This document shows positions 1 through 19,685 of a stretch of 19,685 bases of DNA, in pieces. The stretch is taken from IMG/VR virus record IMGVR_UViG_2695420380_000016; one strand, written 5' to 3'. How positions within the stretch are numbered: position 1 is the first letter of the stretch; each line of letters starts with the position of its first letter. The position numbers were made by a program, and so were the translations under genes. The notes below the pieces were generated by a model. The model was given only the letters and a program-made list of their open reading frames with translations. It made no database searches and had not been told where the DNA came from. The DNA is from a virus (lineage: Duplodnaviria > Heunggongvirae > Uroviricota > Caudoviricetes).

Positions 1-360
1 CACTCTGCCTGTATGTGCCCGTTTCGATGGCGGTACAGCAGGTTTTCGCTCAAGCAACAGCGCATTCTGGCGCATGATCCGGTAAACACGTTTGGCATTG
101 ATCGCAGGCATACCATCAAGTTCTGCCTGTCTGCGAAGCAGCGCCCATACCCGACGATAACCATACGTGGGCAGCTCTCCGATAACATGGTGTATACGGA
201 GAAGCACATCCGTATCATCAGTGTGACGACTGCGGCGGCCATCCATCCAGTCATCGGTTCGTCTGAGAATGACGTGCAACTGCGCACGCGACACCCGGAG
301 ACAACGGCTGACTAAGCTTACTCCCCATCCCCGGGCAATAAGGGCGCGTGCGCTATCCAC
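1..360 (-). CDS. insD: IS2 transposase OrfB (InsD), N-terminal part only; runs off the window
   Basis: Manual minus-strand translation from about 360 downward gives [120 protein letters not shown] with no stop before position 1. Matches remembered InsD. Absent from the ORF track because it has no in-window stop and no ATG start. Confidence 0.75.
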
Positions 361-683
361 TTTTTTGCCCGTCCATATTCAACGGCTTCTTTGAGGAGTT
401 CATTTTCCATCGTTTTCTTGCCGAGCAGGCGCTGGAGTTCTTTAATCTGCTTCATGGCGGCAGCAAGTTCAGAGGCAGGAACAACCTGTTCTCCGGCGGC
501 GACAGCAGTAAGACTTCCTTCCTGGTATTGCTTACGCCAGAGAAATAACTGGCTGGCTGCTACACCATGTTGCCGGGCAACGAGGGAGACCGTCATCCCC
601 GGTTCAAAGCTCTGCTGAACAATTGCGATCTTTTCCTGTGTGGTACGCCGTCTGCGTTTCTCCGGCCCTAAGACATCAATCAT
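318..683 (-). CDS. insC: IS2 transposase OrfA (InsC)
   Basis: ORF 318..728(-) contains [56 protein letters not shown]..., recognised as IS2 InsC. Start placed at the MIDVLG methionine (683), not the upstream in-frame Met of the track ORF. A6G slippery site at 361-367 (minus strand) fits the IS3-family -1 frameshift. Confidence 0.9.
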
Positions 684-733
684 CTGTACTCCAATGACTA
701 GTCTAAAAACTAGTATTAAGACTATCACTTATT

Positions 734-774
734 TAAGTGATACTGGTTGTCTGGAGATTCAGGGGGCCAGTCTA
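734..774 (-). repeat. IS2 terminal inverted repeat (element end at 774)
   Basis: Sequence ending ...ctggagattcagggggccagtcta at 774 corresponds to the IS2 terminal IR in reverse orientation. The 41-bp extent is from memory of IS2, not measured here. Confidence 0.6.
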
Positions 775-1008
775 TATCCATTGATTTCATATCCTCACCC
801 CGATGTACACAGATGGTGCAATATGTTTGAAAAGATCGGAGTCTATGGGGTAGTTTTTATAGCAAACGTTGTTCTCAACGGCGCTAAAAAACAGACACAT
901 TAAAAATGTGGGTAATTATTTTAAAAGAAAATCATGTATTAAATAATAATACGAGATATGTTTTCATATTTAGTGTACTGTATACGGCCATTTATACAGG
1001 AAAAGCCT

Positions 1009-1179
1009 ATGTCAGAACGTAAAGACTCAAAGTCACGCCGTAATTATCTCGTTAAATGTTCCTGCCCAAACTGCACCCAAGAGTCAGAACACAGTTTTTC
1101 AAGAGTACAAAAAGGTGCCCTTTTGATCTGCCCTCATTGCAACAAAGTATTCCAGACAAATCTTAAAGCTGTAGCTTGA
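1009..1179 (+). CDS. small Cys-rich zinc-ribbon-like protein (56 aa from the internal Met; track ORF starts at 958)
   Basis: ORF 958..1179. Internal start MSERKD at 1009 is preceded by AGGAAAAG. Two CxxC pairs (CSCPNC ... CPHC) suggest a zinc ribbon. Possible YdfK/YnaE-type cold-shock-region protein, but I cannot confirm that from memory. Confidence 0.5.
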   Translation: MSERKDSKSRRNYLVKCSCPNCTQESEHSFSRVQKGALLICPHCNKVFQTNLKAVA

Positions 1180-1237
1180 TTGATTTTATTCGTAACAAGT
1201 ATTTTTTATATTTTAATAACATATTTAAAGCAGATAA

Positions 1238-1266
1238 TAAAAAACCCGCCTGAGCGGGTTTAATAT
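1238..1266. terminator. bidirectional intrinsic terminator between convergent genes
   Basis: AAAAACCCGCC-tga-GCGGGTTTAATATT: GC-rich hairpin flanked by an A-run upstream and a T-rich tract downstream. Sits between the plus-strand small ORF and minus-strand cspB. Confidence 0.6.
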
Positions 1267-1542
1267 TGTGGTGCTTTTTGTGGGAGTCATCCACTTACGC
1301 ACTTTGTTTTGCTATGCCAGCAGTTAGCTTCTGCTGTAAAACTATTCATGCAGCAAACCTGCACTTCACCACAATGGTTAGCATACTTTTCCTGATTAAG
1401 TTATTGCCAAATATGCTGGCCATTGTTTCATGTATTGGACCTCCTTACTATTTATTAAAGAGATCCAATATTCACCACTCTGTCTGTATCTCCACTCAGG
1501 CATCAGCCTTCTTCGTTATCGTATACAGACAAACTATGAATT

Positions 1543-1758
1543 TTAATCAGTAATGATGACATTTGCTGCTGCTGGACCTTTAGCACCACTCTCTACAGAG
1601 AAGGTAACCTTTTGTCCTTCAAATAAGGTTCGATAATTATCATTCTGAATCGCAGAAAAATGCACAAACACATCTTTACTACCATCAACAGGAGAAATAA
1701 AGCCAAAACCTTTATCAGCGTTAAACCATTTTACTAAACCAGTCATTTTATTTGACAT
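1543..1758 (-). CDS. cspB: cold shock protein CspB (CspA family)
   Basis: 71-aa product [71 protein letters not shown] carries the cold-shock-domain RNP motifs KGFGFI and VFVHF. Closest to remembered E. coli CspB. SD AAGGA lies upstream. Confidence 0.9.
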
Positions 1759-1960
1759 TCTACATTCCTTAACTTGAGCCTTTCGGCATAAATGGCTTGT
1801 ATAACAGAAACGACTTCGTACTTAATTGGAGAGACTCAAAGAAGGAATAAGTGAATAACACCTGAAATGAGAACTGCTTTAGTAAACTACTTCGTATATC
1901 GTCTGTTCTTCAAACCGACGCAATCATTAACGCATAGTTGAACATATGAAGCAATGTTTA
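1759..1960 (-). promoter_or_regulatory. cspB promoter and long 5' UTR region (inferred)
   Basis: About 300 bp AT-rich divergent intergenic region between cspB and cspF. CspA-family genes are known to have long regulatory 5' UTRs. Exact promoter elements not mapped here. Confidence 0.35.
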
Positions 1961-2058
1961 TTTTAGACATCCAGCCATCTTCAACCCCATCAAAAAACTA
2001 TAGCTTTCTTCAGGAACGTGTGTATAGTGCGCCAAGTTATCAGTATTAAGGAATTTTT

Positions 2059-2271
2059 TTGTCCCGTAAAATGACAGGAATTCTCAAAACCTTTGACGGC
2101 AAAAGCGGCAAAGGTCTTATAACCCCATCCGATGGTCGTATCGATGTCCAGCTTCATGTTTCAGCGCTCAATCTCCGTGATGCAGAAGAAATTACCACCG
2201 GATTACGCGTGGAATTTTGCCGGATAAATGGTCTGCGTGGACCATCAGCTGCCAATGTTTACCTTTCATGA
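2059..2271 (+). CDS. cspF: CspF/CspH-like cold-shock-domain protein
   Basis: 70-aa product [37 protein letters not shown]...[20 protein letters not shown] resembles remembered CspF/CspH. Divergent from cspB as in the Qin prophage. First codon at 2059 is TTG; an ATG at 2071 is an alternative start. Confidence 0.75.
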
Positions 2272-2562
2272 GCTATATTAAAGCTTTAACTTCAAGCCCC
2301 ATCGAATCAAACATGGAGAGTTTTCATGAATAAACCCGTCTGTCTTGATGACTGGTTGATTGGCTTTAAAAGCTTATGCTGTACTTTGACCTTAATAGCT
2401 CTGCTAATAATGTAATAAGCAGACTCATTGTATCTATGGACATTGTACTGGAAGAAAACATTTTAAACATCAGGCAAAAAACAAAGTCACCCGATAAATA
2501 ATAAGTAAACTAACATGAATCCCGTAATGAGATTCAGCATCTCTATTACCCTATTTAAAGCA

Positions 2563-2592
2563 CAAAAACCCGCTCATCAGCGGGTTTTCTAC
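2563..2592. terminator. strong bidirectional intrinsic terminator (tR'-like for the minus strand; also ends cspF)
   Basis: CACAAAAACCCGCTCATCAGCGGGTTTTCTAC: 7-bp GC stem with a U-tract on both strands. Lies about 50-60 nt downstream of a sigma70-like promoter that follows the Q gene. Confidence 0.7.
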
Positions 2593-2627
2593 TTTTTCTT
2601 AACTTCGGGTATACAAAGCCCATCGTT

Positions 2628-2665
2628 GAAAAAATTTTATCCATATTTTTTGAAAAATGCAAGAA
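2628..2665 (-). promoter_or_regulatory. candidate late promoter pR'-like (Q target) with short leader
   Basis: Minus strand reads TTGCAT-N17-TAAAAT (-35 at 2662..2657, -10 at 2639..2634), 30 nt after the Q stop and followed by the terminator at 2563-2592. This is the lambdoid pR'/qut/tR' arrangement. Confidence 0.45.
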
Positions 2666-2693
2666 TCACGTCGTCATCTTCGGCGAAAATCAC

Positions 2694-3446
2694 TTATCTC
2701 GTCACCTTTCTCAATTGTGCTTCAGCGTAAGATTCCTCCTGCCAGCACTTTGTAACCAGTTTATCAATGACATTTGCATATCCTTTATACCACTGATAAT
2801 CACTCAGGTCTGGTACCAGCTTCTGGACATGATGCCGCGCCAGTGTGGTTGGTAAACGACTAAACCGTTTTCCATTGCAACGCCCACAAATCTTATAAAC
2901 AGGTGTGCCATGAAGCCGGGTCCTTTTTTCATCCAGGACAATACCTTTACCCTTACACCCTCTGCACGCTGTGCTGACTTCTCCCTTACCATGGCAATGC
3001 TGACATAGTTCCTTCACCCACTCTTCTTTGATAACAGATTCCCCGCTTCTGGAGTGTTTCACCACTTCGAGCAATACATTATGAAATCCAGTACCAGCAC
3101 AATGCTCACAACGAGCCTTACTTGCCGCAGACCTGGAATAATCAGCAAAGGCAAAATTCACAAGGTAAGGAATAATCTGTAGCCGGGTTTCTTCACTCAA
3201 TTTATTCAATGTCGGGTTATCCAGTGCCATCGCGTAATTGAGCAGACCTTCAATCGCAAACTGAGGATCCTGAACACCAACTTTTGCCAGGAATAAGGCA
3301 AACCCAAGCGGTGCTTTCGACTGCACCATCCCCTGCGCAGCCATCACATCCGTAATCGTTAAACCACCAGAGCCTGTCGCCGGTGCGTCATCACTCAATT
3401 TTGGAGATTTTGGGGAGTAATATTTTGGTAAGGCTTCAAGGTTCAT
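2694..3446 (-). CDS. late-gene antitermination protein Q (phage 82 / QuuQ type)
   Basis: 250 aa with Cys/His clusters (CEHCAGTG, CQHCHGKGEVSTACRGCKGKG, CGRCNGKR). Sits between the DUF968 gene and the promoter-terminator module. Size matches remembered Qin QuuQ. SD GGAG upstream. Confidence 0.75.
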   Translation of the reverse strand: MNLEALPKYYSPKSPKLSDDAPATGSGGLTITDVMAAQGMVQSKAPLGFALFLAKVGVQDPQFAIEGLLNYAMALDNPTLNKLSEETRLQIIPYLVNFAFADYSRSAASKARCEHCAGTGFHNVLLEVVKHSRSGESVIKEEWVKELCQHCHGKGEVSTACRGCKGKGIVLDEKRTRLHGTPVYKICGRCNGKRFSRLPTTLARHHVQKLVPDLSDYQWYKGYANVIDKLVTKCWQEESYAEAQLRKVTR

Positions 3447-3459
3447 GCTCGTTCTCCAC

Positions 3460-4455
3460 TTACGCCAGTACGCCTATTGCCAGCGCACGATCGATAAAAC
3501 GAAATATCAGCTCCAGCTGGGAGCCATACTTCTCTTCAAATGCCACGGTATCCGCATGCAGCTCGTCGTGATGCTTTCTGCACAAAGGCAACACAAAAAG
3601 GTCATGCGCTTTTGTTCCCATTCCACCCTGACCGTGACCTATCAGGTGGTGGGGATCATCAGCGGGCTTTCCACAACATGCACACGGCTGTGTCTTAACC
3701 CAGCGCGTGTACTTTTCATTAACCCAGCGGCGACGTTTTGGGCGTAACATAAAAGACTCCGGCGACTCCGGATCCACTTTCAGCGCCAGCACCTTTTTCG
3801 CCTTATCCTGGATGATGCTGGTGGCAGGAACCGAAGGCACAAGGTCACTTTCCCGGGTGACAGACGGCACAACAGGCTTCGGTAATCTCAGTGCCTTACG
3901 GGCTGCACTTTCCGGTAAGGCATCCGCCAGGTCATTACGAATCAGCCACCAGCACAGTTCCGGCATTGTCACAACGTGACTGTCATCAAAACCGAGATCC
4001 CGACGCACAACAGACAACACCCAGCGGGCACAGTTATCCGTTGCCATTGATTCCAGCCGTTCCGTGAACTGATCGCGCAGCTGGTTATCGCAGTGCCAGC
4101 ACAGACGGATTGCACCCGGAGCGTGTCGCATTGTGGTCATGTTCTCGCTGTGCCAGTCGGAATGAGGCCTCTGGCAGCCTTTTTCACGAAGTAACCAGCT
4201 TTCAAGACATTCCACGCCACCAGCACGACGGATCACTGCCTCATTGCGGAACACGGCCCGAACGGCAGGATCATCCGCCAGCGGTTGTGATGCCGCCGGA
4301 ACGGCACCACTCGCGAAAGATGAATAACGCTCCGGCTCAGGCTCCAGCAGGACACGCCCCTGCATAAACAGGGGCATCAGCTCTGAACCTGGCCTGAACA
4401 ATACGATCCCCATACGCGGGGCAATTTCAGGGGTCAGTAGCGCTCTCACGGTCAC
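3460..4455 (-). CDS. DUF968-family protein (YdfU-like), Cys/His-rich C-terminus
   Basis: 331 aa. C-terminal block CACCGKPADDPHHLIGHGQGGMGTKAHDLFVLPLCRKHHDELH. Immediately upstream of Q, as YdfU is in Qin. Starts with GTG at 4455 directly after the upstream stop; true start uncertain. Confidence 0.65.
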   Translation of the reverse strand: MTVRALLTPEIAPRMGIVLFRPGSELMPLFMQGRVLLEPEPERYSSFASGAVPAASQPLADDPAVRAVFRNEAVIRRAGGVECLESWLLREKGCQRPHSDWHSENMTTMRHAPGAIRLCWHCDNQLRDQFTERLESMATDNCARWVLSVVRRDLGFDDSHVVTMPELCWWLIRNDLADALPESAARKALRLPKPVVPSVTRESDLVPSVPATSIIQDKAKKVLALKVDPESPESFMLRPKRRRWVNEKYTRWVKTQPCACCGKPADDPHHLIGHGQGGMGTKAHDLFVLPLCRKHHDELHADTVAFEEKYGSQLELIFRFIDRALAIGVLA

Positions 4456-4456
4456 C

Positions 4457-5266
4457 TCAATGAACGGTATCGAGCAGCTTTAACAGCTCAGGGAATCGGG
4501 ATTCGAAGAAATGCGGCTGCGTCTCGCGCGGATTTGCGGGACTGGTGATGTTCTTGCCGAACATGCAACCTTTCGCTGTCAGCGACCAGAATTTTTTGAT
4601 GTTGTTAATCGCGGTACGGCTGTATCGTTCGCGCTGCTCGACGATCCCCAGTTTCACCATCTGGTGATATGCCTGATTAGCCGTCAGGCGTATACCATAC
4701 TGTTTCAGCAGTGCGCTCAGTGACAGTGTCGGGCGACTTGAGCCATCGTGTGCATCAGCAGGAGCATCAATGGCATAGCGCGGTGCCAGATTCGGTAAGC
4801 CAACAGCCTCCTGGAGTTTCTGACAGGCACCAAGCACTGAAGAGTTAGACAGGTTTAACTCCCGGCGCATAAAGTCCAGCAGGATCACGCCAGCCTGCAT
4901 CTTGTCAGCAGCCTGTCCGGATAATTTTTCCGGTGCGCTGGTTACCATATCGAAAGTACGGATCACCTTCAGATGGAATGACGGGCTGATCCACATTGCA
5001 TAGGCATACACCAGTTCCTTGCAGACATACGTTCCCCGTTCATTTCCCCCATGAATCACACTCACCGGGTCAACACCCAAATTCTGGGTGTTGGTCAATT
5101 CATGAACAAGCTCAACAGTTTGTTGGCTGGAAAGAAACTTTCCCGGCTCCTTGGTTCTGGCATTTGCACCAGATGCTACTGCTGCGCGATGCAGATCGTT
5201 CAGGCTGTAACGCCCATAAGCATCACGACGAACTTCAATACCATCAATGACCATCAGATTATTCAT
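4457..5266 (-). CDS. KilA-N domain protein
   Basis: N-terminus IEVRRDAYGRYSLNDLHRAA...GGNERGTYVCKELVYAYAMWISPSFHLKVIRTFD matches the KilA-N DNA-binding fold pattern. Strong SD GAGGAG 10 nt upstream of the ATG at 5266. Confidence 0.75.
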   Translation of the reverse strand: MNNLMVIDGIEVRRDAYGRYSLNDLHRAAVASGANARTKEPGKFLSSQQTVELVHELTNTQNLGVDPVSVIHGGNERGTYVCKELVYAYAMWISPSFHLKVIRTFDMVTSAPEKLSGQAADKMQAGVILLDFMRRELNLSNSSVLGACQKLQEAVGLPNLAPRYAIDAPADAHDGSSRPTLSLSALLKQYGIRLTANQAYHQMVKLGIVEQRERYSRTAINNIKKFWSLTAKGCMFGKNITSPANPRETQPHFFESRFPELLKLLDTVH

Positions 5267-5285
5267 ACTTCGTTTCTCCTCTTAA

Positions 5286-5675
5286 TCAGGCGGCTGCACC
5301 CGCCGTTTTCTCGTACTTACTGATAGTGATCTCGACCTTCCCTTCCGGGATAACCGGTCCCCACTCCACCAGCATTCTTTTCACCTGACTGTCGTCCTCC
5401 CACACACCCGCGTGGGTCAGGGCGTCAAACAGCGCCTTGTTATAGTTGTCCAGATCGCGGATCCGGTTATCCGGAGGAAACAACACGATCTCCACTGAAG
5501 CAGGTGCCGACGTTGGTTTTGGCAGACGACGTAACTGCTCAACTATTGCTGCACACGCCGCGCTCTGGAATTTTCGCCCCGCCGCGCTTATCAGGCTCTT
5601 ACCTGCAAACGCCCCTTTGTTGGGGTGTCGCCAGTACGTGTTCACGCTGGGCGGAAAAGGCAGGATCAGCTTCAT
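5286..5675 (-). CDS. rusA: RusA-family Holliday junction resolvase
   Basis: 129 aa; LPFPPSVNTYWRH...RDLDNYNKALFDALTHAGVWEDDSQV matches the RusA pattern including the catalytic Asp cluster. Start overlaps the upstream stop as ATGA. Confidence 0.85.
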   Translation of the reverse strand: MKLILPFPPSVNTYWRHPNKGAFAGKSLISAAGRKFQSAACAAIVEQLRRLPKPTSAPASVEIVLFPPDNRIRDLDNYNKALFDALTHAGVWEDDSQVKRMLVEWGPVIPEGKVEITISKYEKTAGAAA

Positions 5676-5998
5676 GCTTTCAGGCCTCTCTCATGTAACC
5701 AGTGGGTTGCACGCAGCCTTGCGTTTTCCTCACCGGCAAGCAGTGAGCGGATAATCCCGACCGCCTCGCTGTCGTCGTCCTTCACCGCGGTATGAAGCGT
5801 TATCCCCCGGGCCACGCCACGCTTTATCGTGATGACGCCTTTTTTCTCCAGTGCGCGAAGATGCTCCACTGCTGCATTCACTGAACGGTATCCCAGCATG
5901 GTTGCCACCTCCTGATTGGTTGGCGGGAAGCCACGTTCTTTCTGGTAAGAAATCAGCATATCCAGCACCTGCTGCTGGCATTGAGTTAATGTCGTCAT
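5672..5998 (-). CDS. LexA N-terminal DNA-binding-domain protein (no peptidase domain)
   Basis: MTTLTQCQQQVLDMLISYQKERGFPPTNQEVATMLGYRSVNAAVEHLRALEKKGVITIKRGVARGITL aligns by eye with E. coli LexA residues 1-70 (LTARQQEVFDLI...[42 protein letters not shown]). The 108-aa product has no Ala-Gly/S24 module. ATGA overlap with the upstream gene. Confidence 0.75.
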   Translation of the reverse strand: MTTLTQCQQQVLDMLISYQKERGFPPTNQEVATMLGYRSVNAAVEHLRALEKKGVITIKRGVARGITLHTAVKDDDSEAVGIIRSLLAGEENARLRATHWLHERGLKA

Positions 5999-6648
5999 GC
6001 CGCCATCTCCCTGACCAGTTTTTCCGCCTGCTGGCGAACCTGCACCAGAAAGGCCTCACCACATGCCTCAAGTTCATCGCGCCCGATGTAGCTGATTGCC
6101 GGTCCCTTCCAGGTCTTGTCGAAAACAGCAATAGCACCAGCGAAGAAAGCGCCTGTCGGCACCTGCTTCTCGTCCTTCGGGATAAACCAGGCTGGCAGTT
6201 CAAAACCAATACGCCCGCGAATAAAAGCAATATGGTCTGCATCTTCCGGCCACCACACTTCGCTGGTGGCAGCTTTGATCAGGAAAACATAGCGCCCGCC
6301 TTTATCACGCATAGCACTGGCATGTTTCATGATGTAACGCATGCCGGTGATGTATTGCCCCTCATGCTGACTGGCGCGACTGTACGGGGGATTACCAAAG
6401 GCAGCACCTTTAAGCTCCGCAAGACGTTCTGACCAGTCATGCGCCAGCGCGTTGTCTTCCGCAGTGTAATAAGCGGCACATTTGGCGTTATCACCATCAG
6501 TAAACAGATCCAGAACAAACGGGCCAAACAGGGTGTTAATTCCCCAGAAAATGTTGTCCGGCGTGCGCCACTGATCGCCCACTTCCTTCAGTTCATGGGC
6601 TGGTTTGTTCCGCAGCTCCACCAGCGCCTGGCAATATTTATTACTCAT
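5995..6648 (-). CDS. phage Dam-type DNA N6-adenine methyltransferase
   Basis: Contains GNPPY, the (D/N)PPY motif IV of N6-adenine methyltransferases. Start placed at MSNKY (6648), which overlaps the upstream stop as TAATG; the track's upstream Met at 6681 would overlap the preceding gene by 34 nt. Confidence 0.75.
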   Translation of the reverse strand: MSNKYCQALVELRNKPAHELKEVGDQWRTPDNIFWGINTLFGPFVLDLFTDGDNAKCAAYYTAEDNALAHDWSERLAELKGAAFGNPPYSRASQHEGQYITGMRYIMKHASAMRDKGGRYVFLIKAATSEVWWPEDADHIAFIRGRIGFELPAWFIPKDEKQVPTGAFFAGAIAVFDKTWKGPAISYIGRDELEACGEAFLVQVRQQAEKLVREMAA

Positions 6649-7139
6649 TAAGCCCCCACGTAATTCCCTGACAGATACCACTCTTCACCCGATGCAGCGC
6701 GCTTGCTGCTTTTCCGTAAGCACCGCTCACGATGCGCCAGAAAATTGTTTCGTTCTGGCTGGGAGTGGCTTTCACGGAATGCCGCCATCCACACCGTTGC
6801 AGCACGACGGTATAAGCCCCTGGACTCCAGTTCTTCCGCCTGGCGGGTCAACAAAATCACCCGGGGATCGTTAGTGCCGACATAGAAATTGCGCACAGGT
6901 CTGGTTTCACGAACTGGTTGTGGTTCCGGCTCCTGCGCTCTCTCAGTCAGGCGCGGGAAATGTCTGCGTGTATCTACTTCACAACGGTGAGCCACACGCC
7001 CGCTCTGACGTAACTTGCTTGCTGACTGTAGAACGCGCTGCCGTGAGTAACCTGCAAAAGCATCCGCAATGTCTCCGGAAGTACACCCCGGATGGGCTTC
7101 AATGAATTTCTGAACGTCATTCAAAAGACTCATGCTCAC
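6648..7139 (-). CDS. hypothetical protein; C-terminal half weakly resembles PerC/ANR-type regulators
   Basis: 163-aa ORF, translationally coupled on both sides. Motif LLTRQAEELESRGLYRRAATVWMAAF is the basis for the tentative PerC/ANR resemblance. Occupies the slot where a helicase loader would sit in lambda. Confidence 0.5.
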   Translation of the reverse strand: MSMSLLNDVQKFIEAHPGCTSGDIADAFAGYSRQRVLQSASKLRQSGRVAHRCEVDTRRHFPRLTERAQEPEPQPVRETRPVRNFYVGTNDPRVILLTRQAEELESRGLYRRAATVWMAAFRESHSQPERNNFLAHRERCLRKSSKRAASGEEWYLSGNYVGA

Positions 7140-8077
7140 CCCCTGAATCCTGCCGGGATCTGGCTGTAGTCCACATTGTCGTAACTGGCTTTGAAGTACG
7201 GGTCTTCGCGTTTTTCTGTGTACGTGCTGATGGACGGCGATAAGCGCAGGGAAAGCTCATCCCATTTTTCCCGCAGCTTCGACGGGCTGAGCACGTTACG
7301 GCACCAGAACGGATCGCGGCTGATGCGGCTGTACATCTCGCAGATTTGTTTGTGAGTACGACCATCCTGCACACACATCAGGCGAATTTCGTTTGCCCAG
7401 GCTGTCCAGTTCGGTTCTTTGGGACGAACCACCTCGCCGTCACATTCGGCGGCCTGCTCGTACAGGGCGATGATTTTTTTCCAGAGCCACTGTGCGCAGG
7501 TCAAATCATCCTGCGTTCCCCACTGGCACTTTTTAGGGCTGAATACAACCGCATCAGGATGGCGAGTTAAAAAATCCTGTTCAGCCGTCTGCGTGTCCGG
7601 TTGCGAAACGTCCGGACGAGAAGGTTTTTTATCTGACGGATCATATTTTGATTTTACTGACGGATCCCCGCCAGATTCTGACGGGTGAAAACCCGCTTTT
7701 TTGCCAGATTTCGACGCATCAAATTTTGACGGGTCAGATTTTGATGCGTCAGATTTTGACGGGTCAGAATCTGACAGTTGAGAAAATGCCGCGGCCTGAA
7801 GCTTCGCAACGTTAAGCTGATAAACATTCGACGCATTACGGTTACCCTGGCGACGCGCCTTACGCGTTAACCAGCCTTCTGCTTCCAGCCGTGCAATAGC
7901 CGTTCTGACGGTACTCATCCCCGCGCCAATCTGGCGGGCAATGGTTTCAATCGATGGCCAGCACACACCTTCGTCATTACTGAAATCAGCCAGGCGGGCC
8001 ATAATTGCCACACTGGATAATTTCATGCCTGACGCTGCGCAACCATCCCATACATAGCCGGTTAATTTAGTGCTCAT
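7136..8077 (-). CDS. replication initiator / replisome organiser, O-like (N-terminal winged HTH, repeat linker, C-terminal domain)
   Basis: 313 aa. N-terminus has an HTH (SIETIARQIGAGMSTVRTAIARLEAEGWLTRK). The central linker SDSDPSKSDASKSDPSKFDASKSG is encoded by direct DNA repeats, as in lambda O where ori iterons lie inside the gene. SD AGAGG upstream of the ATG at 8077. Confidence 0.65.
   Translation of the reverse strand: MSTKLTGYVWDGCAASGMKLSSVAIMARLADFSNDEGVCWPSIETIARQIGAGMSTVRTAIARLEAEGWLTRKARRQGNRNASNVYQLNVAKLQAAAFSQLSDSDPSKSDASKSDPSKFDASKSGKKAGFHPSESGGDPSVKSKYDPSDKKPSRPDVSQPDTQTAEQDFLTRHPDAVVFSPKKCQWGTQDDLTCAQWLWKKIIALYEQAAECDGEVVRPKEPNWTAWANEIRLMCVQDGRTHKQICEMYSRISRDPFWCRNVLSPSKLREKWDELSLRLSPSISTYTEKREDPYFKASYDNVDYSQIPAGFRG
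7630..7780. repeat. iteron-like direct repeats (candidate ori) inside the O-like gene
   Basis: About eight imperfect copies of a TGACGG(A/G)TC core (ctgacggatc, actgacggatc, tctgacgggtg, ttcgacgcatc, tttgacgggtc, ttgatgcgtc, tttgacgggtc, tctgacag). The last four are spaced 15 bp apart. AT-rich stretches flank them. Confidence 0.5.
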
Positions 8078-8086
8078 GACCGACCT

Positions 8087-8425
8087 CTATTTCCCTGAAT
8101 TTACGACGAAACTGTTCGAGCGGGCTGAAGCACTCATGCTCATAGCCTTCGCGGAGGTAGATAACCCGTTGTGTTTCCGGTTCCCAACGAATGACTCTGA
8201 CGGGTACTCCGTAGTGATCTTTGAACCAGCGGTTAACTTGTCGCAAAGGACTGTCTCCTTCTGCCGGTTGAAATCACCCACAGCCCACTCAGCAAAGCTG
8301 TGGGTTACAATTTCCCTGTCACCTGGTACATTTACTGCATAGCAATACTCCACCTTCGCTTTTCCACCCGGTACAGGAAGCGCAATCAGTTGCGAGCGAC
8401 GGTAGTGTGTTGTTAAACTGTTCAT
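8087..8425 (-). CDS. hypothetical protein (early operon, between CII-like and O-like genes)
   Basis: 112-aa ORF with ATGA start overlap with the upstream gene; ends 10 nt before the O-like start. An antisense 90-aa ORF (8070..8342) overlaps it and the C-terminus is low-complexity, so the call is tentative. Confidence 0.4.
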
Positions 8426-9036
8426 GCGTTAGTTTCTCCACAACCAGAAGCAATCGACGCCACGACGCCCGGAGCTGCACACTCGCGGGCGTCATTACTT
8501 TCTGAAACGCAAAAAATTTTGTAGACAAGTGCTGCATGCTCCTGCAGCTTCGAAATTGAGAGGTACAGCTCGTCGTTAATTGCTGTCTTCTCATGCGGTT
8601 CCACTACACCGTCTTCGATTGCCGAACGAATCTGTTTTGAATAACTGCCGATCTGTTCAATGACTTCCAGTAAACGCTGGTTAATATCGGCATTGTCCAC
8701 ATCCTCGACGTCAGGAAGAGACACAAAGACGCCATTTGCAGACTGCGCCACAGCGTCAGCAATGAAGTGAGTGCCACCAGCACGTTGTAAAATCATTGCC
8801 CATCCCAGCGGGAAAATCTGATCGCCATCGGCACGAAGGCGGTTAAATAATGCGTTCTCTGTTACATCCAGCCAGTCAGCTGCTTCAGCGTAACCACCCG
8901 GCAACGCTGCGATAGTTTTTCTGACAGCTTTCACGTACCACTCAGGCTGTTTTTCTACTTTCCAGTGATACTTACCCACGGTTAGCCTCATCGTTCTGTG
9001 GTTTCTGTTAATCGATTTATCCATTAGATTTTTCAT
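8422..9036 (-). CDS. CII-like / CP76-type phage regulatory protein (start uncertain)
   Basis: Positioned immediately after the cro-like gene. Length and position fit lambdoid CII-like/CP76 regulators. Track ORF extends to 9093, overlapping cro by 76 nt; internal Met codons at 9036 and 9024 are more plausible starts. None has a clear SD. Confidence 0.5.
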
Positions 9037-9217
9037 AAAGCTCAGGTTTAAATGGCAACCGTCCGCAAGTTCTATATGCTGCTTCTGCTGCACGTCCTTT
9101 TGGAATTAACTGGCCCGGACGGTTTCGCCACTGATAAACGGCCTCAGTTGTTATGCCGAAAAAAGCAGCAACTTTCTCAATACTGCCGAAGTAGCTTTCG
9201 ATATCGTCAGTTGTCAT
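9017..9217 (-). CDS. Cro-like repressor, DicC type
   Basis: 66 aa: ...[56 protein letters not shown] resembles remembered DicC (YFGS..KLAQAAGI....Y.W......P.GRA). Divergent from the repressor gene. SD GGAGGG upstream. Confidence 0.7.
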   Translation of the reverse strand: MTTDDIESYFGSIEKVAAFFGITTEAVYQWRNRPGQLIPKGRAAEAAYRTCGRLPFKPELYEKSNG

Positions 9218-9315
9218 ACGCCCTCCAAAACTAAGTTTTATTAGATGTTAATTATCAATCTATCTTAGGTCAATAAAAACTAAGATTACTTAGTAATTTA
9301 AGAAATGGTGCTCCT
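9218..9315. promoter_or_regulatory. immunity-region operator/promoter (OR-like; divergent cro-like and cI promoters)
   Basis: 98-bp AT-rich divergent intergenic region. Contains palindrome AAAAC-TAA-GTTTT (9227-9239) and inverted repeat CTAAG-ATTA-CTTAG (9279-9292). Candidate cro promoter on the minus strand: TTGACC-N17-TAACAT. Confidence 0.6.
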
Positions 9316-9942
9316 ATGGAAACGGTTGGTCAGCGTATAAAAGCTCTGAGAAGGGTTACCAGAACGTCCCAGAAAGAATTGGGTAAATTTTGTGGGGTAA
9401 GTGACGTTGCTGTGGGGTACTGGGAAAAAGACATCAATGTCCCTGGCGGGGAAGCACTTTCGAAATTAGCGAAGTTCTTTAATACGTCAATAGATTACAT
9501 TCTTTATGGTGCTGAGTTTGAAGGCAAACTAGTCACAAACATGCGCAGAGTTCCTGTAATTTCGTGGGTTCAGGCTGGGCAGTTTACTGAGTGCAGGGCA
9601 GCAGAAGTGTTTAGTGAAGTGGACAAGTGGGTAGATACATCTTTAAAGATTGGTGATAACTCATTTGCATTAGAAGTTAAAGGCGACTCCATGACTAATC
9701 CTAATGGCCTCCCAACAATACCAGAAGGTGCAACAGTGATTGTAGATCCTGATGCAGAACCTCGTCATGGAAAAATAGTCATTGCTCGACTTGATGGAAC
9801 GAACGAAGCTACAGTAAAAAAATTAGTCATCGATGGTCCTCAAAAGTTTTTAGTGCCATTAAATCCACGGTATCCCAACATCCCAATCAATGGTAATTGC
9901 CTGATCATTGGTGTAGTCAAAGGAGTTCAATACGAACTCTAG
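9316..9942 (+). CDS. CI-type prophage repressor (HTH_XRE N-terminus, S24 LexA-like peptidase C-terminus)
   Basis: 208 aa. N-terminal HTH (QKELGKFCGVSDVAVGYWEKD). Ala-Gly autocleavage site (VQAGQF). Catalytic Ser in GDSM and Lys in TVKKLV, as in lambda CI and LexA. Confidence 0.9.
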   Translation: METVGQRIKALRRVTRTSQKELGKFCGVSDVAVGYWEKDINVPGGEALSKLAKFFNTSIDYILYGAEFEGKLVTNMRRVPVISWVQAGQFTECRAAEVFSEVDKWVDTSLKIGDNSFALEVKGDSMTNPNGLPTIPEGATVIVDPDAEPRHGKIVIARLDGTNEATVKKLVIDGPQKFLVPLNPRYPNIPINGNCLIIGVVKGVQYEL

Positions 9943-9964
9943 TACCTCCCTTCTCTAACCAAGG

Positions 9965-9997
9965 CACCAAACTAAGAAAAGTTTGGTGTTTCCTCTT
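9965..9997 (+). terminator. hairpin downstream of cI (candidate terminator; also carries the operator-like motif)
   Basis: CACCAAAC-taagaaaa-GTTTGGTG followed by TTTCCTCTT. The 8-bp stem contains AAACTAAG. Confidence 0.4.
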
Positions 9998-10105
9998 GCC
10001 TTAAAAACTAAGTTAAGTTAGATTTAATATCAAAGATAACGAACAGGCAGGACGCCCACAAAGTAGCCTCCTGGGGCAAATGAAGTCCAGGATGATTCGT
10101 TAGCA

Positions 10106-10131
10106 ACAAAAAAGCGCCCTATAGGACGCTT
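10106..10131 (-). terminator. intrinsic terminator for the minus-strand 173-aa gene
   Basis: Minus strand reads GCGTCCTATAGGGCGC followed by TTTTTTGTTGC: 6-bp stem with one G-U pair and a U6 tract, about 42 nt after the stop at 10173. Confidence 0.55.
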
Positions 10132-10172
10132 CGATCTTTAACAATCTGGGTATCATCCAACCAATGCAAGAT

Positions 10173-10694
10173 TTAAGGAATCCAAGGCGAATTCAGATCT
10201 CGCCCCGACTCACGTAATGATCTTGGTCGTTCGTACATCGGATTTTTTTCCATAAGAAATTTATTTTCACAGTGAAGGCAACGGCTTGTAAGAAAATGAG
10301 AAGTTTTACCTACTGGAAGCGGATGAAGTATCGATTTTATATTTTTGGAATAACAAAGTGGGCACAGATGCACAGTTATTTCTTTTCCACTCACAATTTC
10401 ATTTTTAGAGTAAACAAAAGCACCAGAGTCAAGCTGATCAAGGACATATCCTTCTACCTTGGCACAAAAATCTTCAAACTCTGCAATTTTTGCTTTGAGA
10501 TGCATCACCTCTTCATCACGAAGGCGGATCGCATCGCCAAGAGAGAAGCATTCTGCCTGAAGCGTGATTAGTTTGTTCTGGAGTTCAATGGTTGCAGCTT
10601 TAACTTCTGCATCCGTTTTCGCGTCATTAATAACCTTAGCAAGACCGGCAGTCTCCTTTATAGCAGCCATAGCCGCAGACAGTTCAGCTATCAC
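10173..10694 (-). CDS. hypothetical coiled-coil / zinc-ribbon protein (moron between cI and the early operon)
   Basis: 173-aa ORF on the strand opposite to both neighbours. Markedly AT-rich compared with flanks (by eye). N-terminal heptad-like helix (ATIELQNKLITLQAECFSLGDAIRLRDEEVMHLKAKIAEFEDF). C-terminal CPLC...CLHC. Own terminator. Start is GTG at 10694 with no clear SD; ATG 10673 is an alternative. Confidence 0.55.
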   Translation of the reverse strand: MIAELSAAMAAIKETAGLAKVINDAKTDAEVKAATIELQNKLITLQAECFSLGDAIRLRDEEVMHLKAKIAEFEDFCAKVEGYVLDQLDSGAFVYSKNEIVSGKEITVHLCPLCYSKNIKSILHPLPVGKTSHFLTSRCLHCENKFLMEKNPMYERPRSLRESGRDLNSPWIP

Positions 10695-10981
10695 GTTGAA
10701 TACTCAGCTAGTTGTTGGGGGTATCCAGATTAACCAAATCCTTGTTGTTGGGGAATAACCAGGTCCACCTCGCCTGATGTGGCTAAAAGCAGGCACATAA
10801 CAGCTAAGTATTTTCAACCAGAGAGAATCCTTAGCGTTGTGGTGAATGCGGCTCAGCGCACGCGGGTTAAGGTTGAGGCTGACAGTCGACCTTCTGTGGA
10901 TACCCACCCGTCTGGTGTACAACCTTCGCCAGGCACCGGGAGGCACCCGGCACCACAACTTTATGCTGTGTGTAGTCTTGG

Positions 10982-11033
10982 CGGTACCAGCTTGTACCCT
11001 TGCTTCCGGCTGGTACCGTACTTTTTACAAAAC
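10982..11033 (+). terminator. strong stem-loop plus T-run in the early-operon leader (terminator and/or 3' end of a small RNA)
   Basis: CGGTACCAGC (10982-10991) pairs perfectly with GCTGGTACCG (11009-11018) around a 17-nt loop, followed by TACTTTTTAC. Confidence 0.4.
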
Positions 11034-11163
11034 AGAGAAGAGCATCATCGGACGACGGGCTCATAACCCAATCCATCCGGGCGGCTGCCACCGCAGGTGT
11101 TCTTCTCTGTTTTGTGGAGAAACCAACCGACCTTGCAGGGTCGATATGATGAGGAGCAGCAAA

Positions 11164-11526
11164 ATGGCTAGCGAACGCAGTACTGATGTGCAGGCATTTA
11201 TCGGGGAGCTGGACGGCGGCGTATTTGAAACCAAAATCGGCGCTGTTCTCAGTGAAGTCGCTTCCGGTGTGATGAACACGAAAACCAAAGGTAAGGTCTC
11301 GCTCAACCTGGAAATCGAACCGTTTGATGAGAACCGTGTGAAAATCAAACACAAACTCTCATATGTTCGCCCGACTAACCGCGGGAAAATTTCCGAAGAA
11401 GACACCACCGAAACGCCGATGTATGTCAATCGCGGTGGTCGCCTGACTATTCTGCAGGAAGACCAGGGACAATTACTGACTCTTGCCGGTGAACCTGACG
11501 GAAAACTCCGCGCAGCAGGTCGTTAA
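11164..11526 (+). CDS. YfdP-like hypothetical protein (120 aa)
   Basis: Internal ATG at 11164 is preceded by GAGGAG at ideal spacing. The upstream in-frame extension of the track ORF (from 10846) has no RBS and lies in stop-poor GC-rich sequence. The 120/274/178/120-aa size series matches remembered CPS-53 YfdP/Q/R/S. Confidence 0.6.
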   Translation: MASERSTDVQAFIGELDGGVFETKIGAVLSEVASGVMNTKTKGKVSLNLEIEPFDENRVKIKHKLSYVRPTNRGKISEEDTTETPMYVNRGGRLTILQEDQGQLLTLAGEPDGKLRAAGR

Positions 11527-11592
11527 TATCGTTTTTAATAAACTAATTATTCATCTTATCACTGAATATCTTTAATATAGTGAGGACTTATT

Positions 11593-12417
11593 ATGTCTCA
11601 GAACTTAGACGCAACCGCAATTAATCAAATCCATGCCCTTATTTCTGCTCAGGGTGTTAATGAAATTATCAGTAAGATTGGTGCCGATGCTGTGGCATTG
11701 CCTGAGAATTTCCGCATTCATGATCTGGAAAAATTTAATTTAAATCGCTTCCGTTTCCGTGGTGCGCTTTCCACTGCCAGCATCGATGACTTTACCCGTT
11801 ATTCTAAAGATCTTGCAGATGAAGGCACCCGCTGCTTTATCGATACCGATAATATGCGAGCCGTCAGTGTGCTTAACCTGGGTACTATTGGTGAACCAGG
11901 TCACGCAGATAACACCGCCACACTCAAACTGAAAAAGACAGCACCGTTCTCTGCTCTGTTGTCTGTTAATGGCGAGCGTAACTCCCAGAAGTCACTGGCA
12001 GAATGGATTGAAGACTGGGCCGACTACCTTGTGGGCTTTGATGCTAATGGTGACGCTATTCAGGCAACAAAAGCGGCTGCGGCGGTCCGTAAAATCACGA
12101 TTGAAGCAAACCAGACCGCTGATTTTGAAGATAATGACTTCAGCGGCAAACGCTCCCTGATGGAGTCTGTCGAAGCGAAGACCAAAGATATTATGCCAGT
12201 GGCATTTGAATTTAAATGCGTTCCGTTTGAAGGTCTGAAAGAACGTCCATTTAAATTACGCCTCAGCATTATCACTGGCGATCGTCCTGTACTGGTTCTG
12301 CGCATTATTCAGCTGGAAGCAGTGCAGGAAGAAATGGCTAACGAATTTCGTGATCTGCTTGTTGAGAAATTCAAAGACAGCAAAGTAGAAACCTTTATTG
12401 GTACTTTCACCGCCTGA
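11593..12417 (+). CDS. YfdQ-like protein (DUF2303-type, 274 aa)
   Basis: 274-aa ORF with SD GAGGA upstream. Size and neighbours match YfdQ. Family name is from memory. Confidence 0.7.
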
Positions 12418-12429
12418 TTTCATTACTGC

Positions 12430-12451
12430 AAATGCCCCTGCGGGGGCATTT
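12430..12451 (+). terminator. hairpin after the yfdQ-like gene (possible attenuator)
   Basis: AAATGCCCC-tgcg-GGGGCATTT: 9-bp stem with a 4-nt loop and weak downstream T content. Confidence 0.35.
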
Positions 12452-12545
12452 ATGGAAACGTAATTAACTCAATAATCGCCGGATGGTGAGGGTTTCCTTT
12501 TACCCGAATTCAGCGCGGTGCAGCGCATATAACGTGGAGAACAAA

Positions 12546-13082
12546 ATGTCATTTATTAAAACTTTTTCCGGGAAGCATTTTTATTATGACAGGATAAATA
12601 AAGACAACATCGATATTAACGATATCGCGGTTTCCCTTTCAAATATCTGTCGCTTTGCTGGTCATCTTTCACACTTCTACAGCGTTGCCCAACATGCGGT
12701 GCTTTGCAGCCAGCTGGTACCGGAGGAGTTTGCTTTTGAAGCGTTAATGCATGATGCAACAGAAGCGTATTGCCAGGACATCCCCGCACCACTGAAACGC
12801 CTTCTTCCTGACTATAAACGGATGGAAGAAAAAATAGATGCCGTAATCCGTGAGAAATACGGGTTACCCCCAGTTATGAGTACGCCCGTGAAATATGCCG
12901 ATCTTATCATGCTGGCAACCGAACGCCGCGATCTCGGGCTTGATGATGGCTCTTTCTGGCCTGTACTGGAAGGCATCCCGGCAACAGAGATGTTCAACGT
13001 GATTCCACTGGCACCTGGCCATGCCTACGGGATGTTTATGGAACGTTTTAACGAGTTATCGGAGTTACGCAAATGCGCATGA
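12546..13082 (+). CDS. HD-domain phosphohydrolase, YfdR-like (5'-deoxynucleotidase family)
   Basis: 178 aa from the ATG at 12546, preceded by GGAGA. His...His-Asp signature (HLSHFYSVAQHAV...ALMHDATEAY). Track ORF start at 12483 lacks an RBS. Confidence 0.75.
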   Translation: MSFIKTFSGKHFYYDRINKDNIDINDIAVSLSNICRFAGHLSHFYSVAQHAVLCSQLVPEEFAFEALMHDATEAYCQDIPAPLKRLLPDYKRMEEKIDAVIREKYGLPPVMSTPVKYADLIMLATERRDLGLDDGSFWPVLEGIPATEMFNVIPLAPGHAYGMFMERFNELSELRKCA

Positions 13083-13435
13083 ATGTTTTCGAAATGGAAG
13101 GGTTTCTTCGCGGGAAATGTGTACCGCGAGATCTGAAAGTGAACGAAACAAATGCTGAGTACCTGGTACGTAAATTCGACGCGCTTGAAGCTAAATGTGC
13201 GGCACTGGAAAACAAAATAATACCAGTGTCAGCTGAACTGCCACCAGCAAATGAAAGTGTTCTGTTATTTGATGCTAACGGAGAAGGCTGGCTGATTGGC
13301 TGGCGTTCTCTCTGGTACACCTGGGGACAAAAAGAAACCGGAGAATGGCAGTGGACATTTCAGGTCGGGGACCTTGAAAACTTCAATATCACTCACTGGG
13401 CAGTAATGCCCAAAGCGCCGGAGGCTGGAGCATAA
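13073..13435 (+). CDS. DUF551-like protein (YfdS-like)
   Basis: C-terminal ITHWAVMPKAPE resembles the DUF551 signature. Possible starts at 13073 or 13079; the latter overlaps the upstream stop as ATGA. Confidence 0.6.
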   Translation: MRMNVFEMEGFLRGKCVPRDLKVNETNAEYLVRKFDALEAKCAALENKIIPVSAELPPANESVLLFDANGEGWLIGWRSLWYTWGQKETGEWQWTFQVGDLENFNITHWAVMPKAPEAGA

Positions 13436-14055
13436 TGACCACATTTACCAATAAAGAACTGATTAAAGAAATCAAAGAACGAATCAGCAGCCTAGAGGTT
13501 CGAGACGATATTGAGCGCCGTGCTTATGAAATTGCTCTGGCATCGCTGGAAGAGGAGCCGGTGGCATGGCTGCATTCAGACAATGGCTTAGGTATTCCGG
13601 CAATAACCAGGAGCAAAAACATTGCTGACAGTTGGTTATCAATGGGCTGGTATGTTCAGCCGCTATATATAGCCAAGCCAGTACTGGTGGTGCCAGATGC
13701 TCGTCCGTCTTTAAATAATGGCATAGTCGGTTTTGATGAAGGCTGGAACGCCTGCCGCGCCACCATGCTTCATGGTGCCAAACCTGTAAGTCAGACTTAC
13801 AAGTTGAACAAGCTGTCGGGCAACTCTCCGGTAACTCAGGATGGTTGGATAAGCTGTAGTGAGCGAATGCCGAACGATAAACAGTATGTTTGGTGTTGGG
13901 GTAAGTCTTACGGCTGGACTGAGTGCGATACCTTCGAAGGGTATTACGATTGGTCGAGAAACAAATGGTGGGCAGTTACTGACGATGGGGAAGAACCGGC
14001 ATCGAAAGTAACCCACTGGATGCCGCTACCGGAGCCACCGCAGGAGGTGAAGTAA
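13435..14055 (+). CDS. DUF551-domain protein (206 aa)
   Basis: C-terminus ...GWISCSERMPND...VTHWMPLPEPP is the typical DUF551 ending. TAATG overlap with the upstream gene. Confidence 0.65.
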   Translation: MTTFTNKELIKEIKERISSLEVRDDIERRAYEIALASLEEEPVAWLHSDNGLGIPAITRSKNIADSWLSMGWYVQPLYIAKPVLVVPDARPSLNNGIVGFDEGWNACRATMLHGAKPVSQTYKLNKLSGNSPVTQDGWISCSERMPNDKQYVWCWGKSYGWTECDTFEGYYDWSRNKWWAVTDDGEEPASKVTHWMPLPEPPQEVK

Positions 14056-14249
14056 TGAACAACTTAATGACAACTAAACAAGTCGCCGACTTCTGTGGCG
14101 TTTCAGTATCGACCGTTCTTCGCTGGAACAGCGTAAACAGGAGAACTGGCCAGAAATACAGGCCTGACTTTCCAGATCCTGATATTAAATCCTGCCCAAA
14201 TAAATGGGCATCACGCAAGATATACAGGTTTGCTGGAGTTATTGAGTGA
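14055..14249 (+). CDS. AlpA/Xis-family excisionase-like HTH protein
   Basis: 64 aa: TTKQVADFCGVSVSTVLRW...PDFPDPDIK...WASRKIYRFAG has the pattern of AlpA-type excisionases (HTH then FPKP...W). SD AGGAGG upstream. Last gene of the coupled plus-strand operon. Confidence 0.6.
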   Translation: MNNLMTTKQVADFCGVSVSTVLRWNSVNRRTGQKYRPDFPDPDIKSCPNKWASRKIYRFAGVIE

Positions 14250-14284
14250 TGGGTATTAGCTCATATCAGAACTAATACCCATCA
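14247..14284. repeat. perfect 13-bp inverted repeat (hairpin) at the operon end
   Basis: TGATGGGTATTAG (14247-14259), 12-nt loop, CTAATACCCATCA (14272-14284). No U-tract on either strand. A second inverted repeat GACACAG...CTGTGTC lies at 14287-14315. Confidence 0.5.
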
Positions 14285-14451
14285 ATGACACAGAGCCAAC
14301 TACCCACCCTGTGTCAGGGGCTAACTTTTAACACCATAATTCACCGCTAGATAAAAACTGTATTGCATTGCACGAGCGGCGCAGCATTATCAGTTAGAGT
14401 GTCTTTACCTTGTTAGGCTCCACAGTTCGCACTGTCCAACGCCTGTCACTT

Positions 14452-17400
14452 TCACACGCTGCGCCTTCGAGAATATTCATTTAATCGCTGATAACGAACA
14501 TCTTGCTCCAGTTGTGGAGCAGCTTGAACAATTTGAAGCAAGCATTGCCCCAACTCTCGAGGCCCCCAGTGTTGTTCGGCAATCACGGCATTCAGCAGGG
14601 ATAGAGCGTCCGCAGGATATCGGCTGCAAATATCTGATTCTAGCAAAAGGCGAACGTCGTAGCTAAGGTGTTCGAGCGGTTGCAGCCAGTCCTGCACCAC
14701 TGCCAAAGCCGCCGGAAATTCACCTCGGGCAGCAATCACCATACGAGTCAACGATTCGGATATGCGTGGGGTGGCCAAGTTGCGGGACTTTGGCCAAACC
14801 TGTTGCCAAAATGGCTGGACACGATTTTTCCAATACTCCTCGCGCTGATCGCCCGCACCTTCAAGTGCCTGGTATAACGCCTGCGCGGCTACCTCCAGAC
14901 CTTCTTGTGGAAGAGCACTAATTGCCGTTCGGAACTCCTCCACGGTATATCCCTCGGTAGGGCCCAGAGCTGCATAAGTCAGGAAAGTAGCGAATTGCTG
15001 CCGGTGCTCGCCAAGATCAGAATAGTGATTGGCGCTCTCCAAAAAATCTGACTTGAAAGCTATCAGCAACGGTTCATACAGGCGTGGCGACCAGAGGAAG
15101 CCTTCCCACACAGCTTTTGCTTCGACGGGATTACTCCAAGCAAACAAGGGCAATAGATACTGTTCGGTCCAAGGTCGATCTACGCGAAAAAATGCGATCA
15201 GCCGCGACCCCAGCAACACCCGACCATGGCGGAATAGCTCTATCTGTACATTACACAATTTGGTGAAAAGTGTTTTCAATTCAACAGGAAGCAAATCATT
15301 GTCATTCGGGTTCTGTTTGAACCATAGGGTGATCAGTGATTGCGTGACATGCCCAATGGGATGATTGATCGCCGTAGAAACAGGATCATAGGTCTCAATT
15401 CCGTTTCGAATGGTGCTAGACTCTGGGCTTGTTTCTATCATCAGAACCCGACGACAAAGGGCCAGTAGAATCTCCTCGTGGCAGAGGATGGTCTTCGAAG
15501 CCTCCTCCATCCACCAAGTGACAGCGTGGGAAATCTCCTGAAGTACTGCGTCAGGCATGTCAAGCACCAACGGTGCGGCGTACCGCCACGAACGCAAAAT
15601 CATCCCTGGTTCAGCCCAAGTCTGCAGAGCTTCACGCCACCGACCAACAGGCCACACATCATCTTGTGATAGTTTACTTAACGCATACAGACTGTGAAAA
15701 AAGCGCGTACGGCAAACATCACTCCAAGTGTCCTCATAGAAAGGCAGTCTTTCTGGCATAGGCTTTGCGAGCCATTGCACTAATTCCTGCCACTTACGGG
15801 GCGCAATGTCGACATCTATACTCTCCTCGAAGCCTGGATCACCGGTTCCGCTCATCCAGTGAGAGAATTCATCACGCTCGTTGGTTGCCAGTTGCCATTT
15901 TGGGTATGCTGTGGATATTTCCGTCAAACGTGTAGCCGCAGACTCTCCCAAAACAAGGCCCGCTCCCCTGAGCTTCGCTAGACACAACCAGACGGAATGA
16001 GCCACCAAATAATGCCACCTGTCTGCTTCCAAATTATCCTCGTACATCTCGCGCGGAGGCCCTGCCAAGATAGCAGTTTCCAGACGCTCTTGTGCAATTC
16101 CTGTCAGATGTCGTCCCTGCAAAACAAACAGTCTGAATACCTCTCGCCTAGTATCCGTGGCCCACAACCACCATGAACCGTCCTCTAACAACCAATTAAC
16201 CCACCGCTCAGGTGGTATGCAGTTGTCTTGGCTTGCGGCAAACAGTGCCAGACGTTTGAAGGTGGGATATGGCAACTCAAACCAATTCTGAGCAATGCGC
16301 GTGGCCTGATCGCTGTCTTTGGATCGAACGGCTAACCATGAATCCCGAAGTAATTCAATCAGGCTCACCCAATCGCGGAACCCCCGGTTCTGCCAGTGCG
16401 GAGTGATGGACGGCAAATCCCAATGCGAGCGGTCGTGACGATCGTCGGACTCTCCCAACTCCCGCAACAAGTCCAGTGCATCACGCAACAACTGCTGAAA
16501 ATCTTCCAACAGGTATGGCAAGGACGATTTCCATGACTCGTCAGCAAGGTCGAACAGGGTTGAACGTACGTAATCAGCAGTCAGCACCAGCTCCCAATCC
16601 ACCAATTGCTTGATTCGCAAGGGTTCATCAGTGCTGCTCGAATCGTCTTCACTATAGCGAAACGGCCGCCTCAACATAACCTTGGGAGAAAGCAACTCGC
16701 GTAACTCCAAGCGCAATGTAGTCGTCAAGCCTTCATTCTTTAAGCGGTTTTGCCAACGATACAAATCCAGGTTCTGCAATGGCGATTTCACACGACCACT
16801 AAGCAGAAGCCGCCATAAAGTAGACATAGGTGGACCAGGAATAGCCAGGGGGGAATGCAAGAGAATTTCATCTAACTCAGAAGTCTTACGCTCCCGCATC
16901 AGTGCTGCTAAGCGATCTAGTTCGCTCTCAATCAGAAACATCCAACGGTCGTGTATTTGTCCGCCGCGTTCAGCAATCCATATGATCAACCTAGGGTCGC
17001 CCAGATAACGAACTAGCCAACGGGCTATATGGGACATTACGTCATCCCATTTGCTAGCACTGACACATCCAGAAACCAGCGACATCTGCGGGGCCAGCTC
17101 ATAGGGCGCAGGACGCTGAACCAGACTGAATCGGAGTTTCGGGTCAATTTCGACATGCGGAGATACACAAAAGCGTGGCAGATCGCTGTATTTAAATCGT
17201 TCGTCCGAGAAAGCTTTCAATAACCAATCCAGCGGCGGTGCAGGATTGAGTTCCGCAAAGCGTTTTGCTGGTAAACCTGATTTATCTGACAAGGCCCACA
17301 ACATCCGACCAACGAAATCGTCCTGACGAGTGCTGTCCTGCGGGCGGGCCAGAGCATGTTTGACGACTATAGCCTCTTTGCCCTGTATACCATCTCGATA

Positions 17401-18279
17401 AGTATCTGCCCAAGCGTGCAACGTTTGATGCAGCACTGAATGATCAGTGGAGCCCGCCGGTACGGTGTAAAGGATAGGAGTGACCCCTTTGGCCTCCCAC
17501 TCGATGGCTTTCCGGTGCTCCTGCCCCGGCTCACACTCCCCCAGTGCCCATACTTGTGGTGTGACTTCACCGAGCCTCCGATCTGCTGCAAGCGCATCCA
17601 TCATGTAGCGCAGTACCGGGTCGTTGATGCTGTAGCCAACGAAGCAGACCACATAGTTACGAAATAACTCACTCACAAAGCGAGCTGCCCAACGCTCAGT
17701 GAGATAAGCCAAGCCAAAGTCACCGCTGGTAACAACCAGACGATTCAGGGCAGTATCATCCGCCTTTTCCGGTAACAGCCCATGCAGGTATACAAGTCCA
17801 TCCCAGCGGCTGTTTTTTGGAATTGGCAGCATCGGCGCTACATAGGCCTGAAAAGCCTGGCCTGTACGTTTAGCTGCCACATGAAAGAGACGGTCAAAGT
17901 TGGTAGTGACCAATCGAAGGGCACCCTCGCGGCTACGGGCTAAACGTAACAGCGCCGCCTGAGTATCAATAGCGCCCCTACGACGGAGCTTTGGCTTAAG
18001 GGCTTTTTCCAACGCGCGTCGGACGGCTATACGCTGCCCTGGTAAGCGCCGTTCCAGCAAATCTAATGTGCCGTCAAATTGCCCACGCTCGAAAACCTCA
18101 CGCTCAATTTCTGAAAGTGTTGTTCCGTTCCTCTGGTAAATTAGTTCTACCAACCCTTTGAAACCAGGTAAACCAGCAGGGTAGGAAATGCCTGCTCCAC
18201 AGAAGAACACAACGCGCCCTTCCTCGTGCGCCTGCAAAAGCTCATCAGGAATATCAGGGCCGTTGGTAATGAATTGCAT
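14452..18279 (-). CDS. SIR2-like domain fused to a large helical C-terminal domain (1275 aa); candidate DSR-like antiphage NADase
   Basis: N-terminus carries SIR2_2-type motifs in order: VVFFCGAGISYPAGLPGFKGL (glycine-rich NAD loop), VTTNFDRLFH (catalytic Asn), VYLHGLL (catalytic His about 40 residues later), FVGYSINDPVL. The remaining 950 or so residues are helical and Trp/Leu-rich with no Walker A motif. Strong RBS GGAGGAAAAGGA before the ATG at 18279. Candidate -10 TATAAT on the minus strand at 18342-18347. Confidence 0.8.
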   Translation of the reverse strand: MQFITNGPDIPDELLQAHEEGRVVFFCGAGISYPAGLPGFKGLVELIYQRNGTTLSEIEREVFERGQFDGTLDLLERRLPGQRIAVRRALEKALKPKLRRRGAIDTQAALLRLARSREGALRLVTTNFDRLFHVAAKRTGQAFQAYVAPMLPIPKNSRWDGLVYLHGLLPEKADDTALNRLVVTSGDFGLAYLTERWAARFVSELFRNYVVCFVGYSINDPVLRYMMDALAADRRLGEVTPQVWALGECEPGQEHRKAIEWEAKGVTPILYTVPAGSTDHSVLHQTLHAWADTYRDGIQGKEAIVVKHALARPQDSTRQDDFVGRMLWALSDKSGLPAKRFAELNPAPPLDWLLKAFSDERFKYSDLPRFCVSPHVEIDPKLRFSLVQRPAPYELAPQMSLVSGCVSASKWDDVMSHIARWLVRYLGDPRLIIWIAERGGQIHDRWMFLIESELDRLAALMRERKTSELDEILLHSPLAIPGPPMSTLWRLLLSGRVKSPLQNLDLYRWQNRLKNEGLTTTLRLELRELLSPKVMLRRPFRYSEDDSSSTDEPLRIKQLVDWELVLTADYVRSTLFDLADESWKSSLPYLLEDFQQLLRDALDLLRELGESDDRHDRSHWDLPSITPHWQNRGFRDWVSLIELLRDSWLAVRSKDSDQATRIAQNWFELPYPTFKRLALFAASQDNCIPPERWVNWLLEDGSWWLWATDTRREVFRLFVLQGRHLTGIAQERLETAILAGPPREMYEDNLEADRWHYLVAHSVWLCLAKLRGAGLVLGESAATRLTEISTAYPKWQLATNERDEFSHWMSGTGDPGFEESIDVDIAPRKWQELVQWLAKPMPERLPFYEDTWSDVCRTRFFHSLYALSKLSQDDVWPVGRWREALQTWAEPGMILRSWRYAAPLVLDMPDAVLQEISHAVTWWMEEASKTILCHEEILLALCRRVLMIETSPESSTIRNGIETYDPVSTAINHPIGHVTQSLITLWFKQNPNDNDLLPVELKTLFTKLCNVQIELFRHGRVLLGSRLIAFFRVDRPWTEQYLLPLFAWSNPVEAKAVWEGFLWSPRLYEPLLIAFKSDFLESANHYSDLGEHRQQFATFLTYAALGPTEGYTVEEFRTAISALPQEGLEVAAQALYQALEGAGDQREEYWKNRVQPFWQQVWPKSRNLATPRISESLTRMVIAARGEFPAALAVVQDWLQPLEHLSYDVRLLLESDICSRYPADALSLLNAVIAEQHWGPRELGQCLLQIVQAAPQLEQDVRYQRLNEYSRRRSV

Positions 18280-18461
18280 TCCTTTTCCTCCTATCCAATG
18301 TGCACGTTCATTCGAGTAAATGAAGGCAAGGGGTTACATCTTATTATACCGACCGTGCAAATCCGGCTTCCTAGCAAGCTACTTTACTTGCCAACTCATA
18401 ATGTCCGAACTCCGAACAAAGCGGACTGCTAGATTTGATTGCGTTCTAGCTACGCAAAATA

Positions 18462-19685
18462 TCATTTCGAGCCTGAACGAGTACAAGTAACAATCGATTC
18501 AACTCTCTCCCACCATGCCTGGTAGGCTTTACGCTGTTCTTCTAGATAATCACTCTTGTCATAAACTTGCCATACACCTGGCAGTTTATGACCGAGCATT
18601 ATTTCAGCAATATGAGGCGCAGTAAGATCAGAAAAGTTTGTTCGTGCTGTTCGTCTCAAATCATGAAGAGACCAATGAGGAAATTGATACCCCAAACGCC
18701 GCCATGCGTACTGCATTAAATTGTAAGGCAGCGACTGCAATGATGTCCGACCAACTGGTTCCCTGCTTCCTTCCTTAGTAAAAAGCATATCGGAACCGTT
18801 GTTCATAGAGATAACGTATTTTATAAGCTCTTCAACCGGTTCAATAATGGGCCGCTTTAGCGGTTCGCCTGTTATATCCCCTGTCTTATGTCGTTCTGGT
18901 GGTACAGTCCATATTTTATTAATGAAATCAAAATCGTCCACCTTGGCAGTAATTAGCTCTGAACTACGGCAACCAAAATGCAGCAATAGTTTAATGAAGG
19001 CCCGGTATTTAGGAACCATTCGAGAACCATCGATCGCAGCATAAAGGATTTTAATTTCATCATGTGTCAGAAACCGTTTCTTCTGACCTTTACGGATATC
19101 CATATCTTTACCCGTGATATCCGACAGCGGGCGAGTTTCAATGAGCTTTCTCTTATACGCCCAGACATGGGCCTGCTTTGCGTTAATTAGCAATCGGTCT
19201 GCTATTGCTGGAGTCTTAGTGCTAAGAGGCTCCAGGACTTCTAACCAATCATGCAATGTAGCTGCATCGTGAGGGATATTCCCGATTTTAGAGAACAGGT
19301 GCAGCTCAAACGAGCGGAGTATCTGTTCAGAACCTTTTTTATTTTTTACACAATATGCTTCATACCAAGCACGGATCACAGATTCTACCGTCATGGCTTC
19401 AGTAGCTTTACGTTTTTCTGCCAGCTTGACCAATCGTGGATTGCGGTTTGACTCGAGTTCACCACGAAGACGGATAACTTCTTCTCTGGCCTCTTTTAGT
19501 CCAGTTGCCGGGTAAGTTCCGATATCAAGACGCTCACCTTTCCCCGCCCACTGATAACGATATTGGAACACTACGCGACCTTTCGGTGATACTCTAACAG
19601 ACAGACCATCACGATCGGATTTAACCAAAACCTTATCACGTTCCTTTCCAACAACTGAACGCAACCACGCATCAGACAGCGCCAT
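18462..19685 (-). CDS. tyrosine integrase, P4-like (DUF4102 arm-binding N-terminus plus catalytic domain)
   Basis: 407 aa. N-terminus MALSDAWLRSVVGKERDKVLVKSDRDGLSVRVSPKGRVVFQYRYQWAGKGERLDIGTYP fits the P4-family arm-binding pattern. C-terminus has catalytic-domain motifs (HDLRRTARTN..., GHKLPGVWQVYD with the Tyr). The ATG is the last three bases of the window, so upstream signals and att are outside. Confidence 0.85.
   Translation of the reverse strand: MALSDAWLRSVVGKERDKVLVKSDRDGLSVRVSPKGRVVFQYRYQWAGKGERLDIGTYPATGLKEAREEVIRLRGELESNRNPRLVKLAEKRKATEAMTVESVIRAWYEAYCVKNKKGSEQILRSFELHLFSKIGNIPHDAATLHDWLEVLEPLSTKTPAIADRLLINAKQAHVWAYKRKLIETRPLSDITGKDMDIRKGQKKRFLTHDEIKILYAAIDGSRMVPKYRAFIKLLLHFGCRSSELITAKVDDFDFINKIWTVPPERHKTGDITGEPLKRPIIEPVEELIKYVISMNNGSDMLFTKEGSREPVGRTSLQSLPYNLMQYAWRRLGYQFPHWSLHDLRRTARTNFSDLTAPHIAEIMLGHKLPGVWQVYDKSDYLEEQRKAYQAWWERVESIVTCTRSGSK

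Follow-up and report, generated by a model that had tools for sequence, protein, structure and literature searches.

LexN, a LexA-type winged-helix protein of lambdoid prophages that lacks the peptidase domain and may act as a RecA-insensitive regulator

Introduction

Escherichia coli LexA is autoregulated at a chromosomal SOS box. It contacts DNA through S39, N41, A42, E44 and E45 of helix 3 (PMC3091678) and dimerises via its C-terminal S24 domain (PMC8565304). The only characterised truncated LexA homologue is gp6 of the Bacillus phage GIL01, which recognises the non-LexA site GaCACA..TGTGaC and activates the late promoter P3 (PMC6182141). In phage lambda, NinH is a mimic of the host protein Fis and is encoded directly downstream of rap/ninG (PMC7166090).

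Here we analyse a 19.7-kb stretch of DNA (the window) from a lambda-like E. coli prophage, whose nin region carries a gene that we name LexN. Like gp6, LexN is phage-encoded and early, consists essentially of a LexA DNA-binding domain and would be insensitive to RecA-mediated cleavage. It differs from gp6 in several respects. gp6 has 66 residues and no tail, whereas LexN has an extra tail of 38 residues; the best PHROG of gp6 is 3502 (E 1.8e-21), not 362; and BLASTP returned no alignment between the two proteins. gp6 comes from a Bacillus-type LexA, while LexN is closest to gammaproteobacterial LexA, and the two appear to be independent derivations. The function of gp6 is experimentally established, that of LexN putative. 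With NinH, LexN shares the organisation of a small nin-region protein modelled on the DNA-binding portion of a global DNA-binding protein of the host and encoded beside a resolvase gene (rap/ninG or rusA, respectively). The likeness is organisational only, as the host model is LexA rather than Fis and the fold is another, and LexN lies upstream of the resolvase gene whereas NinH lies downstream.

The gene is already known and annotated, and its detection here restates that annotation; the PHROG 362 label "transcriptional repressor" is itself a homology-based assignment. A full-text literature search for functional studies of the lambdoid LexN family found catalogue entries only, such as Stx-phage pham 237, annotated pfam01726. 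New in our analysis are the conservation of the C-terminal tail down to 38% identity, the constant company of RusA, DUF968 and Q, and an operon under SOS-box control in a Klebsiella/Enterobacter clade.

Results

LexN is encoded by a genuine minus-strand open reading frame, read from an ATG at 5998-5996 to a TGA at 5674-5672 and giving a 108-residue product (Table 1). The initial annotation of this DNA had left the strand unstated. The protein belongs to PHROG 362 and to the RefSeq "LexA family transcriptional regulator" group (e.g. mEp460_046, WP_039720272.1), and nothing sets it apart from this family of lambdoid prophages. It matches the PHROG 362 profile over its full length including the tail (E 1.5e-59, residues 1-107 on profile positions 1-105 of 106), and the divergent clades L018 and L110 also match this profile at full length. 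LexN is identical in protein sequence to mEp460_046, with four synonymous and no nonsynonymous differences.

Table 1 Features of the LexN locus, in window coordinates.
Feature	Coordinates	Strand	Evidence
LexN gene (name coined here; PHROG 362)	5672..5998	-	ORF and translation, PF01726, PHROG 362
LexA-type winged helix-turn-helix, codons 1-68	5795..5998	-	AF2 secondary structure, Foldseek 3jso_B, phmmer 1lea
Recognition helix VNAAVEHLRALEK, codons 40-52	5843..5881	-	Alignment to E. coli LexA; contacts per PMC3091678
Family-specific C-terminal tail, codons 74-103, two helices (74-87, 93-103)	5690..5779	-	AF2 model; conservation
ATGA overlap, Dam-type methyltransferase stop / LexN start	5995..5998	-	Sequence, ORF list, RefSeq annotation of near-identical prophage
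ATGA overlap, LexN stop / rusA start	5672..5675	-	Sequence, ORF list
rusA (Holliday-junction resolvase), directly downstream	5286..5675	-	ORF list, annotation
Phage N6-adenine (Dam-type) methyltransferase gene, directly upstream	5995..6648	-	Pfam Dam E 1.1e-45, annotation
DUF968/HNH-motif gene, downstream	3460..4455	-	Pfam DUF968 E 3.6e-81, synteny table
Late-gene antiterminator Q, end of nin region	2694..3446	-	Pfam Antiterm E 2.4e-53, annotation
Putative pR-like promoter TTGACC-17-TAACAT, upstream of cro	9245..9273	-	Consensus scan only, 9/12 matches

The initial annotation had recognised a LexA winged helix-turn-helix (winged-HTH) at residues 1-70 by eye and had proposed a structural alignment to LexA 1-72 as a check; profile, sequence and structure comparisons all agree with it. 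Pfam LexA_DNA_bind (PF01726) aligns residues 1-65 with profile positions 1-65 of 65 (E 2.9e-19, 69 bits, cutoff 23.7), and phmmer against the PDB pairs residues 2-69 with residues 2-69 of the E. coli LexA N-terminal domain 1lea (E 6.9e-16). Our AlphaFold2 (AF2) model, with a mean pLDDT of 77.6, superposes on the LexA-DNA complex 3jso_B with 0.9 Å rmsd over 67 columns at 51% identity (Foldseek). The winged-HTH elements in this model are helices 6-22, 28-35 and 40-52 and wing strands 56-58 and 66-68, and the wing motif K53-G54 ... R64-G65-I66 is shared with E. coli LexA. In both fold and sequence, LexN comes closest to residues 1-70 of that protein.

Four of the five LexA contact residues are identical in LexN, namely S39 (just before the recognition helix), N41, A42 and E45, while E44 is replaced by Val. 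Across 121 family sequences S39 is invariant and N41 nearly so, which favours LexN as a surrogate of LexA, whereas residue 44 is never Glu, which argues against it. Residue 45 varies: sizeable sub-clades have Ala, Leu, Ser, Gly, Asp, Thr or Ile there, among them the sub-clade with the strongest nearby SOS boxes. The pattern at residues 44 and 45 fits diverging specificity.

LexN ends at residue 108, and profile searches found neither an S24 peptidase/dimerisation domain nor the catalytic Ser-Lys dyad (Ser119/Lys156 of E. coli LexA). Peptidase_S24 gave no match, and the NCBIfam lexA equivalog TIGR00498 aligns over profile positions 1-91 of 203 only, with 70.8 bits, below its cutoff of 110.95. 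LexN has the winged-HTH of a canonical LexA repressor but not its S24 domain, its conserved cleavage site or a score above the equivalog cutoff. The earlier description of a 108-residue, non-cleavable LexA-domain protein without an S24 domain is thus upheld: the RecA-responsive peptidase domain is absent, so inactivation by self-cleavage would be impossible. The same description had denied LexN an Ala-Gly site, which is wrong as to the letters, as the window allele carries A88-G89, aligned by HMMER with A84-G85 of LexA. As to function it is right, because close orthologues have Lys or Asn in place of G89, the A88-G89 segment is unconserved in distant members and the catalytic Ser/Lys domain is missing.

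Beyond the winged helix, LexN carries a tail that is absent from LexA. Both of its helices are predicted with a pLDDT of about 80, A97 and L101 are invariant, and the tail is kept in family members of 38-50% identity. We infer that it is a dimerisation element; a dimer formed through it may not need half-sites at the spacing of an SOS box. Extra positive charge as compensation for the lost dimerisation domain was also considered and did not discriminate, the net charge over residues 1-70 being +4 in both LexN and LexA.

The pR-like promoter, which sits between the divergent cI (9316-9942, plus strand) and cro (9017-9217, minus strand), is about 3.3 kb upstream of the gene. Co-oriented with LexN are cro, an O-like gene, PerC/YfdN and Dam upstream, and rusA, KilA-N, DUF968 and Q downstream. 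This shared orientation, the ATGA overlaps at both ends and the pR-like promoter upstream support the initial annotation in embedding the gene in an early operon. Judging by the overlaps, LexN is translationally coupled to both neighbours. A promoter consensus scan returned no internal promoter for LexN better than chance, and the pR-like sequence, a promoter by prediction, is the likely source of a delayed-early transcript carrying the gene. The Dam-type gene is an optional neighbour and is missing from orthologous loci of Citrobacter.

Of 5426 complete E. coli genomes, 2233 (about 41%) carry LexN, annotated as "LexA family transcriptional regulator", as do phage mEp460 and several Stx2a/Stx2c-converting phages. 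A RusA-family gene follows it, directly or with one small ORF between, in the loci sampled from each of the clades examined (the divergent RusA of locus L098 matches PF05866 with E 1.4e-11), and a DUF968 gene accompanies it in almost every locus of all clades examined. The window order LexN, rusA, DUF968, Q is repeated in the tabulated related loci, and clades that share 38-50% identity all keep LexN together with RusA, DUF968 and Q. LexN is under purifying selection: in the comparison with the Citrobacter orthologue, differences affect 48.5 of 238.7 nonsynonymous but 63.5 of 79.3 synonymous sites. A search for membership in defence systems (PADLOC) gave only a marginal match to a CARF-linked HTH (E 3.6e-4).

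SOS boxes were scored with an approximate PSSM trained on 20 E. coli boxes, which themselves score 13-27 bits. By this measure the window contains no SOS box, its best score of 11.1 bits lying below every training box, and the complete genome of the carrier phage PhiR29_1 contains none at 14 bits or more. A canonical-type cis target is therefore not required, which argues against a LexA surrogate, and PhiR29_1 refutes the notion that all carrier phages have SOS boxes. The motif CTGT-N8-ACAG with at most one mismatch occurs 10 times in the window against 7.1 expected. No CTGT/ACAG inverted repeat at spacings of 0-20 in either orientation is enriched in the window, which again speaks against a surrogate, and no palindrome common to the LexN-to-Q module of nine divergent loci was found. 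Separately, palindromes co-varying with Glu or Ala at residue 45 were sought in 78 loci of one clade, which yielded only linkage to DUF968 alleles.

Strong SOS boxes are present in the carriers mEp460, 569R4 and 1720a-02, in favour of a surrogate, and two boxes (19.5 and 22.7 bits) precede the dinI-like gene of a near-identical prophage in NZ_CP104371.1. In a Klebsiella/Enterobacter/Buttiauxella clade, an SOS box scoring 15 bits or more lies no further than about 1.6 kb upstream of LexN in 27 of 28 loci, with 19 distinct box sequences among them. The box of locus L110 overlaps the -10 element of a promoter driving a dinI-like gene, orf101 and LexN and reading on to DUF968 and Q, and most loci of this clade have a dinI-like gene in the SOS-box-controlled operon. 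The arrangement is restricted to this one clade, occurring in none of 100 loci elsewhere, and this restriction counts against a LexA surrogate.

Discussion

We propose that LexN arose from a gammaproteobacterial LexA and acts as a regulator that binds specific DNA sequences. The winged helix and the main base contacts are retained, the S24 self-cleavage/dimerisation domain is gone, and the two-helix tail stands in its place and would allow LexN to dimerise. Binding to SOS-type operators is plausible because the protein has a LexA-type domain without the peptidase and retains four of the five contacts, and because a sister clade lies in an SOS-box-controlled operon. That LexN acts as a RecA-insensitive LexA surrogate on CTGT-type operators is a tentative reading, in which we place somewhat less than even confidence.

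Under this proposal, LexN would be expressed from the pR delayed-early (nin) operon; as it has no evident promoter of its own and is coupled to its neighbours there, the lysogen would not express it, and synthesis would begin minutes after induction or infection. Being unresponsive to RecA*, it would stay bound during the destruction of host LexA. Its targets would be LexA-type (CTGT-containing) operators, both the SOS boxes of the host and phage moron promoters under LexA control, for instance that of the prophage's dinI-like gene, and there it would restore repression in lytic growth. A bolder version casts LexN as a RecA-proof stand-in that re-occupies SOS operators after prophage induction and cleavage of host LexA; we regard it as fairly unlikely. 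Were it true, host SOS functions would be turned off, as would the anti-repressor, dinI or bacteriocin modules that LexA controls in co-resident elements, and the damage response would come under the control of the induced phage. Where the gene stands behind an SOS box and mostly with dinI, as in the Klebsiella/Enterobacter clade, a self-limiting pulse circuit would result. Given its frequency among complete E. coli genomes, LexN would then be a widespread unrecognised SOS modulator.

Few accessory prophage genes are commoner in E. coli than LexN, which is also carried by Shiga-toxin phages, and these rely on the SOS response for their induction. A non-cleavable protein bound to SOS operators would be expected to alter SOS kinetics, mutagenesis, toxin-phage induction and prophage competition in a large share of strains. 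The value of the finding is that it flags an easily testable protein.

LexN could instead be a phage-specific regulator with an operator of its own, drifted from LexA specificity like gp6, binding one or a few sites in the phage instead of SOS boxes and so activating or repressing a phage promoter (Q, late or moron), although we think this fairly unlikely. The precedent is gp6 itself, a truncated LexA homologue that acts on a distinct palindrome; since it binds a non-LexA site and activates transcription, it also counts against a LexA surrogate. Residues 42, 44 and 45, at base-contact positions, differ from clade to clade whereas scaffold positions are fixed, which would suit such a regulator, as would the absence of a canonical SOS box from the window and PhiR29_1 and the RusA/DUF968/Q synteny kept at 38-50% identity. 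However, neither the window nor the LexN-to-Q module of nine divergent loci offers a repeated or conserved palindrome or a candidate gp6-like site. The nin genes are packed and overlapping, with no obvious internal promoter; late genes here are Q-dependent, so that late transcription in these phages is already controlled; and the window allele retains S39, N41, A42 and E45. With its own operator, LexN would be one more phage-specific regulator, mainly of interest to phage biologists.

The genomic neighbourhood suggests a further role, by analogy with NinH, as an architectural or recombination accessory: a host-protein mimic working with the adjacent Holliday-junction resolvase. The constant position of LexN before a RusA-family gene, its coupling to rusA here and the precedent of a nin-region mimic of a host DNA-binding protein beside a resolvase (PMC7166090) are in line with this. 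Gene order in one mosaic module may, however, mean shared descent rather than function, the LexA winged helix is a sequence-specific major-groove reader and not a known bending or junction-binding fold, and a LexN-RusA interaction is purely hypothetical, so we judge this role improbable. The initial annotation had also suggested a dominant-negative dimer partner. As a dominant-negative or titrating partner of host LexA, such a protein would form mixed dimers or serve as a pseudo-substrate of S24 proteases through its LLAGEE segment, in which A88-G89 of the window allele is aligned by HMMER with the LexA cleavage site VAAGEP. The suggestion is not supported, as LexA dimerises by the S24 domain (PMC8565304) that LexN lacks, and LexN has its own conserved two-helix tail instead. 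We reject a vestigial pseudo-substrate because G89 varies in a segment that distant members do not conserve, and because AF2 predicts LLAGEE as helix rather than extended strand or loop; taken together, a dominant-negative or titrating role is very improbable. We give equally little credence to the view that a lexA gene was captured and that LexN is what is left of it, decaying and functionless. LexN does copy a host gene in truncated form, and many frameshifted or fused LexN fragments exist in databases, but its length and C-terminal tail are maintained in clades of 38-50% identity, it is under purifying selection and translationally coupled to its neighbours, and it persists in viable phages as well as in 41% of the complete E. 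coli genomes.

Domain content and family architecture

LexN, the 108-residue LexA-domain protein of the prophage, is encoded by an open reading frame whose limits, stop codon included, are exactly those of the initial annotation, which gave no strand. Residues 1-65 cover the whole LexA_DNA_bind profile (Pfam PF01726, E 2.9e-19, 69 bits; gathering score 23.7 bits), and the closest solved structure found with HMMER is the E. coli LexA DNA-binding domain (1lea, E 6.9e-16), aligned gap-free with residues 2-69 on 2-69. An AlphaFold2 model built from 13 family sequences (mean pLDDT 77.6) gives residues 1-68 three helices and a wing of two strands, followed by a linker of low confidence (71-76) and a C-terminal tail of two more helices (74-87 and 93-103). 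In the structural alignment to LexA that had been proposed as a check, Foldseek superposes the model on LexA from a DNA complex (3jso_B) with an rmsd of 0.9 Å and 51% identity across 67 columns; its matches at E ≤ 0.001 are LexA structures exclusively. The S24 peptidase domain is absent, and the NCBIfam lexA equivalog aligns at profile positions 1-91 of 203 only, its 70.8 bits lying under the cutoff of 110.95. The sequence and structure matches, together with the missing S24 domain, therefore confirm the original observation of a LexA DNA-binding domain without a peptidase domain.

The accompanying statement that the Ala-Gly site is lacking holds for function and not for the letter of the sequence. 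The allele in the window has A88-G89, within a segment (LLAGEE) that HMMER aligns to the LexA cleavage site VAAGEP. G89 is replaced by Lys or Asn in close orthologues, conservation of the segment is lost in distant family members, and the AlphaFold2 model predicts it to be helical. With G89 unconserved, the segment predicted helical and the catalytic domain missing, a functional cleavage site is absent. LexN is not LexA in the family sense, because it lacks the S24 domain and a cleavage site and scores below the equivalog cutoff.

An exhaustive HMMER search of 1.84 billion representative sequences gave 4582 matches at E ≤ 0.001, most of them genuine LexA proteins aligned to residues 1-70 only. 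A small set of 106-165 aa and 38-52% identity (P0124, P0126, P0128, P0130, P0138, P0162, P0168, P0219 and P0242) aligns on to about residue 100-106. The two-helix tail is common to these distant members, with A97 and L101 invariant and the hydrophobic pattern kept, and is absent from LexA; it therefore defines the LexN family. We regard it as a putative dimerisation element replacing the lost S24 domain. Proteins of 140-350 aa with two tandem LexA_DNA_bind domains, called from two matched stretches per protein, also occur among the matches (P0131, P0132, P0149, P0152, P0153, P0155, P0156 and others).

Genomic setting

The window is the early region of an E. coli lambdoid prophage; several E. 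coli chromosomes carry near-identical DNA (99.3% over 93% of the window) between yjjG and prfC. LexN was correctly described as embedded in the early operon; it is a delayed-early gene of the nin region, joined to both neighbours by ATGA overlaps. A promoter scan found a pR-like promoter upstream of cro and no internal promoter above chance in 2400-9400 (five promoter-like sites, 6.3 expected). LexN is probably silent in the lysogen and expressed on induction or infection.

Features of the prophage early region and of related loci
Locus	Feature	Coordinates	Strand	Remark
Window	Integrase	18462-19685		
Window	Dsr1 defence gene	14452-18279	-	1275 aa; annotated anti-phage defence sirtuin
Window	yfdP-S early-left genes			between Dsr1 and cI in listed order
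Window	S24-type cI repressor	9316-9942	+	
Window	cro	9017-9217	-	
Window	ymfL, then DUF4222		-	after cro, before O-like gene
Window	O-like replication gene	7136-8077	-	
Window	PerC/YfdN	6648-7139	-	PerC-family (YfdN-like) putative transcriptional activator
Window	Dam-type methyltransferase	5995-6648	-	directly upstream of LexN
Window	LexN	5672-5998	-	ATG 5998-5996, TGA 5674-5672; 108 aa
Window	rusA	5286-5675	-	directly downstream of LexN
Window	KilA-N gene	4457-5266	-	
Window	DUF968/HNH gene	3460-4455	-	
Window	Antiterminator Q	2694-3446	-	250 aa
L001	rusA pseudogene	6161-6556		strain 2021CK-01784
L110	Terminator, promoter/SOS box, downstream genes	5210-6330		sister clade
L098	As for L110, dinI absent	5500-6010		sister clade
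L133	Two SOS boxes	30479-30526		prfC end of prophage, outside window
L002	SOS boxes	12522-12541, 3471-3490		mEp460
L189	SOS boxes	39531-39550, 31556-31575		1720a-02
L188	SOS box	12739-12758		569R4

Several neighbours have features of their own. The Dsr1 gene sits between the integrase and the early-left operon. The PerC/YfdN gene lies upstream of LexN, separated from it by the Dam gene, and directly adjoins LexN in the Citrobacter loci, which have no methylase; PerC homologues of EHEC prophages are known to regulate virulence. The rusA gene, intact in the window, has pseudogene status in the annotation of a 99.3%-identical prophage, where an internal stop interrupts it. Q carries a DnaJ-type CXXCXGXG zinc-finger repeat ahead of its Antiterm domain (PF00684, E 3.5e-07, below the gathering score), the KilA-N protein weakly matches the PADLOC candidate defence family PDC-S22 (E 1.7e-05, 37 residues), and the DUF968 protein ends in an HNH-like motif (HNHc_6, E 4.3e-06).

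For comparison, 128 related loci were taken from viral contigs and assemblies, and their open reading frames were labelled by homology to the window's proteins. LexN occupies a lambdoid nin region in each clade's sampled loci, with a RusA-family resolvase, DUF968 and Q downstream in that order; one clade has a RusA too divergent for phmmer, recognised in locus L098 only (Pfam PF05866, E 1.4e-11). The methyltransferase, PerC and KilA-N genes are variably present, leaving RusA and DUF968/Q as the invariant partners of LexN. Synteny alone does not decide between function and shared descent of one mosaic module. The DUF968 gene accompanies LexN in nearly all related loci of each clade, and in one clade DUF968 sequence variants are linked to the residue-45 allele of LexN (Glu or Ala).

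DNA-contact residues and candidate sites

E. coli LexA contacts DNA through Ser39, Asn41, Ala42, Glu44 and Glu45 of helix 3 (PMC3091678); LexN has S39, N41, A42, V44 and E45. Over 121 family sequences S39 is invariant, N41 nearly so and A42 usually retained. Residue 44 is Glu in none of them, and residue 45 is mostly Glu, with Ala, Leu, Ser, Gly, Asp, Thr or Ile in sizeable sub-clades. The pattern is compatible with a LexA-like (CTGT-type) half-site for the window allele, and also with some specificity drift within the family.

A position matrix made from 20 E. coli SOS boxes, which themselves score 13-27 bits, detects no SOS box in the window (top score 11.1 bits). For CTGT/ACAG inverted repeats, no spacing between 0 and 20 shows enrichment in the window, and no palindrome is common to the LexN-to-Q modules of nine divergent loci. 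The rest of the same prophage (NZ_CP104371.1) contains, ahead of a dinI-like gene, two adjacent SOS boxes (19.5 and 22.7 bits), and in the carriers mEp460, 569R4 and 1720a-02 strong boxes occur upstream of dinI-like genes, at a methylase start and within the repressor gene. In the complete genome of carrier phage PhiR29_1 no box reaches 14 bits, so a canonical SOS box in cis is not required; if LexN binds SOS boxes, those of the host must count. The boxes within the S24-type repressor coding sequence of mEp460 and 1720a-02 score 25.8 bits. Boxes where the DNA methylase gene begins, in the interval from Q to the lysis genes, reach 22-24 bits, and an SOS box downstream of Q is found again in several unrelated LexN clades.

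A probable SOS-controlled operon in a sister clade

Of all the comparisons, the most suggestive concerns a sister clade with about 41% identity to LexN, which occupies prophages of Klebsiella, Enterobacter and Buttiauxella (L098-L124 and L131). An SOS box of ≥15 bits lies within ~1.6 kb upstream of LexN in 27 of its 28 loci, in 19 distinct sequences, as against 0 of 100 loci of other clades at that position. In L110 a promoter (TTGACC/TATACT) follows a terminator, and its -10 element overlaps the SOS box TACTGTTTATTTATACAGTA; downstream are a DinI-family gene (PF06183, E 8.1e-22), a conserved 101-aa frame, LexN, a 67-aa frame, DUF968 and Q. L098 has a matching terminator, promoter and box, then an 82-aa frame and LexN, with dinI absent. 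Across the clade the conserved frame between promoter and LexN measures 82-101 aa, and a dinI-like gene was detected in 18 loci. Given this promoter and box arrangement, sister-clade LexN is very probably SOS-induced, in most loci grouped with another SOS modulator. With this promoter driving the genes as far as Q, the nin region may in part, Q included, be directly SOS-inducible. The arrangement hints at an SOS-related role; it does not count as evidence for binding of the box by LexN. Position 45 is Leu in the sub-clade whose boxes are strongest.

Proposed role and alternatives

We tentatively favour, at somewhat less than even probability, a role for LexN as a RecA-insensitive, tail-dimerised, LexA-type surrogate repressor. 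Supplied by the delayed-early transcript, LexN would dimerise via its C-terminal tail, occupy CTGT-type operators and stand in as repressor during cleavage of host LexA. The data show the fold, the domain loss, the kept contact residues, the operon position, the architecture and synteny of the family, purifying selection and, in one clade, the operon under an SOS box (in most loci with dinI); the dimerisation of LexN, its target, sign of regulation and timing are what we infer here. The initial annotation's main interpretation, a non-cleavable protein that could occupy SOS boxes or phage operators, is a reasonable hypothesis. Its suggestion of a dominant-negative dimer partner runs contrary to LexN anatomy: LexA dimerises through its C-terminal S24 domain (PMC8565304), which LexN is without. 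We consider a dominant-negative or pseudo-substrate role very improbable.

The main rival, which we hold to be possible although unlikely, is a regulator with its own site in the phage, like GIL01 gp6, the only characterised phage protein of this kind that we found. This truncated LexA homologue has a palindrome of its own at the late promoter P3, which it binds, and it activates P3, whereas host LexA together with gp7 represses it (PMC6182141). The gp6 protein has 66 aa and no tail, its best PHROG is 3502 rather than 362, and it gives no BLASTP alignment with LexN. By these comparisons LexN is outside the gp6 family, and the two, from a Bacillus tectivirus and enterobacterial lambdoid phages, look like independent captures of the LexA N-terminal domain. 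An architectural role linked to RusA seems a long shot. It recalls lambda NinH, a Fis mimic whose gene adjoins the resolvase gene rap in the nin region (PMC7166090), but the likeness is organisational only. That LexN is a dead remnant we find barely credible; its substitution pattern is that of purifying selection, with four synonymous and no nonsynonymous differences from mEp460 and, against the Citrobacter orthologue, differences at 63.5 of 79.3 synonymous and 48.5 of 238.7 nonsynonymous sites.

Distribution and existing annotation

PGAP names LexN 'LexA family transcriptional regulator' or 'LexA family protein', and PHROG 362 ('transcriptional repressor') is a full-length match (E 1.5e-59). 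Among 51 phage records with the gene are mEp460, Stx2a and Stx2c converting phages and Shigella phages. The mEp460 copy is annotated 'LexA DNA binding domain protein' and likened to phage hypothetical protein NP_599074.1, whose neighbouring accessions are those of phage SfV; the Stx2a and Stx2c phage copies are annotated 'repressor, lexA family'. In a published catalogue of Stx-phage gene families (PMC8136144), 15 phages have a pham called 'LexA family transcriptional regulator' with pfam01726 only. Databases thus already contain the observation, and with the gene annotated in thousands of genomes it does not count as a discovery. Full-text literature searches found no functional study of the lambdoid family. 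LexN is of interest because, as a candidate modulator of the SOS response, it is very common among E. coli prophages, Stx phages included. The 327-nt gene is present at ≥80% coverage in 2223 of 5426 complete E. coli genomes (2233 with any match), with a median of one copy per genome and a maximum of four.

Follow-up and report, generated by a model that had tools for sequence, protein, structure and literature searches.

The closest described counterpart of this locus is the replication origin of phage lambda, in which four iterons of 18-19 nt, spaced at 20-24 bp and annotated at gene nt 349-433, lie inside the initiator gene O; the origin literature for lambda and Stx phages is summarised in PMC7466680. 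Origins with the same layout were annotated in phi80, whose gene for gp15 contains four gp15 binding sites (nt 365-441), and in P22, whose gene for the initiator gp18 contains a rep_origin feature. Classically for lambdoid phages, the iteron sequence differs from phage to phage along with the N-terminal domain (N-domain). The ori-lambda type was taken here to comprise several dyad-symmetric repeats in the initiator gene between its two domains, an N-domain-specific iteron exchanged together with the N-domain, an easily melted AT-rich flank on the promoter-distal side, and a loader or helicase gene immediately downstream; the lambda O protein family was taken to be marked by a Phage_rep_O N-domain and by homology with the P-interacting C-terminal domain (C-domain) of lambda O.

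In iteron plasmids (RepA, pi, RepE), a winged-helix initiator binds an array of repeated sites beside an AT-rich unwinding region; the iterons there are as a rule non-coding direct repeats, about 19-22 bp long and about two helical turns apart, to which monomers bind. For gene 18 of phage L, an origin was proposed from sequence alone, on the basis of six imperfect 11-bp repeats, TGTCCAACGGA (PMC8022706).

In the window, which is the whole stretch of 19,685 nucleotides (19.7 kb) that was analysed, an O-like replication initiator gene was taken from the list of open reading frames at 7136-8077 (minus strand). Its product of 313 aa matched PHROG 391 'replication initiation O-like' (E 5e-134) and had 98% identity with gp41 of Shigella phage SfIV and with the SfII homologue. 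Replication initiation was the sole recognisable role of this gene.

The N-terminal part (aa 1-100, coded at 7778-8077, minus strand) matched HTH_36 (PF13730) with 42.9 bits at a Pfam cut-off of 25, and its AlphaFold2 model showed the topology helix-helix-helix-helix-strand-strand with block-mean pLDDT mostly 75-89, so by score and by topology it has the winged-helix fold of HTH_36. The nearest structures found in the PDB by Foldseek were MarR/ArsR-type winged-helix DNA binders. Foldseek with the initiator against the PDB returned generic winged-helix regulators only and no solved relative among initiators, and the PDB sequence search gave weak MarR matches only. The domain is presumed to be the origin-binding domain. 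Its family differs from that of lambda O, since Phage_rep_O (PF04492), found in lambda O, phi80 gp15 and P22 gp18 alike, was not matched by the window protein in the Pfam search.

The C-terminal helical domain (aa 163-280, coded at 7238-7591, minus strand) was delimited by homology to the C-domains of lambda O and phi80 gp15. Residues 166-277 aligned with aa 171-270 of lambda O at 39% identity (BLASTP, E 6e-25), giving the window protein homology with the P-interacting C-domain, and phi80 gp15 aligned with this domain at 35% identity (E 2e-25). The AlphaFold2 block-mean pLDDT was 71-93 for residues 191-280 and lower, 56-64, for residues 163-190. Aligned pairwise with the window protein, P22 gp18 showed no significant similarity. 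A homologue named 'Replication protein 15' in one source had suggested phi80 gp15 as a member of the same N-domain family; this was rejected, only the C-domain being common. Residues 103-162, flanked by the two folded domains, had pLDDT below 50 in the AlphaFold2 model and are predicted to form a disordered linker, so the DNA there would be free to hold cis signals. The earlier note, made from the sequence of the window, had placed an array of repeats in the linker-coding part of the gene, which agrees with this model.

The array itself, described there as about eight copies of a TGACGG(A/G)TC core, is real. Exact matches to TGACGGRTC were located on the plus strand at 7634, 7658, 7727 and 7757, a copy with one mismatch at 7679, and degenerate copies at 7712 (CGACGCATC), 7742 (TGATGCGTC) and 7772 (TGACAGTTG), giving eight copies in one common reading frame with spacings of 24, 21, 33, 15, 15, 15 and 15 bp. 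When one mismatch was allowed, 12 matches were found window-wide and 6 of them fell inside 150 bp, where about 0.05 would be expected (shuffle mean of 6.19 per window, scaled to 150 bp). Tandem Repeats Finder described 7705-7768 as period 15 with 4.3 copies (score 86) or period 30 with 2.1 copies (score 100), and the three remaining tandem repeats of the window scored 35-39. The peptide encoded at residues 101-125 of the initiator is LSDSDPSKSDASKSDPSKFDASKSG.

The repeat was thus present as described, but TGACGGRTC is not its best-conserved unit, which is a near-palindrome of 11-13 nt on the sense strand, (G)TCA(A/G)AATCTGA(C), straddling two TGACGGRTC repeats. Five tandem 15-bp iterons with the sense-strand cores TCAGATTCTGA, TCAAAATCTGA, TCAAAATCTGA, TCAAAATTTGA and TCGAAATCTGG occupy 7704-7777 (minus strand), and a sixth, isolated core (TCAGAATCTGG, in the context CACCCGTCAGAATCTGGCGG) lies at 7671-7681 (minus strand), with the spacer CAAAAAAGCGGGTTTTCACCCG at 7682-7703 (minus strand) between them. 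Several dyad-symmetric repeats therefore stand between the two domains of the initiator (7671-7777), at gene nt 301-407, which is the position of the experimentally known origins. Dyad complementarity at positions +/-1, 3, 4 and 5 was found in 61-85% of core sites, against 25% expected by chance. Outside the array, the 19.7-kb window held zero core sites with at most one mismatch and just three with two mismatches.

These units are shorter and more tightly set than those of lambda (11-13 nt with a strict period of 15 bp, where lambda has 18-19 nt at 20-24 bp) and more numerous (five tandem and one isolated, against four), and unlike plasmid iterons they are palindromic, 15 bp apart and within coding sequence. 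A period of 15 bp is no multiple of the helical repeat, which, like the tighter setting, counts against origin iterons. Adjacent palindromes almost abut, and the dyad centre of a dimer could be the 1-bp spacer or the 2-bp spacer.

Homologue diversity was obtained from a scan of a genome collection, while the IMG/VR scan with an N-domain alignment gave 80 loci with identical N-domains, informing on copy number and SNPs only. An array of 15-bp period starting at gene nt 270-420 was present in 72 of the 76 intact homologues, which belong to different genera of Enterobacterales, and the remaining 4 carried dispersed copies instead; these homologues are phylogenetically related, and counts of them are not independent. 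Homologous genes lacking the repeats, which the earlier note had named as evidence against its proposal, were not seen. The 417 core sites in 84 genes had their 5th-95th percentile at gene nt 304-427.

The repeats might be a low-complexity peptide linker of SDPSK type, grown by replication slippage over DNA that does nothing by itself. In favour of this, the eight copies of the window share one frame and encode (D/H)(P/A)S(K/E/V/D), 412 of the 417 homologue core sites are in frame 0, the copy number ranges from 4 to 9 and more, as slippage would produce, and disorder is predicted for the segment. The synonymous positions point the other way. Among 551 diverged pairs, the mean synonymous third-position identity was 0.87 in the array and 0.46 in the structured N-domain, the array being higher in 551/551; against phiNP, a relative of the window gene, 43/51 third positions of the array were identical and 54/99 of those in the N-domain. 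Codon choice was extremely skewed, TCA and TCT making up 83% of the Ser codons of the array (35% elsewhere) and AAA 97% of its Lys codons (67% elsewhere). The central DNA core and the dyad symmetry stay although the peptide differs by lineage (SDPSK, SEPSK, SGRPE, VDPSN), and a peptide gives no reason for palindromic coding. Two homologues of one lineage (L159 and L007) retain the DNA of the isolated core in a different frame, read as TRQNLT or TLQNLT and not as HPSESG; being limited to one lineage, this out-of-frame retention is supportive but thin. In the 80 near-identical copies, SNPs of the tandem units fell mostly in the variable spacer, with two in degenerate cores. On these comparisons the repeat DNA is under purifying selection beyond the needs of the peptide, and the slippage explanation, already disfavoured, is judged very improbable.

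The repeat sequence also changed together with the domain presumed to bind it. The N-domain subtypes come with repeat variants of their own, four or five at the least, in which the dyad symmetry persists, and the variants GTCARAATCTGAC, GTTCAGAATCTGAAC, CCTCCAGAATCTGGAGG and GTCAA-NNN-TTGAC each come with their own recognition helix and wing. In the chimeric homologue L174, the N-domain and the array are swapped while the C-domain is 99% identical to that of the window, the identity switching from about 65% to about 99% at gene nt ~436. Similarity of phiNP to the window gene ends at gene nt 479, and mEp460_4F5 has only gene nt 443-942 in common with it, so that these three relatives define a mosaic-junction zone at 7599-7645, where the cassette of N-domain and array meets the C-domain; the phiNP and mEp460_4F5 junctions fall where the array ends. 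The N-domain-specific iteron is thus exchanged together with the N-domain, as in ori-lambda, and by these alignments repeat variant and N-domain subtype are inherited and exchanged as a single cassette. The N-domain adjoins the array, and the co-variation could partly be linkage and not co-adaptation. The argument resembles that for gene 18 of phage L, with a different protein and a different repeat, and beyond that case the window has evidence from synonymous sites, frame shift, symmetry and cassette swap (~80 genera-level homologues).

On the promoter-distal side of the iterons, two AT-rich 24-bp repeats, GATCCGTCAGTAAAATCAAAATAT and GATCCGTCAGATAAAAAACCTTCT, each starting with GATC, were identified at 7619-7666 (minus strand), which gives paired GATC sites at 7639 and 7663. 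The GC minimum of the O-like gene (0.30) was located at 7620-7659, and its least stable 40-mer lies in these repeats, at the 97th percentile of the window; the flank is easily melted, although only moderately AT-rich. Several intergenic regions of the window melt more readily than 7619-7666, and the melting argument is modest. Some more divergent homologues also carry the 24-bp units, 2-3 in tandem, with 3.1 perfect copies in L160, and an AT-rich part built of GATC-led repeats is unlike that of lambda. The repeats at 7619-7666 are a candidate DNA-unwinding element.

A small antisense hairpin with a GNRA loop and T6 had also been reported within the array, and it does exist on the plus strand of the spacer, where CGGGT-GAAA-ACCCG (7682-7695) runs into CTTTTTTG. 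In favour of a working intrinsic terminator at 7682-7703, or of the terminus of a short antisense RNA that would counteract expression of O, the hairpin fits the simple terminator pattern, with a 5-bp stem, 4 GC pairs, a GAAA loop and the CTTTTTTG tail. An intrinsic terminator should be stable, above chance and conserved, and this hairpin is none of these: its folding energy was like that of shuffled sequence (z -1.1, with 24 of 200 shuffles folding equally well), terminator-like matches in the region were near chance (5 found, 2.6 expected), no promoter-like site was found upstream of it in the plus-strand scan, and a comparable hairpin was present in just 5 of the 84 homologous regions, with point changes breaking it in phiNP and in two near-identical copies (L019 and L043). 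The terminator was rejected on these grounds and is considered extremely unlikely; the hairpin is probably incidental.

Selection on nucleotides at synonymous sites does not by itself tell their purpose, and the array might be a cis element other than origin iterons, such as an autoregulatory or copy-control operator for the O-like protein, the binding array of another protein of phage or host (e.g. SeqA or Dam at the GATC repeats), or an RNA-level signal, be it in the mRNA of O or in an antisense transcript. The constraint would fit an RNA element equally well, and the GATC pair 7639/7663 has a phage Dam gene 0.45 kb downstream. However, no Rfam match was found at the array (Rfam and tRNA scans gave nothing within the O gene), the sole local RNA hairpin is the weak and unconserved one above, the gene has no other recognisable role than initiation, the window holds no other candidate iteron clusters, and the array position agrees with the origins of lambda, phi80 and P22. 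The palindromes moreover vary and travel with the adjacent winged-helix domain, so this domain is indicated as the binder. Such a non-origin element is therefore regarded as rather unlikely.

The array would then be, with a probability of about 0.8, the initiator-binding part of a lambdoid prophage replication origin located inside the initiator's own gene, and iterons plus unwinding element are best read as an origin of lambda type. This reading is favoured because every comparative test able to refute it favoured iterons in the initiator gene. The likeness to lambda proposed in the earlier note was upheld by the PHROG 391 match, the C-domain homology, the DNA-level constraint, the co-variation with the N-domain and the AT-rich flank: as in lambda, a two-domain initiator has dyad-imperfect iterons in its linker-coding part and an AT-rich region on the promoter-distal side. 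The result is well supported, but it is also an expected one.

In the proposed mechanism, dimers of the winged-helix N-domain would occupy the isolated palindrome as well as the five tandem ones and form an O-some-like complex, which may strain and open the adjoining AT-rich repeats at 7619-7666. The C-domain of lambda-O type would then recruit the replicative helicase, presumably host DnaB since genes for P, DnaB and DnaC-like proteins are absent, loaded via host DnaC or an unrecognised partner. Transcription of the rightward operon across the gene may aid origin activation, as it does in lambda.

The downstream genes are where the window departs from the ori-lambda type. Neither a P-like helicase-loader gene nor a helicase gene was found directly downstream of the initiator gene, tblastn with lambda P being negative, and the genes following it encode PerC-like, Dam, LexA-like, RusA, KilA-N, HNH and Q proteins. 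P stands at this position in lambda, loader gene 14 in phi80 and helicase gene 12 in P22. The inspected relatives of this subfamily were likewise without a loader gene, and in many annotated relatives a phage Dam gene lies just downstream of O. A C-domain of lambda type without an accompanying loader gene leaves the post-binding step unexplained by gene content. One speculative and on balance unlikely proposal is an 'O-only' lambdoid replicon, whose C-domain would recruit host DnaB-DnaC without P, directly or via an unrecognised small partner, and whose firing would be controlled through adenine methylation, by host or phage Dam, at the two GATC sites of the 24-bp repeats.

In the searchable literature (subscription-only papers lying outside it), no binding, unwinding or origin activity was reported for this O-like family and no description of this origin or repeat sequence was found; the SfIV genome paper was silent on the origin. 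The plasmid database contained no mini-replicon built on this module, the matches being prophages, circular phage genomes and excised e14. The 15-kb 'plasmid' matches were excised e14, and the inspected match of about 44 kb was a circular phage genome.

Among 5426 complete E. coli genomes, 2006 (37%) had a match to the segment of N-domain plus array, 1576 of them covering at least 80% of it, with 95-99% identity in most records, and the module also exists in the serotype-converting Shigella phages SfII and SfIV. In RefSeq the protein is labelled only as 'helix-turn-helix domain-containing protein' and the origin is unannotated. An origin located here would be a precise target for studying how prophages are induced and replicate, or for blocking this, and might serve as a compact replicon. 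An initiator and an iteron changing together would be a clean natural case of specificity co-evolution, with the window and L174 as a ready swap pair. The disordered linker would be a site for packing cis-acting DNA into coding sequence, where overlapping coding is tolerated, and the locus raises the mechanistic question of how a helicase may be loaded by a lambda-type O C-domain without P.

The O-like replication initiator gene (7136-8077, minus strand, in the ORF list) encoded a protein of 313 aa, whose entire length matched PHROG 391 'replication initiation O-like' (E 5e-134). Shigella phages SfIV (gp41) and SfII have homologues of this gene at 98% identity. At residues 23-70 the protein carries a winged-helix domain, Pfam HTH_36 (42.9 bits, cut-off 25). 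In an AlphaFold2 model with 23 homologues as input, residues 1-98 formed this winged-helix domain, mostly well predicted (block-mean pLDDT mostly 75-89), and residues 163-280 formed a helical domain, best predicted from about residue 190 on (block-mean pLDDT 71-93). Residues 103-162 had pLDDT below 50 and coincided exactly with the part coded by a repeat array and AT-rich repeats, in agreement with the earlier note, which had placed the array in the linker-coding part of the gene. In Foldseek the N-domain grouped with winged-helix DNA binders of the MarR/ArsR type, and the C-domain (aa 166-277) was 39% identical to residues 171-270 of lambda O (E 6e-25) and 35% identical to phi80 gp15. Lambda O, phi80 gp15 and P22 gp18 carry a Phage_rep_O N-domain, whereas HTH_36 was present in the window protein instead, which thus joins a different origin-binding domain to a lambda-type C-domain.

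The gene belongs to a minus-strand operon of the usual lambdoid early-right type (2694-9093), with a cI-like repressor gene (9316-9942) on the plus strand. Genes for a Cro-like regulator, a CII/YmfL-like protein and a small unknown protein came before it, and those for PerC-like, Dam methyltransferase, LexA-like, RusA, KilA-N, HNH/DUF968 and Q-like products came after it.

Eight copies of the TGACGGRTC core were located on the plus strand, exact at 7634, 7658, 7727 and 7757, with one mismatch at 7679 and degenerate at 7712, 7742 and 7772. Their spacings were 24, 21, 33, 15, 15, 15 and 15 bp, every one divisible by three. Six of the 12 window-wide matches fell inside 150 bp, where about 0.05 was expected (shuffle mean). 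Tandem Repeats Finder reported 7705-7768 with period 15 (4.3 copies) and also period 30, by far the strongest tandem repeat of the window, with the remaining three scoring 35-39. Both the array with its last spacings at 15 bp and the repetitive peptide that it encodes were recovered as first described. Read on the sense strand, five 15-bp units (7704-7777; cores TCAGATTCTGA, TCAAAATCTGA, TCAAAATCTGA, TCAAAATTTGA and TCGAAATCTGG) were followed by a 22-nt spacer, an isolated core TCAGAATCTGG (7671-7681) and two 24-bp AT-rich repeats, each starting with GATCCGTCAG (7619-7666). Copy number was clearly labile among relatives: the Tatumella saanichensis locus (L163) had a much expanded array, a 30-bp unit repeated 9.3 times (or a 60-bp unit 4.7 times), a Providencia locus (L150) had nine 15-bp units, and phage 733R5 (L005) had seven.

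Every window copy lies in frame, so whether selection acted on the DNA or on the peptide was the key question. Homologues were taken from annotated phages and one genome per species, the latter giving 80 loci from many Enterobacterales genera with N-domain identity of 52-100%. Homologues without the repeats, which the earlier note had set against its origin reading, were not found among the 76 intact genome homologues: 72 had an array of 15-bp period starting at gene nt 270-420, and the other four had dispersed copies of the same palindrome. Compared with phage phiNP, third codon positions were identical at 43 of 51 in the array and 54 of 99 in the N-domain. For 551 pairs whose arrays were equally long and whose N-domains had diverged, scored at identical amino acids, mean third-position identity was 0.87 in the array/linker vs 0.46 in the N-domain, and the array value was the higher in 551/551 pairs; homologue counts are not phylogenetically independent, nonetheless the effect was large and uniform. 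Codon choice in the array was extreme relative to the rest of the gene, with Ser as TCA or TCT (83% vs 35%), Lys as AAA (97% vs 67%) and Asp as GAC (70% vs 43%).

The encoded peptide varied by lineage (SDPSK, SEPSK, SGRPE, VDPSN), and despite these differences the central DNA core was kept in most lineages; in the VDPSN type (L174) the inner bases were altered, with the outer GTCA/TGAC and dyad symmetry kept. In locus L159 the site CACCCGTCAGAATCTG was read in another frame, giving TRQNLT rather than HPSESG, and its relative L007 had the variant ACCCTTCAGAATCTG (TLQNLT); the original frame was regained downstream in this lineage. Across 80 near-identical IMG/VR copies the tandem units numbered 4 to 6, and SNPs inside these units fell mostly in the variable 2-3 nt spacer, with two in degenerate cores. 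Conservation for the peptide only is therefore very unlikely.

Each unit was a near-palindrome centred at the A of GA-A-TC, with positions +/-1, 3, 4 and 5 complementary in 61-85% of sites (chance expectation 25%), and this symmetry fits dimer binding, like that of lambda iterons. The flanks varied with N-domain subtype yet remained symmetric: GTCA(A/G)AATCTGAC with recognition helix STVRTAI in the window group, GTTCAGAATCTGAAC with STVITLI in L008, L158 and L164, CCTCCAGAATCTGGAGG with STIRGAM in L160, L161 and L168, TCAAAATCTGT(Y) in Providencia and Proteus, and GTCAA-NNN-TTGAC with STVKSAI in L174 (protein P0036). Wing residues likewise differed among the subtypes. L174 can be read as a natural swap experiment: from gene nt ~436 onwards it shares about 99% identity with the window, against only about 65% in N-domain and array. 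The junctions with phiNP and mEp460_4F5 lay at the same place (gene nt 479 and 443, respectively). N-domain and array thus behave as a single cassette of specificity that can be exchanged, as is classic for lambdoid phages. Phage 24B (L170) has a distant HTH_36-type 'O' whose gene contains, at the equivalent position, three 21-bp repeats with a palindrome (L170 1727-1792; GGGGTGGGGCAGGAGCTGCCC, containing GGGCAG-GAG-CTGCCC), and a large helicase-type 'P' gene (annotated Gp4D helicase region) follows it.

Within the gene, GC fell to its minimum (0.30) at 7619-7666, a region that also contained the least stable 40-mer of the gene (97th percentile of the window). Each 24-bp repeat opens with GATC (7639 and 7663). 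The unit was kept as 2-3 tandem copies in some more divergent homologues with different 15-bp repeats (L160, for instance, has 3.1 perfect copies), which suggests a function independent of N-domain specificity, most simply an unwinding element. In lambda the AT-rich region is promoter-distal to the iterons, and it lies on the same side in the window. Immediately to the right of the AT-rich region, lambda and phi80 share the conserved sequence CGTC(A/C)GAGAATTCTG(G/A)CGAATCC (L169 655-690; L173 8778-8810), similar to the isolated iteron and flank of the window (7660-7683; sense CGTCAGAATCTGGCGGGGATCC). Since the arrangement with respect to the AT-rich part is different, this likeness may be coincidence, or may be a remnant of common linker ancestry. 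A Dam-family N6-adenine methyltransferase gene (PF05869, E 1e-45; 5995-6681, minus strand) was located about 0.45 kb downstream of O, and a methylase gene also came next after the O-like gene, or a short way beyond it, in phiNP, Klebsiella phage 1 LV-2017, 733R5, YeP2 and L172. Origin firing could possibly be under methylation control.

The antisense hairpin with a T-run which the earlier note had seen in the array was present (7682-7695, five base pairs). It folded no better than shuffles (z -1.1), a comparable antisense terminator-like hairpin occurred in only 5 of 84 homologous regions, and single changes broke it in near-identical copies and in phiNP. As a terminator it was rejected; it is weak and is regarded as an incidental by-product of the conserved motif TTTT(C/G)ACCCGTCAG.

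Anatomy, DNA-level constraint, dyad symmetry, co-variation and cassette exchange were all observed, and the array is probably the initiator-binding array of a replication origin (probability about 0.8). N-domain dimers would fill the palindromes to give an O-some-like complex, the neighbouring GATC/AT-rich repeats would then open, and helicase would be brought in by the lambda-type C-domain. A P, DnaB or DnaC-like gene was found neither within the window nor beside the O-like gene in inspected relatives of the subfamily. The same absence was noted in SfIV, phiNP, Klebsiella phage 1 LV-2017, Eeyore, 733R5, YeP2 and L172. The replication module of this operon appears to be O-only, though the O C-domain corresponds by homology to the part of lambda O that binds P. 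Directly upstream of O, ORF 8087-8425 (minus strand) encoded a 112-aa protein of unknown function (PHROG 1170) with no Pfam match, a candidate for an unrecognised initiator partner. A 'DUF4222 domain-containing protein' gene abuts the O-like gene start in RefSeq/PLSDB annotations of related records (L172, many E. coli).

Two further features were noted in the prophage. A 1275-aa SIR2-domain protein (14452-18279, minus strand), adjoining the integrase gene (18462-19685, minus strand), gave a full-length match to Dsr1 of the PADLOC defence models (2735.6 bits); it is an anti-phage defence gene borne by the prophage. An Rfam cspA thermoregulator match (1476-1919, minus strand; 161 bits, gathering score 78) overlapped a 71-aa ORF (1543-1758), presumably a prophage-carried cold-shock protein gene.

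The module was matched in 2006 of 5426 complete E. coli genomes, where it was annotated merely as a helix-turn-helix protein. In E. coli CP178308 (L143) the match was limited to N-domain residues 1-79 (99% identical), and the ORF ran into unrelated sequence that looked terminase-like by eye. The 15.2-kb circle OR902851 (L171), taken to be excised e14, had e14-type genes (mcrA, invertase, icd fragment) and an 80%-identical N-domain without the array. This is presumably the e14 ymfN arrangement, and truncated copies of this sort probably account for some of the partial matches in the E. coli count.

Neither the putative origin of the window nor its repeat sequence was found in any relevant paper in the literature search, and the SfIV paper did not mention an origin. 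Origins inside initiator genes are textbook knowledge for lambda, phi80 and P22 (PMC7466680), and in newly sequenced lambdoid phages such origins are regularly deduced from repeats (PMC8022706). Compared with these known systems, the window units are tighter, being palindromic and 15-bp-phased, the putative unwinding repeats contain GATC, and the O-like gene is without a partner loader gene. The feature is real and well supported, but unsurprising: it would be the same kind of origin as in lambda, phi80 and P22, a known type in a different family of initiator N-domains.

What the first reader, a model, noticed from the sequence alone, without database searches (positions are those of the whole stretch)
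10106..10850. Opposite-strand 173-aa coiled-coil / Cys-pair ORF in the cI-to-early-operon slot: possible exclusion or abortive-infection moron
The gene lies in the position lambda uses for rexAB and where other prophages carry superinfection-exclusion genes. It is transcribed against both neighbours, is AT-rich relative to flanks, and has its own intrinsic terminator. The product has a predicted N-terminal coiled coil and a C-terminal CPLC...CLHC zinc-ribbon-like element. I do not recognise the family. The start codon is unclear (GTG without SD).
Basis: partly seen in the sequence, partly recalled or inferred. Interest (0 to 1): 0.6.

Follow-up and report, generated by a model that had tools for sequence, protein, structure and literature searches.

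The report
Rip1-type pore-forming anti-phage gene
The 173-codon gene is real and belongs to the recently described Rip1 family of prophage defence proteins, which kill an infected cell by forming a membrane pore around a ring-shaped protein of the invading phage; this copy is an untested new member.

Summary
The ORF at 10173-10694 (-) is a genuine gene under purifying selection (dN/dS 0.15-0.45). It is identical to a PGAP "hypothetical protein" found in 53 of 5,426 complete E. coli genomes.

It belongs to the Rip1 (ring interacting pore 1) family:
- It falls in phrog_1244, the same family as phage HK446 Rip1 and Pseudomonas DMS3 gp25.
- A profile of its homologues hits PDB 9oox (HK446 Rip1 bound to T6 small terminase) at E=2.8e-20.
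- The AlphaFold model (pLDDT 91) matches only 9oox chains in the PDB.
- Y83 and all four zinc-ribbon cysteines, the only family-wide invariant positions, are present.

Rip1 (Patel et al., Nature 2026) is a prophage-expressed abortive-infection protein. It assembles on portal or small-terminase rings and perforates the inner membrane.

One correction: the slot is lambda's sieB slot (opposite strand, inside the early-left operon), not the rexAB slot.

The ~110 nt upstream are homologous to the sieB leader and P22 sas antisense-RNA region. That element precedes many unrelated cargo genes. It suggests, untested, an antisense route by which the phage silences its own Rip1 during lytic growth.

Verdict: new member of a known kind; activity here is untested.

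The parts
10173..10694 (-). rip1-like CDS, 173 aa, GTG start. N-terminal helices at residues 2-24 and 28-79. C-terminal beta-rich C4 zinc-ribbon domain with C111, C114, C139 and C142.
   Evidence: ORF list. phrog_1244 E=2.7e-52. Profile against PDB 9oox_L E=2.8e-20. BLASTP against HK446 Rip1: 25% identity, E=1e-13. AF2 pLDDT 91. Foldseek 9oox_L/M probability 1.00. dN/dS 0.15-0.45.
10111..10132 (-). Intrinsic terminator of the rip1-like gene, 41 nt past its stop codon.
   Evidence: Terminator scan: 9-pair stem, 4-nt loop, T-rich tail. Palindrome I5.
10695..10735 (-). 5' leader and weak sieB-type promoter -10 region. GTTAAT at 10734-10729 aligns with TATAAT in relatives and with the annotated P22 sieB promoter / RNA start site. 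The leader carries the second CCCC(A/T)ACA motif and a weak GAG(U) Shine-Dalgarno.
   Evidence: Alignment of upstream regions. P22virB-3 record annotates 'promoter, sieB RNA start site' at the homologous place. Consensus scans find only 7/12 matches here. The transcription start is inferred, not mapped.
10683..10800 (+). sas-like antisense element, homologous to the P22 sas RNA that is antisense to the sieB leader. The invariant 3' core CCACC..GCCTGA.GTGG.TAAAAG.CAGGC lies at 10765-10794. It is preceded by two GGGG-containing segments.
   Evidence: Alignment to the sequenced P22 sas RNA from PMC13397905 table 2. The core is invariant in 12 of 12 aligned loci, including lambda sieB and HK446 rip1. 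RNAalifold in this orientation gives one hairpin with 8 of 9 pairs covarying and an invariant 3' hairpin. Single-sequence folding of this copy is no better than shuffles, z about 0.
9970..10030 (+). OL-like cI operators (9970-9985 and 10006-10023) overlapping a candidate early-left promoter (TTAAAA-N18-TAATAT, 10001-10030). Its transcript would run antisense through the rip1-like gene and the sas-like element.
   Evidence: The motif AACTAAG-N5-TTAG gives 12 matches against 4.2 expected. The exact and near-exact copies occur only at the cI-cro intergenic region (9229, 9278) and here. Repeat families D1/D2/D4. Relaxed promoter scan. Promoter activity and direction are inferred.

Best explanation
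The gene encodes a Rip1-family protein, a single-protein sensor and effector for abortive infection.

Proposed mechanism:
1. It is made at a low level from its own weak, sieB-type promoter in the lysogen. On its own it is soluble and harmless.
2. A superinfecting phage reaches late gene expression and makes a ring-shaped oligomer, either small terminase or portal.
3. The C-terminal zinc-ribbon domain binds the outside of that ring.
4. The ring templates a roughly 12-subunit Rip1 collar.
5. The N-terminal helices insert together into the inner membrane as a pore.
6. The cell is permeabilised before progeny mature, so the infection aborts.

Shown here: family membership by sequence, fold, invariant residues, gene context and leader. 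Inferred from the characterised HK446 and Pseudomonas Rip1 proteins: the trigger, the stoichiometry, the pore and the abortive outcome.

Secondary inference: when the resident prophage is induced, transcription from the cI-controlled early-left promoter runs antisense across the gene and its leader. This region is homologous to P22 sas and could shut down Rip1 synthesis, so that the phage's own packaging proteins do not trigger it.
For: Sequence:
- phrog_1244 is hit at E=2.7e-52 by this ORF, 2.2e-53 by HK446 Rip1 and 3.5e-61 by DMS3 gp25.
- The homologue profile hits PDB 9oox_L 'ring interacting pore 1' at E=2.8e-20 over residues 5-150. The next hit has E=0.46.
- Pairwise BLASTP gives 25% identity over 146 aa, E=1e-13.

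Fold:
- The AF2 model has pLDDT 91.
- The only PDB matches at E<=1e-3 are 9oox_L and 9oox_M, both with probability 1.00 and target-normalised TM 0.52 (9oox_L) and 0.71 (9oox_M).

Invariant residues:
- Y83 and the four cysteines are the only invariant positions across 25 distant members. All are present here.

Context:
- The gene is on the opposite strand with its own terminator.
- It occupies the same slot, convergent with the repressor and facing the early-left genes, in 5 of 6 other enterobacterial prophages that have unrelated repressors.
- HK446 rip1 lies in the lambda sieB slot and carries the same upstream element.
- DMS3 gp25 is an opposite-strand moron in the Tab slot of Casadabanvirus (PMC10884400).

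Family mechanism:
- PMC13434031 section 5, PMC12908700 and the title of PDB entry 9oox.

Antisense inference:
- Operators and a promoter candidate lie upstream on the + strand.
- The leader is homologous to P22 sas.
- G.U pairs outnumber C.A mismatches in the antisense orientation.
Against: - Identity to the characterised proteins is only 25-30%, so trigger specificity, or even activity, could differ.
- No experiment exists on this protein.
- I could not read the primary paper. The mechanism is taken from a review, a meeting report and the PDB entry title.
- A hydrophobic-moment test did not single out an amphipathic N-terminal helix beyond shuffles. Its only result is that the most hydrophobic 19-mer is the first helix, as in HK446 Rip1, and is below transmembrane level.
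- The promoter is weak by consensus and the transcription start is unmapped.
- For the antisense idea: this copy's sas-like RNA folds no better than shuffles.
- A strong + strand hairpin with a U-tract at about 10985-11027 may stop early-left transcripts.
- No Esc-like conserved internal start exists: M64 is present in only about half of the homologues.
Confidence: 0.75

Rival explanations
1. It is a Rip1 homologue by descent but has diverged in function. For example, it might only sequester terminase or portal rings (an assembly inhibitor like Tab), or act on a host ring-shaped protein, without forming a lethal pore.
For: Only 25% identity to HK446 Rip1. In the Foldseek match the query-normalised TM is only 0.39-0.55, partly because of helix orientation. 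The enterobacterial clade has an extra invariant C49 in helix 2 and a longer C-terminal tail that are absent from HK446 Rip1. The hydrophobic-moment test was inconclusive.
Against: The alignment is full-length with no domain loss. The N-terminal helices are conserved in length and in position of hydrophobicity. The slot and leader are the same as for the functional HK446 gene. The review states that relatives are widespread in prophages.
Confidence: 0.15
2. It is a zinc-ribbon nucleic-acid-binding or regulatory protein of the prophage, for example one that modulates early-left transcription, not a defence gene.
For: C4 zinc ribbons are common in DNA- and RNA-binding proteins. There is a weak profile hit to the zinc ribbon of vaccinia RNA polymerase 30 kDa subunit, E=0.46. 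The gene lies in the immunity region.
Against: No significant match to any regulator family in Pfam. There is significant sequence and fold homology to Rip1 only. Homologues occur in quite different genome positions, next to tail genes in Serratia and between the terminase genes in DMS3. That fits a self-contained moron, not a regulator of a local operon.
Confidence: 0.05
3. The ORF is a chance or decaying reading frame antisense to the early-left transcript, and the real function of the region is RNA-level only.
For: GTG start with a weak Shine-Dalgarno. No strong sigma-70 promoter. A conserved antisense element abuts it.
Against: dN/dS is 0.15-0.45 over 168-172 codons. The frame is intact in 53 of 53 close E. 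coli copies, all annotated as CDS. There are thousands of full-length homologues, a confident fold and a solved structure of a homologue.
Confidence: 0.02

Closest known systems
Rip1 of Escherichia phage HK446 (gp37, YP_007111990; PDB 9oox, in complex with T6 small terminase)
   Same: Same PHROG family (phrog_1244). The alignment is full-length, with the same helix-helix-zinc-ribbon architecture and all invariant residues. Both are opposite-strand genes inside the early-left operon of a lambdoid phage, preceded by the same conserved sieB/sas-type upstream element.
   Different: Only 25% identity. HK446 rip1 lies after N and before a ral-like gene. Here there is no N gene, and the gene directly follows cI and its operators. 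This clade has an invariant C49 and a longer C-terminal tail. The start is GTG rather than ATG. The leader is 56% identical to P22 sas, against 74% for HK446.
Pseudomonas aeruginosa prophage Rip1 (Patel et al. 2026) and its homologue DMS3 gp25 / D3112 orf25
   Same: Same family: 30% identity to DMS3 gp25, with tblastn E=1e-12. Both are opposite-strand morons with their own transcription unit, in a known defence-moron slot.
   Different: [quoted passage not shown] There is no sieB/sas-type leader. Escape mutations are reported in the portal for Pseudomonas phages, and in small terminase for E. coli phages.
SieB / Esc / sas superinfection-exclusion module of P22 and lambda
   Same: Same genomic slot and orientation. 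The upstream promoter/leader DNA is homologous, including the region that encodes the sas antisense RNA. Both are prophage-expressed abortive-type exclusion functions.
   Different: The proteins are unrelated. SieB is an integral membrane protein of about 190 aa. ORF173 has no transmembrane segment and carries a zinc ribbon. No conserved internal Esc-like start is present.
RexAB of phage lambda
   Same: Prophage-expressed abortive infection that acts through loss of membrane integrity. It lies in the neighbourhood of the repressor gene.
   Different: RexAB is a two-protein system, co-transcribed with cI and located between cI and OL/PL. It has no sequence similarity to this protein. Here the gene is downstream of the operators and on the opposite strand.
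Tab / anti-Tab of Pseudomonas phage JBD26
   Same: Small single-protein prophage defence that targets a late morphogenesis protein. It is a minus-strand moron with its own promoter, in the slot where DMS3 carries its Rip1 homologue.
   Different: Tab is an unrelated 83-aa protein. It blocks tail assembly rather than forming a pore, and its self-immunity comes from a dedicated anti-Tab protein.

Membership tests
Rip1 (ring interacting pore 1) family / phrog_1244 | Significant full-length sequence similarity to an experimentally characterised Rip1 | tested here: met
   Homologue profile against PDB 9oox_L: E=2.8e-20, residues 5-150 aligned to 15-159. BLASTP: 25% identity, E=1e-13. ORF173, HK446 Rip1 and DMS3 gp25 all hit phrog_1244 at E<=1e-52.
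Rip1 (ring interacting pore 1) family / phrog_1244 | Rip1 fold: long N-terminal helices followed by a compact C-terminal ring-binding domain | tested here: met
   AF2 model has pLDDT 91, helices 2-24 and 28-79, then a beta domain. Foldseek against the PDB finds only 9oox_L (E=3.3e-7) and 9oox_M (E=1.8e-6), both with probability 1.00, TMt 0.52 (9oox_L) and 0.71 (9oox_M). The lower query-normalised TM is expected if the monomer model and the pore state differ in helix orientation; that explanation is an inference.
Rip1 (ring interacting pore 1) family / phrog_1244 | Family-invariant residues: four cysteines of the C4 zinc ribbon and one tyrosine | tested here: met
   Y83, C111, C114, C139 and C142 are the only invariant columns in 25 distant members, including HK446 Rip1 and DMS3 gp25. 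All are present.
Rip1 (ring interacting pore 1) family / phrog_1244 | Amphipathic, membrane-inserting N-terminal helices with no constitutive transmembrane segment | tested here: inconclusive
   The most hydrophobic 19-mer is helix 1 in both ORF173 (KD 1.06) and HK446 Rip1 (KD 1.28), below transmembrane level. The hydrophobic moment is not above shuffles in either protein.
Rip1 (ring interacting pore 1) family / phrog_1244 | Prophage-encoded, independently transcribed moron | tested here: met
   Opposite strand to both neighbours, with its own terminator. Prophage context in the window and in seven other loci. Expression itself was not measured.
Rip1 (ring interacting pore 1) family / phrog_1244 | Anti-phage activity triggered by oligomeric portal or small terminase; roughly 12-mer pore; abortive infection; non-toxic alone | not testable with these tools
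   Known only for the HK446 and Pseudomonas proteins, from a review, a meeting report and the PDB title. Needs plating assays, co-expression and structural work.
SieB superinfection-exclusion protein | Sequence similarity to lambda or P22 SieB; integral membrane protein | tested here: not met
   All-against-all BLASTP places the cargo proteins in separate clusters from both SieB types. No hydrophobic segment of transmembrane strength.
SieB slot / sas antisense module (regulatory DNA, not the protein) | Homologous upstream element containing the sas 3' core, in the opposite-strand position within the early-left operon | tested here: met
   The core is invariant in 12 of 12 aligned loci, including lambda sieB. 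The window aligns to the sequenced P22 sas RNA with 63 of 112 aligned positions identical, and the 3' core (apart from its variable positions) retained. In P22, sas runs into the start of the gene (ral) that follows the sieB slot, just as the element here abuts the next feature.
SieB slot / sas antisense module (regulatory DNA, not the protein) | An antisense RNA is made on infection or induction and switches translation of the cargo | not testable with these tools
   Only the operators and a promoter candidate on the + strand were found. Covariation supports one hairpin. Single-sequence folding gives z about 0.
RexAB | Two genes co-transcribed with cI, located between cI and OL; RexA/RexB homology | tested here: not met
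   A single gene, on the opposite strand, downstream of the operators. No RexA or RexB family hit in Pfam or PADLOC.

The most novel reading that the evidence does not exclude
The lambdoid sieB slot may be a plug-in cassette. It would have a fixed module (weak promoter plus sas-type antisense RNA region) and interchangeable abortive-infection cargo: SieB of two types, Rip1, phrog_5286 proteins, small membrane proteins and others. In this reading the antisense RNA made from the derepressed early-left operon is a general self-immunity switch that turns off whatever lethal cargo sits there. It would explain how a Rip1-carrying phage can express its own terminase and portal without killing its host early. 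It would also predict that related superinfecting phages could disarm a resident Rip1 in trans.
Probability: 0.3. Interest if true: 0.6.

Novelty: new member of a known kind. Interest (0 to 1): 0.4.

Why it matters
This result gives a name and a testable mechanism to a protein still annotated 'hypothetical' in about 1% of complete E. coli genomes and in many other Enterobacterales. It adds a divergent branch (25% identity) to a defence family whose sensor and effector are one small protein.

It also places the gene correctly in prophage architecture. The window's prophage carries at least two defence genes: this Rip1 homologue in the sieB slot and a Dsr1 sirtuin next to the integrase.

The shared sieB/sas-type leader in front of unrelated cargo genes, if functional, offers a simple way to find new small defence genes. 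It also points to how prophages avoid their own abortive-infection proteins.

Tried and rejected
- Pfam gave only sub-threshold coiled-coil noise.
- PADLOC-DB 2023 has no model for the family. It finds nothing significant for this ORF and nothing at all for HK446 Rip1.
- Rfam at gathering thresholds finds nothing in the region.
- Consensus sigma-70 scans find no good promoter for the gene. The best candidates match 7 of 12 positions. The promoter was placed only by homology to the annotated P22 sieB promoter.
- The hydrophobic-moment analysis did not discriminate.
- Single-sequence folding of the sas-like region and of the mRNA leader is no better than shuffles.
- I considered an Esc-like internal start. 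It would give a truncated, ring-binding but pore-less inhibitor starting at M64, preceded by GAGG. I rejected it because M64 is present in only about half of the homologues and the spacing is poor.
- A DksA/TraR-like reading (coiled coil plus zinc finger) was considered from memory and dropped once the Rip1 homology appeared.
- The primary Rip1 paper (doi 10.1038/s41586-025-10075-1) is not in the held library, and searches for a preprint failed. What is said here about the family's mechanism is second-hand.
- A literature search for the sieB slot as a defence hotspot found nothing specific. This is not proof that it is undescribed.

Full report
**1. The observation**

The window carries a lambdoid immunity region. 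A cro-like gene (9017-9217, -) and a CII/CP76-type gene (8422-9093, -) run leftward. A LexA/S24-type repressor (9316-9942, +) runs rightward.

The ORF in question is 10173-10694 on the minus strand. It encodes 173 aa from a GTG start, with an in-frame TGA 12 nt upstream. NCBI's pipeline annotates the identical CDS as a hypothetical protein in E. coli FDAARGOS_1258.

- A minus-strand intrinsic terminator (9-pair stem, T-run) lies at 10132-10111.
- AlphaFold predicts two long N-terminal helices (2-24 and 28-79) and a beta-rich C-terminal domain, with mean pLDDT 91.
- GC content is 41.4%, against 48.3% for the window. The neighbouring repressor gene is 42.6%, so the composition contrast is with the right flank only.

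**2. It is a real gene**

- Seven enterobacterial homologues start at the same aligned codon, five with GTG and two with ATG. They share the N-terminus MIAELSAAM.
- dN/dS against five orthologues of 54-88% amino-acid identity is 0.15-0.45.
- The allele occurs once per genome in 54 of 5,426 complete E. coli genomes. In 53 it is at least 99% identical and is called as an intact CDS.
- A profile of 25 homologues finds 2,503 cluster representatives at E<=1e-3 and 768 at E<=1e-10.

**3. What family**

- Pfam and the 2023 PADLOC library have nothing significant.
- PHROGs places it in phrog_1244, 'unknown function', at E=2.7e-52.
- The homologue profile searched against all PDB chains gives one significant hit. 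It is 9oox chain L, 'ring interacting pore 1 (Rip1)', E=2.8e-20, aligned almost end to end. The next hit has E=0.46.
- The entry is the cryo-EM structure of Escherichia phage HK446 Rip1 bound to phage T6 small terminase.
- Pairwise identity to HK446 Rip1 is 25%, E=1e-13.
- The AlphaFold model matches only 9oox chains in the PDB (probability 1.00 for both, E=3.3e-7 and 1.8e-6).
- HK446 Rip1 and Pseudomonas phage DMS3 gp25 hit the same PHROG at E=2e-53 and E=3.5e-61.
- In an alignment of 25 distant members, the only invariant columns are one tyrosine and the four cysteines. All are present here.

**4. What the family does**

This section is second-hand, because the primary paper could not be read.

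A 2026 review (PMC13434031, section 5) summarises Patel et al., Nature 651:1060:
- Rip1 is a prophage protein that is non-toxic alone.
- Escape mutations map to the portal in Pseudomonas phages and to small terminase in E. coli phages.
- Twelve Rip1 monomers surround an 11-mer terminase ring.
- The C-terminal half contacts the ring, and the N-terminal amphipathic helices form a pore.
- The complex releases dye from liposomes, and cells are killed before phage maturation.
- Relatives are widespread in proteobacterial prophages.

A meeting report agrees with this account. By homology I assign the same mechanism to this protein, with the caveat of 25-30% identity.

**5. Gene context**

[quoted passage not shown] JBD26 carries the Tab defence moron in that same slot.

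In five of six other enterobacterial prophages examined, the homologue is convergent with the repressor gene and opposite to the early-left genes (kilR, dicB, xis, recE-like). This holds although the repressors belong to different families. In a Serratia prophage it sits next to tail sheath genes instead. This is the behaviour of a self-contained moron.

**6. The slot is sieB's, not rexAB's**

- The repressor's operators (AACTAAG-N5-TTAG) occur as exact or near-exact copies in only two places. One is the cI-cro intergenic region (9229, 9278). The other is immediately downstream of cI (9970, 10006). There are 12 matches in the window against 4.2 expected.
- A candidate + strand promoter, TTAAAA-N18-TAATAT, overlaps the second pair at 10001-10030.
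- The gene therefore lies downstream of the early-left operator/promoter and on the opposite strand.
- That is exactly where lambda has sieB, between N and ral on the opposite strand. HK446 has rip1 in the same place.

**7. A shared leader**

The ~110 nt upstream of the ORF are conserved at the DNA level in front of:
- Rip1 homologues;
- HK446 rip1;
- lambda sieB and a Hafnia phage sieB;
- unrelated genes of phages SfIV and SfII.

The core GCCTG(T)CTTTTA.CCAC.TCAGGC..GGTGG is invariant. The 123 nt upstream of lambda sieB are 92.7% identical in P22, although the sieB genes themselves are not conserved at the DNA level.

A P22 record annotates the sieB promoter and RNA start inside this element.

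The complementary strand is the sas antisense RNA of P22. Reviews describe sas as switching translation of sieB. Its sequence was recently recovered by RNA-seq. Identity to it is:
- window + strand 10683-10800: 56%, with the 3' core retained;
- HK446: 74%.

A consensus fold of 31 such elements in the antisense orientation gives one hairpin with a GGGG loop in which 8 of 9 pairs covary, plus an invariant 3' hairpin. G.U pairs are more frequent than C.A mismatches in that orientation. Against this, single-sequence folding of the window copy is no better than shuffles.

**8. Variable cargo**

I took the longest ORF starting just downstream in 110 of them. These fall into:
- Rip1-like: 14;
- P22-type SieB: 13;
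- lambda-type SieB: 4;
- SfIV_36-like (phrog_5286): 10;
- a 106-aa protein that looks like a two-span membrane protein by eye: 11;
- a 149-164-aa hydrophobic protein: 6;
- many singletons.

The ORF picking is crude, and some short ORFs may be spurious. Even so, the element clearly fronts several unrelated genes.

The flanks of the window region are present in 2,876 E. coli genomes, but this allele is in only 54.

**9. Inference on self-immunity**

A Rip1-carrying phage must make its own terminase and portal. In this window, derepressed early-left transcription would read antisense through the whole gene and its leader. The gene's terminator hairpin is strand-specific: it has a G.U pair on the minus strand and a C.A mismatch on the plus strand, by my reading of the sequence. 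By analogy with P22 sas, this could silence Rip1 during the phage's own lytic growth.

This is untested. Two observations count against a simple version. There is no conserved Esc-like internal start. A strong + strand hairpin with a U-tract at about 10985-11027 might stop early-left transcripts.

**10. Verdict**

The gene is a new, divergent and still unannotated member of a known family. The sieB/sas-type cassette context is the most interesting residue and deserves an experiment.

Noticed in passing
window 10806-11028 (+): A GC-rich (55%) stretch directly after the sas-like element matches Rfam STnc100 (Gammaproteobacterial sRNA) over the full model. The score is 38.5 bits, below the gathering score of 47, with E about 7e-7. 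It ends in a long hairpin with a U-tract at about 10985-11027. The wider region 10815-11160 folds far better than shuffles (z = -3.65). It is 95-97% identical in phages SfII, SfIV, mEp460 and Kati, and about 77% identical in Salmonella ST64B.
   Followed up: partly
window 10846-11526 (+): A 226-aa ORF spans the STnc100-like region and yfdP. SfIV annotates the equivalent as one CDS (SfIV_34). PGAP instead calls a frameshifted pseudogene plus a 120-aa YfdP. The N-terminal half is Arg/Cys-rich, has no Pfam hit and overlaps the structured RNA, so it is probably not coding.
   Followed up: partly
window 11027-11115 (+): A 25-nt-arm inverted repeat (84% complementary, 39 nt between the arms) lies just upstream of the yfdP start. 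It is followed by a short hairpin (11126-11145) next to the start codon. Its function is unknown; it may be a translational or antitermination element of the early-left operon.
   Followed up: no
window 14452-18279 (-): A 1,275-aa ORF is a full-length Dsr1 (defence-associated sirtuin). PADLOC PDLC02183 scores 2,735 bits over 1-1275, and Pfam finds a SIR2_2 domain. It sits next to the integrase (18462-19685, -). It is a second defence gene in the same prophage, and it is absent from the otherwise near-identical prophage of E. coli FDAARGOS_1258.
   Followed up: partly
window 1476-1919 (-): A full-length match to the Rfam cspA thermoregulator (161 bits, gathering score 78) indicates a prophage-borne cold-shock gene with its long 5' UTR. 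It lies in an AT-rich segment (35-38% GC).
   Followed up: no
window 9229-9295 and 9970-10023: There are four copies of a 16-bp near-palindromic operator, AACTAAG-N5-TTAG. Two lie between cro and cI and two just past the cI stop codon. The hairpin-like sequence at 9963-9990 that looks like a cI terminator overlaps one of them.
   Followed up: partly
L064:4031-4162 and downstream (IMG/VR contig IMGVR_UViG_2675903675_000003): A 136-aa protein in the same slot behind the same leader did not cluster with Rip1 by BLASTP. It hits phrog_1244 at E=2.9e-22 and has the helix plus CxxC...CxxC layout, so it is a more distant Rip1 relative.
   Followed up: partly
L016:2956-3390 (Shigella phage SfIV gene 36) and about 10 IMG/VR loci; L028 and about 10 further loci: Unrelated cargo sits behind the same sieB/sas-type leader. 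One is a 144-aa protein of phrog_5286 (unknown function, no PADLOC hit). Another is a 106-aa protein that looks like a two-span membrane protein by eye. Their position makes them candidate exclusion genes.
   Followed up: partly

Follow-up and report, generated by a model that had tools for sequence, protein, structure and literature searches.

A terminator hairpin related to DicF and a probable STnc100/PasD-type leader RNA in the early-left operon of a tailed phage

We have identified a Rho-independent terminator at positions 10981-11028 (plus strand) of a 19,685-nucleotide stretch of viral DNA (IMG/VR record IMGVR_UViG_2695420380_000016, Caudoviricetes; the whole stretch is hereafter called the window). 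This terminator probably ends an STnc100/PasD-type leader RNA in the early-left operon of the phage, and the hairpin together with the linker in front of it is likely to be a diverged DicF module. DicF (RF00039) is a small RNA of the Qin prophage that represses ftsZ, xylR, and pykA. The original prediction had read the segment 10960-11035 as a possible DicF-like small RNA, and it had overlooked the larger RNA of the STnc100/PasD type that the hairpin appears to terminate.

The terminator hairpin and its likeness to DicF

The stem of the hairpin is formed by 10981-10992 and 11008-11019, which enclose a loop at 10993-11007, and it is followed by the tail ACUUUUUAC, in which the U-run occupies 11022-11026. 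When the RNA of 10960-11035 was folded, a 12-bp stem and a 15-nt loop followed by ACUUUUU were obtained at -28.4 kcal/mol (z = -4.17), an energy that no dinucleotide shuffle out of 200 equalled. The strings on which the original prediction was based were found at 10978-10991 (TTGGCGGTACCAGC) and 11009-11026 (GCTGGTACCGTACTTTTT). The U-run is only five residues long, and AC intervenes between the stem and the U-run. A consensus scan, which accepts loops of up to 8 nt, called neither a promoter nor a terminator here, and the 15-nt loop explains why the terminator escaped it. Pairing of the stem is maintained by wobble and compensatory changes in e14, mEp460, and about 25 viral-contig variants, and the hairpin is present across thousands of E. 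coli genomes and in many phages. In ST64B and others, non-homologous terminators substitute at the same position. In terms of structure and conservation, we concluded that the hairpin is a real Rho-independent terminator, which would be expected to stop transcription in vivo.

The hairpin is preceded by a single-stranded linker, UUUAUGCUGUGUGUAGUCUUG (10960-10980, plus strand), which is unpaired or weakly paired in the folds and is conserved in elements of the ST64B and Rac types, including those with another hairpin. The linker resembles the 5' segment of DicF; it may be a seed, and its AC/UUU may be an entry site for RNase E.

Local alignment with K-12 dicF gave TTGGCGGTAyCAG-TTkTAC, with 17 of 20 positions matching, and when the single-stranded linker was included, 24 of 36 positions were identical (12 of 13 in the 5' arm). 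The expectation of a DicF-like 5' arm whose stem is held by different but complementary bases was thus borne out by the 17/20 match and by the compensatory changes in the stem. The similarity spans the 5' linker and the 5' arm, and it excludes the loop and the 3' arm. Within the 5' unpaired region and 5' arm of DicF (UUUCUGGUGAcgUUUGGCGGUAUCAG), the 5'-most seed UUUCUGGUGA is only partly retained in the window (UGCUGUGUGUA).

Considered on its own, this match is weak, because shuffled DicF equals its score window-wide and because a better chance match exists. Shuffled versions of DicF attain, on average, an equal best local score (23) when searched against all 19.7 kb, and a search restricted to the 76-nt segment gave this score for 4 of 1000 shuffles. 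The best DicF-like match in the window, 24 nt at 18681-18704 on the minus strand, falls within the integrase ORF, and we regarded it as fortuitous. The Rfam scan that the original prediction had proposed as a check, run on the window at gathering thresholds, found no DicF and reported only a cspA thermoregulator (1476-1919, minus strand). In a search of 181 nt, the DicF model matched 10967-11021 with 10.5 bits, where the gathering score is 48 (E = 8.5). Judged from its sequence, the window copy taken alone is not a member of the DicF family.

The similarity exceeds chance once relatives are added, because the e14 copy aligns over the whole hairpin and reaches 28.5 bits. With the DicF model, Qin DicF scored 76.7 bits, the Rac-SA53 element 41.1 bits (E = 7e-8), the e14 element 28.5 bits (E = 1e-4), and the window 10.5 bits. 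The Rac-SA53 element lies at the DicF position, upstream of kilR, and is identical to the window in 21 of 21 nt of linker and arm (UGCUGUGUGUAGUCUUGGCGG). The stems of the two differ by compensatory changes, with GGCGGCAUCAG/CUGAUGUCCGCC in Rac and GCGGUACCAGC/GCUGGUACCGU in the window. The e14 hairpin (GGCGGUACCAG/CUGGUACCGCC) aligns to DicF at full length with a score of 37 against a null of 16 +/- 2, and the terminator that ST64B carries at the site of the hairpin has instead the central CCGUGAC and the 3' end of DicF. Considering the graded scores, the 21-nt identity with Rac, and the compensatory stems, we therefore regard the linker and hairpin as a diverged relative of the DicF module.

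These data also bear on the possibility that the hairpin and its DicF likeness are a coincidence in a GC-rich intergenic region. The alignment score attained window-wide by shuffled DicF would agree with this, but the fold z-score of -4.17, the conservation of the hairpin in many phages as well as thousands of genomes of E. coli, and the compensatory changes with their graded intermediates already contradict it. We consider a chance origin barely credible.

On the one hand, DicF and the window element each have a 5' unpaired segment, which is similar in part, the 5' arm UUGGCGGUAyCAG, a terminator hairpin, and a U-tail; each belongs to the operon located to the repressor side of the immunity region, and each adjoins the same pseudoknotted domain. 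On the other hand, the loop and the 3' arm are unrelated in sequence, and the two parts come in opposite orders: the domain stands before the hairpin in the window, whereas in Qin and Rac it follows the DicF-type element and abuts dicB or kilR. A second, degenerate domain upstream of dicF in Qin was not found (score 17 against a null of 18, with no Rfam match). The DicF locus has the order ydfABC-dicF-dicB, whereas in the window dicB is absent and yfdP, yfdQ, and yfdR follow downstream. The Qin-like neighbourhood that had been claimed holds for the operon downstream of the repressor, but the flanking genes are of the CPS-53/SfV/ST64B type (yfdP, yfdQ, yfdR) and not those of the dicB operon.

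A true DicF orthologue would be a 50-70-nt small RNA and would cause filamentation by blocking the translation of ftsZ. The resemblance in 24 of 36 positions of the 5' linker and arm, the intermediates reaching 41 bits with the DicF model, and the analogous position downstream of the repressor are in line with it, but the window element itself reaches 10.5 of the 48 bits, lacks dicB downstream, and has a replaced loop and 3' arm. The replaced part includes DicF nt 29-54, the segment that pairs with the ftsZ leader in the duplex prediction. Duplex energies with the ftsZ leader, for the full-length RNA and for 26-nt windows, were no better for the window RNA than for shuffles; real DicF fared likewise, so that ftsZ complementarity is not demonstrable by this test, which has no power. 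We consider orthology very unlikely. The claim of a DicF-like small RNA is therefore retained in part: it fails with RF00039, and it stands as a diverged relative, by way of the graded series and the position in the operon downstream of the repressor. The hairpin would thus be a relative of the DicF-type module and not DicF in the Rfam sense, with no sign of ftsZ targeting in its sequence.

A pseudoknotted domain of the STnc100/PasD family

The STnc100 model (RF02076) matched the window at 10806-11028 (plus strand) over its full length, from model position 1 to 206 of 206. The score was 38.5 bits, below the gathering score of 47, with E = 7e-7 in the local search and 2e-5 for the whole window. 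The match ends exactly at the U-tail of the hairpin, and for this reason we assign the hairpin as the terminator of the STnc100-like RNA. Both invariant motifs of STnc100/PasD RNAs are present, UGGUGAAU at 10840-10847 and CACCGGGAGGCACCCGGCACCA, the 22-mer beginning with CACCGGG, at 10933-10954.

The RNAs of this family, namely STnc100, PasD1 and PasD2, and EcOnc27, are prophage-encoded, Hfq-associated small RNAs of Salmonella, EPEC, and EHEC, with PasD1 and PasD2 occurring in EPEC. PasD (PMC8550237) and STnc100/EcOnc27 (PMC12711010) are Hfq-dependent and have been validated by Northern blotting; PasD and EcOnc27 need Hfq for their stability and pair with mRNAs in trans. STnc100 overlaps the Hfq-binding EcOnc27/sRNA103, 75 nt downstream of stx2B (PMC12711010), and a common origin of PasD and STnc100 has been proposed (bioRxiv 10.64898/2026.05.13.724894). 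The survey of the family reports no Pas genes in K-12.

The core of the RNA is a pseudoknotted domain of ~125 nt (10836-10959, plus strand), which was delineated by the minimum-energy fold and by helix searches over 48 clusters of related sequences. It is closed by helix P1 (10836-10844/10951-10959) and contains the hairpin P2 (~10847-10863), the 7-bp helix P3 (10869-10875/10920-10926), the 8-bp helix P4 (10910-10917/10927-10934), and P5 (10936-10950; CCGGG-AGGCA-CCCGG). The 3' arm of P3 lies inside the loop of P4, which makes the fold a pseudoknot. The minimum-energy fold recovers P1, P2, P4, P5, and the terminator, with a z-score of -3.2.

For the comparison, the exact 20-mer CCGGGAGGCACCCGGCACCA, which the window contains unchanged, was located in more than 120 viral contigs, and 290 nt were taken from each, which gave 114 distinct sequences in 48 clusters. 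The architecture is common to this set: P1 is followed by P2, P4 stands just before P5, and the P4 loop pairs with the segment after P2. P1 has the form (A/G)UGGUG with CACCA(U/C) and shows A-U/G-C covariation. The invariance of P5 is partly an artefact of how the set was collected; the Qin copy has a compensatory P5 (CCUGG/CCAGG). MAFFT and RNAalifold, applied to 32 domain sequences, recovered P1 and P5 only. Because the variable middle was misaligned there, P3 and P4 were tested sequence by sequence through helix searches with shuffled-loop and cross-sequence controls. In 39 of 47 clusters, P3 comprises 6 bp or more; 32 distinct arm sequences occur, and the 5' arm begins at a constant position. 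A P3 of at least 5.5 bp was obtained for 81% of own-sequence pairings against 14% of cross-sequence pairings (Mann-Whitney p = 1e-19), and the P4 arms pair over a mean of 6.8 bp with their own partners against 3.2 bp in cross pairs. The fold of the domain is thus supported by covariation across the 48 viral-contig clusters. This conserved pseudoknotted fold of STnc100/PasD RNAs is missing from the Rfam consensus structure; the word "pseudoknot" is absent from the main text of the recent family survey.

In addition to the full-length model match and the invariant motifs, the window element shares with STnc100/PasD RNAs the helices P1, P2, P4, and P5, the P3 pseudoknot, and a terminator that follows the domain after a short unpaired linker, the stem of the window hairpin beginning 22 nt past P1. 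It differs from them in its score (38.5 against 47 bits), in the sequence of P2, which is of the GCGG..CGC type, in its DicF-type terminator, and in a P1 that has no abutting sigma-70 promoter. In most of the family, the -10 element of such a promoter ends ~9 nt before P1; at this position in the window no promoter was found, and the best candidate matched 6 of 12 consensus positions and was misplaced. The copies in ST64B, e14, and other early-left operons are likewise without a sigma-70 promoter of their own. A discrete RNA would therefore need transcription from PL or processing. The locations also differ: the window element belongs to the early-left operon downstream of the repressor, whereas STnc100/PasD RNAs are found either after stx2B or in the leader of the late operon, between Q and holin.

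The leader in its operon and in other phages

The immunity region of the window contains a P22-type Cro (9017-9217, minus strand) and an S24/HTH repressor (9316-9942, plus strand), both identified with Pfam. The early-left promoter PL was read from the sequence at 9997-10025 (plus strand; TTGCCT, 17 nt, TAGATT) and is overlapped by operator repeats of the form AAAACTAAG..TTAG, two of them at 9969-9983 and 10002-10021 and two others in the spacer that separates cro from cI. PL is the likely source of transcription through the leader. On its path lies a bidirectional hairpin at 10111-10132, and a 173-aa ORF, an antisense moron, occupies the opposite strand between the PL leader and the domain.

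Downstream of the terminator, a long stem-loop with a 21-bp stem follows directly (11026-11116, plus strand; -57.1 kcal/mol, z = -4.3). This stem-loop is part of the yfdP 5' UTR and may be a substrate of RNase III; ST64B, e14, and mEp460 have it as well, and in ST64B a G-C pair is changed to A-U by compensation. A small hairpin, CGACCU-UGCA-GGGUCG (11128-11143, plus strand), stands ahead of the yfdP ribosome-binding site GAGGAG (11151-11156, plus strand), and ST64B has a different sequence at this position that also forms a hairpin. The first gene after the leader is yfdP (11164-11526), followed by yfdQ (DUF2303; 11593-12417) and a yfdR-like gene (12483-13082), all on the plus strand; yfdP was assigned from the RefSeq annotation of 98.5%-identical genomes and from Pfam, and the other two likewise from RefSeq annotation and Pfam.

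The leader is a mosaic. Positions 10820-10984 are 88% identical to ST64B, and 10978-11060 are 93-95% identical to Stx2c phages, mEp460, and cdtI. Domain, linker, and hairpin recombine independently between phages. An anti-terminator of the riboswitch type would require alternative pairing between these parts, and such a mechanism is unlikely because they are exchanged independently.

The same comparisons bear on whether the region encodes a protein, either YmfH-like or an N-terminal extension of YfdP. An ORF (10846-11526) is open in frame with yfdP, the K-12 e14 prophage carries the same leader annotated as the CDS ymfH upstream of xisE-intE, and in close relatives PGAP annotates the region as a "frameshifted hypothetical protein". 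However, the indels that separate relatives (1, 4, 5, and 20 nt) would shift the reading frame, all three frames are interrupted by stops in mEp460, and Pfam gave no match. In addition, variation tracks base-pairing and not codons, and the region is composed of independently exchanged modules. Based on the indels, the mEp460 stops, and the lack of a Pfam match, a coding function of 10846-11163 was rejected, and we consider a protein-coding reading of the region extremely unlikely.

In most of the 48 clusters, a sigma-70 promoter precedes P1 as described above, and in 45 of the 48 a terminator-like hairpin with a T-rich tail occurs at most 170 nt downstream of P1, in many of them at 25-60 nt. 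The upstream genes sampled were Q antiterminators (PF03589, PF06323), stx2A, a transposase, and an HNH endonuclease, and the downstream genes sampled were holins of three families and a large ORF after stx2B. We take this ORF to be probably nanS-p, although it lacked Pfam confirmation. From the Q and holin neighbours, we concluded that the promoter-bearing copies are late-operon leader cassettes. They are analogous to the 6S RNA of lambda, which runs from PR' to tR'. Lambda 6S RNA and StxS share with most family members the promoter, an RNA of ~200 nt, and a terminator between Q and the lysis genes, as well as termination in the lysogen and read-through upon induction. No conserved pseudoknot fold is known for lambda 6S RNA or StxS. 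The window copy differs from the 6S/StxS type by its place in the early-left operon and by the lack of a promoter of its own.

The copies in the window, ST64B, e14, mEp460, Qin, Rac-SA53, P7, and three viral clusters form a second group, in which P2 is different and a promoter belonging to the copy is lacking. The members of this group lie in the operon downstream of the repressor, and the location after cI and PL is maintained in ST64B, mEp460, e14, and SfV-like phages. In Qin, the domain fills the dicF-dicB spacer (34.1 bits); in Rac-SA53 it abuts kilR (43.8 bits), and in P7 it abuts terB/tciB. In these three, the domain stands immediately before a start codon and the terminator is absent, which indicates a role in cis that the small-RNA model does not explain.

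Between PL and the domain, a conserved leader RNA at 10039-10100 (plus strand; ACGAACAGGCAGGACGCCC ... CCAGGAUGAUUCGU) is a candidate put-like antiterminator. Its exact core was found directly after many different types of PL promoter and operator in more than 120 viral contigs. A closing helix and two hairpins are predicted, one of the hairpins with 10-11 double compensatory changes. The putL and putR RNAs of HK022 are antiterminators that act in cis, and the read-through they cause depends on the zinc-binding domain of the beta' subunit of RNA polymerase. Like putL and putR of HK022, the element contains the motifs CGAAC and GGAUGA, begins a few nucleotides after the PL start, is ~62 nt long, and places two hairpins in a short closing helix; it also occurs, as put does, in phages without a recognisable N. 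The overall sequence and the helix register differ from those of HK022 put. The element nevertheless corresponds to a put site in being a promoter-proximal RNA with two hairpins, ~65-70 nt in length, that is encoded in an early operon where the phage lacks N. No N-like ORF was found between PL and yfdP.

Proposed function and implications

Based on these observations, we propose that transcription would start at PL (~10000), pass the 173-aa antisense moron and the structured leader, and continue into yfdP-yfdQ-yfdR. The hairpin at 10981-11028 would terminate within the untranslated early-left leader and would provide the 3' end of a transcript ~195-225 nt in length, with the pseudoknotted domain at 10836-10959 as its body. 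As a terminator or attenuator, the hairpin would gate the early genes downstream. Linker and hairpin (10960-11028) would be a diverged copy of the mosaic module that yielded DicF in Qin. On the model of DicF and PasD, the terminated RNA would bind Hfq through the hairpin and U-tail, a 3' fragment of DicF size (~66 nt) could be cut out within the AU-rich linker, and the unpaired linker could serve as a seed in trans. Considering that the early-left operon has no N-like gene and that a put-like element lies at 10039-10100, read-through into yfdP probably occurs by upstream processive antitermination, with this element as the candidate RNA.

The element could also be a purely cis-acting attenuator, which limits early-left transcription until antitermination sets in and whose terminated RNA is a by-product. 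That unrelated terminators are interchangeable at the same site, that the window copy has no promoter of its own, that the domain stands directly before a gene without a terminator in Qin, Rac, and P7, and that a put-like element lies upstream would all suit this explanation. However, the single-stranded linker is conserved across differing hairpin partners and in the Rac element, which suggests selection beyond termination, and the terminator-bearing family members are abundant Hfq-bound small RNAs with many partners (PMC8550237, PMC12711010). We consider a purely cis-acting function unlikely, though a serious possibility.

A broader and more doubtful proposal, to which we would give less credence, is that the domain and the DicF-type linker-terminator are two halves of one widespread prophage regulatory cassette, with the domain being a new class of cis-acting leader RNA. 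The sequence of the domain is invariant despite unrelated promoters, Q types, and downstream genes, so that the domain presumably interacts with a component of the host, for instance RNA polymerase, Rho/NusG, or the ribosome. If this proposal is true, the cassette would control toxic early genes (dicB, kilR, tciAB, xis-int, yfdPQR) and late lysis operons, and DicF, PasD, and STnc100 would have arisen as leader fragments, released by termination or processing, and would have acquired their action in trans as small RNAs later. In this case, K-12 would have at least two unannotated copies of the domain, in the dicF-dicB spacer and in e14 YmfH, and a third copy provided that its own Rac prophage matches the phage Rac-SA53.

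In summary, the element in the window belongs, in our view, to known small-RNA families, with its parts unusually arranged, and is not a new kind of system. The put-like RNA appears to be a common partner of many PL promoters in phages without N. Our analysis indicates that DicF is not isolated and forms one end of a series of linker-terminators in Qin, Rac-type, e14, and SfV/CPS-53-like prophages. It also places the STnc100/PasD fold directly before genes for cell-division inhibitors (dicB, kilR) and under the K-12 "protein" gene ymfH.

RNA elements and reading frames between PL and yfdP

Directly 3' of the early-left promoter PL, a conserved RNA of approximately 62 nt (ACGAACAGGCAGGACGCCC...GGAUGAUUCGU) lies at 10039-10100 on the plus strand. 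Its core was found in more than 120 viral contigs, behind many unrelated types of PL promoter/operator, and it includes a hairpin with strong covariation. This RNA has short motifs in common with putL and putR of HK022, and we consider it a candidate put-like antiterminator. It also carries two GGA motifs, which would be compatible with CsrA binding sites. Further downstream, a 173-aa ORF without family assignment is inserted on the minus strand (10173-10694) between PL and the STnc100-like leader RNA, with a strong terminator of its own at 10111-10132. Since this ORF is antisense, transcription from PL would run antisense through it. ST64B lacks such an insert, and the one in mEp460 is different.

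An open reading frame of 226 aa on the plus strand (10846-11526) runs in frame into yfdP. In close relatives, PGAP labels this region as "frameshifted hypothetical protein", and the extension from 10846 into yfdP was ruled out as coding by indels among the relatives. In the e14 prophage of a K-12-derived strain, the CDS ymfH (3576-3887 of the e14 locus), which is located upstream of xisE-intE, is annotated as a protein gene. This annotation overlaps a non-coding leader that comprises, as in the window, the STnc100-type pseudoknot domain and the DicF-like terminator. It is unlikely that ymfH encodes a protein. The P5 hairpin of the e14 domain has decayed through a 1-nt deletion and a G to A change.

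Where the U-tract of the DicF-related terminator ends, a stem-loop with a perfect 21-bp stem begins (11026-11116, plus strand; -57 kcal/mol, z -4.3). A second, small hairpin is located 5' of the yfdP ribosome-binding site (11128-11143, plus strand). In ST64B, e14, and mEp460, both structures are kept, with compensatory changes. Possible roles of the predicted long stem are as a target of RNase III or in the control of translation.

Other RNA matches in the window and related phages

The best DicF-like local match of the whole window was 18681-18704 on the minus strand (TGGCGGCGTTTGGGGTATCAATTT, score 28). It lies within the integrase ORF and was treated as a chance match, which illustrates how readily DicF-like words arise. 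On the minus strand, a strong cspA thermoregulator match (1476-1919, 161 bits) contains a csp ORF of 71 aa (1543-1758); therefore, a cold-shock-protein gene is located 3' of the PF03589-type Q gene (2694-3446, minus strand). C4 antisense RNA and isrK families were not found in the window. Matches to both above gathering occur in the related phages ST64B (909-1097 of its locus) and mEp460 (324-512 of its locus), within the antirepressor region.

Pseudoknot domains beside other genes

Several phage contigs (L010, L021, L039, L057, L078, and others) carry two STnc100-type domain copies on the same strand, often spaced by exactly 484 nt and elsewhere by 267, 492, 922, or 954 nt. In phage P7, the domain (1501-1616 of the P7 locus) precedes terB/tciB.

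A complete copy is located between dicF and dicB of K-12 Qin (2447-2587 of the Qin locus; 34.1 bits, below gathering), and is absent from the K-12 annotation. Its P5 is compensatory (CCUGG/CCAGG), and the dicB start codon lies approximately 25 nt past its 3' end. In phage Rac-SA53, the domain (1834-2023 of the Rac-SA53 locus, 43.8 bits) is located directly upstream of kilR and comes after a DicF-type element (1790-1844; 41.1 bits, just below gathering). Like dicB, kilR is a cell-division inhibitor gene.

Follow-up and report, generated by a model that had tools for sequence, protein, structure and literature searches.

Canonical STnc100, EcOnc27 and PasD (PasD1 and PasD2) are prophage small RNAs that bind Hfq by experiment; they are abundant and have targets. 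Directly 5' of canonical STnc100 copies stands a conserved promoter-like sequence (of the -35 TTGACA / -10 TTAAAA type), and their terminators are strong. The put antiterminator RNA of HK022 acts through the zinc-binding domain in the beta' subunit of RNA polymerase. DicF of the Qin prophage has no internal promoter, and no longer read-through species of it has been detected. In the e14 prophage, ymfH belongs to a single co-regulated, induction-dependent group that also contains intE, xisE and the lytic genes of e14; apart from this grouping with induction genes, nothing relevant was found in the literature on ymfH. Complexes of boxA and Nus factors of the rrn type mainly counter Rho, not intrinsic terminators. 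The gamma-proteobacterial boxA consensus is GYTCTTTAANA (PMC5725501).

The DNA analysed here (the window) is a stretch of 19,685 nucleotides from the virus IMGVR_UViG_2695420380_000016, a lambdoid prophage of the SfV/SfIV/e14/ST64B-like type. Genes for cro, Q, a cII-like and an O-like protein occupy its minus strand (Table 1). The plus strand carries a cI-like repressor gene, yfdP and, 3' of yfdP, yfdQ, yfdR, DUF551 genes and an excisionase-like gene, a set that therefore constitutes the early-left operon. Between the repressor gene and yfdP lies a moron on the opposite strand, encoding a 173-aa product for which no Pfam or PADLOC match above threshold was found. Beyond the excisionase-like gene, at the place where relatives have a co-directional int, the window holds two genes on the minus strand, a full-length Dsr1 (SIR2) gene for defence (14452-18279) and a gene for a P4-type integrase (18462-19685); the segment 14452-19685 represents a defence island or else an integration module that has been replaced. 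An Rfam scan of the window at the gathering threshold returned the cspA thermoregulator alone (RF01766, 161 bits, 1476-1919, minus strand), which belongs to a cold-shock-protein moron in the late region. Pairs of C4 antisense RNA and isrK are present in the pR operons of SfV, ST64B and mEp460, near genes of the Rha/antirepressor type (records L004 226-414, L003 409-597 and L007 824-1012); the window has no such pair.

Table 1. Features of the repressor-yfdP region and reference genes in the window.
Feature	Position	Strand	Basis or remark
Q antiterminator gene	2694-3446	minus	
cro	9017-9217	minus	
cI-like repressor gene	9316-9942	plus	Pfam S24 and HTH
Likely terminator of the cI-like gene, hairpin CACCAAACU/AGUUUGGUG with U-rich tail	9965-9995	plus	Read from sequence
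Candidate pL: -35 TTGCCT, 17-bp spacer, -10 TAGATT	9996-10030	plus	Operator-like site between the hexamers
X, conserved structured RNA of ~65 nt (10037-10103), 5' end of the pL transcript	10031-10111	plus	Covariance model
Intrinsic terminator hairpin of the 173-aa gene	10111-10132	minus	Terminator scan and sequence; on the plus strand directly precedes boxA
boxA-like GATCTTTAACA	10133-10143	plus	10/11 positions of GYTCTTTAANA, C2 to A
173-aa gene, moron, antisense to the pL transcript	10173-10694	minus	ORF list
10-mer GTTGTTGGGG, twice, 33 bp apart	10711-10720 and 10744-10753		Sequence; upstream region of the 173-aa gene
S1 hairpin GCUAAG-U-AUUUUC / GAGAAU-C-CUUAGC, 13 bp	10803-10835	plus	Fold and flank comparison
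STnc100-like core, 124 nt	10836-10959	plus	Rfam RF02076, sub-threshold, full length
P1 closing helix of the core, GUUGUGGUG/CACCACAAC	10836-10844 with 10951-10959	plus	Junction AAU next
P2 hairpin of the core	10848-10863	plus	Variable middle next
P5 hairpin of the core, CCGGG-AGGCA-CCCGG	10936-10950	plus	
U-rich single-stranded spacer UUUAUGCUGUGUGUAGUCUUGG	10960-10981	plus	Aligns with the 5' part of DicF
Intrinsic terminator, perfect 10-bp stem, 17-nt loop, U5	10982-11027	plus	Fold and covariation
S2 long hairpin	11022-11122	plus	Fold and RNAalifold
H6 hairpin CGACC-UUGCAG-GGUCG	11128-11143	plus	Just 5' of Shine-Dalgarno GAGGAG (11151-11156)
yfdP	11164-11526	plus	ATG at 11164

The gap between the start of the 173-aa gene and the yfdP ATG (10695-11163) measures 469 bp, matching the roughly 470 bp given in an earlier description of the locus (the sequence-only reading), which had taken it for a GC-rich, structured leader with a terminator ahead of the first early gene. 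The claim of GC richness has to be toned down, the content being 52.5% against 48.3% for the window, with a peak of 0.59. The claim of structure stands: the minimum free energy of 10806-11163 is -146.7 kcal/mol compared with -116.6 +/- 4.9 for shuffled controls (z -6.2; 0/100 shuffles as good), and the CCGGG hairpin pointed out there is the P5 element of Table 1. Several frames are stop-poor and non-coding, as had been stated, but the overlapping mechanical ORFs of at least 40 aa number seven instead of five; none contains a Pfam domain, and the K-12 protein YmfH likewise has none. The direct repeats are also present, but they are only marginally unexpected because about 0.1 such 10-mer repeats would be expected by chance in 470 bp (our own estimate), and they fall outside the conserved RNA module. 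Homology to SfV and e14 starts only at ~10765, leaving the first ~70 bp of the interval outside the module; this part, repeats included, is upstream sequence of the divergent 173-aa gene. Separately from the module, 10696-10802 is conserved at 83-89% identity, in O157:H7 and other strains, and may be the promoter or operator region of the moron.

From 10765 to 11163 the window holds a non-coding, structured and conserved RNA cassette. Conservation among related prophages, on which the sequence-only reading had made its proposal depend, is extensive, with the module matched in 3096 of 5426 complete E. coli genomes (57%) and in 74 phage records. The idea of a simple leader is not supported. Most of the interval is a cassette of the small-RNA type related to STnc100/PasD and DicF.

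The resemblance to STnc100 is centred on the 124-nt core. A permissive scan with RF02076 (STnc100) aligned the complete model (1-206 of 206) with 10806-11028, spanning core and terminator, at 38.5 bits (E 7.8e-7), which does not reach the gathering score of 47 bits; sub-threshold matches of 29-39.5 bits were also obtained in SfV, ST64B, P1 and e14. In alignment, the window presents the scaffold common to STnc100, EcOnc27 and PasD: a closing helix ending in GGUG and running into AAU (GGUGAAU junction), then a hairpin on the 5' side and the hairpin CACCGGGAGGCACCCGGCACCA on the 3' side, with a variable middle between them. From IMG/VR, a sample dominated by near-identical E. coli prophages, a pattern scan yielded 41 distinct cores that share the closing helix, the AAU junction, the 5' hairpin and a 3' hairpin abutting the closing helix, around a hypervariable middle of 30-70 nt. 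P1 is 97.4% paired, and 5 of its 9 pairs are compensatory between subfamilies (this branch, canonical STnc100, P1 phage and one further variant were compared), although the independent covariation events are few because the patterns used for gathering the core sets fix both P1 strands within each subfamily. A terminator follows the core in 59/61 type-A, 14/17 type-B and 20/20 canonical distinct contexts, at an offset of 62 nt in the window. No second copy of the core was found on the pR side of the window. A tRNA-like reading of the core, built on a possible type-B loop-loop pairing (GCUGAU/AUCAGC), was set aside, no covariation being available for it.

The conserved module begins ~40 nt 5' of S1, at a mosaic boundary, and S1 itself is a shortened counterpart of the long "S" stems found ahead of the core in other phages. 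The outer S-stem pairs CACAAC/GUUGUG are found in the window (10797-10844) and in the S stems of records L017, L038, L044 and others; the S stem and the core closing helix are mutually exclusive because GUUGUG, the 5' strand of P1, is common to both. The 3' strands of S stems contain GUGCUCUUUCC, similar to the boxA core GCUCUUU; as a boxA candidate this was rejected, having the first 7 of 11 consensus positions only and being buried in a duplex. In other phages, tandem units of S stem and core directly adjoin tRNA gene arrays (records L045 4777-5242, L017 12863-13315, L089 4566-4809 and L026 798-951), and in the ban operon of phage P1 (L006 2272-3130) a unit lies between tRNA genes and tciA with no terminator.

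The U-rich spacer 3' of the core is kept beside otherwise different cores and is a candidate Hfq-binding or seed region. The terminator that follows it is real, its stem kept by compensatory changes, and it is located before the first early-left gene. The perfect 10-bp stem and T-run had been picked out correctly from the sequence; the strands are 10982-10991 and 11009-11018, with T5 at 11022-11026. Covariation across homologous prophages, suggested there as a check, upholds the core closing helix, the terminator and the long hairpin S2 by compensatory changes. For the terminator, RNAalifold gives 11 pairs, 5 with changes on both sides, and the ST64B stem is entirely different in sequence yet pairs, being fully compensatory there and in other phages. 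A consensus terminator scan, which allows loops of up to 8 nt only, missed the hairpin solely because its loop is 17 nt. This loop and the presence of only five U's are atypical, on account of which the terminator could be weak. By eye, alternative antiterminator pairing of its 5' arm amounted to a weak 4-5 bp that is not kept in ST64B. Two further candidates were set aside: an ops/RfaH site (GGCGGTAC...), judged by eye and not kept in ST64B, and self-targeting of the immunity type (as in C4 and P4 CI), for which complementarity to the rest of the window was no better than in shuffled controls.

The spacer and terminator of the window align with DicF (UUGGCGGUAyCAGyUU...CCGCCCUUUUU). The DicF model (RF00039; gathering score 48 bits) gives a weak match in the e14 homologue (28.5 bits, E 0.02) and none in the window at E up to 10. 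In K-12, the Qin prophage has an unannotated STnc100-type core between dicF and dicB (NC_000913 1649382-1649589; record L260 1083-1290). Since a core lies beside dicF in Qin and the spacer-terminator aligns with DicF, DicF and the STnc100-like cores seem to be neighbouring cassettes of one modular system. In a crude test of complementarity to the ftsZ translation start, the duplex z was ~0 for the window and e14 and -1.6 for DicF itself. Comparison of sequence and pairing relates the cassette to both STnc100 and DicF and defines the architecture described here.

Two more structures separate the terminator from yfdP. The stem of S2 has 25 bp (11022-11046 with 11097-11121), its 5' strand starts with the U-run of the terminator, and its apex is a conserved GGG-CUCAUAA-CCC hairpin; several of the 25 pairs are compensatory, for example G:C to A:U in ST64B. 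S2 is a candidate RNase III site. The H6 stem is wholly replaced in sequence in other phages with pairing kept (GGCGG/CCGCC, GCCCC/GGGGC). RNAalifold on ten diverged versions of the region 3' of the core recovered the terminator, S2, the S2 apical hairpin and H6, with 46 pairs, 11 of them showing compensatory changes.

An adjacent promoter, as a simple leader would have, is not supported. No sigma-70-like site was detected in 9900-11300 at the scan threshold, and hence none within the interval, although a weak promoter near 10780-10812 is conceivable; the operator-bearing pL candidate is ~0.8-1 kb upstream, directly 3' of the cI terminator. The start of the interval is ~660 nt downstream of it. 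With agreement at 8 of 12 consensus positions the candidate falls short of the scan threshold; its operator-like 11-mer AAAACTAAGTT (10004-10014) recurs in the cI-cro intergenic region, and operator-like sites are also found just 3' of cI in ST64B, SfV and mEp460. On these grounds 9996-10030 is likely the early-left promoter pL.

Immediately 3' of pL is the conserved RNA that we call X, made up of a closing helix (10038-10043/10096-10101), a hairpin GGC-AGGAC-GCC (10046-10056), a second hairpin (10070-10074/10087-10091) and an invariant GAUGA. The X model (R2) scores 90.3 bits on the window (E 1e-28), finds exactly one copy per phage, none of them on the pR side, and finds none in HK022, HK639, phiEt88 and mEp460. 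Pairing is observed in 96.4% of cells and 11 of 14 pairs change on both sides; 0/500 shuffles reach these values, slid controls are at most 44.5% paired, and RNAalifold agrees. X has no Rfam match and is present, without annotation, in 1839 of 5426 E. coli genomes (34%). At least six unrelated immunity promoter/operator sequences abut X in relatives, with the junction ~10-20 nt after the -10 hexamer. The element is also present in mEp237 and in phages of Yersinia, Pantoea, Pectobacterium, Klebsiella and Salmonella; it always stands first in the early-left operon, the genes behind it differ, and no N is annotated. Of the 111 loci whose upstream sequence is long enough, 90 have X on the strand of the core and 343-1032 nt 5' of it. 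In certain phages, mEp460 among them, the core occurs but X does not. A crude scan detected no obvious intrinsic terminator within 1.5 kb in 4 of 10 X-bearing phages. Within X, a GGA in the hairpin loop AGGAC (10049-10053) and CAGGAUGA (10088-10095) are ~40 nt apart and both conserved, an arrangement that recalls a two-site CsrA binding element.

A perfect boxA, GCTCTTTAACA, is present in 42 of 43 copies of the site among all sequences compared, the window being the sole variant. In 41 loci a perfect boxA separates X from the core, 39 of these having it at a constant distance of 88 nt from X, and it is kept whichever minus-strand moron comes next; phages without the moron module are without boxA. 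The window also departs from other invariant or nearly invariant positions, namely in the pL -35 hexamer (TTGCCA to TTGCCT) and in X (G10060A, G10069T and T10079A), in addition to C10134A in boxA; 13 records match the X of the window at 99% identity or more. These substitutions may reflect decay of pL-operon control in this prophage copy. The earlier statement that no Arg-rich N-like ORF is present is borne out on the operon strand, where no ORF with an Arg-rich motif was found between pL and xis, and none of the window ORFs scanned had an N-like Pfam match. The sequence-only reading had also concluded that a terminator in the leader implies regulated read-through. The RNA-based mechanism that it considered is still plausible, but X and boxA, which by their position are the elements best placed for antitermination, lie outside the interval to which it looked.

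We propose, with a probability of about 0.55, that the locus is a DicF-type small-RNA cassette in the repressor-controlled pL operon of an SfV/e14/ST64B-type prophage, and that its terminator gates the early-left operon. Transcription would start at pL (~10031), outside the interval, making X and boxA first, then passing antisense through the 173-aa moron, and then producing S1, the STnc100-like core and the DicF-like spacer and terminator. The polymerase from pL would thus have to make ~1.1 kb of RNA that is not translated, half of which is antisense to the moron, before meeting an intrinsic terminator. An unmodified polymerase would stop there in vivo, freeing a structured, presumably Hfq-type small RNA with a 3' hairpin and U-tail, possibly subject to DicF-like processing, and leaving yfdP...xis silent. 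A polymerase made termination-resistant at X and/or by boxA-Nus factors would go on past the terminator. In the read-through transcript S2 would pair with the U-run and probably be cut by RNase III, leaving H6, the Shine-Dalgarno sequence and yfdP, from which yfdP would be translated. Since cI is co-directional with the operon, such a gate would also shield the early-left genes from transcription that arrives from the cI side or the moron. Several observations count against the proposal: the sub-threshold Rfam score, the promoters of canonical STnc100 genes, the large terminator loop with only five U's, the lack of an X copy at pR, the X-bearing phages in which the crude scan saw no terminator, the phages with a core but no X, and the substitutions in the boxA and X of the window.

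Four other readings have to be weighed against a gated small-RNA cassette. The interval could be an independent small-RNA gene with its own promoter at ~10780-10812, expressed in the lysogen, with the yfdP operon transcribed by leak or from elsewhere and the link to pL incidental. The promoters of canonical STnc100 copies, the start of the module ~40 nt 5' of S1 at a mosaic boundary and the mapping of the Rfam model start to 10806 speak for this, but no sigma-70-like site was found, other family members carry a long S stem at this place without promoter-like sequence, DicF, the analogue studied by experiment, lacks an internal promoter, and e14 ymfH groups with induction-dependent genes, so that we consider it rather unlikely. 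The region might instead be a processing and stability leader only, in which RNase III/E sites and 5' protection serve the yfdP mRNA, the terminator is weak and the excised RNA is functionless. Such a role would suit the long, perfect S2 stem that absorbs the U-run, the terminator with its large loop and only five U's, and the cores of P1 and Qin that directly adjoin the ribosome-binding site of the next gene; it is rendered improbable by the nearly universal linkage of core and terminator, by conservation of the U-rich spacer and by the related RNAs, which are abundant Hfq ligands with targets.

Very little can be said for the STnc100-like core as a cis-acting, put-like antiterminator that lets the polymerase ignore the terminator just downstream. 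It is true that the core always stands upstream of the terminator in operon leaders, that these phages are without N and that a variable middle is framed by a highly conserved scaffold. However, canonical members are stand-alone genes, each with a promoter of its own and a strong terminator, in some cases opposite a convergent one; the family accumulates as discrete Hfq-bound small RNAs, the opposite of what self-antitermination would yield; in P1 and the tRNA arrays no terminator follows the core; and the put model has no match. Lastly, annotation of the module varies, from a "YmfH" protein in K-12 e14 and a frameshifted pseudogene (PGAP) in EC93 to none in SfV and ST64B, and 71 distinct close relatives show indels of 1, 7, 8, 20 and 25 nt, several 1-nt indels separating the window from e14 and ST64B within otherwise invariant sequence. 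A protein-coding, YmfH-like gene of ~100 aa, intact or frameshifted, is scarcely credible despite the K-12 and EC93 annotations and the stop-poor frames, and was rejected, since the YmfH frame is not conserved and is broken by indels common among relatives, conservation tracks helices and not codons, there is no Pfam domain, and SfV and ST64B leave the region unannotated.

The K-12 "ymfH" and many calls of "hypothetical" or "frameshifted" genes, in over half of the complete E. coli genomes, are best explained as structured RNA and not as protein, and the present Rfam threshold for STnc100 misses this branch of cores. STnc100/PasD and DicF apparently form one modular set of RNA cassettes, met with repeatedly in operon leaders (early, late and plasmid-prophage) and sometimes beside tRNA arrays. 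How common N-less lambdoid prophages pass their early-left terminators becomes testable now in a defined setting of one terminator, one pL, and X and boxA as candidate cis elements, all present in the e14 of K-12.

The closest studied analogue is dicBF, on which the mechanism proposed for the window is modelled. In both, a small RNA lies inside a repressor-controlled early operon and has its 3' end at its own terminator; the order of modules is reversed, with DicF preceding the core in Qin and the core preceding the DicF-like module in the window. With STnc100, EcOnc27 and PasD the window shares, besides the scaffold, a spacer and intrinsic terminator after the core and a prophage location. 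The sequences of P1 and P2 differ, and the window core stands within an early-left operon leader behind an S hairpin, whereas members of the STnc100 family stand alone in the late region.

The elements near pL invite comparison with three antitermination systems. Compared with lambda N/nut, the window has no N protein and no recognisable boxB. As for boxA-Nus systems (rrn leaders, lambda nut, CRISPR arrays and suhB), 42 of the 43 copies of the site have a perfect boxA on the operon strand, with a hairpin before it and a long untranslated stretch after it; the copy in the window, with C2 to A, is the exception. X resembles the putL/putR RNAs of HK022 in lying just 3' of pL, in its size of ~65-70 nt with two hairpins, in belonging to N-less lambdoid phages and in being placed ahead of terminators; the interval itself, ~660 nt 3' of pL, is not put-like. 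X and put are mutually exclusive in the phages examined, share only short motifs (CGAAC and CAGGAUGA), and differ in distribution, put having copies at both pL and pR and X at pL only. A loose put-derived pattern matched two unrelated places in the window and is therefore not specific. Homology to put was rejected by a put covariance model (R1), which was built from 6 putL and 3 putR sequences and scores 96 and 74 bits on HK022; with E up to 10 allowed, neither 10031-10111 nor 10765-11163 gave a match. We regard X as an undescribed conserved structured RNA at the position that putL has in HK022, and not as a put homologue. Tentatively, and with the odds against it, X might be a new class of cis-acting antitermination RNA that replaces N/nut and put. 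If so, it would serve a large lambdoid group comprising SfV, SfII, ST64B, e14, mEp237, SPN3UB and phages of Yersinia, Pantoea, Pectobacterium and Klebsiella, and would mark only the polymerase initiated at pL, perhaps together with boxA and Nus factors, enabling it to read through the STnc100/DicF-like terminator, which would otherwise release a small RNA and shield the early-left genes from transcription of cI and the moron.

Follow-up and report, generated by a model that had tools for sequence, protein, structure and literature searches.

The 4212 bp between the stop codons of the excisionase gene (xis) and the integrase gene (int) very likely form a hypervariable accessory slot within one lambdoid E. 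coli prophage of ~49.5 kb, inserted in the 5' end of prfC, the slot being occupied here by a cassette that consists of a single anti-phage gene, dsr1, and delimited by two inverted repeats, IR-L and IR-R (14250-18461; all positions are those of the window, the whole 19,685-nt stretch of DNA that was analysed). This reading is built on results of sequence comparison: the identities of the genes, how variable the slot is, the presence of att cores as one pair, and the homology of the repeats. The slot joins two known kinds of arrangement, the prophage defence hotspot and the repeat-bounded cassette. The features of the locus were as follows.

14055-14249, plus strand: xis, excisionase / recombination directionality factor gene, 64 aa, full-length match to PHROG 1553 'excisionase' (122.5 bits)
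14247-14284, no strand: hairpin 1, whose perfect stem of 13 bp begins at the xis stop codon and closes a loop of 12 nt
14251-14328 (about), plus strand: IR-L, left slot repeat, ~80 bp, holding hairpins 1 and 2
14286-14316, no strand: hairpin 2, an 8-bp stem of TGACACAG (14286-14293) and CTGTGTCA (14309-14316)
14452-18279, minus strand: dsr1, defence-associated sirtuin gene, 1275 aa; SIR2 NADase domain at the N-terminus of the product, long sensor region at its C-terminus
18280-18390, minus strand: dsr1 leader, read from the sequence, with a Shine-Dalgarno AGGAGG (18287-18292) and a perfect TATAAT (18343-18348) as a candidate promoter element
18391-18460 (about), minus strand: IR-R, right slot repeat, following the int stop codon directly and inverted with respect to IR-L
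18462-19685, minus strand: int, tyrosine integrase of P4-like domain architecture, 407 aa, PHROG 1 integrase; the window ends at its ATG

The product of the gene in the slot matched the NCBIfam Dsr1 equivalog NF041818 over aa 1-1271 (2060.5 bits against a cut-off of 1400) and the PADLOC Dsr1 profile PDLC02183 over positions 1-1275 of 1275 (2735.6 bits), and the gene is labelled dsr1 in RefSeq. Pfam placed a SIR2_2 domain at aa 123-269 (81 bits). The protein also had the motifs GAGIS (aa 28), TTNFD (N127) and YLHG (H166); from general knowledge of SIR2 enzymes, we take GAGIS to be the NAD-binding glycine motif and N127 and H166 to be catalytic residues. All other ORFs of at least 70 aa in the slot lay inside the dsr1 coding span, in other frames or on the opposite strand, so that dsr1 has no partner gene. 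These profile matches identify the product of the 1275-aa gene as Dsr1, a SIR2 NADase defence already known to consist of a single gene. No difference at the sequence level from the described DSR1 (Gao et al. 2020; Garb et al. 2022; PMC12803255) was detected in the window's protein, a putative NADase. Homologues of Dsr1 have been reported to deplete NAD+ (Garb et al., preprint 10.1101/2021.12.14.472415), and the C-terminal sensor of E. coli Dsr1 to be triggered by a phage major capsid protein (PMC12803255), after which the NADase depletes NAD+ and phage replication is blocked (10.1101/2021.12.14.472415; PMC12803255). In the lysogen, dsr1 would be expressed from a promoter of its own, and Dsr1 would guard both the host and the prophage from other phages. 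A scan of the leader for consensus sigma-70 promoters found no -35/-10 pair, and a diverged dsr1 allele has TCTAAT where the window's leader has TATAAT. Transcription of dsr1 may occur by read-through from int.

The preliminary description of this DNA had placed the integrase 4.2 kb from the end of the early operon, on the opposite strand and with a SIR2 gene in between, and the ORFs agreed with that layout (14055-14249, plus strand; 14452-18279 and 18462-19685, minus strand). The final gene of the plus-strand (leftward) early operon is xis, whose ATG overlaps the stop codon of a DUF551 gene (13435-14055), and the same gene is labelled excisionase in the records of phages cdtI and 2H10. The gene ending the operon at 14249 had been called both excisionase-like and AlpA-type. 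The former stood, through the PHROG 1553 match, and the latter was not borne out, as Pfam gave the 64-aa protein no match to AlpA (PF05930, Phage_AlpA) at E <= 0.01; a weak match to HTH_17 (HTH_17/MerR, 22.6 bits) was under the cut-off of 27.

Whereas the int-xis module of lambda is adjacent, co-directional and co-transcribed from pL, xis and int are convergent here and 4.2 kb apart. The convergent layout was found in 78 of 80 related loci, and both genes lie at the yjjG-proximal end of the prophage. An integrase gene opposing the early operon has been described before (Panis et al. 2010, PMC2951348): there, int is read from its own att-side promoter, which uncouples it from the gene for the excisionase. 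In that KplE1 / HK620-type module, with IntS and TorI, int is likewise read from the att side, so that int and the excisionase gene have no promoter in common; however, the two genes of KplE1 lie at opposite ends of the prophage and the target is a tRNA, whereas here they are convergent at the same end and the target is prfC. As int is transcribed from the att side towards the slot, its orientation implies a promoter of its own on that side. In the locus designated L001, the letters that separate the att core from the int ATG include a promoter-like TTGAAA, a 17-nt spacer and TAAATT, followed by four TGTACA repeats, a candidate counterpart of the att-side int promoter of KplE1 / IntS-type modules, which overlaps the arm-type binding sites.

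The integrase carries Arm-DNA-bind_3 (PF13356, 58 bits), Phage_int_M (PF22022) and Phage_integrase (PF00589, 63 bits) domains, and by this content, an Arm-DNA-bind_3 (DUF4102-type) domain together with a tyrosine recombinase domain, it is P4-type, as had been suggested. An att site had been expected just beyond the right edge of the window, and one att core, TTTGC(C/A)ATTATTTCTCACCC, does start 231 bp past the int ATG, with another at prfC. The advice had been to look there for the 3' end of a tRNA or tmRNA along with direct repeats; the repeats were found as this pair of cores, the tRNA or tmRNA was not, the target being the 5' end of prfC, and the window held no tRNA genes. The prophage, which lies between yjjG and prfC, extends from int to a DinI-like gene. 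This gene, with which the prophage ends beside prfC, also comes next after int in the circular cdtI record, and an insertion duplication is annotated at the same site in Stx phage records. This chromosomal position is hotspot 35 (prfC / yjjG) of Hochhauser et al. 2023 (PMC10121019, supplementary file 2), where it is listed for defence-carrying mobile elements; that work maps the chromosomal site rather than the xis-int slot or its boundary repeats.

Another suggestion had been that int and the SIR2 gene belong to a separate adjacent island; the prophage beside it would then lack an integrase, and the island would be a small integrative element or satellite. Such an island would suit the P4-type integrase, as integrases of this type often belong to satellites and islands, and also the shared direction of int and dsr1, which converge with the early operon of the phage. 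We nonetheless consider it hardly credible, because no att core beyond the two was present across the whole prophage, including the interval between xis and dsr1, and no second tyrosine integrase was found among the prophage annotations. In addition, the order xis, slot, int is common to the isolated phages cdtI, Ayreon and 2H10, in which the same int adjoins the same xis, and the cargo changes while int keeps at least 97% identity.

The reading of a slot within one prophage is borne out by close relatives. The flanks were 94-97% identical to those of cdtI and 2H10, which have different genes inside the slot, and homology with both phages stopped at 14288-14299 on the left and at 18438-18480 on the right. 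A census of 78 IMG/VR loci, each with an Int at least 97% identical, yielded 18 unrelated cargo clusters of 1.07-4.2 kb between the same flanks, nine of them on each strand, and the same slot was in use in Stx1a and Stx2c phages. The advice of the preliminary description to compare relatives over 14250-18461 thus proved fruitful, and its view of a defence insert in a prophage slot is upheld, since relatives with both flanks, at ~95-96% identity, carry other genes there. In GC content, a check that it recommended, the segment did not stand out as foreign (0.51; 0.46-0.50 in the xis-side flank and 0.43-0.45 in int); the GC content of the cargo was 0.31-0.43 in all clusters except dsr1.

PADLOC identified Borvo (801 bits), a dGTPase, a dCTP deaminase, PDC-M01A/B, PDC-S59, an HNH nuclease and a DUF4365 nuclease-like protein in the sister cargo, which also included a Septu-like system. 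Matches to defence-associated families in PADLOC or Pfam were obtained for 8 of the 18 cargo types, as a raw count, and 10 of the 18 had no recognisable domain. With constant flanks around unrelated content in close relatives, the slot at 14250-18461 is, by this comparison, a hypervariable prophage defence hotspot. It is like the hotspots of PMC9122126 and Vassallo et al. 2022 in having conserved flanking genes and fast-swapped, mostly low-GC, defence-rich cargo, and the P4 hotspot also adjoins an integrase gene, lying between psu and int. Unlike those hotspots, it belongs to another type of element with another att site, is not beside cos, and is flanked by two recombination genes.

At the left boundary, a perfect 13-bp hairpin and a second inverted repeat had been pointed out, and both were present, as stems of 13 and 8 bp at 14247-14316. 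The arms of hairpin 1, TGATGGGTATTAG (14247-14259) and CTAATACCCATCA (14272-14284), form 13 perfect pairs, and the inverted-repeat search gave them as 14247-14262 and 14269-14284; no other of the 17 inverted repeats listed for the window had an equally long perfect stem. By our own estimate, ~0.005 perfect 13-bp stems with loops of at most 20 nt would be expected by chance in 19.7 kb. Alignment identified hairpin 2 as the window's form of a conserved GGCACAGAGC...GCTCTGTGCC hairpin. RNA of 14240-14345 was predicted to fold at -32 kcal/mol (z = -4.7), a stability that none of 200 shuffles reached. Covariation in the hairpins was not above that of shuffled controls, 91 of 500 of which reached the observed score, and so gives no support for selection on the pairing itself; support from RNAalifold was weak (-0.86 kcal/mol). 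The hairpins belong to a conserved repeat family and are not a casual feature of the boundary.

The members of this family are IR-L and IR-R, sequence matching which is labelled 'left/right inverted repeat' in GenBank AJ512676-83. IR-R contains TTGCGT...ACGCAA and GTCCG...CGGAC hairpins and was found at 18458-18416 (minus strand) with a profile trained solely on P2-like loci (E = 1.8e-8), as well as with the full profile (E = 2e-15); by eye, it is ~73% identical to the 'right inverted repeat' of P2-EC58. The full profile, which took in sequences of the window's own type, found IR-L with E = 1.4e-9 in nhmmer, and the P2-only profile gave a weak match at 14253-14299 (E = 0.012). With the P2-only profile, 17 of 18 sister cargo types showed IR-L next to xis (E 7e-7 to 3e-21) and 12 of 18 showed IR-R next to int, and all matches of this profile in the ~10-kb loci were at slot boundaries. 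Based mainly on its alignment with sister cargo types and on position, the window's IR-L is assigned as a probable, diverged member of the 'left inverted repeat' family of the P2 Z region. To judge by these matches, IR-L and IR-R are homologous to the repeats around Z/fun and other variable loci of P2-like phages.

The same IR-L (plus) ... IR-R (minus) arrangement was seen in P2-EC58 and P2-EC48, and P2-like contigs had convergent IR-L / IR-R pairs spaced 1.2-3.8 kb apart. IR-L always stands directly after the stop codon of a gene. In the chromosome and in phages unrelated to one another, the same ~90-bp sequence was found behind xis, P2 S, portal Q, U, nanQ and a late-regulator-like gene. The P2 Z/fun locus (AJ512676-83; Nilsson, Karlsson, Haggard-Ljungquist 2004, Mol Biol Evol 21:1) resembles the slot in its homologous convergent repeats around unrelated accessory genes in either orientation. 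It differs in that the window's phage is lambdoid rather than P2-like, its flanks are xis and int rather than tail genes, and its IR-L is strongly diverged.

Exchange of cassettes would proceed by recombination with its anchors in the conserved flanks or near them, xis with IR-L on one side and int with IR-R on the other, and the hairpins may double as terminators or insulators that face outwards. Within the lambdoid set, cargo type co-varied with IR-L and even with the final codons of xis, which seemingly puts the recent crossovers outside the repeats, and the recent lambdoid exchanges look like homologous recombination. It is a serious possibility, in our estimation falling a little short of an even chance, that exchange is ordinary homologous recombination in the flanking genes and that IR-L and IR-R are terminators or insulators that move along with the cargo and have no role in mobility. 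Flanks ~95% identical across kilobases would suit such exchange, as would the tracking of cargo type by the IR-L variants and 3' xis, and both the constant, terminator-like position of IR-L after a stop codon and a terminator-like stem followed by a T-run at 14307-14319 would suit the terminator role, although the hairpins are without the T-tails of classical intrinsic terminators. Harder to accommodate is that the sequence itself, beyond mere structure, is shared after unrelated genes, a pattern that homologous recombination between unrelated flanks cannot yield, and that in P2 loci the conserved sequence after gene S stops at a fixed point just within IR-L.

A role in mobility would follow if IR-L and IR-R were the ends of a non-autonomous cassette, acted on in trans by a dedicated site-specific or transposase-like activity that shuttles defence genes among unrelated phages and the chromosome. 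We regard this as unlikely: no recombinase was identified, the repeats are by our own reading unlike dif, no cargo of the lambdoid slot recurred in the P2 loci that were sampled, the Borvo cassette was confined to cdtI-type phages within the phage collection, and the resemblance of recent lambdoid exchanges to homologous recombination also counts against it. It does draw on the convergent inverted pairs that bracket cargo at several distinct loci and on the wide occurrence of the repeats, which were present at 1-4 places in each of 2170 E. coli genomes out of 5426. Site-specific exchange at the P2 Z/fun repeats was moreover proposed by Nilsson et al. 2004, according to a summary in the review PMC8987985, and a 2026 NAR paper (PMC13586616) states that the route of defences between P2/P4 and other elements is unknown. 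Equally doubtful, in our view, is that the repeats are the termini of a widespread cassette system of this non-autonomous kind, in which a trans-acting recombinase or the short homology of the repeats would move defence and accessory genes among temperate phages that are not related, lambdoid as well as P2-like, and sites in the chromosome, for instance the nanQ-gltD gap. If true, such a system would be the missing route for the shuttling of defence genes left unexplained in recent P2/P4 work, and a profile search for the repeats could lead to new defence genes, including among the ten domain-less cargo types.

Among the 5426 complete E. coli genomes, int was present in 698 and dsr1 in 72, with the full xis-to-int context in the same number as dsr1. 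The Dsr1 homologues of 45 other species adjoined this int in 3 of 45 cases and this xis in 0 of 45. As homologues elsewhere are almost never beside this int or xis, the gene moves from one context to another.

The gene content of the window is that of a lambdoid prophage. The segment between its excisionase gene (xis) and its integrase gene (int), here called the slot (14250-18461), holds a single large gene, dsr1, and is bounded on the xis side by two hairpins. The relevant features are as follows.

9017-9217, minus strand, Cro-like gene
9316-9942, plus strand, gene of a LexA-like CI repressor
Plus-strand operon of yfdP/Q/R/S-type genes, ending with the 64-aa ORF
14055-14249, plus strand, 64-aa ORF (xis), its ATG overlapping the stop codon of the preceding DUF551 gene
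14247-14259 and 14272-14284, hairpin 1, TGATGGGTATTAG and CTAATACCCATCA, pairing perfectly
14286-14293 and 14309-14316, hairpin 2, TGACACAG and CTGTGTCA
14452-18279, minus strand, 1275-aa ORF (dsr1)
18462-19685, minus strand, integrase gene (int, 407 aa), its ATG being the last codon of the window

The 64-aa protein gave a full-length match to PHROG 1553 "excisionase" and no match to Pfam AlpA, and the preliminary description of its gene as AlpA-type was therefore not borne out. The integrase has the architecture Arm-DNA-bind_3, Phage_int_M and Phage_integrase. In the RefSeq annotation of NZ_CP104371, a genome in which L001 7036-7850 corresponds to window 13435-14249, the DUF551 gene is given as two pseudogene fragments and the excisionase gene is unannotated; unlike in that annotation, both ORFs are intact in the window.

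The prophage in NZ_CP104371 runs from int to a DinI-like gene, a length of ~49.5 kb, and lies between yjjG and prfC. Both of its junctions have in common a 20-bp core, TTTGC(C/A)ATTATTTCTCACCC, within prfC codons 17-23. One copy of this core is located 231 bp past the int ATG and one at prfC, with none elsewhere in the prophage or the window. The phage supplies a substitute prfC 5' end and prfC stays intact (L001 13287-13536; locus L084 36600-36750), while a 69-nt leftover of the original prfC start adjoins int. GenBank records of Stx phages have an insertion duplication annotated at the same spot in prfC, which is a published integration site of these phages (PMC8065619), and the E. coli defence-island map lists prfC/yjjG as its integration hotspot 35 (PMC10121019 supplement). 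The expectation that the att site would be just beyond the right edge was thus correct; the suggestion of a tRNA or tmRNA target was not, as the target is prfC, and a search of the window for tRNA and tmRNA genes found none.

The gene order and strands were as first read, with int opposing the early operon, and it had been proposed that int and the SIR2 gene (dsr1) might belong to a separate adjacent island. However, the att cores occur only as one pair, at the two prophage ends, and the isolated phages cdtI, Ayreon and 2H10 have the same xis, slot and int layout, the circular record of cdtI showing the DinI-like gene after int. These findings led us to reject the separate island. The segment is a prophage accessory slot filled by a known defence gene, and both the integrase and the att site are part of the same phage.

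Since int faces the early operon, the early leftward promoter cannot serve it, and its promoter must be on the att side. A promoter-like site (TTGAAA, 17-nt spacer, TAAATT) is present in L001 92-120 nt upstream of the int ATG. This arrangement fits that of KplE1/IntS, where the promoter of the integrase gene overlaps att and the excisionase gene is uncoupled from int (PMC2951348), although here, unlike in KplE1, the two genes share one prophage end. The opposing orientation of int is no sign of a foreign integrase. Between that site and the start codon of int are four copies of TGTACA (L001 13295-13352, minus strand), and the TGTACA/TTGTACA motif recurs on the other att arm (L084 36545-36670). 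These repeats are candidate arm-type integrase sites, through which int could regulate itself.

The 1275-aa protein was identified as Dsr1 by the NCBIfam equivalog NF041818 (2060 bits against a cut-off of 1400) and by end-to-end alignment with the PADLOC Dsr1 model. It has a Pfam SIR2_2 domain at residues 123-269, and the motifs GAGIS, TTNFD and YLHG are all intact. DSR1 depletes NAD+ upon infection (preprint 10.1101/2021.12.14.472415), and E. coli Dsr1, whose repeat-rich sensor is also present in Avs7, is triggered by a phage major capsid protein (PMC12803255). A PDB sequence search found no Dsr1 structure. No promoter was found upstream of dsr1 in a consensus scan, and promoter and terminator counts were not above those of shuffled sequences. 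Among Dsr1 homologues of 45 other species, three adjoin this int and none adjoins this xis. A second dsr1 allele (~93% DNA and 94% protein identity) occupies the same slot in loci L057 and L069, with a matching variant of the xis-side repeat; it is also among the E. coli matches H95-H98, its slot position having been seen in L057 and L069. The second allele suggests that dsr1 has long been resident in the slot. The gene itself is ordinary and annotated already, and the interest lies in the slot.

To either side of the slot, cdtI and 2H10 are 94-97% identical to the window (10978 to ~14290, and ~18440 to 19685), and between these shared flanks cdtI has a 710-aa gene and 2H10 a 239-aa gene. Scanning IMG/VR with the integrase at >=97% identity yielded 80 loci, and xis is convergent with int in 78 of them. 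The slots of these 78 loci, 1.07-4.2 kb in length, form 18 unrelated clusters, nine per strand, and the cargo GC content is 0.31-0.43 for every cluster except dsr1 (0.51). The two remaining loci are deletion derivatives: L018 has kept int and the first ~550 bp of dsr1, fused to distant phage DNA, and L066 has lost xis. Prophages at the prfC site also decay, as these two show. The cargoes were identified with PADLOC and Pfam.

Cargo types of the slot and a representative of each
Dsr1: window
Borvo: cdtI
dGTPase: L059
dCTP deaminase: L077
PDC-M01A/B (PtuA-like): L023
PDC-S59: L024
HNH protein: L019
DUF4365 nuclease-like protein: L026
Ten domain-less types: L025, L028, L034, L037, L039, L049, L051, L052, L070 and 2H10 gp29

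Ten cargo types were without a match in any of PADLOC, Pfam and NCBIfam. Several of them are multi-pass membrane proteins, and the ten make promising candidates for defence or lysogenic-conversion genes of new kinds. In the Stx records examined, the 517-aa multi-pass membrane protein of the L037 type was found in the Stx1a phages and most Stx2c phages, the cargo of Stx2c_EH0430 is a dGTPase, and one Stx2c phage has dsr1. Among phage records the Borvo cassette was found in cdtI and Ayreon only. Because int is present in 698 of 5426 complete E. coli genomes (~13%) and a gene named dsr1 in RefSeq in 72, dsr1 fills about one tenth of the occupied slots. The proposal of a defence cargo within the prophage was upheld by these relatives, which share flanks and swap cargo. 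The slot accepts no fewer than 18 interchangeable cargoes. It is a defence hotspot as that term is applied to P2 and P4 (PMC9122126), and our literature search found no paper on it.

The hairpins reported at the xis-side boundary, a perfect 13-bp stem and a second inverted repeat, are both present. Folded as RNA, the region reaches -32 kcal/mol (z = -4.7). The ~85 nt past the xis stop, within which both hairpins lie, can be aligned across cargo types, and the first ~50 nt past the int stop are likewise conserved. Across cargo types, the sequence of hairpin 1 is variable and hairpin 2 has the consensus GGCACAGAGC ... GCTCTGTGCC. Pair counting over the two hairpins showed that pairing is conserved, 82% of cells being paired versus 28-47% with the partner slid. 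Covariation was not above shuffles (91/500), and we therefore make no claim of selection on structure. RNAalifold gave a weak consensus for 19 variants of the xis-side repeat (-0.86 kcal/mol), and an Rfam search of 13900-19685 and three canonical copies gave chance-level matches only and no family.

Local alignment of the two slot ends of each locus was significant in L026 only (window z = -0.8), from which it could be read that no inverted repeats flank the slot. This reading was overturned by profile searches and GenBank annotation, which showed that the slot is flanked by real repeats, IR-L beside xis and an inverted IR-R beside int, that have diverged beyond pairwise alignment.

The exact hairpin-2 pattern was found in 42 IMG/VR contigs, ~30 of which do not have this xis and int. 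Most of those ~30 carry the entire ~90-nt module and most are P2-like phages, in which it is found after one of the tail genes S and U or the portal gene Q, or else close to FI, always with variable genes adjoining; in one lambdoid contig it follows a late-regulator-like gene. Copies of IR-L at variable loci were observed in L164 (11742-11832), in L134 and L170, in L148, L149, L151, L155, L156 and L167, in L137 and L160, and in L146 and L162, often with an inverted IR-R at a distance of 1.2-3.8 kb. BLAST against phage records found P2 and relatives, and in addition the records AJ512676-83. The latter annotate the sequence as the P2 Z region's "left inverted repeat" and place a "right inverted repeat" across the cargo. 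The right repeat of P2-EC58 matches the int-side boundary of the window at ~73%, by eye.

Profiles trained on P2-like loci only were applied to the window and the 18 cargo types. In the window they identified IR-R at 18458-18416 (E = 1.8e-8) and weakly matched IR-L at 14253-14299 (E = 0.012). IR-L was found beside xis in 17 of the 18 cargo types and IR-R beside int in 12, and all matches within the ~10-kb slot loci were at slot boundaries. The P2-like contigs have convergent IR-L/IR-R pairs 1.2-3.8 kb apart. No cargo in our sample occurred in both lambdoid and P2 contexts.

IR-L-like sequence is present in 2170 of the 5426 E. coli genomes, each having it at 1-4 sites. In E. coli B and others, a strong copy (E about 1e-22 in E. 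coli B, between nanQ and gltD) immediately follows the nanQ stop in the core chromosome (L178 4000-4088; L179 4001-4087). On its 3' side are a 101-aa ORF labelled "transposase" and then a truncated DUF1016 gene. The ORF has no Pfam domain and thus provided no lead to a recombinase. A further IR-L copy was seen in a RepL/H-NS element.

How cargoes are exchanged was considered from both sets of loci. Among the lambdoid loci, each cargo tends to go with its own repeat variant and even its own final xis codons, which suggests that crossovers took place in the flanking genes. In the P2 loci after gene S, conservation stops at a fixed point just inside IR-L. The same repeat also occurs after unrelated genes in unrelated elements, a distribution for which homologous recombination between flanks cannot account. 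We retain two options, that the repeats are shared homology anchors or insulators, or that they form the termini of a cassette that is mobilised in trans. According to a summary in PMC8987985, Nilsson et al. (2004) described the repeats and proposed site-specific exchange, and a 2026 study of the P2/P4 hotspots described the path of exchange with other elements as still unknown (PMC13586616). The initial observation is confirmed and for the most part explained. The remaining leads are the ten uncharacterised cargo families and the link between the lambdoid slot and the repeat-bounded loci of P2-like phages, with the boundary repeats providing a concrete, testable handle on the movement of defence genes between unrelated mobile elements.

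Elsewhere in the window, the immunity region (9003-10978) is wholly unlike those of cdtI and 2H10, a classical lambdoid mosaic. It includes a 173-aa ORF (10173-10694, minus strand; GC ~0.39-0.41) with CxxC pairs and no PADLOC match. The place of this ORF beside cI may serve as a second position for accessory genes. At 7713-7775 there is a cluster of overlapping inverted repeats (GACGCATCAAATTTTGAC / GTCAGATTTTGATGCGTC and relatives), within a 313-aa helix-turn-helix ORF (7136-8077, minus strand), and these look like replication-origin iterons in an O-like gene, as in lambda.

Follow-up and report, generated by a model that had tools for sequence, protein, structure and literature searches.

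Within the window (the entire 19,685-nt stretch of DNA analyzed here), a single gene, dsr1, lies on the minus strand between an excisionase-like gene and a tyrosine integrase gene, both of which belong to a conserved prophage backbone (Table 1). The dsr1 ORF is intact, running from an ATG start to a TGA stop, and its 1275-aa product has the SIR2-domain fusion layout described in the initial annotation. SIR2_2, the sole Pfam match of the protein, spans residues 123-269 (nt 17473-17913) with E = 8.9e-23 (81 bits, cutoff 24.5). The sirtuin motifs occur in the order that had been read from the sequence: GAGIS at residues 28-32, TTNFD at 125-129, LHG at 165-167 and GYSIND at 215-220. The remaining ~975 residues contain 43 Trp (4.4%, vs. 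1.7% in residues 1-300) and are modeled as all-helical, and a motif scan of the complete protein found no Walker A sequence ([AG]xxxxGK[ST]), in agreement with the earlier description of this part as helical, Trp-rich and devoid of an NTPase motif.

Table 1. Features of the dsr1 locus and its borders (positions in the window).
Feature	Position	Strand	Basis
Excisionase-like HTH gene, 64 aa, conserved backbone	14055..14249	+	HTH_17 below cutoff, phage 2H10 homologue
Hairpin (16-nt arms) at the xis stop codon, in conserved backbone sequence right next to the cargo border	14247..14284		
Variable prophage cargo module, ~4.1 kb, dsr1 the sole gene	14300..18416		Comparison with related phages
dsr1 coding sequence, 1275 aa plus TGA stop	14452..18279	-	ORF, profile matches, RefSeq alleles
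Sensor region at the C terminus (residues 301-1275), all-alpha and Trp-rich	14455..17379	-	Composition, searches, model
N-terminal SIR2 effector domain, ~residues 1-300	17380..18279	-	Pfam, structural neighbors
His166 codon (YLHG), predicted catalytic histidine	17782..17784	-	Alignment to KomC His146, family invariance
Asn127 codon (TTNFD), predicted catalytic or NAD-binding residue	17899..17901	-	Motif, family invariance
Ribosome-binding site AGGAGG, 7 nt 5' of the ATG	18287..18292	-	Sequence
Candidate -10 hexamer TATAAT, no convincing -35	18343..18348	-	Sequence, upstream conservation
Hairpin just past the integrase stop codon, other cargo border	18439..18457		
Tyrosine integrase, 407 aa, conserved prophage backbone	18462..19685	-	

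Profile searches place the protein in the Dsr1 family (defense-associated sirtuin 1, reportedly described by Gao et al. in 2020). It scores 2060.5 bits against the NCBIfam Dsr1 equivalog NF041818 (cutoff 1400), residues 1-1271 covering all 1263 profile positions, and 2735.6 bits against the PADLOC Dsr1 model PDLC02183, which it matches end to end (1-1275 of 1275 positions); a second PADLOC Dsr1 model, PDLC04167, is matched at E = 7.4e-195. The HMM check proposed at the outset has thus been run, with SIR2_2 far above its cutoff and Dsr1 recovered at full length. Together with near-identical genes annotated as dsr1 in RefSeq, this supports the initial suggestion of a single-gene, NAD-depleting SIR2 antiphage system of DSR1/DSR2-like architecture. 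The exact protein is listed in NCBI as ‘MULTISPECIES: anti-phage defense-associated sirtuin Dsr1 [Enterobacteriaceae]’. Of 5426 complete E. coli genomes, 76 carry RefSeq dsr1, which is 99.9% identical at the nucleotide level, and at least 80% of the gene is covered in 72 of them; a Stx2c-converting phage also has a copy with 99.9% identity. The present allele differs from three RefSeq complete-genome alleles at 4-6 residues; every difference falls in the sensor, between positions 397 and 1098, and the SIR2 domain has none. These alleles are >99.5% identical and belong to one 90% cluster of 418 members. Four further RefSeq dsr1 loci carry accessions other than that of the experimentally tested EcDsr1 (WP_029488749.1). 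Judged by its sequence, the gene is an ordinary allele of Dsr1, a protein that has already been named and studied experimentally.

Both catalytic residues claimed for the SIR2 domain are present as Asn127 and His166. Among 82 diverse homologues (36-56% identity) there is no variation at T125, N127, D129, H166, G167, G215, Y216 or D220, and in a search of PDB sequences both proposed Dsr1 residues fall on positions that are catalytic in solved SIR2 NADases; His166 is aligned with His146 of KomC, the residue mutated in PDB 9xvc. The best 42 structural matches of the N-terminal model are exclusively KomC, DSR2 and ThsA chains. We treat all fold results as weak, because pLDDT is only 56 for the SIR2 domain and 63 for the sensor, the structure-prediction input having been limited to homologues with at least 75% identity.

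The C-terminal region, which had been considered a possible new sensor, is instead the Dsr1 sensor common to thousands of homologues. Searching with this region alone recovered 2896 proteins from a set of 5.8 billion, the best 120 of the 2896 all being SIR2-fused Dsr1 proteins with 75-99% identity, and 2784 clusters among 50%-identity representatives, the best 150 of the 2784 having the Dsr1 layout. Among the sensor matches listed in both searches there are only proteins of Dsr1 architecture, because the Dsr1 family is so large. When PDB sequences were compared with the single sequence and with the 82-sequence profile, SIR2 domains alone were matched. An Avs7-like chain was absent from the 82-sequence profile search and from the fold search of solved structures, the latter made with an all-alpha sensor model of moderate confidence (pLDDT 63). 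Similarity of the sensor to DSR2 was likewise not detected by profile search, PADLOC or fold matches.

The gene has its own ribosome-binding site, as noted initially. Of the promoter proposed for it, a perfect -10 hexamer stands, while no recognizable -35 element accompanies it and a sigma-70 scan called no canonical promoter 5' of dsr1 on that strand. About 110 bp of upstream sequence, including the TATAAT, is conserved with a Rahnella dsr1 locus and partly with a Vibrio locus; dsr1 and this segment travel together through unrelated genomic contexts. Expression of dsr1 would be driven from this TATAAT-containing region.

Homology to related lambdoid phages stops at ~14289-14299 and restarts at ~18417-18480, with dsr1 alone between the two borders, as expected from the earlier claim of a single insert between the excisionase-like gene and the integrase. 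The excisionase-like call is based on an HTH_17 match under the Pfam cutoff and on the ‘excisionase’ annotation of a homologue in phage 2H10. Each border is marked by a hairpin. The one at the integrase end probably terminates int and would keep its transcription apart from that of dsr1; the one at the xis end is possibly a terminator or a recombination-prone border. Between int and xis, a cargo hotspot of variable content, related phages carry unrelated, uncharacterized genes instead of dsr1. Across the Vibrio, Nitrogeniibacter and Rahnella loci no conserved neighbor of dsr1 was found, and every dsr1 context examined is mobile or variable. There is no partner gene, and PADLOC reports no other defense gene in the window save a 37-residue, domain-level match in a KilA-N protein. 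As a self-contained cargo gene, dsr1 occupies the int-xis slot of an E. coli or Shigella prophage of the lambdoid, Stx-converting type.

SIR2 NADases occur in several other defense systems. DSR2 of Bacillus subtilis senses the phage tail tube protein and is inhibited by DSAD1. It resembles Dsr1 in joining a SIR2 NADase to a long helical sensor in one gene and in depleting NAD+ in response to a phage structural protein, and its SIR2 domain is the nearest structural neighbor after KomC; its sensor, however, is unrelated at the sequence level, and its published trigger is the tail tube protein rather than the capsid protein reported for EcDsr1. ThsA of type I Thoeris and KomC/HAM-SIR2 belong to multi-gene systems switched on by small-molecule signals or partner proteins, ThsA having a SLOG/STALD signal-binding domain and ThsB as its partner. 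With Dsr1 they share catalytic Asn/His motifs and the fold of a SIR2 NADase, and of all solved proteins KomC matches it best in both sequence and structure, but they lack the ~975-aa sensor, so that the match is confined to the SIR2 portion. The STAND NTPase Avs7 (SeAvs7 of Salmonella enterica) is reportedly related through the other half of the protein: its bilobed helical sensor is described as homologous to that of Dsr1, and both as activated by phage major capsid protein (PMC13581612), whereas Dsr1 has no STAND NTPase module and its effector is a SIR2 NADase in place of the Cap4 nuclease.

The experiments proposed in the initial annotation have all been published already, for E. coli Dsr1 or close relatives. 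In MG1655, dsr1 of E. coli ECOR17 together with 300 bp of its upstream sequence confers protection, the single gene sufficing for defense in vivo; T4 nrdC.5 overcomes this dsr1, and a T4 mutant is blocked by ECOR17 Dsr1 (PMC9391042). Bacillus DSR1 depletes NAD+, but the depletion is transient and the cells do not collapse (bioRxiv 10.1101/2021.12.14.472415), so ‘abortive infection’ may misdescribe the outcome. Published work on E. coli Dsr1 likewise has the system acting on NAD+, and phages counter DSR1 by restoring NAD+ through the rebuilding pathways NARP1 and NARP3. For EcDsr1 (WP_029488749.1, NF041818), the major capsid protein of phage ZL19 was the only activator in a 73-gene screen, defense reached only a few Drexlerviridae phages, and homology of the sensor to that of Avs7 was reported (Nature 2026, PMC13581612). 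The present protein agrees with the Dsr1 family in its length (1275 aa), its SIR2_2 domain with the invariant Asn and His, its full-length sensor, its single-gene organization and its E. coli/Shigella host range, the differences from the three RefSeq alleles compared being allelic only.

We consider it very probable that the locus as a whole is explained by Dsr1 acting as int-xis cargo and as a capsid-triggered, NAD+-hydrolyzing antiphage protein. In the lysogen, constitutive expression from the gene's own upstream region would supply Dsr1, which would stay inactive until a second phage infects. The ~975-residue alpha-helical sensor would then bind a phage protein, which, going by the published trigger of E. 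coli Dsr1, would be newly made major capsid protein. Binding would activate the N-terminal SIR2 domain, which would hydrolyze NAD+ via Asn127 and His166, and the loss of NAD+ would halt phage replication and protect the lysogen population, hence the prophage. For the defense phenotype, the effect on NAD+ and the trigger, this scheme draws on literature about near-identical or homologous proteins, by analogy with which the present allele would act like the Dsr1 proteins studied.

The sensor differences from the three RefSeq alleles imply that the specificity of the present allele could differ. It might even sense a phage component other than the major capsid protein by means of private sensor substitutions. 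The restriction of all differences to the sensor fits this idea, as do hints of allele-specific or broader ranges in the activity of EcDsr1 against few Drexlerviridae phages and of ECOR17 Dsr1 against a T4 mutant; however, 4-6 substitutions in 975 residues are very few and the alleles are nearly identical, and we regard another trigger as very unlikely. There is next to no chance that the protein is DSR2-like, with a tail-tube-protein sensor fused to SIR2: the two have in common an N-terminal SIR2 domain followed by a long helical C-terminus, and the SIR2 domain finds some of its best structural matches in DSR2 chains, but membership is refuted at the sequence level, since the profile match to DSR2 covers SIR2 residues 18-144 only and the PADLOC Dsr2 models are not matched. 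DSR2-type middle and C-terminal domains are also rejected, no DSR2 chain being found among the sensor fold matches. A housekeeping or regulatory sirtuin (a protein deacylase) with a scaffold domain and no role in defense has an equally negligible probability, as the N-terminus matches models of NAD-dependent deacylases and the sirtuins of human and yeast only weakly (E = 0.007-0.18), over ~40 residues and in the NAD-binding GAGIS region alone, while the domain is of the defense-type SIR2_2 branch, the gene is accessory in E. coli and always found in mobile or variable contexts, and defense phenotypes of E. coli dsr1 are directly published (PMC9391042). Membership in the SIR2-STAND (Avs5-like) or Avs7 groups is rejected on the lack of a Walker A motif and on SIR2_2 being the sole Pfam match, and membership in Thoeris ThsA on ThsA models matching the SIR2 part only (E = 3e-5 and 3e-3), with no TIR gene nearby.

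For Dsr1 itself the gain is small: the protein is named, covered by a curated NCBI model, detected automatically by PADLOC and PGAP, and experimentally tested. What the present analysis adds is the invariance of the catalytic motif, the lack of detectable sensor similarity to DSR2, the co-moving upstream region and the variable int-xis hotspot. Its modest value lies in the context, with Dsr1 as exchangeable int-xis cargo in a family of lambdoid, Stx-converting-type prophages, and the three unannotated genes that occupy the same slot in sister phages are candidates for new defense functions. A prophage that builds an HK97-fold capsid here carries what would be a sensor of phage major capsid protein, so the sensor-only substitutions might be tuning that spares the resident capsid protein while incoming siphophages are still recognized, a form of self/non-self discrimination in an exchangeable slot; we think this unlikely. 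If it were true, superinfection exclusion by new systems would be the probable role of the unannotated genes that sister phages carry in this slot.

The window encodes a full-length Dsr1 with intact catalytic machinery. The 1275-aa SIR2-domain frame proposed in the initial annotation runs uninterrupted from ATG to TGA on the minus strand, with GAGIS (residues 28-32), TTNFD (125-129), LHG (165-167) and GYSIND (215-220, the predicted GYSxxD) all present in the order expected. Pfam SIR2_2, the sole Pfam family matched in the protein, is significant at residues 123-269 (E=8.9e-23, 81.4 bits vs. a gathering score of 24.5). Two curated libraries bear out the DSR1/DSR2-like reading over the full length: NCBIfam equivalog NF041818, “anti-phage defense-associated sirtuin Dsr1” (2060.5 bits vs. 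a cutoff of 1400, residues 1-1271), and PADLOC PDLC02183 (Dsr1; 2735.6 bits, all 1275 model positions covered).

Residues T125, N127, D129, H166, G167, G215, Y216 and D220 are invariant across 82 representatives of the family, which share only 36-56% identity with the window protein. When HMMER aligns the protein with KomC, a SIR2 NADase of solved structure, TTNFD lies opposite TTNYD and YLHG opposite KFHG; H166 falls opposite KomC H146 (counted within the alignment), the residue mutated in PDB 9xvc, “KomC(H146N)”. The motif residues thus align to catalytic positions, the point on which the SIR2 reading had been staked beforehand, and it stands. A model of residues 1-330 is of low confidence (pLDDT 56), yet its best 42 Foldseek matches are all defence SIR2 NADases (KomC, DSR2, ThsA); with TM-scores of only ~0.3, we take this as supporting evidence only.

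The remaining ~975 residues are helical, Trp-rich and free of an NTPase motif, as first described: 43 residues are Trp (4.4% vs. 1.7% in the first 300 residues), a search for a Walker A motif in this region found none, and the AlphaFold2 model is entirely helical. This model is only moderately confident (mean pLDDT 63, pTM 0.42) and uneven, being good over the last ~440 residues and poor over the first ~280. Residues 300-1275 as sole query retrieved 2896 proteins. The best 120 share ≥75% identity with the query and nearly always contain SIR2_2; their hosts are Enterobacterales, Vibrio, Rhodocyclales and other Proteobacteria. An exhaustive HMMER search of 1.84 billion cluster representatives gave 2784 clusters at E ≤ 0.001, of which 867 reach E ≤ 1e-30; among the top 150, the proteins are typically ~1250 residues long and the match starts near residue 300. 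This is the Dsr1 layout, which indicates that the C-terminus is the standard Dsr1 sensor rather than the new sensor that had been left as a possibility. The sensor of EcDsr1 (WP_029488749.1) is reported to be homologous to that of Avs7 (Nature 2026, PMC13581612); our profile and fold searches found no Avs7-like chain in the PDB copies searched, and the lists of sensor relatives were filled by Dsr1 proteins.

By sequence the gene is a standard, already known Dsr1 allele. Its exact amino-acid sequence is in NCBI under the name Dsr1 (CSP.../CSQ... accession series, observed on 25 contigs), and its 90%-identity cluster has 418 members, from E. coli and Shigella sonnei. Those accessions, together with the S. 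sonnei names of several cluster members, hint at Shigella as a possible source of the window. The window protein differs from WP_039720274.1, WP_001159683.1 and WP_001159680.1 at 4-6 positions, all in the sensor (residues 397-1098) and none in the SIR2 domain. A DNA-level search found dsr1 in 76 of 5426 complete E. coli genomes, with near-complete matches (≥80% of the gene) in 72 carriers, chromosomal in every case; identity is ≥99% in 67 records (maximum 99.9%), the listed loci are annotated dsr1, and the exact window allele is absent from these complete genomes. The Stx2c-converting phage Stx2c_JNE082796 holds a stretch 99.9% identical to dsr1.

Coordinates of features in the window and in related loci
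Feature	Location	Strand	Remark
HTH_Tnp_1 transposase orfA	318-728	-	domain match
269-aa KilA-N domain protein	4457-5266	-	annotated in RefSeq relatives
LexA/cI-type repressor	9316-9942		prophage gene
Excisionase-like HTH gene (xis)	14055-14249	+	prophage gene, left of dsr1
Hairpin, 16-nt arms, 94% complementary	14247-14284		cargo border; overlaps xis stop codon
dsr1 ORF	18279 (ATG) to 14452 (TGA)	-	window sequence
Ribosome-binding site AGGAGG	7 nt 5' of dsr1 ATG	-	sequence
Conserved dsr1 upstream stretch	18280-18390	-	alignment; Rahnella locus (L013) 4890-5000, Vibrio cholerae locus (L010) 4900-5000
TATAAT hexamer	18343-18348	-	perfect match; coding strand of dsr1
Hairpin	18439-18457		other cargo border; directly past int stop codon
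Tyrosine integrase (int)	18462-19685	-	prophage gene, right-hand end
239-aa slot gene	2H10 (L003) 13669-14388	-	
121-aa slot gene	PhiR63_1 (L004) 14803-15168	-	
377-aa slot gene	PhiR63_1 (L004) 15259-16392	-	
517-aa slot gene	Stx2c_JNE090279 (L005) 12545-14098	+	

The window represents a lambdoid prophage's early region; yjjG is the neighbour of the element in a near-identical prophage of E. coli. Left of the excisionase-like gene lie two DUF551 genes, then a YfdR-like HD hydrolase and YfdQ (DUF2303), then the repressor; cro and a CII-like gene lie left of the repressor, followed leftward by replication, methyltransferase, RusA-type, KilA-N, DUF968 and antiterminator Q genes. The dsr1 flanks are shared with phages 2H10, PhiR63_1 and Stx2c_JNE090279 at 95-96% identity. 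Homology ends at ~14289-14299 and restarts at ~18417-18480, as expected of an insert between the excisionase-like gene and the integrase, and the sister phages carry unrelated genes there (239 aa, 377+121 aa and 517 aa, respectively). The broken homology and unrelated contents mark dsr1, on sequence comparison, as a 4.1-kb exchangeable cargo module in the int-xis slot. The border hairpins may be terminators insulating the cargo, or landmarks of its exchange.

The strong ribosome-binding site attributed to dsr1 is present. The candidate promoter held in part: the TATAAT hexamer is perfect, but no convincing -35 accompanies it and a consensus promoter scan called nothing at the site. We infer that dsr1 is expressed from this TATAAT-containing region. 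The ~110 bp 5' of the start, including TATAAT and the ribosome-binding site, are conserved in Rahnella as well as in the window, and in large part in Vibrio, despite wholly different genomic contexts; the conserved leader reads CTCATTT.CTCGAATGAAC.T.CACATTGGATAGGA. A leader of this length could bear regulation beyond a plain promoter. The gene and its regulatory region thus travel as a single unit, in keeping with a system made of one gene.

The distant homologues lie within a Tn7-like element (Vibrio cholerae), between an ATP synthase operon and a chemotaxis gene (Nitrogeniibacter) and within an integrase/IS island (Rahnella), with no neighbour gene shared among the three loci. The V. cholerae homologue (L010, 1-13825) is ~77% identical in the sensor; its element has TnsA-like, rve and TniB genes, and a Csy4 gene and a VspR-like regulator adjoin dsr1. 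A CRISPR-associated, transposon-like island thus carries dsr1 as cargo as well.

Elsewhere in the window, nucleotides 1-774 match thousands of E. coli chromosomal and plasmid sites, include the HTH_Tnp_1 orfA and are not common to otherwise near-identical prophages, whose match begins at 775. This stretch is therefore an insertion sequence of the IS3 family that landed near the holin region of the prophage and is truncated by the edge of the window. The KilA-N protein weakly matches PADLOC candidate system PDC-S22 (E=1.7e-5, only 37 residues), probably reflecting a shared domain, not a defence system.

E. coli ECOR17 dsr1 with 300 bp of upstream DNA protected MG1655 against a T4 derivative, and this defence was overcome by T4 nrdC.5 (PMC9391042). 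Bacillus DSR1 depletes NAD+ transiently on phi29 infection, without culture collapse (bioRxiv 10.1101/2021.12.14.472415), and the phage NAD+-reconstitution pathways NARP1 and NARP3 counteract DSR1. EcDsr1 is reported to protect against a few Drexlerviridae phages, and in a screen of 73 genes only the phage ZL19 major capsid protein triggered cell death through EcDsr1 (PMC13581612). Because of these results, window dsr1 is most likely a capsid-sensing NADase, its defence phenotype and trigger being carried over from homologues or near-identical proteins. Dsr1 would be made constitutively in the lysogen and, when another phage infects, bind that phage's capsid protein through its helical sensor; binding would activate the SIR2 NADase, acting via N127 and H166, and NAD+ loss would block phage replication. 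Worth note, too, is the puzzle of how a capsid sensor and the capsid of its own carrier prophage can exist side by side.

Beyond the known Dsr1, the uncharacterised alternative cargo genes of the same slot deserve attention. None of the four matches Pfam or PADLOC, and because the slot holds a defence gene in the window, they are candidates for new genes of defence or superinfection exclusion.
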